A DNA stretch of 27,186 nt, from IMG/VR virus record IMGVR_UViG_3300043036_000338. One strand, written 5' to 3'. The position numbers were made by a program, and so were the translations under genes. Of this stretch, positions 1 to 27,186 are shown piece after piece. Origin of the DNA: a virus. Lineage: Duplodnaviria > Heunggongvirae > Uroviricota > Caudoviricetes. Positions within the stretch are counted from its first letter, which is position 1. Each line of letters begins with the position of its first letter. Under the pieces are notes generated by a model, which saw only the letters and a program-made list of their open reading frames with translations, did no database searches and was not told the DNA's origin.

Positions 1-369
1 AGTAGTAGCTCCAGAAATAACTACATTACCACTAAAAAATGAAGTGCCGTTCACACTTAGTTTATGTGTGGGAGATGAGTTGCCAATACCGACGTTGCCA
101 TTCGCTGCAAGTCGTGCTTTTTCAGTCCCTTCTGTAAAGAACTGTATAATACCGCCAGTGTTGGCAGATTGCCCAATTTGCACAATGCTGTTGTTGGCGT
201 TAGAATATACTTCAGAAAAACCAATAATACTTTCAGTGCCACTAACATTCTTTTTAAGAAATAGTTTACCATCGTATGTATTAAGAGCAATCTCTCCAAG
301 AGCAAGATCAGTCGTTAAAGGAACTTTGTTCTGAACAGCACTTCGTTTTAGCGTAATATTTGTTGACAT
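1..369 (-). CDS. Tail fibre-like protein, 5' part only (runs off the left edge; absent from the ORF track)
   Basis: Hand translation from ATG at 369 is open to base 1: MSTNITLKRSAVQNKVPLTTDLALGEIALNTYDGKLFLKK...FTEGTEKARLAANGNVGIGNSSPTHKLSVNG. It has the I.LKRS...P...L..GE.A.N..DGKL N-terminal fibre motif and a GNVGIG...P..KL.V.G fibre repeat, with GGTGA upstream as a possible RBS. Confidence 0.8.
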   Translation of the reverse strand, partial: MSTNITLKRSAVQNKVPLTTDLALGEIALNTYDGKLFLKKNVSGTESIIGFSEVYSNANNSIVQIGQSANTGGIIQFFTEGTEKARLAANGNVGIGNSSPTHKLSVNGTSFFSGNVVISGATT

Positions 370-422
370 ATGTCTTTCACCGTTATATAATGTCTATATA
401 GACTATGGAATAATAGGAATGG

Positions 423-1397
423 TTAGTATGTACCACCATCAATTGAGGCAATCATTGAAGCAGTAATTGTTTCAACATCACCTGTTGTGATAAGAGTTCC
501 AGAGGTTGCTGGAAGTATAATAGAGGTTGTTCCTGCTATGGATACAGGTGTAACTGTAATGGTACCAGAAGTGGAACCAGACATAGAAAGTGTTGTAGAA
601 CTTAATACATTAGATCCATTGATCTTATAAGTCTTACCTGATGCAAGATTAAAGTTTTCTGAAGATGTCCAACCGTTTGCAGCACTCCATGAAATTGTTT
701 TATCAGTAGTACCTTTGAGAGTGATACCACCACCTATTGCAGTTGTATCGGTAGGAGATGCAACTGAACCCAACTCAATATTAATATCATCGACAGTCAA
801 CGTAGTTGAATTAAGTGTTGTGGTAGTACCATTGATTGTTAGGTTACCTGACACTACAATATCGTTACTAAATGTCTTAACACCTGCTATGGTTTGTGCA
901 TCAGCACTTATAAGACCAGCAATGGTAGAATTGGCTGCAGCTAAAGTTGTGCTAGTACCTGTGCTTGATGTTACAACAATTACAGAACTATTTGAAGTCT
1001 GGCCAAGATTAGTAGTACCAGAAACTGTAGCCCAATAAGCAACTGAACCATTAGATGCTAACAATTGACCAGCAGTACCTACAGAACCATTTGCCGATAA
1101 TGTAACGGTAGTTAAGTTATTAGCGGTAAAACTATCAACACGTCCAGATGAGTCTACAATGACTGCGGCATTATTAGTCAATGTTCCAGGCACATGATTT
1201 AATTTGTCAGTAAAGTATTTACCACCGATAACAGCAATATTAGCCGCTACACCTCCAGTTTCAGTGCCAGTACCAATGTAAAGACGGTCACCGCCATTTG
1301 ATTGTGTTCCACCTAGAAATGAGTAACCCATTTCACCTTGTGCTAATGCACTTGGAGACCCTGTAGAACCTGATCTTTTAATACGGATAATTGCCAT
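423..1397 (-). CDS. Tail fibre-like virion protein (324 aa) with Mtd_N-like N-terminus
   Basis: The N-terminus IRIKRSGSTGSPSALAQGEMGY...DRLYIG matches a common phage fibre N-terminal motif. The protein is Gly/Thr/Ser/Asn-rich and shares an 87-aa module with the 708-aa fibre. TAATG overlap with the upstream gene. Confidence 0.75.
   Translation of the reverse strand: MAIIRIKRSGSTGSPSALAQGEMGYSFLGGTQSNGGDRLYIGTGTETGGVAANIAVIGGKYFTDKLNHVPGTLTNNAAVIVDSSGRVDSFTANNLTTVTLSANGSVGTAGQLLASNGSVAYWATVSGTTNLGQTSNSSVIVVTSSTGTSTTLAAANSTIAGLISADAQTIAGVKTFSNDIVVSGNLTINGTTTTLNSTTLTVDDINIELGSVASPTDTTAIGGGITLKGTTDKTISWSAANGWTSSENFNLASGKTYKINGSNVLSSTTLSMSGSTSGTITVTPVSIAGTTSIILPATSGTLITTGDVETITASMIASIDGGTY
588..848 (-). 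repeat. Fibre module copy A (GNLTINGTTTT...YKING..VL..TTL), paralogous to 9859-10122
   Basis: Hand alignment gives 64/88 identical residues with the copy in the 708-aa fibre. Confidence 0.9.
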
Positions 1398-1642
1398 TAG
1401 AAGAAGCCTCCATTAACTTCAGTATTTGGGTTCTCAATGGAGGTTCTAGCTCTCCAAGTTTGTGTTGATTGTTCATATATTAAAAGAGCACCGTCTTGTT
1501 GATTTCCTACAACAACATCAGCAAGATCATCTAGATTAATATTACTGGTACTTACTTGGTAATTAGTTACTAAAATGTTCTGCTGAGGTGTTACCTTAGC
1601 AGTGGTTTGTATTCCCTGAGTGACAACGGCTTTTATACTCAT
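1397..1642 (-). CDS. Small virion-associated protein (81 aa)
   Basis: Contains LDDLADV....QDGALLIYEQSTQTW, an L.DL.DV...DG..L.Y....W motif typical of small phage fibre/neck proteins. Its ATG directly follows the upstream TAA. Confidence 0.6.
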   Translation of the reverse strand: MSIKAVVTQGIQTTAKVTPQQNILVTNYQVSTSNINLDDLADVVVGNQQDGALLIYEQSTQTWRARTSIENPNTEVNGGFF

Positions 1643-1975
1643 TTAGATTCTCGTCATTCCTGGAGTTACAGTAACAATTCCTTCAACAACTCGTGTAATT
1701 GTATTGCCTGAGGATGTGATTTCTACATCATACAAATATCTTCCAGGTTCAATAGCAACAGTAGTTGTAGAATTCAGAACAAGAGTAATCTTTCCGCCTG
1801 TGTTATTATGTGATGCTATAAATGTAGTCGCTGATGACGAAGTATAATTCTTTCGCATTTGAGCTGCTACCGTATAACCAGTAAGATTAAACACAGCATT
1901 ATTTGCATCAGTAAGATCAATCGTTGCACTAAAATTTGCACCTTGATCAACAACTAAATTTGCTTTAATAGCCAT
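1643..1975 (-). CDS. Conserved T4-like virion beta-sandwich protein (BppU_N-like fold), 110 aa
   Basis: Motifs DQGANF, NLTGYT..AQMRK and PGRYLYDVEI...TRVVEGIVTVTPG are characteristic of this family. Strong AGGAGG RBS and a late promoter upstream. Confidence 0.75.
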   Translation of the reverse strand: MAIKANLVVDQGANFSATIDLTDANNAVFNLTGYTVAAQMRKNYTSSSATTFIASHNNTGGKITLVLNSTTTVAIEPGRYLYDVEITSSGNTITRVVEGIVTVTPGMTRI

Positions 1976-1982
1976 AAAATAA

Positions 1983-1989
1983 TCCTCCT
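1983..1989 (-). promoter_or_regulatory. Shine-Dalgarno AGGAGGA for the 110-aa gene
   Basis: Plus-strand tcctcct at 1983-1989, 7 nt before the ATG at 1975. Confidence 0.85.
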
Positions 1990-2002
1990 AATATCCTATG
2001 GT

Positions 2003-2010
2003 TATTTATA
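2003..2010 (-). promoter_or_regulatory. T4-type late promoter TATAAATA (gp55 sigma)
   Basis: Exact consensus (plus-strand tatttata) in a short intergenic gap directly upstream of an RBS and structural genes. Confidence 0.8.
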
Positions 2011-2013
2011 CAA

Positions 2014-2961
2014 TCATTGTCTGTAATCATTTAAGTCAAAAGTGGTACCATGCATCTTATAAAGATCACGATCATGATTAGTATATACCAAAACTTCAGT
2101 ATCATCAATTAAAAAATCACACGACTTACAATAATCAGGATAGTCACCAGTTCTATGTCGGTTACGTAAATCTTCATATGCCTCACCATACCAGATGTCT
2201 TTAATTGAAGTTGATGATGTATGACCTAACACAGCTTTTTCATCTTGTCCTAGAACTTGGCAACATGGATGAACTGCACCATAGTCACCATTCAGTCCGC
2301 CTGCTCGAATTACAATGTCTGGCGAAAATGGCCGTCCACATGTTTTTATTTTTCCATCTCTTTCATAATCTGGTTTATATACACCTGACCAATTATGCAT
2401 CTTCCAAATTTCAGTCTTAACATTCATTGTATTGACAATGTCAAGATATTTTTCAACTTCATACGGAATATTTGCTTGATCAAGGATAAGATGATATGTA
2501 GAAACTACACATTCAGAATTAGATGTTAGAACATATTGATTTATGTCATTCAGATTTTTAATAACTTGATTAAATGCAAGACTATTCATCCATTCGTGAT
2601 ATGTAGTTGCATCATAACCAATGATACTAAAACGACAATAATCTAATCCTGCATCAATGACCTCTTTCATGAAAGAATCTTTCAGAAGTCTACCGTTTGT
2701 AAATATGAATGCTTTTGCATTATACTTTTTCACGATCTCAACATATCTTGCCAAATCCCTGTTGAGTGTAGGTTCTCCTGAACCTTCAAGATTCACAACT
2801 TTGAGTCCTTGTTCAGCACATTGTGCCACCATATCTTCAAAATGAGATAGTGACATCTTTTTCAAAAAGTCTTTATGTCTTCCTGGATTTGACTGTGGGC
2901 ACATCTGACATGAGTAGTTGCATCCACCATTTATTTCAATTACTGCTCTTTCGATATTCAT
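2014..2961 (-). CDS. Radical SAM protein with C-terminal SPASM/twitch domain (315 aa)
   Basis: CNYSCQMC (CxxxCxxC), GSGEPTL and FTNG motifs. The auxiliary-cluster cysteines are CGRPF, VHPCCQ and YCKSC. Confidence 0.9.
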   Translation of the reverse strand: MNIERAVIEINGGCNYSCQMCPQSNPGRHKDFLKKMSLSHFEDMVAQCAEQGLKVVNLEGSGEPTLNRDLARYVEIVKKYNAKAFIFTNGRLLKDSFMKEVIDAGLDYCRFSIIGYDATTYHEWMNSLAFNQVIKNLNDINQYVLTSNSECVVSTYHLILDQANIPYEVEKYLDIVNTMNVKTEIWKMHNWSGVYKPDYERDGKIKTCGRPFSPDIVIRAGGLNGDYGAVHPCCQVLGQDEKAVLGHTSSTSIKDIWYGEAYEDLRNRHRTGDYPDYCKSCDFLIDDTEVLVYTNHDRDLYKMHGTTFDLNDYRQ

Positions 2962-3568
2962 TTTTTACTCTTTCATATAACTCAAAATCAAGTTGCTGTG
3001 CACTTCTCACAAGGTTTTTTGTAGATTCATCATAAAATTGATCCACCAATTTATGTGTTGGAACAAGTGATGACTGATTATGATGACCAAATGGAACCTT
3101 GACTTCAATTGTATACTTCTGAATTAAGTCTTTGATATGAGAATCTAAAGTATCATAGCACCACCAAGTACCATTGTTCATAAAATTACTTTGAAGTTGC
3201 ATCTGATAAGGTTTAACATCTTGGATCCAACCTTTACCCTTATATAGACGTAACCGAAAATCTCCTATTGATGGTGTTGGTATTTCACCTTGCTTCCATC
3301 TATACAGATAGAGACTAAGAGTGCGCTCGAGTGGTTCACGAACTGTTGCATAAAAGGTATCATCAGACACAGACAAATCATTCTTAATTGTATTTGATTG
3401 AGTATAATGACTGTGTAAACCCGCACTAACATTTTGTGTAATGCCTCTATGATATGTTATAGTATCTTCTGACGATACAACATTATCAATAAGAAACTCA
3501 CGAACAGATGTTGAACCAGTTTTTGGTACATTAATAAATGTTGCTTTAAGTCTATGAATTCGAATCAT
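2936..3568 (-). CDS. PAPS-dependent sulfotransferase (Sulfotransfer_2-like), 210 aa
   Basis: 5'-phosphosulfate-binding loop NVPKTGSTS near the N-terminus and 3'-phosphate-binding motif VREPLERTLSLY. Confidence 0.85.
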   Translation of the reverse strand: MIRIHRLKATFINVPKTGSTSVREFLIDNVVSSEDTITYHRGITQNVSAGLHSHYTQSNTIKNDLSVSDDTFYATVREPLERTLSLYLYRWKQGEIPTPSIGDFRLRLYKGKGWIQDVKPYQMQLQSNFMNNGTWWCYDTLDSHIKDLIQKYTIEVKVPFGHHNQSSLVPTHKLVDQFYDESTKNLVRSAQQLDFELYERVKNEYRKSSN

Positions 3569-4101
3569 TTTATAAGAAACATGTTAACTGTGATTCGATA
3601 TGATCCTGGAATTGATTTATATGCATGCCAAGTAACATTATCAATAGGCGCAAAGATCAATGTGCGATTAGCTTTCCATTCGACTTCAGCCACAAAGTTT
3701 TTATCAGTATCATATAGTAGAGTTCCACGTGATACTTCAGGAAAAAGATATGTCACTGCTGATAAAACTTTGCTCTTAGCTTCATCATGAATGGGATAGC
3801 TGAGGTCATCTAAACAGATATTTACCTCAGTTGCAAGTTCAAGTTTTTTATAATCTCTATATTGTGGAAATTCTTTTAGTATGTCTTCAGTGATTACACG
3901 ACTGCCGATACATTTAGAAGTTTTTGGTAGTTTCCTTATTGGGTTATGTATTCCACCGATCGTAGTTTTCTTACTATGAAGTTTACTACCATTTTTAAGT
4001 TGTCTAATGAAAGTTCTAATTTCGTCACACATCTCTTGAAAAAGAATTGGATCATAATAATCGTCAATAATCATATGTGGCCACGGTGTTTGTATTAACA
4101 T
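3565..4101 (-). CDS. 2OG-Fe(II) oxygenase superfamily protein (178 aa)
   Basis: PWPHMIIDDY N-terminus, YPIHDEAKSKVLS (HxE), GTLLY, distal His in TWHAY and 2OG-binding Arg in RITVN. Confidence 0.8.
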   Translation of the reverse strand: MLIQTPWPHMIIDDYYDPILFQEMCDEIRTFIRQLKNGSKLHSKKTTIGGIHNPIRKLPKTSKCIGSRVITEDILKEFPQYRDYKKLELATEVNICLDDLSYPIHDEAKSKVLSAVTYLFPEVSRGTLLYDTDKNFVAEVEWKANRTLIFAPIDNVTWHAYKSIPGSYRITVNMFLIK

Positions 4102-5033
4102 CCAAATAATTCCTTTGTTCTTTCACCGTTCTTGAATCGAATCATAATTGATTCCATCTTGTCTTCATAGTTAGGATCATCAATATCTATAACAAGCTTG
4201 TGATAATACCAAGAAAGGAATCGCTTTTGATCTTCAATCGGAACGGGTTGAATTAAATCAAGTTCTTCTGGTGATTTAATCATTGGGATTATTTCTGATA
4301 GATCCATTGGATGAAATGTAGCCACTTTTTTTCCAGCTAACATTGCATTTAAACTCACTGCTGAGTCGGCTGAATATATTCTATTAGCATTGGGAATCAA
4401 TGAATCGGTATTGACATTGTCGATGAATATTGAATACTCACTTACTAATCCATCACGCTTATAAACTTCCCATGCTTTTTCACTTGGCATTGATGTAGTT
4501 GGATGAGCTTTAAACAGCGTGTAAATTTTATTCTCTTTAACATATTTTAATACCATTCTACAAACAACATCATCTTTTGGTGCATCTTTTTCAAAATCCC
4601 AATTTGGATTAATATGATTTGTGACTTTAAATTTTGTGATATTCATCTGCATCAAGTAAAGATCATAGGATTCAGGTGTTTCAATTACTGTATTGGGTTG
4701 CATATACCGATTATTTGGCATTGCAAGGAATCGCTCAATTATTCCATCATCAATTGGGTGATCTTTCCAAAGATGATACATTGGCCATCGAGTCACATAA
4801 TCACCATGAGGAGTCATCTTAAACAGTTTATAGTTTGGACTACCGCCACGATATATTAATGTATAATCAAAATACATTGCAATATATGCCTCAGCAAATA
4901 CATACGGTATCTGATGCTTCTCAGATAACCGTTTAATTGATTCAGAGAATTTAAATAAATGAGGAAAGTTTTTTAACTTAAGTGGTTTATCTTTACGAAC
5001 AACTAACCAAGTTTTCCATTGATCATGATACAT
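4095..5033 (-). CDS. GT-B glycosyltransferase-like protein, capsule synthesis KpsS/KpsC-like (312 aa)
   Basis: FKAHP motif followed by DSLIPNANRIYSADSAVSLNAMLAGKKVATF, resembling the KxHP ... S.vG.EA.L.GKPV C-terminal domain of Capsule_synth proteins. Confidence 0.6.
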   Translation of the reverse strand: MYHDQWKTWLVVRKDKPLKLKNFPHLFKFSESIKRLSEKHQIPYVFAEAYIAMYFDYTLIYRGGSPNYKLFKMTPHGDYVTRWPMYHLWKDHPIDDGIIERFLAMPNNRYMQPNTVIETPESYDLYLMQMNITKFKVTNHINPNWDFEKDAPKDDVVCRMVLKYVKENKIYTLFKAHPTTSMPSEKAWEVYKRDGLVSEYSIFIDNVNTDSLIPNANRIYSADSAVSLNAMLAGKKVATFHPMDLSEIIPMIKSPEELDLIQPVPIEDQKRFLSWYYHKLVIDIDDPNYEDKMESIMIRFKNGERTKELFGC

Positions 5034-5541
5034 TTTTTACCCAAAATCCAAATGAGAAGCGAATCTTTTCTGTCCAAATTGTATGCCATAACAAAGGATC
5101 TTTTTGAACAGGAAACTTTCTTACGGTCCAACCACTATTATCTATATCATCTATAATTTGACCATTTTGATTGACATATCTAAAGATAGCTTTACCAAGA
5201 GTAAATGTATAGTAGATTCGATCACCAGGCATATCAGAATTGGTATGCCATCCCATACATGAATTAGCACCATATACAATCAGATTAGTGTTTTCATTAG
5301 CACCGACTAATTCTGCAAGAGGATTTAACTCATGTTTTGGTGCCATAATTGCAAGATGAGTATGTGTACTTCCATCAAGAAAGTAACCACCTGTTAAATC
5401 TCGAGTAGGTAATTCTTGAGCATCAAATAATTCACGCGTCACACTACCAGAAGGAACTCGAGACCACTGATATTGTGTCTTTTGAATATGACTTGAAAGT
5501 GCTTTAATTACATTTTTATTTGGTTCTAATTTTTGAATCAT
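5023..5541 (-). CDS. Putative 2OG-Fe(II) oxygenase / double-stranded beta-helix protein (172 aa)
   Basis: MGWHTNSD (proximal His), LLWHTIW (distal His) and RFSFGF (RxS-type 2OG-binding strand) in the expected order and spacing. Confidence 0.6.
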   Translation of the reverse strand: MIQKLEPNKNVIKALSSHIQKTQYQWSRVPSGSVTRELFDAQELPTRDLTGGYFLDGSTHTHLAIMAPKHELNPLAELVGANENTNLIVYGANSCMGWHTNSDMPGDRIYYTFTLGKAIFRYVNQNGQIIDDIDNSGWTVRKFPVQKDPLLWHTIWTEKIRFSFGFWVKNVS

Positions 5542-5852
5542 ATATTTGCAAGAATTGCATTGATTTCTTCGTCAGGTATTTGCTGATCATAGCCTGCCGA
5601 TAACATCTGAGAATATTCAAACTCTTTTTTTTGTTTAAAAATTTCTTTGATTGCTGGCGTCCAATTTGAAAGATGTGCTTCAATGAGTTTAATTATGCTT
5701 GGATCATACATATCATATGATAAATCTTGCCATCCCATAGGAGTCATTTGAACACAAGAAAATTGAAATGTTATAAGATTATCTAGTTCATTTCGAACAG
5801 TAACTTCAAGATCAAGAGAATCATTGATTATGCTAGTACTAATAATTTTCAT
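5538..5852 (-). CDS. Hypothetical acidic protein (104 aa), possibly a fibre chaperone
   Basis: Clean ORF filling the gap: ATG 2 nt after the upstream stop, ATGA overlap with the downstream gene. No motif recognised. Confidence 0.55.
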   Translation of the reverse strand: MKIISTSIINDSLDLEVTVRNELDNLITFQFSCVQMTPMGWQDLSYDMYDPSIIKLIEAHLSNWTPAIKEIFKQKKEFEYSQMLSAGYDQQIPDEEINAILANI

Positions 5853-5854
5853 TT

Positions 5855-6910
5855 TTATAACTCAAATGTTGATCTAAATACAAGAATTCTAAATGGATCT
5901 GTAATATAAGTATCACTGTCTGTTGCCGTGGCGTCACCAACATATGATATAATACCATCTTCTGTTGCAAGATATACTGCACAATTCTCACCATTAACCC
6001 ACCAACCACCACGATTGCTTATTAATTTTAAAGGTCCAGATGTAAATCCATTAAATTCCACTGCAGCATCACGAGGTGTAGTTTGGACTGCAAAAATAAT
6101 ATCCCATTTTTTTACAGTCGTGCTATAAACTGTTGCTCCTATTGGAGACTGGGCGGTTGTTCCCACTTGTACATAATAGTTTTGAAGATTCCATTTACCT
6201 GGAAGAACGTGTACCATTTGCGCTGAAAACATAAAGGCATTAGCTTTTGTAAAAGTATAACCAAGAGATGTTACTGATGTTAGGTTAGTATTTACTTGGG
6301 CGTAATTTGCCGCATAAGTCAATGAACCACCCATAAAACTATTGTCAATAGTAGTTGGTGTAATTGAACCACCATTTACAGTATATGAACCTAAACCAGC
6401 ACTTTGTCCAACATTGATTCCTACTACAGTAAACGATTTAGACTCTGCCCAAATTCCAATATTTGGCACACTGACTTCACTTGGAAGAACAGACATATTC
6501 ATAGTAGCTGTAATAGATGTTGCAGATAAGTCAAGACCTGTATTGATTGTATATGATATGTTTGAATTTGTTTCTTTACCATATGGGGAACCAATGTTAC
6601 TAAAAAGCCAATTTCTAGTATTTACAATAGTAGTAGCTGAATCTACGTTAATCTGACCAATGATATTAGAAGGTCTTGTGACTGGATAAGTTTTTGCTCG
6701 CACAGTTCCAGGAATGTTATATGCAAGTGTATCTTCATTATAATCAACGAAGTCTATTGAGTTATTTGAACCACCAAATGATACGCGTCCACTAACAATA
6801 GCATCATTTCCGCTCTTGATAACATTAATGCCTTCTCTATTTGCAAAGGTAGTTGATAATGTTTGACCGCTATTTAAAGTAATTGTGTTAGGTGTAAGTG
6901 TAATTGTCAT
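5855..6910 (-). CDS. Orphan beta-rich, probably virion/receptor-binding protein (351 aa)
   Basis: Thr/Ser/Asn/Gly/aromatic-rich with little charge. Lies in the tail operon. No family recognised. Confidence 0.5.
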   Translation of the reverse strand: MTITLTPNTITLNSGQTLSTTFANREGINVIKSGNDAIVSGRVSFGGSNNSIDFVDYNEDTLAYNIPGTVRAKTYPVTRPSNIIGQINVDSATTIVNTRNWLFSNIGSPYGKETNSNISYTINTGLDLSATSITATMNMSVLPSEVSVPNIGIWAESKSFTVVGINVGQSAGLGSYTVNGGSITPTTIDNSFMGGSLTYAANYAQVNTNLTSVTSLGYTFTKANAFMFSAQMVHVLPGKWNLQNYYVQVGTTAQSPIGATVYSTTVKKWDIIFAVQTTPRDAAVEFNGFTSGPLKLISNRGGWWVNGENCAVYLATEDGIISYVGDATATDSDTYITDPFRILVFRSTFEL

Positions 6911-6913
6911 AAG

Positions 6914-7813
6914 TTATCTCCAAACCGCCCAGCCGCCAACAACTGCAGTGCCGGCACTAAATACAGCTGAAATAGGAATGCTTAATTCAGTACCTTGACC
7001 AGTAAGATAACCAGTCCAAATCATATTACTCTCAGCATTATCAGCTATTGGACCGTTTATACCGGTTAAAGTTGGAATACCAGATGCACCATTACACCAT
7101 GCATTGGCAAGAATAACTGAATTGTGTTGAGTATTTAATATTGTTGGATCCCATGTTAATCCACTATCCCTCGTACCTGTAGTATAAGGTATTGGACTGC
7201 TATGATCTTGAATTAACCATATATCTGATCTATATTTACCAACAGTCCCTGATCCAGCAATGGTAACTTCAGCCCTAAAACTTTCTACGGTACCTACAGG
7301 AAATTCATAATACGCAATCCATGAATTTTGATAGCGAGAATTTGCAGAGGAATATGCACCACCTGCAGCAAAAGTTAATGGATATGTACGTGTCTGATCA
7401 GACATTGATCTAAGTAACATACTTTGGATATAATATGTAGATGTCGACAATGCGTTAATAGCTGTGGTAACAACTATTAATTGTGGTCTTGTATATGAAT
7501 TAAGATTAACTACGTTACTGCCTATCCCGTGCACGCCTGGTGCTGTTAGATCGGCCGTACTAGAAGTTCCTGTAAGATAACTAAGTGTAGCCGGGACTTG
7601 TCTATATGGTCTGGAAGTAAATTGTTTTGACGGTATTATAATTCCATTGGTTCCATCAACATTTGAAAAGGCATTTATTCTTGTGCCAGATGTATTTGCA
7701 CTAATACCAGGATCCAAAAACTTAAATTCATTTGGACTGTTAGTAAATGACATTGGATGATTGCTTTCCGACGGAAAGATTGATGGTCCATTTCCGGAAA
7801 CTGATGCTGTCAT
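6914..7813 (-). CDS. Orphan beta-rich, probably virion/receptor-binding protein (299 aa)
   Basis: Composition like the neighbouring 351-aa protein. The C-terminal half alternates beta-strands and ends in GGWAVWR. Lies in the tail operon. Confidence 0.5.
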   Translation of the reverse strand: MTASVSGNGPSIFPSESNHPMSFTNSPNEFKFLDPGISANTSGTRINAFSNVDGTNGIIIPSKQFTSRPYRQVPATLSYLTGTSSTADLTAPGVHGIGSNVVNLNSYTRPQLIVVTTAINALSTSTYYIQSMLLRSMSDQTRTYPLTFAAGGAYSSANSRYQNSWIAYYEFPVGTVESFRAEVTIAGSGTVGKYRSDIWLIQDHSSPIPYTTGTRDSGLTWDPTILNTQHNSVILANAWCNGASGIPTLTGINGPIADNAESNMIWTGYLTGQGTELSIPISAVFSAGTAVVGGWAVWR

Positions 7814-7814
7814 G

Positions 7815-8168
7815 TTACACTACTTTCAAGCCTGCCGGTTGAACCAGCATAAGTTCCTCTGGTGTAGTTGCGGCTTCAATTACGGGATCACTCGGCGCAT
7901 CGCGTAATAATTGTTTTGCTGCTATGATAGGTGCAGTATTTGCACCAGTTTCAAGTGCTTTCATAAACTCTGTGTCAAGACGTTGAAGTTCTGGAACACG
8001 CGCTGCGCGGATCTTGGTTCTCCAAATTTCACGGGCCTTGACCATATCAACATCAATTGACATAGAGGTACCGTCAGCCTTCCATGCATTACGAAAGATT
8101 CTGTCTTCTGGTGTTTTCCACTGTGAGGTGTCAAGTAGACGTCCATCGATGTTAATAATAGCTGTCAT
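7815..8168 (-). CDS. Tail-associated helical protein, tail-fibre-assembly-chaperone-like (117 aa; start corrected to ATG 8168)
   Basis: DMVKAREIWRTKIRAAR.PELQRLDTEFMKALE...KQLLRDAP motif. The ATG at 8168 forms an ATGA overlap and has GGAG 7 nt upstream, whereas the track start at 8183 is a TTG. Confidence 0.7.
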   Translation of the reverse strand: MTAIINIDGRLLDTSQWKTPEDRIFRNAWKADGTSMSIDVDMVKAREIWRTKIRAARVPELQRLDTEFMKALETGANTAPIIAAKQLLRDAPSDPVIEAATTPEELMLVQPAGLKVV

Positions 8169-8563
8169 TGTTTTAGTCTCCAAGCGTTACGCCATTCTCT
8201 TGTTTCTGGTAATTGCGCTCGTTTAACGATTGCAAATCTTGTTATGTTTGATTGAGTGTCAGCCCATACTCTTTGAGGAAGGTCTTTTATAATAAGATAC
8301 TCAATTGCTTGTTCTTCTGTTAGTGGTCCGATTCTTTGAGCATTCCAATGTTTTGGTTCACATTCCCAACTAAATATTTTACCAGGATTATTTTTTGTCC
8401 ATTCTTCTTCATATTCACGATCCTCAATATATGCATCAATATTTGGAAGATGTCCTCCTTCAAGTGCAAAATGCATAAACTCTGGTGTCGGTATCATAAC
8501 TTGTACTGGTGCATCAGGTGTTAAAGGATCTTCAAATAGTACAACATAATCAGTATAGTACAT
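8165..8563 (-). CDS. Conserved phage tail-cassette protein (132 aa)
   Basis: VVLFEDP...APVQVMIP, GPLTEEQAIEYLIIKDLP.RVW and R.WRNAWR motifs, which I recognise from small tail cassettes of aquatic phages. Overlaps with genes on both sides. Confidence 0.6.
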   Translation of the reverse strand: MYYTDYVVLFEDPLTPDAPVQVMIPTPEFMHFALEGGHLPNIDAYIEDREYEEEWTKNNPGKIFSWECEPKHWNAQRIGPLTEEQAIEYLIIKDLPQRVWADTQSNITRFAIVKRAQLPETREWRNAWRLKQ

Positions 8564-8931
8564 TAAACAATTACCGCAATATTTGCATAAAGTGAATCAA
8601 CCAAACCGCCAGCATCTGTAGAAACGGATATATTTGCAAGTGAGGTAGATTGACCATATAATGTAAGAATAGTCGCAGAGGTGACAGCAGTTGCACGGCT
8701 AGCCGTTCCTGCTAATACAAAGTTAGCGGAGGTCAATGCAGCAGTAAAGTTTGGAGCATAAAGACCTATACCATTATCGGTAATTGTAGATATATTGAAT
8801 GAACTACGAACTGTTGGCACACCTGAGCTTGCATTAAAGTTCACCCATGCTTTTGCTGAACCCCTAATCGCGTTTGTTGAAGTGGTGCTATTTGTGCCGT
8901 CAGAGATATTGGTTACGACAAGAGTACTCAT
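8563..8931 (-). CDS. Minor tail/fibre protein with AKAWVNFN domain (122 aa)
   Basis: MSTL...GSAKAWVNFN...VRSSFNISTITDNG.G.Y..NFT motif of phage minor tail proteins. AAGGA RBS upstream. Confidence 0.7.
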   Translation of the reverse strand: MSTLVVTNISDGTNSTTSTNAIRGSAKAWVNFNASSGVPTVRSSFNISTITDNGIGLYAPNFTAALTSANFVLAGTASRATAVTSATILTLYGQSTSLANISVSTDAGGLVDSLYANIAVIV

Positions 8932-8943
8932 GTTCTAGAATCC

Positions 8944-9114
8944 TTATACGATTGACCATGCTTGTCCAGTTGGAACAGTCACAGTGACGCCTGAGTTAAT
9001 TGTGATTGGACCTACCGACATAGCATTATATGTTGATGGGATCGTATAATTAGCAGTGATAGTCTGCTTATTAAGATAAAATGGTGATGTAGTACTTCCG
9101 TTAACAAATGCCAT
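8944..9114 (-). CDS. Small tail protein (56 aa) missed by the ORF track
   Basis: MAFVNGSTTSPFYLNKQTITANYTIPSTYNAMSVGPITINSGVTVTVPTGQAWSIV. It carries the NAMSxGPITINSGVTVTVPxG.xW motif of phage fibre ends. AAGGAG RBS at the end of the upstream gene; it fills the intergenic gap. Confidence 0.85.
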   Translation of the reverse strand: MAFVNGSTTSPFYLNKQTITANYTIPSTYNAMSVGPITINSGVTVTVPTGQAWSIV

Positions 9115-9117
9115 AAT

Positions 9118-11244
9118 TTACTCCTTTGACATGATATTATTTATATCAGTTTTGATTGAATCAATTTCATTTTTAACATCTTTTAAAGCCTCAATAATAA
9201 GACCCATCAAGTTTGCATATGCAACTGATTTGATCCCATCTTTATCTTCAGTAACTGCTTCAGGAATTACAACTTCAACTTCTTGTGCAATCAAACCAAT
9301 TTTGCGTTCTAGATAACCAATTTTATTAAAATATACACCACGCATAGACGTTACTTTATCAAGAGCATTACTGACAGTAATTACATTCTCTTTTAGTCGA
9401 GCATCAGAGTTTGATGTAATATCGCCACCGGCGGTAAAGTTACCTGTTGGAATATCAAATGTAAAACGATCTACAGCAGTCCCTGTTGTGTCTCTATAAA
9501 CAATTTGACCAGCTGATGAAATGTCTGTGTAAAAGTTACCAGTTCCATTTTGAATTTGTAAATGAGAACCTGTATGACGAATATTAGAATCATTATCAGT
9601 GCCAAGATTAAACTGATCACTATCATTAGTTTTAAGACCAGCATCAAAAATAACTTGTCCTGTGAAAGTAGCACCAGAAGTATTAGCTTTTCCACTTAAT
9701 GTTGTCTCAATATTAACACCTGCAATTGATAGTGTACTAAAATTACCAGTGTTTGCAGTAGTGGAACCTATTGCTGTCCCGTTAATTGTTCCGCCAGTGA
9801 TGGTTACAGAAGCCAATATTCCAACAGAAGTTAAACTAGAACTTACAATACCTGCACCCAAAGTGGTACCATTTAAAACTGAAGTACCATTAATCTTATA
9901 TGACTTACCAGTTAATAGATTTAAATCTTCAGATGATGTCCATGCGTTTGTTGCACTTATCCAATTAAATGTTTTGTCAGTTGCACCTTTAAGTGTAATA
10001 CCACCACCATCAGCAGTAATATCGGTTGGTGTAACAACAGAACCCAATTCAATATTTTTATCATCAATACTTAAAGTGGTAGAATTAATAGTTGTAGTAG
10101 TGCCATTGATTGTTAAATTACCAGTGACAATCATGTTGCCACCGATTGCTGTATTACCATTTAAAGTGACATCTGATAATATTGGTGATGTTCCAAATAC
10201 AAGTAAACCAGATCCTGTTTCATCTGAAATAACACCGGCAAGTTGTGCTGATGTTGTAGCAGCAAATTGTGCCAAGTTACCAGTTGTTGCAAGTGTGCCA
10301 GAAACTGGTAATGTTACATTGGTAGCACCGGTTTGAGTCAATGTTAAAGCAAAGTTACCAGCAGTTGTAAGACTATTTGCCGTAGCAATATTTCCACCAA
10401 CAGCAATTGTTTTAGAATTAGCAATTAATGACCCAACAGTTGCTGTGCCAGTAATAGTAACATTTGAACTAAATAGTGTATTTGCATTGACATCTAATCT
10501 ATCAGTACTTGCATTACCAATTGTTGTGTTACCTTGTGAATCAAATAATGAATATACTGTTGATGTATTAGCTAATGCTGTATTAACACTGAAACTTACA
10601 TTTGAGGCTAGTGATGTCGTACCAGTTACAATAAGATTGGCAACTGAAAGAGTACCACTTATATCAGTATTTGTACCGGTTAGTATCACATTAGCAGTAA
10701 ATGTTGATGCTGCAATTACATTTAACTTATCAGCACCTGCATCACCAATAGTGGTATTAGCACCTACAATTGTTACATTAGAACTAAAGATTGAATTCGA
10801 ATTAACAAAAAATGTACCGGTATTTACGGTTGTATTAGCAGTATCAATCCGAATAGTTTTACCAACACCACCATTCAATGTAATATTGGATGAAGCATTA
10901 AAATTATTTGCACTAACTGTAACACTATTGGCGGCAGTAATATCAACATTACCAGTAGTAGTAAATAAAGCATTTGAGGTGATTGTTAAGTTATTTGGCG
11001 TGGTAACAGTACCACCGCGTAATGCAGAACTTACAGCAATTGTGTTAGCAGTGACAACACCTTGAATTGCTAGGTTACCTGTAGTTAATCCGGCGTTTGT
11101 GGTATTTGGTTCAGCACCAGTTGCTGTGGTAACCGTAACCACAATTCTTCCCATGTCATCTCGAACTTGGTTTGTCTTATCAATCCAACCAGCAAAAGTG
11201 TCAGTTGTTATAACATTGGCACCTAGATATGTATTCTTTGACAT
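9118..11244 (-). CDS. Tail fibre with C-terminal peptidase S74 intramolecular chaperone (708 aa)
   Basis: Beta-helix-type repeats in the body. The C-terminus SDARLKENV...ALDKV...RGVYF...IGLIAQEVE.VIPEAV...VAYANL.GLIIEALK followed by a coiled coil is a textbook S74 chaperone. Confidence 0.9.
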   Translation of the reverse strand: MSKNTYLGANVITTDTFAGWIDKTNQVRDDMGRIVVTVTTATGAEPNTTNAGLTTGNLAIQGVVTANTIAVSSALRGGTVTTPNNLTITSNALFTTTGNVDITAANSVTVSANNFNASSNITLNGGVGKTIRIDTANTTVNTGTFFVNSNSIFSSNVTIVGANTTIGDAGADKLNVIAASTFTANVILTGTNTDISGTLSVANLIVTGTTSLASNVSFSVNTALANTSTVYSLFDSQGNTTIGNASTDRLDVNANTLFSSNVTITGTATVGSLIANSKTIAVGGNIATANSLTTAGNFALTLTQTGATNVTLPVSGTLATTGNLAQFAATTSAQLAGVISDETGSGLLVFGTSPILSDVTLNGNTAIGGNMIVTGNLTINGTTTTINSTTLSIDDKNIELGSVVTPTDITADGGGITLKGATDKTFNWISATNAWTSSEDLNLLTGKSYKINGTSVLNGTTLGAGIVSSSLTSVGILASVTITGGTINGTAIGSTTANTGNFSTLSIAGVNIETTLSGKANTSGATFTGQVIFDAGLKTNDSDQFNLGTDNDSNIRHTGSHLQIQNGTGNFYTDISSAGQIVYRDTTGTAVDRFTFDIPTGNFTAGGDITSNSDARLKENVITVSNALDKVTSMRGVYFNKIGYLERKIGLIAQEVEVVIPEAVTEDKDGIKSVAYANLMGLIIEALKDVKNEIDSIKTDINNIMSKE
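9859..10122 (-). repeat. Fibre module copy B, paralogous to 588-848
   Basis: 64/88 identical residues by hand alignment, with many synonymous differences. Confidence 0.9.
10447..10761 (-). repeat. Two 29-aa internal fibre repeats (10675-10761 and 10447-10533)
   Basis: ANTTIGDAGADKLNVIAASTFTANVILTG versus GNTTIGNASTDRLDVNANTLFSSNVTITG, 15/29 identical. Confidence 0.75.
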
Positions 11245-11247
11245 TTA

Positions 11248-11454
11248 TTAATTACCTATCAGTTTGGTTAGAAGATTGAGAACGTCATCAAGTTTAACAT
11301 TTAAGTTTGTAACATTCTCTTCTAAACTATTTATCCTATTTTGTAAACTCTTTTTTAATCGGTAATCCTCTAAGGCTTGTTGATTTGAATTCAATAAAGC
11401 CCTAGAGTTTGGATCACGATTAAAGTTTGGATCATCGGTTGTTATTTTTATCAT
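11248..11454 (-). CDS. Small coiled-coil protein typically following DUF4815 in T4-like phages (68 aa; start corrected to ATG 11454)
   Basis: MIKITTDDPNFNRDPNSRALLN...RINSLEENVTNLNVKLDDVLNLL. The ATG lies 1 nt after the DUF4815 gene stop. Confidence 0.7.
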   Translation of the reverse strand: MIKITTDDPNFNRDPNSRALLNSNQQALEDYRLKKSLQNRINSLEENVTNLNVKLDDVLNLLTKLIGN

Positions 11455-11455
11455 G

Positions 11456-14400
11456 TTAGGTAAGTGCAATTGCTCTTAGATCTTTTACCTTTGGAACACT
11501 AGAATAATCTGTAGCCAAGAATACAATCTTAATTGCATATTGCTTATAACCAGTATATACAGCTCCTGCAGGATCTTTATATGTTAGTGTATTACTATTT
11601 GCTATATTGAGTGCAGCACCACCACCATTTGTTAATGATGCATCTGTTGCTACAGAAGGCATTACATACTGAAGTTCACGATAATCAAAGACATCGGCTG
11701 ATGATGAAGTCAGATTTGATGAATCTTTTAATGTTAATTCTGTCCATTCAATCTCATCAAATAATCTTGGATCACTCTTATTCTTAAATCTTGAATATAT
11801 CTCAATTGTAGTTCCAGCTGGTCTATAAGCAGTTAGATATACCGTAAGATCATCAGCATCTAGATTTTCAGCAAGTGTTGTAGGCAATGTAATATACTTA
11901 CTTAATGCATTACCACCAAGTGCTTTGGTCTCATTTGTTGAATCATTGTTTACCAGATATTCAATCACATTTATTGTCGATGCACCAAAGTCAATAATTG
12001 GTGTTGAATCATATGGTGCGGTAGTTTGACTATTACTTAATGATGCTTTAATTCTAAAACCACGATCGGCTGGCAATAATGATTTACTAGAGATTGTTGC
12101 AGGGTTCTTATTGAACAAGTTATCATCATCTATTGATAAAGGTTGATTTGTTGCAATATTTGTAATACCGGTTGAATCTCTAATAATACTTACTTCATAT
12201 TTTGAATCAGTATATAGATAATTTGAATCAACAATGTTAGCTTGAATTGAACTTACCTTAAGTGCATTAACTGTAGTAATAGTTGCGGTTGCTTGTGATT
12301 TGGTACCTCTAATTATGTCATTATTTGCAAACAAATATGAAGCAGATGCAGATGAATTAGTCAGATGTAAAATTGTTTTACTTGTATCTTGATATGATAC
12401 TTCACCAACAACTGTTTTAAAAATATTAGCAGAGGTGTTAGCATATTTTGGTAGTCTGTCAACAACAATTTTAGTAGTATTAGCACTTAATACTTTTAAT
12501 GTATCAATTACAGTTGTGTTTGCCCAATAACCAATAAAATCACCTGCTGCTATTGTGCCAACCAATGTGGTACCACTATAAGCAATCTCAGTATTTGATT
12601 TGACAGTCGTAATTGTTTGTGTTAGGTTAGCAGCAACCTTTGCAACCAATTCAGAACCAACAAATGAATTTGATGTAGGTACAATTGTAAAGAATTCATG
12701 ATCAGTGTTAGTAAAGTGTTGATAACCAGACTTATCATATTGTCCAGTATACAATGTAAATTTAGCATTTTCGTCCTGATATGGGGTCCAAGCACGACCG
12801 TTTGTTGACGTAAACAATGTGCCATCAAATGTGTCGTGTGTCACATTGATTTTAGCAACTGGATCATAACCTCCGACTTTACTTAGATGAATATAATAAT
12901 CAGGGTGATCATTATCTGGTAAAGCAACAAAGGCATATTCAGTATCTGTTTTTAATTCAACTGGTTCTGCAAATGTTACAATAGTTTTTACAGTAGTACT
13001 GATGGATGAGTTTTCCAAGTATACAACACCATTTTTAACAATGCTATTTGAACTTGGGTAACCATTAACAGTTTCACGAATTTCAATTGTAACACCAATG
13101 TTTGCATCAACAGGCTTTTGCTTAAAATATAATTCAAGTTTTGATAGCATAAGAACACTATCTTTACCTGCATCTCTATCAATTCTAAATGTTTGAGCAA
13201 GTGGATCTCTATTTTGACGACGTGGTGTTGGACGAGGTGGATTAAATCCCGTATATGCAATATTTGAATATGAAGTATATGCATCAGGTGTTAATGTAAA
13301 GTCATTTACATCACCAATTTCTAATAATCTTTCACCAACAAGGAAAGTATTTGCTGGGATAGTAAATACAGCTGTTAGATTTCCACCTGAATCTGAAGTT
13401 ACTGTAGTACCATCAGGATCTGTTGAATAGATGTCGACAAGATTTGTACTACCTGTTAAAAATTTTCCAGGTGCGCAGAATGCATTAACATTCTTTTTAT
13501 CAAATGCAAAGTAATGACGAGCATTTGGACGAAGTCCTGTTGCTCTAATACGAACATTTTGTGGGCGCATGTAAGCTGATTGAAATGCAGTTTGTTCAAT
13601 ATTGGTGCCAGTTTTATTTGCACCAGTGGTTCTTATAGCATTTCCAGTTGTTGAATATCTGTAAATAGATGTTGAATCCACATCAAAACTTGGTTCTGGT
13701 GTAATGTTAGTATCCCAACCCCCATCAAATGATGGATATATTCTAGCATTACCTTTGAATGACCAGAATTGGTCTGCCAATCTTCTTGAACCAGTTGCAT
13801 ATGGTTGATTGATTAATACGCTATCAGTGTTTTTTCTCAATGTAACAGTTGAAATGCCGACACTCACATTTGCATTTGTTGCGGTAAGATCAGGTTTAAT
13901 AGTTAATGGATATAATCTAAAAATCGGACTGATTTCTTGAGTGGATACATTATAGCCAGCATTATATTCTGGGTCATCAATGTTAGCACCTAAAAGATCA
14001 CTAAAATTATCTACCAAAATACCATTCTTAAATCTATTCAACCCATCAGCACCAGTGATAATTAGATCTTTTGTAGTTGTTTCCAAAAGACTAAGAGCTG
14101 TATAGTATTCAAGATTGTTTACTCGTGTATCAATTTGACCTACATCTCGCATTGTGTAACGACGATTGTTTCTTTTTGATAGTGAAACACCATATTGGTT
14201 ACGTTTGACGGCATTTGCAAGTTTAGCAGTTAATGATGGGAATGGAGGAATTGAAATGTCTGCCAATACCATACCAACAGAAGGATCAGCCGGTGCAATT
14301 GGAGTTTCAGCAGGTGTGCCAGATTTGAGAACAATATTTCCAGTTGTGTCAATCATTAGCAAGTCTTTTCTTGCCAGATAATACTCATAATCCGCAACCA

Positions 14401-16783
14401 ATTCTTTGTTTGGTGTAGGAACAAGACCACCAGTATTAAATGATATTGTGGCAGATGGGTTCACTGATGCTGAAGCTGAAGTTACAGAATTTGCAGCAGT
14501 ATTAACTGAATATGGTCTAAAGTCAACAACATCTCTTAGATCGTAAATAGCACCATCACTTGAGGTGAATGTTGGAATTTCATAAGTCTGAATTGCCGAA
14601 GTATTAGCTGTGTTTGCATCATCAATAGGATATGATAATACACTAAAGAAACCATTATCAGTAATACCTTTTTTAAATCTTGTCAATTTGACAACAAGAT
14701 TTGAATTTGCTACTAATGATAATCCAGACTTTTTAGAGATTGTTGCCAATCCATAATAATCATCTTTTTGATTTGAGTTTAATACAAAGAATGATGTTTT
14801 ATCAGCAGCGGTATTAGCATCTTGATAACCAATTGTTGTGTCACCTACATACACATTGTCAATAGAGTAGACATCTGGGAATCCAAGACTCCAAGGACCT
14901 GTGCTATTTGTTGTTGCTGTGTTACATGCAATTTTTACATATACAGTTTCAAGGATCTTTTGTGTAGGTGCATTGATACCGTCTTTTTTCACATTGTGAT
15001 ATAGAATACAATTTGAAATAGAACCGGCTGGTGCTCCAACTGTAATTGAAATATTGGTTGTATTTGTTACTGTCGCAGTAGCACTTGTCAGATCAATTGG
15101 TCTATTAGCAACATACGGTGATGAAGTAGCACCAGCAACAAGAATAAGATCTTTTTTCTGATCTGTTGTCAAAGCACCTACTGAATACGGCCACTCACCA
15201 CTTGTAAGTGTAAATGATAGAACACCACCTGAACTCATTGTTAAGGAATTATTAACAGTTCTTAATGTAAAATAGGTAGTTGTATTTGCTGCTGGTATTG
15301 CTTTAATTGCTGAACGACCAACATTAAATACACGGCGTTTAAATGATTGATCATATATTGTGGTTGTAATTAAATCAGCAGTACCAACGTTTGTTGCATA
15401 AACTAATGCTTTTACATCATCCCATTTCTTTGTTGATGCCATAGTAATGTCAGAAATATATGCTTTATATATTGCAGTGTTTGAACCAATAGTACCACTA
15501 TCATAAGTGATTGCCATGATCTTTGCAGTACCAATGGAAGTCCCTGCTGCTGATCCAATTGAACCATCAGTCACATTAGTCTGAACTGTATCATAAAGTG
15601 CCACGTTTGCACCAAGATGAGTATCAAACCGACCCATGAATTCTTTGACAAGAATATAGTTACCATAATTCGTTGAAATATTCTGAGAACTTTCAGTCAA
15701 ATATGTAGATGATTTAGGAAGATCAAGACTAATTTTGTCAAGAAGTTCTACTCTCTTACCTTCAACATATGCTAAACCTTTATTCACATCAAGTGCAATA
15801 GCAGACGTATTTGCGCTATCAGATGTATTAATTACAAAATCATTAACAATATAATTACCTGATTCTTCTTTTGTGCGCTTTTCAATTACACTCATAATCG
15901 TGCTATATTGAGTGTCATTATTTCTACGAATAACACGACCATATGCATATTCTTGAATAGCAAAGAATGATGAATTTGCAATTGCTTCATCAGTTGTTTT
16001 CGTCACAAGAATTGGAGTAAGTTTTAAACGATCAGCACCTGGCGCATTATAGTTATTAAAACCATTTGCATTATCAAGCAATGATGTATCTGCATTGCTA
16101 TTAATAATTGACTCATCAGTACTAAAACCAACCACAACATTATTTGGGCTGTTTGTATATTTTGAAACTACAGTAAGTTGTTCTTCAACACGTGAGAAGA
16201 AACCTTTTTGATAAATGATACCATCACCAGTTTTTATACCATATGCTTTACCAACTGCATTTGCTGGAACTGTAAGAATACTTCCTGCTGCAGTAACAGT
16301 ATCAATAATAGTATTGCTGGTATTCAGCAAATATAGGTTTTCAGTACTATTAAATGTTTTGATTTCAGTATTTGGGTTACCAGAACCTGTATATTTAAAG
16401 AATAAAGTATTTAAATCCGGATCTTGAGATTCTAATCCATTAGCATATGTTTGAATAACACCTGAAACACCAGTAGTTGCACCAATAATTTTAAGTCCAT
16501 CATATGAACTCATTGAAACTGGTTGACCATTAGTATTCAGATCAAGAATTTTAATATATGCAAGATTATCAATTTCTGAAAAATTACAACCTTGAATAAT
16601 TGTACCATCAACAAGAATATTATTACCAAAGCGTTCAATTTGATTCTGAAGAATCGTTTGAAGTTGAGTTAATTCTCTTGCTTGTAGTGCAACACCTGGC
16701 TTAAATAGCACACGATAAAAGCTATTAGCTTCATTAAAATCATCAAAATATGGCGCTTGATTAAAATCAGTAGTTAGACCCAT
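11456..16783 (-). CDS. Large virion structural protein, DUF4815 / VrlC-like (1775 aa)
   Basis: N-terminus DFNQAPYFDDF...YRVLFKPG..LQARELTQLQTILQNQIERFG, plus RRYTMRDVGQIDTRVNNLEYYT.LSLLE, RFKNGILVDNF and DPLAQTF motifs. GAGG RBS. Confidence 0.9.
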   Translation of the reverse strand: MGLTTDFNQAPYFDDFNEANSFYRVLFKPGVALQARELTQLQTILQNQIERFGNNILVDGTIIQGCNFSEIDNLAYIKILDLNTNGQPVSMSSYDGLKIIGATTGVSGVIQTYANGLESQDPDLNTLFFKYTGSGNPNTEIKTFNSTENLYLLNTSNTIIDTVTAAGSILTVPANAVGKAYGIKTGDGIIYQKGFFSRVEEQLTVVSKYTNSPNNVVVGFSTDESIINSNADTSLLDNANGFNNYNAPGADRLKLTPILVTKTTDEAIANSSFFAIQEYAYGRVIRRNNDTQYSTIMSVIEKRTKEESGNYIVNDFVINTSDSANTSAIALDVNKGLAYVEGKRVELLDKISLDLPKSSTYLTESSQNISTNYGNYILVKEFMGRFDTHLGANVALYDTVQTNVTDGSIGSAAGTSIGTAKIMAITYDSGTIGSNTAIYKAYISDITMASTKKWDDVKALVYATNVGTADLITTTIYDQSFKRRVFNVGRSAIKAIPAANTTTYFTLRTVNNSLTMSSGGVLSFTLTSGEWPYSVGALTTDQKKDLILVAGATSSPYVANRPIDLTSATATVTNTTNISITVGAPAGSISNCILYHNVKKDGINAPTQKILETVYVKIACNTATTNSTGPWSLGFPDVYSIDNVYVGDTTIGYQDANTAADKTSFFVLNSNQKDDYYGLATISKKSGLSLVANSNLVVKLTRFKKGITDNGFFSVLSYPIDDANTANTSAIQTYEIPTFTSSDGAIYDLRDVVDFRPYSVNTAANSVTSASASVNPSATISFNTGGLVPTPNKELVADYEYYLARKDLLMIDTTGNIVLKSGTPAETPIAPADPSVGMVLADISIPPFPSLTAKLANAVKRNQYGVSLSKRNNRRYTMRDVGQIDTRVNNLEYYTALSLLETTTKDLIITGADGLNRFKNGILVDNFSDLLGANIDDPEYNAGYNVSTQEISPIFRLYPLTIKPDLTATNANVSVGISTVTLRKNTDSVLINQPYATGSRRLADQFWSFKGNARIYPSFDGGWDTNITPEPSFDVDSTSIYRYSTTGNAIRTTGANKTGTNIEQTAFQSAYMRPQNVRIRATGLRPNARHYFAFDKKNVNAFCAPGKFLTGSTNLVDIYSTDPDGTTVTSDSGGNLTAVFTIPANTFLVGERLLEIGDVNDFTLTPDAYTSYSNIAYTGFNPPRPTPRRQNRDPLAQTFRIDRDAGKDSVLMLSKLELYFKQKPVDANIGVTIEIRETVNGYPSSNSIVKNGVVYLENSSISTTVKTIVTFAEPVELKTDTEYAFVALPDNDHPDYYIHLSKVGGYDPVAKINVTHDTFDGTLFTSTNGRAWTPYQDENAKFTLYTGQYDKSGYQHFTNTDHEFFTIVPTSNSFVGSELVAKVAANLTQTITTVKSNTEIAYSGTTLVGTIAAGDFIGYWANTTVIDTLKVLSANTTKIVVDRLPKYANTSANIFKTVVGEVSYQDTSKTILHLTNSSASASYLFANNDIIRGTKSQATATITTVNALKVSSIQANIVDSNYLYTDSKYEVSIIRDSTGITNIATNQPLSIDDDNLFNKNPATISSKSLLPADRGFRIKASLSNSQTTAPYDSTPIIDFGASTINVIEYLVNNDSTNETKALGGNALSKYITLPTTLAENLDADDLTVYLTAYRPAGTTIEIYSRFKNKSDPRLFDEIEWTELTLKDSSNLTSSSADVFDYRELQYVMPSVATDASLTNGGGAALNIANSNTLTYKDPAGAVYTGYKQYAIKIVFLATDYSSVPKVKDLRAIALT

Positions 16784-16796
16784 CTATTTTAGCCTC

Positions 16797-19127
16797 TTAA
16801 AATTCAATTATTATTTTTACTTTTTCAGTTTGTGAAGTACTACGAGCAATTGGAGTAAATGTTTCAACATATAATATTTCGCCAGAACCATCAACTACTG
16901 AATTCAAAGTATTAACTTTTCCGGTAAGTTTAGCTGTTGCACCATTTATTTGCCCTACAAATGTATTTATAACGCCTGACGGATCATCAGAAAGATTAAA
17001 TACACCTTGAACACCAGTTAAACCAATTACAGTACTTGTTGTATTACTACCATTCAGGCTGTGAATATATCCTAAACCATTTGCTTGGAAAGTATTATCA
17101 ACATTTGATACTGACGCAACAACTGTATTTCCAGATGTTTTAATAATATTGATAGTACTATTTCCAACTAAAAATGTGCCAAAATTAGGATTAATTGTTA
17201 TTGTATTTGCACCACGATCAATAATAATACCATTTGCTGTCACTGTAGAATCATTGTATTGTGTAATTAATGCACCTTCACTGAACGAAAATGCTGAAGT
17301 ATTTGTTGTTAACTTTACAACGTCTGAACTAATTAACTGTAATCCTGTCTGAAGAACTAATTCATCAAGTTCAAAACCTTTATCAGCAGGACCTGTATTT
17401 GTGATCACAACATTGTAGATTTCACGTTGATCAAAAGTAGTCAATGATCTATCAATTGCTGAAACACTTGCGGTAGTATTACTTGTACTTCCAGTAATGT
17501 AGTTTACAGTACTATTTCCTGTTCCAAAAAATCCATCTATGTTGGTAAGTCGTAATGTTGTACCGTCACGATTTGAAACTTGACCTGTTGCCCCAGTGTT
17601 AGCTTGAACAATATATTCGCCTGCCGTAAAGTTAGCTGCAACACTTGCCGATAATGTCAATTGAACATTTGCAAATAATGGATCTTTAATAATTGATATT
17701 TTTCTAAAATCATTTGTTGCTGGAATTGTACTTGATTCCGTATTTGCAAATGACATACCAATACCAATTCTATTTGCATATAACTCATTAATTACATCAG
17801 AACCGTGACCACCTTGTGGAGAAATGATTGCTCTTGCCTTTGCAGTTGATGTATTAATAACACCATTTGAAGTACCAGTAGAAATGTTACCAGTGTTTGC
17901 AATAATTGTAATATTTGCAAATGTATAATTTGATCCTGAGTTAATAATTTCAATATCTGAAATTGAGTTAGCTGATGGATTTACAATGGCAATTGCTTTT
18001 GCATTTGATCCATCACCATTAATGACTACACGTGGACCAATTTCAAATACAGAACTTACATCTGGAACTGTTTGTAATGGTGAATCTAATAGAACACGGC
18101 GAGTATCACCAGTAGAATAATATTCTGTGATATTTCTTAACTGACCTGCACCTAAACCTGAACGAATATAAAATGAGTTATTTTTATAAAAGCCGGCATT
18201 TGGATTTAATGATGTCGTAAGCGGTGTTGCTGAAAGTATTGTTCTATTAGTAGTTGTTGTAACACCAATAATATTTGCGCCTGGATTAAATGATCTATCA
18301 ACATTTGTAATTCTTAAAGTATTATTTGAGGTAAATACGGCAACAATAACACCATTTGATGTTTTATTAGTTGCGGTATTTAGTGATGTAACTTTTTCTT
18401 CAGTAAATCCTGCCACACTTGATAATGTCACATCATATTCAGAATAACGTTCTGATGAAATAGAATATAATAATGTATTACCACCAACAGTGGCCTCCTT
18501 AATGGTGCCTGTTGCATAACTATTGTATTCTGAACCTGGGTTTGTAATAAGAATTGTATTAATTGAACCAACCACAGCATTAGATGTCACATTGGCATTT
18601 GGAACAACTGGAATATATTCTGCTGTGGCAAATTTGGAGTATGTAGATGCATCCACAGAAAACATATATTTCCACTGATACCCGTCATTTGTCACATAAG
18701 TTTCATCATCTGCCGATGTTTCTGAAAATAATGGTTGACTTATTGATTGAGACCTGTTATTATTATTCAGACACTTAAATATATGATAATTTGTACTTTC
18801 AGGTGATACGACAAAAAAGTTCTTTGTCTCTAAATTGGCCACTGTATCATCATACATATCATATATTGTACCAGAAGTCCAAGAAACATTTCGAATCATA
18901 TGCTTAATATCAGCAGGTGTAATATTTTTACCAAAGATAAGATCATCGTATAGATTATAATGGTTTTCTATAATAGAATTCACAGGATCTGGTGGGGAAC
19001 TATCATTTGTAAAAGGTGTGCTTTTATGGGCACCAATATAATAGATTGAATTAGCAGATTCATTCACAGACTCAAGAAATTGAGCAGCGGCATGTGTACG
19101 AAAATTACTTACAATAAGACGAGACAT
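16797..19127 (-). CDS. gp8: Baseplate wedge subunit gp8-like (776 aa, enlarged by insertions)
   Basis: WTSGTIYDMYDD, YHIFKCLNNN, TNDGYQWKYMF, ISPQGGHGSD...EL and FRKISIIKDP, ending GEILYVE...RS..Q.E.VKIIIEF. Real ATG at 19127 with AAGGA RBS. Confidence 0.85.
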   Translation of the reverse strand: MSRLIVSNFRTHAAAQFLESVNESANSIYYIGAHKSTPFTNDSSPPDPVNSIIENHYNLYDDLIFGKNITPADIKHMIRNVSWTSGTIYDMYDDTVANLETKNFFVVSPESTNYHIFKCLNNNNRSQSISQPLFSETSADDETYVTNDGYQWKYMFSVDASTYSKFATAEYIPVVPNANVTSNAVVGSINTILITNPGSEYNSYATGTIKEATVGGNTLLYSISSERYSEYDVTLSSVAGFTEEKVTSLNTATNKTSNGVIVAVFTSNNTLRITNVDRSFNPGANIIGVTTTTNRTILSATPLTTSLNPNAGFYKNNSFYIRSGLGAGQLRNITEYYSTGDTRRVLLDSPLQTVPDVSSVFEIGPRVVINGDGSNAKAIAIVNPSANSISDIEIINSGSNYTFANITIIANTGNISTGTSNGVINTSTAKARAIISPQGGHGSDVINELYANRIGIGMSFANTESSTIPATNDFRKISIIKDPLFANVQLTLSASVAANFTAGEYIVQANTGATGQVSNRDGTTLRLTNIDGFFGTGNSTVNYITGSTSNTTASVSAIDRSLTTFDQREIYNVVITNTGPADKGFELDELVLQTGLQLISSDVVKLTTNTSAFSFSEGALITQYNDSTVTANGIIIDRGANTITINPNFGTFLVGNSTINIIKTSGNTVVASVSNVDNTFQANGLGYIHSLNGSNTTSTVIGLTGVQGVFNLSDDPSGVINTFVGQINGATAKLTGKVNTLNSVVDGSGEILYVETFTPIARSTSQTEKVKIIIEF

Positions 19128-19137
19128 CAATTATTCC

Positions 19138-22100
19138 TTAGGCTGATGTTATACTACTATTGGCAATGGCAATACTTAAATTAGCTGTTGATCTTTTTTC
19201 AACACTACCAAATATTTCATTACCAGCAACATGCAATATCTTTTTAACAATATCTTCATATCTATTTATAGACAATCCTGAAATGATGTCATACGAATAT
19301 TCTTGATAGTATCTATTATCCTGAATCTTCTTTTCAGAGTTCAGATGTGATGTTGTTGTTTTCCAATAACCTTCACCAATACCTTGATTCAAAATGTTTG
19401 TAGTACCTTCAAGTAAAAACTGATTGTTAACACTTTCAAGAGTGACAACACCATCTTGTACATATCCAAAACCAGAATCAATAACCTCAAGTGAAGTTGC
19501 AATACCATTTGCAACAATAACATTTGATGATATAATTGCATTATCACCAAGAACACTTGAAGTACTATCGGCCTGAACATTTAAAATATTTGCACTAGCA
19601 TTTGAATCAACACCAGTAATAGCAATTCCAGCCGAAAATGCAACATTAAATGATGTTCTGTGAACTTTAAGTATTTTTCCAATAGTGTCATATTGTAATA
19701 CTTTTCCTTTAGCAGATGTACTCTGTTCAAGGTTTTCACCAACAATAAATGATCCAATCACATTGTTTAATTCAAGATAAAAATCACCTCTTGCATATGA
19801 AGCAATATATGGATTATATACTCTTGTAAATGGATTTGCGTTATAGTTAATACCTGGATTTATTTTTCCTAGTGAACCAATAGAACCAATAGTAAAGTTT
19901 TCAGATGTAAGAAGACTAGTAATAGTATCTGTAATCTCACCTTGTGGATTCTTGATAAATCCATAACCATAATTCATCACTGGTGATATGCTAGCAACTG
20001 TGCCAGACGTTGCAGGAAGCGTAAGACTAGGTGAAGTGTAGTAACCTTCGCCAGGATCTGTTACAGTCACTGTAGTGATCACACCTGAACCATTTGTAGT
20101 GATATATGCATTTGCCTGTAACCATGGATTGCCACCGCCTTGACCACCGCCCGTAAATGTAATTAAACCACCATTTGCATATAAAGTGCCACCAGTATTT
20201 ACAGTTACTGTTTGTACAAATCCAATACCAGATTCTTGACCATTCAATAATACATTCAGGAATGGAGTATTGGCTGTATTATTTGCACCTACAAGATCAG
20301 TATTTAAAGCAACAGTTTCAGCATTTTCCAATACACCTACTTTAAAATTAGCACCAGTACCTGTTCTTATTCCTGTTATAACTGTGTTTAGCTCAATGAT
20401 AGTACCGTTTGCATATCGTGGAGGTGATATTAATAATTCACGATTTGTTTCAACATAAAAGTTACCTGCTTCATTATAGAAAAATGGTTGTGTATTTCCA
20501 TAGATACCAATTGCTATTGTATTCTGCCCAACAATAAATCCATTTGCATATGCTTTTGTTATGTTATTCTTACCTGCAGGGGCTCCAATAACGCCATTTG
20601 CACTATTATTACTATTTAGATATACAGATGCTGCACCAGTATTTGTATTTGATGAAATTGTAGCAATAAGTTTGGTGCGATCACCACGAATTTTATTGCC
20701 ATCATTAAAGACACCATATACAATTCTTGCACTCACATTTGCTCCAGTAACATTAGTTACCAAACCTCTTGCTCCAGTATTTGACACCGTAACGGAACTA
20801 ACTGAACAGTTCACAGTTGGATTACTGGTTTTAATTAGTGATTGAGTTGTTACAAATGTTCCCCACGATTCTTTAACAATAATTGTATTTGCAGTGCTTG
20901 ATTCCACTAAACCAAATGCACTACTAGTAATTGTATTTGACACAGGTTCACGAATTGTTTGACTGACGGCATCATTAACATTAAAACCAGTATTTGAAGA
21001 TACTGATAATGTAACAATACTTTGCTCATCAATATATTCACCGATGGAATATGCTGTTGCTGAACTTAAAGTAAATTTAGTTTGATCACCAAATGTTGTA
21101 TCACCGAGTAATTGAACAGTCACTAATGAATTGGCAGATGGTGTTGTGATAATATCACCAGTAGCATTTGTATTAGCAACTGAAATAATAATTGAGTTTG
21201 CCACCACAGTATTTGCAGCATTTCTACCAGACAGATAGTCACCAACATTGGCGCTATTGACATTTGTTGCGGATGCAAGATATATTTTTTCAATTCGTTG
21301 CAGAACTGGTTCATATAATGAATATGAAAGATTTGCGTTATTGACATTTAAAAGTGCTGTTGAAACATATACGTTTGTTGTATTGGTTGTTGTATATCCA
21401 TAACCGCCATCGACAAGTTTAAAGTCAACACGACCAGTAGCATTCTCAATACCAGTCACACGAACCTTACCGTGTTTTGCTTCACTGCTTATAATATCAA
21501 GAATGTCACCAATTTTATTATCTTTGCCACCAGATATGATATTAATAGAAGTCAATGATCCATTGACTGATGGGGCTCCATTGAGTGAAACACTATCAGT
21601 AATTTGTTCACCATAAATAAAATTTCCCTTAATTGAACTTAGATATACAATATCAATAAGTTTCCCATTAACACGTTTAGTAATAATACTTTCAACAAAA
21701 GCTTTAGTTCCAGTAATTGAACCAGTAATTTGTTTATTAATGAATGTTTTTGTTCTGGGACTTTTTGTAACTTCAATATAAATTTGATTGTACCATAAAG
21801 AATCCGACGGCTTGATAATATCATCACCTGGATAATACACATCAATTTCTTGATTATAAAGAAGTTTCATAAGCAACTCTAATGAGTACTTAGAACCTTT
21901 TGTTGAATATAGGTCAAGAATATGTTTGATTGCAAATCGCTTATCAGTTGTGATAATTGATGGAAAGTCAGCCAAGAATTCATTTTTGAAATGTGATATG
22001 AATGAATCCAAAGACTCATCAATATCACTTAATTCAAACATTTGACGTGATAATTTTATCGAATACTTGTCAGTTGTTTCAAGAAACTCATAATAGGCTT

Positions 22101-22194
22101 TTATGAATGCAACTAATTCAGCACCTTGCTCACGATAATAAGCAGGAAATTGTGACTCAATTACATGTGATATTGTTTGTGTAATATCAGTCAT
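19138..22194 (-). CDS. gp7: Baseplate wedge initiator gp7-like (1018 aa)
   Basis: IESQFPAYYRE...FIKAYYEFLE, LYSTKGS...LELLMKLLY...YYPGDDIIKPSD and C-terminal KIQDNRYYQEYSY...VKKILHVAG. Lies between gp6 and gp8. Confidence 0.85.
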   Translation of the reverse strand: MTDITQTISHVIESQFPAYYREQGAELVAFIKAYYEFLETTDKYSIKLSRQMFELSDIDESLDSFISHFKNEFLADFPSIITTDKRFAIKHILDLYSTKGSKYSLELLMKLLYNQEIDVYYPGDDIIKPSDSLWYNQIYIEVTKSPRTKTFINKQITGSITGTKAFVESIITKRVNGKLIDIVYLSSIKGNFIYGEQITDSVSLNGAPSVNGSLTSINIISGGKDNKIGDILDIISSEAKHGKVRVTGIENATGRVDFKLVDGGYGYTTTNTTNVYVSTALLNVNNANLSYSLYEPVLQRIEKIYLASATNVNSANVGDYLSGRNAANTVVANSIIISVANTNATGDIITTPSANSLVTVQLLGDTTFGDQTKFTLSSATAYSIGEYIDEQSIVTLSVSSNTGFNVNDAVSQTIREPVSNTITSSAFGLVESSTANTIIVKESWGTFVTTQSLIKTSNPTVNCSVSSVTVSNTGARGLVTNVTGANVSARIVYGVFNDGNKIRGDRTKLIATISSNTNTGAASVYLNSNNSANGVIGAPAGKNNITKAYANGFIVGQNTIAIGIYGNTQPFFYNEAGNFYVETNRELLISPPRYANGTIIELNTVITGIRTGTGANFKVGVLENAETVALNTDLVGANNTANTPFLNVLLNGQESGIGFVQTVTVNTGGTLYANGGLITFTGGGQGGGNPWLQANAYITTNGSGVITTVTVTDPGEGYYTSPSLTLPATSGTVASISPVMNYGYGFIKNPQGEITDTITSLLTSENFTIGSIGSLGKINPGINYNANPFTRVYNPYIASYARGDFYLELNNVIGSFIVGENLEQSTSAKGKVLQYDTIGKILKVHRTSFNVAFSAGIAITGVDSNASANILNVQADSTSSVLGDNAIISSNVIVANGIATSLEVIDSGFGYVQDGVVTLESVNNQFLLEGTTNILNQGIGEGYWKTTTSHLNSEKKIQDNRYYQEYSYDIISGLSINRYEDIVKKILHVAGNEIFGSVEKRSTANLSIAIANSSITSA

Positions 22195-22195
22195 C

Positions 22196-23989
22196 TTATC
22201 CTGCTACTCCATATACGGTGATAAGTACATCTTCTGGTCGAATAGTAATAATTCTATTGTTTGGCGGCACAATGTCACTTAACACTGTTCTTCCATATAT
22301 TCTTAAATCAGCACCTTCATATGCAGAAATATTAAGTGCTTTAATAGTAACTTTACCAGTCATATAATCAACACTACCAATATCATCATTTAAGTAAATA
22401 AAACCACCATTTGTTGTTTGAAGTATTTGTAATTTACCTAAACCATCATCTTGAATAAACGCAGAGTCTTTTCCAGCATATGTAAATGTTGAAGATTTAA
22501 TAGCTGGTTTATGTGTGTTAACCAATTCACCAGTAGTCAATGGATGATCAATGATCAGTTGATTTTTAAATTCTAATGAATATGCATTATTTACATTTAA
22601 TGTTGGATTGATCGCAAGAATGGCTTGAACTGATGTATCATTTGATAGTATGCTAACGTTACTATTATCAATTGTGGATGTAAAATTAGAATATCTAAAT
22701 GTTTTCTTAAAATCGGATAGATTATTTGTACTGTATTTGGTGATTGAATTAGCAACAAGATCTTTAATTGCAACAGGAGATAAATCTGTTACATTAATAT
22801 TATAGTAAACATTACTTGTAACATATAGATACATAAATTCAGCAGCTTCAATGATTGGTTCAATACCCAGAGCTGTTCTATCTTTTAAGTAGTTGTAATA
22901 TTTGTTCTTATCATTACTTGATAGTCCATAAGCATTATTGGTATCAACTGCAACAATGACACGACCATATTGTGGCGGATCACGTTCTTCACCACCGTAA
23001 GCCAATGCAGCTTGAATTTCTGGAAACTTATTTTTCAAAATAATTTCAAAATCAGACTTAGTAATTGCACGATCTTGAATCTGAATGGATTTTGGTGCAA
23101 AGTATTTGATTGACTCAATACTTTCAATGTCTGAGCCACCTGCCGATGTTGAGTTTAATGATACGGTTGCTTGATAACCAGAAATAGAACCTGATGGTGC
23201 CATGCTAGTAATACCATTTGCAGCCGAACCAACGGTCATACGATATTCAATAAGTACAACATTACCAGTTGTCGGAACATTTCCAAATACGTTTTGACCA
23301 AATCCAATCTCATACTTATCATCAAAATACGGTTGAACATAGAAAACATTGTCTAATGATCCAACACCAAAGATATTTGATTTTGGCATATATGTGATAC
23401 CGGTTGTATCGGTTGATGTAGCTTTAACAGTGACACGAATACTGTTTGTATCTACATTCTTATTTGAGATAACAAATCGTTGTGTGTTTATATTAGTGAC
23501 AGAATATGCTTCAGTGATATAACTGCCTTCATAAACTTCAAGGTTGTTATACACAAATGAGTTATTGACATTTGGTATTGACACAGCATCAGTACTATAG
23601 AATGTGTAAGTCTTGTTGCCACATCTTGCAATGAATTTTGTTTTTGCAGGAATTGTAATTGTTGCTGGATATGGTGCAGCCACAGACAGTCTTACAGCAA
23701 TTTTTGCAACTGATGATGTGTATGATCTTGGAAGATAATTCAAGGACTTTGCATGTGAAATGACTGAATCTCTTAGTTGTGATGAGTCAAGAAACATTTC
23801 AGAAATTGCCATATTTGTATAGAAGTTATTCTGATATGTATTATAAGCCAATATGTCTAATAGGACAGACATATTTGAACCTTCAAAATCATAGTCCTTA
23901 AACTGGTTTTGACCTTTAAGGTAAGCTTTAAGATCAGCTTTTACCTGATCAAAGTCTAAATTAGTGATACTGTTAACTGTAGTTGCCAT
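22196..23989 (-). CDS. gp6: Baseplate wedge subunit gp6 (597 aa)
   Basis: LDFDQVKADLKAYLKGQNQFKDYDFEGSNMSVLLDILAYNT, DSSQLRDSVISHAKSLNY.PRS, ESIESIKYFAPK...QDRAIT..D and GGEE.DPPQYGRV. Confidence 0.95.
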   Translation of the reverse strand: MATTVNSITNLDFDQVKADLKAYLKGQNQFKDYDFEGSNMSVLLDILAYNTYQNNFYTNMAISEMFLDSSQLRDSVISHAKSLNYLPRSYTSSVAKIAVRLSVAAPYPATITIPAKTKFIARCGNKTYTFYSTDAVSIPNVNNSFVYNNLEVYEGSYITEAYSVTNINTQRFVISNKNVDTNSIRVTVKATSTDTTGITYMPKSNIFGVGSLDNVFYVQPYFDDKYEIGFGQNVFGNVPTTGNVVLIEYRMTVGSAANGITSMAPSGSISGYQATVSLNSTSAGGSDIESIESIKYFAPKSIQIQDRAITKSDFEIILKNKFPEIQAALAYGGEERDPPQYGRVIVAVDTNNAYGLSSNDKNKYYNYLKDRTALGIEPIIEAAEFMYLYVTSNVYYNINVTDLSPVAIKDLVANSITKYSTNNLSDFKKTFRYSNFTSTIDNSNVSILSNDTSVQAILAINPTLNVNNAYSLEFKNQLIIDHPLTTGELVNTHKPAIKSSTFTYAGKDSAFIQDDGLGKLQILQTTNGGFIYLNDDIGSVDYMTGKVTIKALNISAYEGADLRIYGRTVLSDIVPPNNRIITIRPEDVLITVYGVAG

Positions 23990-24405
23990 TATCTTACCCT
24001 GTTAAGTACTACGTTTAATGTTATTGGTGTTTGTATATTTATGACGCTAAACATGATGGTAATTGTAGCGCTATTTTGATCATTAAAAAGATCACTCACA
24101 TTTACAGAAATTAAATTGCATCTTGGTTCAAAGTTTTCTATAGTTGTTCTAATAAGATCTTTTAGAATGTATTGTGTTTCGGGATGAAGAATATTCTCAA
24201 ACAACATTTTTCTGATATTAGAACCAAGTGTTGGATTAAATAGTCGTTCACCAGTATCGGTCAAAAGTAAATTTTTGATTGACTCTTTGATAGAATCCTC
24301 ATCGGTATATCTAACAACATCACTATTTACTGGATTCAATAAAAGATCTTTTCTCAAATCAGAATATAATACATCCTGTTTTCTTACACTAGGTGTTATG
24401 ATCAT
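23989..24405 (-). CDS. gp25: Baseplate wedge subunit gp25 (138 aa)
   Basis: YSDL...SIKESIKNLLLTDTGERLFNPTLGSNIRKMLFE...IENFEPR. AAGGAG RBS. Confidence 0.95.
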   Translation of the reverse strand: MIITPSVRKQDVLYSDLRKDLLLNPVNSDVVRYTDEDSIKESIKNLLLTDTGERLFNPTLGSNIRKMLFENILHPETQYILKDLIRTTIENFEPRCNLISVNVSDLFNDQNSATITIMFSVINIQTPITLNVVLNRVR

Positions 24406-24423
24406 TTAACTTCTCCTTTATAG

Positions 24424-24431
24424 TATTTATC
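24424..24431 (-). promoter_or_regulatory. Probable late promoter variant GATAAATA upstream of gp25
   Basis: Minus strand reads TGATAAATACTATAAAGGAGAAGTTAAATG: a 7/8 match to TATAAATA overlapping the upstream stop, followed by RBS and ATG. Confidence 0.55.
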
Positions 24432-26001
24432 AGGTTCTAAGAGCAGCACGAACATCAGCATTCAATTGATCAATTTCTGCTGAAGAACCATTTCTAAATT
24501 GATCATTAAAATGCAATTTTAAAGCATTTGTGTGTGCTAATGGTCCAGATGTTTCAGTCCATTGTGATCTGTAATCTCGAACATCAATATGAATAAAATT
24601 ATTGTTACCACCAGAGTATGTGCCAATACCCATAGCACCTTCTTCACTAGCTGCTTTAATAAACTTCTCACCTGATTCAAAGTCTGTACCAAAACTACTT
24701 CTTGCCACATCAAGGGCCATACCTGACATATGATAACTATTTTTTGCGCCACCAATACTTCTATTATATGCAGGTGATCTATATCCGGAATTAATGCTTA
24801 ATTTCTTACCTAATTTTTCTGATATTCTCATACCAAGAATAAGAATATCAACAGTTAACTTTTTTACACCTATAGCATCTGTTGGATTATTCATTGAACC
24901 ACCAATTGTGCTAAAGTCAAACCATTTTGTACCAGGATGATTACCTGTCAATATATCAGCAGCAGCTGCAGATATAATTGCTATTGCTGTAGCCTTTTCA
25001 GTTTCTGTAAAAGGTCTTGTATACCACTTTCCAGGTTTAGCTTGCCCTGCTTGATCAAGACCAGAATCAGCTCCATTGTTAAGGTTATCTGAAAGTTGTT
25101 TCTTTACAGCTTCAACATTATCATCACTCATTCTAAATGCACCAGCAGTAACAGCAGATAGACTGAATTCAGTTGAAGCATTTGTTAATACATTTTTAAC
25201 ATCAGTGCAACTTTGTAAAGCATTTTGTAGTTCTGATAATGGACTACGCATAAATTGTTCAACAGCATTTGATAACTGACAGAATCTATAAACAAGATAC
25301 TCAATATTCTGTTGTGTGATATTAGTAAACTTATTTGAGGTTGATGCAATTACACCATTCACAGTATCTTTTAATGTCTGAATATTTAAATCACTAAAGA
25401 AGTCAGAAGTCTGTTGAACTGTATTTGCAATACCTTTAATAGATCCTAAACAGTTGCTAACTTGCTGTATTAATTGTGTGACAAGTTGTGATAACTTTTC
25501 TTTTAATGTATCAATCAATGTTTCAATTAATTTTTGTATATTAAGTATTGCACCTATAACATTGTTAACAGTATTTAATGCATTAAAAACATCATTTAAG
25601 ACACCAGAGAATATAGTACAAAAACCATCAGTACTTGATGAAAAGTTATTGGTGTAATATGTATTCAGATTTTCAAGATATTGTAATGCAGTAATTGATA
25701 GTTGATTAGGATTTAATGCTTGAACCATACTTTGAGTTGTGCCAGTTGCAATTAAAAAGTCAGCATATTCAGTGGTACTAATTGGACCACTATTTAATCT
25801 ATCATATAACATTGGATAATCATATTCTTGTCTTGCCAATGTAACCAATAAATTTAAATCTGTTAGTGCTATAAGTAGAAATGATTGATCATATTGTTTT
25901 GCAGAATCGTTTTGAAGATCAAATAGATCACCAACGGAAAGAATTTTATACTCTAACTCTGCTGTAGTTGAATTAAGATTAAAATATGGGCTACAAGACA
26001 T
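24430..26001 (-). CDS. Helical protein with C-terminal peptidase M15A/M15_3 (YcbK-like) Zn peptidoglycan-peptidase domain (523 aa)
   Basis: INSGYRSPAYNRSIGGAKNSYHMSGMALD (His...Asp +7) and GIGTY...FIHID (third Zn ligand). The N-terminal ~300 aa are amphipathic-helical. Confidence 0.85.
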   Translation of the reverse strand: MSCSPYFNLNSTTAELEYKILSVGDLFDLQNDSAKQYDQSFLLIALTDLNLLVTLARQEYDYPMLYDRLNSGPISTTEYADFLIATGTTQSMVQALNPNQLSITALQYLENLNTYYTNNFSSSTDGFCTIFSGVLNDVFNALNTVNNVIGAILNIQKLIETLIDTLKEKLSQLVTQLIQQVSNCLGSIKGIANTVQQTSDFFSDLNIQTLKDTVNGVIASTSNKFTNITQQNIEYLVYRFCQLSNAVEQFMRSPLSELQNALQSCTDVKNVLTNASTEFSLSAVTAGAFRMSDDNVEAVKKQLSDNLNNGADSGLDQAGQAKPGKWYTRPFTETEKATAIAIISAAAADILTGNHPGTKWFDFSTIGGSMNNPTDAIGVKKLTVDILILGMRISEKLGKKLSINSGYRSPAYNRSIGGAKNSYHMSGMALDVARSSFGTDFESGEKFIKAASEEGAMGIGTYSGGNNNFIHIDVRDYRSQWTETSGPLAHTNALKLHFNDQFRNGSSAEIDQLNADVRAALRT

Positions 26002-26010
26002 GTTTATTCC

Positions 26011-27186
26011 TTATACCGTATCATCAATTTGATTAATACTAATACCGCCGGTTGTCGGTGATGATTGTTTTTTAGTTGCAATACCGGCAGTTGGTGGTTT
26101 TTCAATATTTGCTGCACCTTGAGTATCTGCTACGGTTGCAACAGAACCGTCATTAAGATGAACTTCAGTGCCTTTAATAGTGGCATTACCACCAGTTGCT
26201 TCAATTCCCACTGTTGCCGCATTTACATTGAAATTAGCACCTTTAACTGTAGTATCACCCACTGATTGTAATTGGATCCCTTCAGAAGATAGAACACCAA
26301 CACCGCCTGCGGTTGCTGACAAGCCTACACGTGCAGACTTTATGTCTAATGATGTACCAGAGTTCAGTACAATATCACCAGCGGCTGCTATGTTAATGTT
26401 AGAGTTTGATGATATGCTTAAATCACCGACTGAGTGTAACTGAATACCACCATTTTCTACACGAATCGAATAACCACCATCAGAAATATTTGTGGTATGA
26501 CCACCGACCTGTTGTTCAAAGTCATTTATTGAAACTACATGTAAACGACCAATTGCCCCAATTGTTACATTACCATTTTGATCTAATGCAATGTGAGCAC
26601 CGCTCTTATGAATAATATTAATATGTTCATTGTTTTCACCATCACCACCATGCATTTCAATATACGAACCATTATAACTTGCATTAATTACTGTTGTATT
26701 ATGTGATCCTCCAACAGCAAGACCTGGATGATAAAGATCACCAGTTGATTTTTGAAAGTTTGCAAGTGCTGGAGCTAGTGGTGTGTGATGAATGCCTTCA
26801 CCAGTTCTCTGAGGCGGTAATGCACCCTGACCATATGATTCAATTGTTGATGATACTAATGGTGTATACGGTGCGGTTGACGGAAGTGTTGATGTCACAA
26901 TCCCTGGATCAGTGCCGGTAATTCTAAAATAGTCTTCCAACCAATTTTTTTGATATGTTGCCGAAGTTTGCCCACGATTTACACTAAGTTGTTCGGCAGA
27001 CATATTGCCTTGAGCATTTCCTGTAAACCAAACGTTTGGTATTGCAGCAACATTGTTATTATTCTTTGCAAGAATATCATTTACATAGTGTCCGGCTACT
27101 GCATCTTGTATGGCTGGAGGTGCATCAGCTGCATGACTATATTCAGTACCAATACCTGCAGCTGTCGCACGTTCTTGCCATGTCGA
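26011..27186 (-). CDS. gp5: Baseplate hub/spike gp5, 3' part (5' end outside the window): lysozyme-like domain, linker and beta-helix
   Basis: The frame is open from 27186 into the track ORF, adding STWQERATAAGIGTEYSHAADAPPAIQDAVAGHYVNDILAKNNNNVAAIPNVWFTGNAQGN. SYIEMHGG...EHINIIHKSGAHIALDQNG resembles the gp5 pre-helix segment and is followed by short beta-helix repeats ending EVHLN. Lies upstream of gp25. Confidence 0.8.
   Translation of the reverse strand, partial: STWQERATAAGIGTEYSHAADAPPAIQDAVAGHYVNDILAKNNNNVAAIPNVWFTGNAQGNMSAEQLSVNRGQTSATYQKNWLEDYFRITGTDPGIVTSTLPSTAPYTPLVSSTIESYGQGALPPQRTGEGIHHTPLAPALANFQKSTGDLYHPGLAVGGSHNTTVINASYNGSYIEMHGGDGENNEHINIIHKSGAHIALDQNGNVTIGAIGRLHVVSINDFEQQVGGHTTNISDGGYSIRVENGGIQLHSVGDLSISSNSNINIAAAGDIVLNSGTSLDIKSARVGLSATAGGVGVLSSEGIQLQSVGDTTVKGANFNVNAATVGIEATGGNATIKGTEVHLNDGSVATVADTQGAANIEKPPTAGIATKKQSSPTTGGISINQIDDTV

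Follow-up and report, generated by a model that had tools for sequence, protein, structure and literature searches.

Six overlapping genes beside the tail-fibre genes of an uncultured, aquatic, T4-like phage appear to encode a late-expressed, soluble tailoring system of the tail-fibre module, which most likely decorates the fibre or adhesin of the virion (we put the probability at about 0.5). The prime acceptor candidates are the Thr/Ser-rich products of the genes immediately upstream, foremost among them one of 351 aa. If this is true, the host-contacting part of the virion would carry a strongly anionic glycan that varies among lineages. Fibre decoration is favoured over remodelling of the host surface by the same enzymes. 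The DNA analysed, hereafter the window, is a single stretch of 27,186 nucleotides.

The cassette and its fibre neighbours

The six minus-strand ORFs (positions 2014-5852) that the original prediction had described as chained by overlaps are real, lie at exactly the coordinates given for them and were for the most part correctly named. Successive genes overlap, in 5′ to 3′ order, by 4, 11, 7, 4 and 26 nt, and all six are free of internal gaps and their products of membrane segments. GC content is 0.32-0.35 in the cassette and 0.30-0.35 in the gp6 region, a match that agrees with the view that the cassette is not a recent import. The cyanophage framing was wrong; the closest matches of the baseplate protein are in Sinorhizobium phages phiM12 and phiN3 and Caulobacter phage Cr30.

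The cassette is embedded among tail genes, as had been proposed. The upstream fibre block is headed by a 708-aa tail fibre (9118..11244, minus strand) whose C-terminus is a Peptidase_S74 intramolecular chaperone domain, and on this side there is also a gene for a phrog_11355 fibre protein. Downstream lie a 324-aa structural protein and a 110-aa LtfC-like beta-sandwich fibre protein (1643..1975, minus strand), assigned by phrog_1084 and phrog_3304, PF23926 (E 1e-4) and synteny, whose gene also comes after the cassette in four related loci (L002, L003, L007 and L023). Nearest upstream are a 299-aa Ser/Thr/Asn/Gly-rich fibre-like protein of no known family (6914..7813, minus strand), with a homolog in the equivalent position in L002, and the 351-aa Thr/Ser/Asn-rich fibre-like protein (5855..6910, minus strand), whose gene ends 2 nt from the first cassette gene. 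This last protein, a candidate acceptor or receptor-binding tip, had no match in Pfam and PHROG searches, and an iterative search found relatives in the equivalent position in L002, L003, L005 and L007. Equivalents of the upstream proteins that were tested in other loci are called tail fibres by PHROG.

Two T4-type late-promoter-like words, TATAAATA, on the coding strand bracket a gap-free unit (8931..2014). One (9138..9145, minus strand) is inside the 3′ end of the 708-aa fibre gene, ahead of a 186-nt gap, and the other (2003..2010, minus strand) is in the 38-nt gap between the cassette and the LtfC-like gene; as late promoters they are no more than suggestive, since the window contains the word no more often in total than chance would give.

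Enzymes and a predicted adaptor

The central enzyme is a 312-aa modified GT-B glycosyltransferase, or GT (4095..5033, minus strand), with the architecture of the beta-Kdo transferases KpsC and WbbB. Its Pfam Capsule_synth score falls just below threshold (E 1.7e-3), and the family is confirmed by fold: the AF2 model (pLDDT 87.6) has WbbB and KpsC as best Foldseek matches (E ~1e-6) and Capsule_synth proteins as AFDB matches, and VIA-align gave Z 12.9 against KpsC 6mgb (rmsd 3.7 A over 239 residues) and Z 11.3 against WbbB. The motifs of beta-Kdo transferases, HP and QXXXD, are as defined in PMC10148158. The KpsS/KpsC-like GT-B call stands as to fold and HP motif (H177-P178, kept at 91-93% across the family), but the nucleophile motif of KpsC and WbbB is absent, the equivalent stretch reading Q129-M-N-I-T133 and being variable within the family. 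Since this catalytic Asp of the solved relatives is missing, donor and mechanism are putative; HP conservation, the KpsC/WbbB fold and a CTP_transf_3 cytidylyltransferase (E 3e-34) inside the related L037 cassette point to a CMP-sugar donor. The GT family was absent from one genome each of 185,579 prokaryote species in a pattern-limited scan and from 50,697 phage records; in these searches its members came from viral and metagenome sequence alone.

On either side of the GT gene is a gene for a protein with the double-stranded beta-helix (DSBH) fold of 2OG oxygenases. That of 178 aa (3565..4101, minus strand) is a canonical P4H-like 2OG-Fe(II) oxygenase with H105-x-E107, H159 and R169; its 2OG-FeII_Oxy_3 sequence match is weak, and the assignment is confirmed by the motif, whose triad is conserved in 35 sequences, and by Atlas structures (features score 0.96 and TM 0.73-0.83 against 2OG-FeII_Oxy_3 clusters). 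The 172-aa protein (5023..5541, minus strand) had been called 2OG-oxygenase-like, and its fold is indeed confident (AF2 pLDDT 93.9; Foldseek matches to P4H, PHD2 and AlkB at E ~4e-5; oxygenases as AFDB matches). Its metal motif, however, is HxN in place of HxD (H99-x-N101, with H153 and R161), invariant in 73 sequences of a family with 593 cluster representatives and no match in sequence searches of Pfam and PDB. HxN may signal a non-standard activity or none, so any activity of this protein is putative. In other proteins the HxN domain is fused to Sulfotransfer_2, FkbM methyltransferase or GNAT domains.

The remaining two enzymes scored above Pfam thresholds. The 210-aa Sulfotransfer_2-family sulfotransferase (2936..3568, minus strand; 26.9 bits against a cut-off of 22; phrog_3347) has a PKTGST 5′-phosphosulfate loop and an RxPxxRxxS 3′-phosphate motif, both conserved in 16 sequences. 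The 315-aa radical SAM enzyme (2014..2961, minus strand; Pfam Radical_SAM and SPASM) has CX3CX2C and GGE motifs and, in a twitch/SPASM-type auxiliary-cluster domain, five conserved C-terminal Cys. Its best PDB sequence matches, weak ones, are BtrN and BlsE (E 3e-9 and 1e-5), so that by sequence its nearest solved relatives are sugar-modifying. Motifs, profiles or folds bear out the names 2OG oxygenase, PAPS sulfotransferase and radical SAM-twitch enzyme.

The first cassette gene encodes an acidic protein of 104 aa (5538..5852, minus strand). It is no orphan, as had been supposed, since relatives hold the matching position at other loci. We propose that it is an adaptor whose C-terminal amphipathic helix (residues ~89-104) docks on the 172-aa protein. 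The helix motif occurs in 21 of 40 positional equivalents and in 34 of 1746 other small ORFs, and a complex model of the two proteins scored 0.68 (best of three controls, 0.00); 58 of 80 solved complexes attained that mark, as did 2 of 110 mismatched pairs. Contact agreement among runs was at least 67%, partner pLDDT was at least 76, and the modelled interface is exactly the conserved helix.

Conservation of the core and the target of the enzymes

In about 45 loci from IMG/VR and metagenomes the genes of one trio, for HxN protein, GT and 2OG oxygenase, follow one another in the same order. That number overstates independent observations because kin share gene order; the loci form 14 lineages with GT identity below 50% between them. 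Genes for a T/S/G-rich product and a small protein always lie immediately 5′ of the trio, so that co-occurrence and synteny with fibre genes, earlier proposed as a check, proved positive. Pairwise distances of the three families correlate (rho 0.54-0.62). Even at loci lacking the GT, the HxN family is encoded within fibre modules, which also favours the tie to fibres. Carriers include myovirus loci and complete 36-kb records with podovirus-like genes (internal virion protein and amidase matches), in which the cassette takes up ~5 kb of the genome. The cassette is therefore coherent and co-inherited, as predicted, but the supposedly complete set reduces to this core, with the sulfotransferase and radical SAM enzyme as accessories among variable add-ons that elsewhere include an aminotransferase, a methyltransferase, extra GTs and one CMP-sugar cytidylyltransferase. 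A coherent glycan-type chemistry, as first suggested, is upheld by the CMP-sugar-type GT, the carbohydrate-type sulfotransferase and the BtrN/BlsE-like enzyme, and the add-ons in relatives agree.

In the fibre-decoration scheme, the variable N-terminal part of the adaptor would match a particular fibre, while its conserved C-terminal helix, as the complex model suggests, would hold the HxN protein. Both oxygenase-fold proteins would hydroxylate the acceptor protein or the sugar. The HP-motif GT would take from the host pool, and transfer, an acidic sugar in CMP-activated form, either Kdo or a related ulosonic acid. Host PAPS would supply the sulfate added by the sulfotransferase, and the BtrN-like enzyme would oxidise a sugar hydroxyl, a step that in aminotransferase-carrying relatives would open the way to an amino sugar.

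Several observations count against fibre decoration besides the HxN motif and the missing catalytic Asp of the GT. Lys and Pro are the usual targets of P4H-like hydroxylases, and the upstream fibre-like proteins, all T/S/G-rich, are low in both. They form three families, between which homology was not detectable, and have no conserved site in common; no acceptor motif was found, nor were collagen-like repeats in the window or its close relatives. The solved GT relatives act on glycolipids and glycans, not proteins (PMC10148158).

The last point would suit enzymes that act on the LPS, O-chain or capsule of the infected cell, adding for example a sulfated Kdo-like cap, and so block superinfection or keep progeny from sticking to debris, with the fibre-side location merely reflecting a plastic 'host recognition cluster'. 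KpsC and WbbB, the closest solved GT relatives, build or cap surface glycans, GT8-like LPS-type transferases are present in two related cassettes, and pelagimyophage cassettes with GT and radical SAM genes have been read as O-chain modifiers (PMC7029224). Those published islands likewise show a fibre-adjacent position, which counts against fibre decoration. We nevertheless consider host-surface remodelling the less likely of the two, though a serious rival: the inspected cassettes have no membrane segments and no lipid-carrier, flippase or export genes, and the position after a fibre gene and small protein is fixed over 14 lineages, among them 36-kb genomes with podovirus-like genes. One HxN relative (P0160), encoded directly 3′ of a collagen-like GxK fibre, is fused to a Phage_tail_APC fibre chaperone domain, and the predicted docking partner, the 104-aa protein, co-varies with the fibre. 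A late structural unit also suits superinfection exclusion poorly, a weak point.

The chaperone fusion also fits a reading that we regard as improbable, in which fibres mature without a glycan coat, the oxygenase-fold proteins and their partner being assembly or quality-control factors (hydroxylation or cross-linking for folding), or in which the target is another soluble one, the set converting a sugar nucleotide or modifying the small protein itself with no product displayed on the virion. The HxN family and its small partner do occur in fibre modules lacking any GT, the small protein sits at the usual place of fibre chaperone genes, and the ambiguous HxN motif would be accommodated. Where there is a GT, however, both oxygenase-fold proteins are inherited along with it, active-site residues are conserved in all the enzymes, and the add-ons (sulfotransferase, aminotransferase, methyltransferases, cytidylyltransferase and extra GTs) are those expected for glycan building and variation. 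That unrelated accessory genes simply accumulated in a plastic region, without common function, is very improbable: accessory content does differ from locus to locus, but core order is kept over 14 lineages with correlated divergence, the gene overlaps fit translational coupling, core and accessory domains are fused in other proteins, and two neighbouring products (104 and 172 aa) are predicted to bind.

Comparison with known systems

Whole-chain architecture and a Ser-rich donor-binding stretch align the GT with KpsC (GT107) and WbbB (GT99), retaining beta-Kdo transferases in which the shared HP motif protonates the CMP leaving group; unlike these, it lacks the QXXXD Asp nucleophile, scores below the Pfam threshold and, in the searches above, turned up only in viral and metagenome sequence. 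The DSBH fold of the 172- and 178-aa proteins is that of P4H-type oxygenases (PHD2, Pseudomonas P4H, PF13640), and the 178-aa protein has their full HxD/E...H...R set; the invariant HxN of the 172-aa family, sub-threshold Pfam scores of both proteins and candidate acceptors poor in Pro and Lys set the present pair apart. Radical SAM core and C-terminal cluster domain both align with BtrN and BlsE, which act on aminocyclitols or sugars. BtrN pairs with the aminotransferase BtrS, and an aminotransferase gene adjoins the radical SAM gene in three related loci (L009, L037 and L040), although the window itself has none.

The host recognition cluster of pelagimyophages and cyanomyophages, for which modification of the host O-chain was proposed (Zaragoza-Solas et al. 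2020, PMC7029224), also belongs to aquatic T4-like phages, where it forms a hypervariable tail-fibre region with GTs and radical SAM cassettes. That account describes general gene content, not the conserved adaptor-HxN-GT-2OG core or its occurrence in 36-kb genomes with podovirus-like genes, and draws no link to the fibre protein.

Viruses that glycosylate their virions use other enzyme families; here a CMP-sugar-type GT is combined with two oxygenase-fold proteins, a putative sulfation step and a radical SAM enzyme. Chloroviruses glycosylate their capsids with virus-encoded enzymes, and in mimivirus collagen is hydroxylated and glycosylated, a 2OG hydroxylase being coupled to a GT. Mycobacteriophage virions are reported to be glycosylated by phage-encoded enzymes (Freeman et al. 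2023, as cited by others). The cassette shares with these systems soluble transferases encoded beside structural genes, and there the targets are the viruses' own structural proteins.

Gene layout and transcription of the cassette

The original prediction had placed a cassette of six overlapping genes at 2014-5852, and ORF calling confirmed the observation. On the (-) strand, in order of transcription, the genes encode a 104-aa protein (5852-5538), a 172-aa protein (5541-5023), a 312-aa glycosyltransferase (GT; 5033-4095), a 178-aa 2OG oxygenase (4101-3565), a 210-aa sulfotransferase (3568-2936) and a 315-aa radical SAM enzyme (2961-2014). Neighbors overlap by 4 to 26 nt at each junction, and together with five more genes upstream the cassette forms a run from 8931 to 2014 in which the widest gap is 3 nt. 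Cassette GC content (0.32-0.35) is like that of the remainder of the window. No hydrophobic stretch long enough for a membrane helix was found in any of the six products.

Fibre genes flank the cassette. Upstream are a 708-aa fibre with a Peptidase_S74 domain, a fibre protein assigned to phrog_11355 and two Ser/Thr/Asn-rich proteins of 299 aa (6914-7813) and 351 aa (5855-6910); downstream, a 110-aa LtfC-like protein is followed by further fibre-like proteins. Two small non-fibre-like proteins, one of 122 aa (phrog_20196) and one of 132 aa (without family), are encoded at 7815-8563 amid the upstream fibre genes, a pair that is kept in a related locus, L002.

Four instances of the T4 late-promoter word TATAAATA lie in the window, all of them on the coding strand. 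Two (9138-9145 and 2003-2010) bracket the run 8931-2014; since the total is not above chance, they are compatible with a late transcript of the run and do not demonstrate one. The other two (16964-16971 and 19263-19270) fall within the 3′ ends of large baseplate/fibre genes, 130-190 nt ahead of the next gene start, a placement that would fit internal late promoters.

The window belongs to a 57.9-kb IMG/VR viral contig with a completeness estimate of 34%. The phage is a T4-like myovirus and, contrary to the cyanophage framing adopted earlier, not a cyanophage. Its gp6 is most similar to the gp6 of two Sinorhizobium phages, phiM12/phiN3 (45%), and of the Caulobacter phage Cr30 (39%).

Enzymes of the cassette

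The 172-aa protein had no match in Pfam, PHROG, NCBIfam or PDB sequences, and a profile of its family (593 cluster representatives) found nothing real in Pfam or PDB sequences. Its model, built from the alignment (pLDDT 93.9), is the double-stranded beta-helix (DSBH) of 2OG oxygenases; the nearest solved structures by Foldseek are P4H, PHD2 and AlkB (E ~4e-5, TM 0.5-0.58), and AFDB gave likewise. Throughout the family the distal His (H153) and the Arg that binds 2OG (R161) do not vary. In the first motif, H99-T100-N101, the HxD/E carboxylate ligand is replaced by Asn (42 of 43 sequences in one alignment, 100% of 73 in another). As modeled, this HxN protein has the DSBH fold of the 2OG-oxygenase superfamily with its distal His and Arg, and the HxN oxygenase-fold family is new.

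The 178-aa protein is a canonical P4H-like 2OG oxygenase, as judged by its facial triad (H105 and H159 in 35/35 sequences, E/D107 in 33/35) and by its Atlas structure (TM 0.73-0.83 against PF13640 clusters). R169, which binds the 2OG C5 carboxylate, is present in 32 of the 35; the Pfam score is below threshold (14.5 against a cut-off of 27). The two oxygenase-fold proteins were considered as close paralogs, an idea rejected after hhalign gave no similarity.

The GT model (pLDDT 87.6) aligns by VIA-align with KpsC (Z 12.9, 239 residues, rmsd 3.7 Å, model residues 1-292) and WbbB (Z 11.3, 233 residues), whereas ordinary GT-B enzymes align over just ~125-130 residues, in the C-terminal domain alone. 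Foldseek searches of PDB and AFDB concur. Like KpsC and WbbB, the GT has an N-terminal alpha/beta domain, a helical subdomain and a C-terminal Rossmann domain, a modified GT-B arrangement. The QXXXD motif of beta-Kdo transferases sits after the first strand of the C-terminal domain; the corresponding position of the GT, after strand 123-128, reads Q129-M-N-I-T133, as judged by motif position and not by residue superposition. No acidic residue is conserved at ≥85% anywhere in the 45-sequence GT family, and the stretch 134-149 is variable and of low model confidence. The HP motif is kept (H177 in 93% and P178 in 91% of the 45 members).

Retaining beta-Kdo transferases are defined by the HP motif, whose His protonates the CMP phosphate, and by an invariant QXXXD with an Asp nucleophile (PMC10148158). 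Since the HP motif is present and the QXXXD Asp absent, the GT appears to be kin to these enzymes in its modeled fold while, judging by sequence, it is not a member of their class and their covalent mechanism should be unavailable to it. It differs from GT99/GT107 (KpsC/WbbB) in lacking their QXXXD nucleophile and in missing the Pfam gathering score (Capsule_synth, PF05159: 18.3 bits against 20). The donor is probably a CMP-sugar. The most conserved word of the GT alignment, scanned against 185,579 prokaryote genomes, found no relative, a pattern-limited result that is not proof of absence; with that reading of 'viral-only', the GT is a viral-only HP-motif glycosyltransferase without known nucleophile. 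A nucleophile-less HP-motif transferase is new.

The 210-aa protein matches Sulfotransfer_2 (PF03567; 26.9 bits against a cut-off of 22) and no solved structure among PDB sequences. On its motifs it is classed as a Sulfotransfer_2 enzyme with both PAPS-binding elements, a 5′-phosphosulfate loop (P15-K-T-G-S-T20) and a 3′-phosphate motif (R77-E-P-L-E-R-T-L-S85), in which K16, S19, R77, P79 and S85 are 87-100% conserved in 16 sequences.

The 315-aa protein exceeds the Pfam cut-offs for Radical_SAM (52.4 bits) and SPASM (36.6 bits), matches no NCBIfam model at cut-off, and carries the CX3CX2C (C14, C18, C21) and GGE (G60-x-G62-E63) motifs. Five C-terminal cysteines (C208, C233, C234, C278, C281) would be a better fit to one auxiliary cluster, twitch-like, than to two; each motif residue is 88-97% conserved in 36 sequences. 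The best PDB sequence match, BtrN (E 2.7e-9), spans the core and twitch domains, and BtrN and BlsE, the best solved relatives by sequence, both act on sugar-like substrates. BtrN works with BtrS, oxidation preceding transamination. In relatives of the cassette a class I/II aminotransferase is an add-on adjoining the radical SAM gene (loci L009 and L037), and by analogy the pair would fit such an oxidize-then-transaminate route. The small protein as a RiPP precursor, with the radical SAM enzyme as its maturase, was rejected, since the supposed maturase is an accessory member of the cassette and its closest kin act on sugars. NCBIfam offered no name for the first five cassette proteins.

A conserved core in divergent phages

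A search of 5.8 billion proteins yielded 16 GT relatives, on whose contigs this gene order recurs across divergent phages, invariably beside fibre genes. Scanning viral contigs with the 172-aa family gave 80 loci, among which the GT is found in ~45, the second oxygenase in 32, the radical SAM enzyme in ~24 and the sulfotransferase in 7; viral contigs scanned with the GT or the sulfotransferase as single queries gave no match. The recurring order is a Thr/Ser/Gly-rich protein, a small protein (78-148 aa), the HxN protein, one to three GT copies, the 2OG oxygenase and variable enzymes, with the GT and 2OG oxygenase positions exchanged in one lineage. The trio of HxN protein, GT and 2OG oxygenase spans 14 lineages (GT identity <50%), and its three families have correlated pairwise distances (rho 0.54-0.62). 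Conserved synteny and co-occurrence with fibre genes, which had been proposed as a check, are thus borne out by a recurrent order in ~45 GT-bearing loci and 14 lineages.

Add-ons in relatives include extra sulfotransferases, FkbM and other methyltransferases, GT8-like transferases and, in L037, a CTP_transf_3 cytidylyltransferase (E 3e-34). The order in L037 (7995-13307) is HxN protein, GT, 2OG oxygenase, sulfotransferase, class I/II aminotransferase, radical SAM enzyme, CTP_transf_3 and methyltransferase, a gene content that has the look of a complete pathway to an activated, aminated and methylated acidic sugar. This cytidylyltransferase of the L037 cassette independently favors a CMP-activated donor, and it is the sole indirect hint that the GT may transfer Kdo from CMP-Kdo. 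The window's own contig, 34% complete, yielded neither a CMP-sugar synthetase nor an APS kinase; because donor-synthesis genes are absent from this incomplete contig, CMP-Kdo and PAPS are assumed to be supplied by the host. The locus counts and the variable add-ons make the sulfotransferase and radical SAM enzyme, which the original prediction had stressed, accessory (7 and ~24 of 80 loci) to a core of two oxygenase-fold proteins and the GT.

The cassette also appears in 36-kb records that are 98-100% complete, occupying roughly 5 kb, a large share of such a genome for an accessory function. Matches to an internal virion protein and an amidase among its neighbors suggest that these carriers are podoviruses. 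Two such records (G004/G005, loci L027/L034) encode, between fibre genes, the HxN protein, GT, 2OG oxygenase, two radical SAM enzymes and a second 2OG oxygenase.

Among 50,697 phage records, queried at the DNA and the protein level, nothing matched the cassette, the GT or the sulfotransferase; the exceptions were two weak matches to the 172-aa protein, one to the 178-aa protein, and a 61% identical radical SAM gene in Phage C48C1, the sole record there with a close relative of this enzyme. In the 97-101 kb region of this Kyanoviridae genome (OQ984149.1) the gene has as neighbors a Nol-like carbamoyltransferase, a gene annotated as a glycosyltransferase and a methyltransferase; the remaining cassette genes are absent. 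Two of the cassette families, HxN (~600 clusters) and the HP-motif GT, fall below Pfam threshold and have no PHROG or NCBIfam model.

Link to fibres and function

PHROG assigns the upstream proteins that were tested to tail fibres. More distant HxN members also sit in fibre modules that lack a GT, where they follow a fibre-like protein and a ~160-180-aa partner. HxN domains are fused to sulfotransferase, FkbM methyltransferase or GNAT domains and, in the protein P0160, to a Phage_tail_APC fibre chaperone domain; the gene preceding P0160 encodes a collagen-like G-x-K fibre. On a TARA contig (L016, 1-2655), a collagen-like fibre with long G-x-K runs and a Gly-rich C-terminal domain precedes a 357-aa HxN and Phage_tail_APC fusion.

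The small proteins belong to several families that vary with the kind of fibre encoded upstream. An acidic amphipathic helix at the C terminus is shared, its motif being carried by 21/40 of them, against 34/1746 other small ORFs (the loci are not mutually independent). Predicted as a complex, the 104-aa and 172-aa proteins scored 0.68, with 0.00 for the best of three controls; the mark for this score is reached by 58/80 solved complexes and 2/110 mismatched pairs. At least 67% of contacts agree between runs, partner pLDDT is at least 76, and the predicted interface sets exactly this C-terminal helix of the 104-aa protein (89-104) on the N-terminal helices (12-31) and part of the sheet of the HxN protein. 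The prediction, a model confidence and not a measurement, supports binding of the two proteins; this predicted contact is new. Low model confidence kept Atlas look-ups of the 104-aa and 351-aa proteins from being informative. Together, the fibre-module setting, the chaperone fusion, the shared helix and the complex prediction suggest that the small protein is an adaptor tying the enzymes to a given fibre.

Searches for an acceptor site found none. The fibre-like proteins upstream fall into three clusters that show no profile-profile similarity to one another and lack a conserved site, so a shared acceptor domain or motif was rejected. They are poor in Lys and Pro, and collagen-type Lys/Pro hydroxylation was discarded here after no G-X-Y runs were found in the window, the genome or close relatives; ~7 other loci have collagen-like fibres directly upstream of the HxN gene. 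The oxygenases may hydroxylate an acceptor protein (Asn/Asp or another residue) or a sugar. Five loci (L014, L037, L038, L040 and L048) encode, upstream of the small protein, proteins of 236-277 aa with 18-22% Gly and repeated GGxG runs. Adhesins of the T4 gp38 type have glycine-rich receptor-recognition domains, which these proteins recall by analogy.

We put the probability that the cassette decorates a virion fibre protein at about one half. The proposal of fibre decoration or host remodeling is in this respect partly supported: the fibre association stands, and the acceptor site was not found. Tentatively, we offer a more specific mechanism, in which an adaptor directs a self-glycosylation machine to the phage's adhesins; the module would be widespread among uncultured aquatic myoviruses as well as 36-kb phages whose genes look podovirus-like. 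With its N-terminal part the small, fast-evolving adaptor would recognize a particular receptor-binding fibre, and its conserved C-terminal helix would recruit the unusual HxN oxygenase-fold enzyme, which would bring the viral-only CMP-sugar transferase, the second oxygenase and swappable sulfo-, amino- and methyl- enzymes. The host-contacting tip would gain a lineage-specific anionic glycan, by which host range or decoy evasion could vary at a second level beyond the fibre sequence.

That the enzymes instead remodel the host surface seems less likely to us, yet this is how glycan and tailoring genes in the fibre regions of aquatic phages have been understood to date, and pelagimyophage cassettes that combine GT and radical SAM genes in the fibre region were interpreted in print as modifiers of the host O-chain (PMC7029224). 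A role in fibre maturation or on some other soluble target is improbable, and a chance association of the genes has very little probability. Should the cassette instead put a sulfated acidic sugar on the receptor-binding proteins of the phage itself, host recognition in abundant uncultured phages would depend on chemistry that genome-based prediction of host range ignores. The idea is directly testable through the predicted contact of small protein and HxN protein, and the gene set is small enough to be co-expressed with a candidate substrate.

Fibre-side tailoring islands are already known in the literature, and their kind is not new. With mycobacteriophage-type virion glycosylation the cassette, known here from genes alone, shares a GT beside structural genes. 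The host recognition cluster of pelagimyophages is a hypervariable fibre region with GT and radical SAM genes (PMC7029224), and the window's fibre region also holds both. Our literature search found no described cassette of such make-up; what is new relative to these systems is the defined conserved core.
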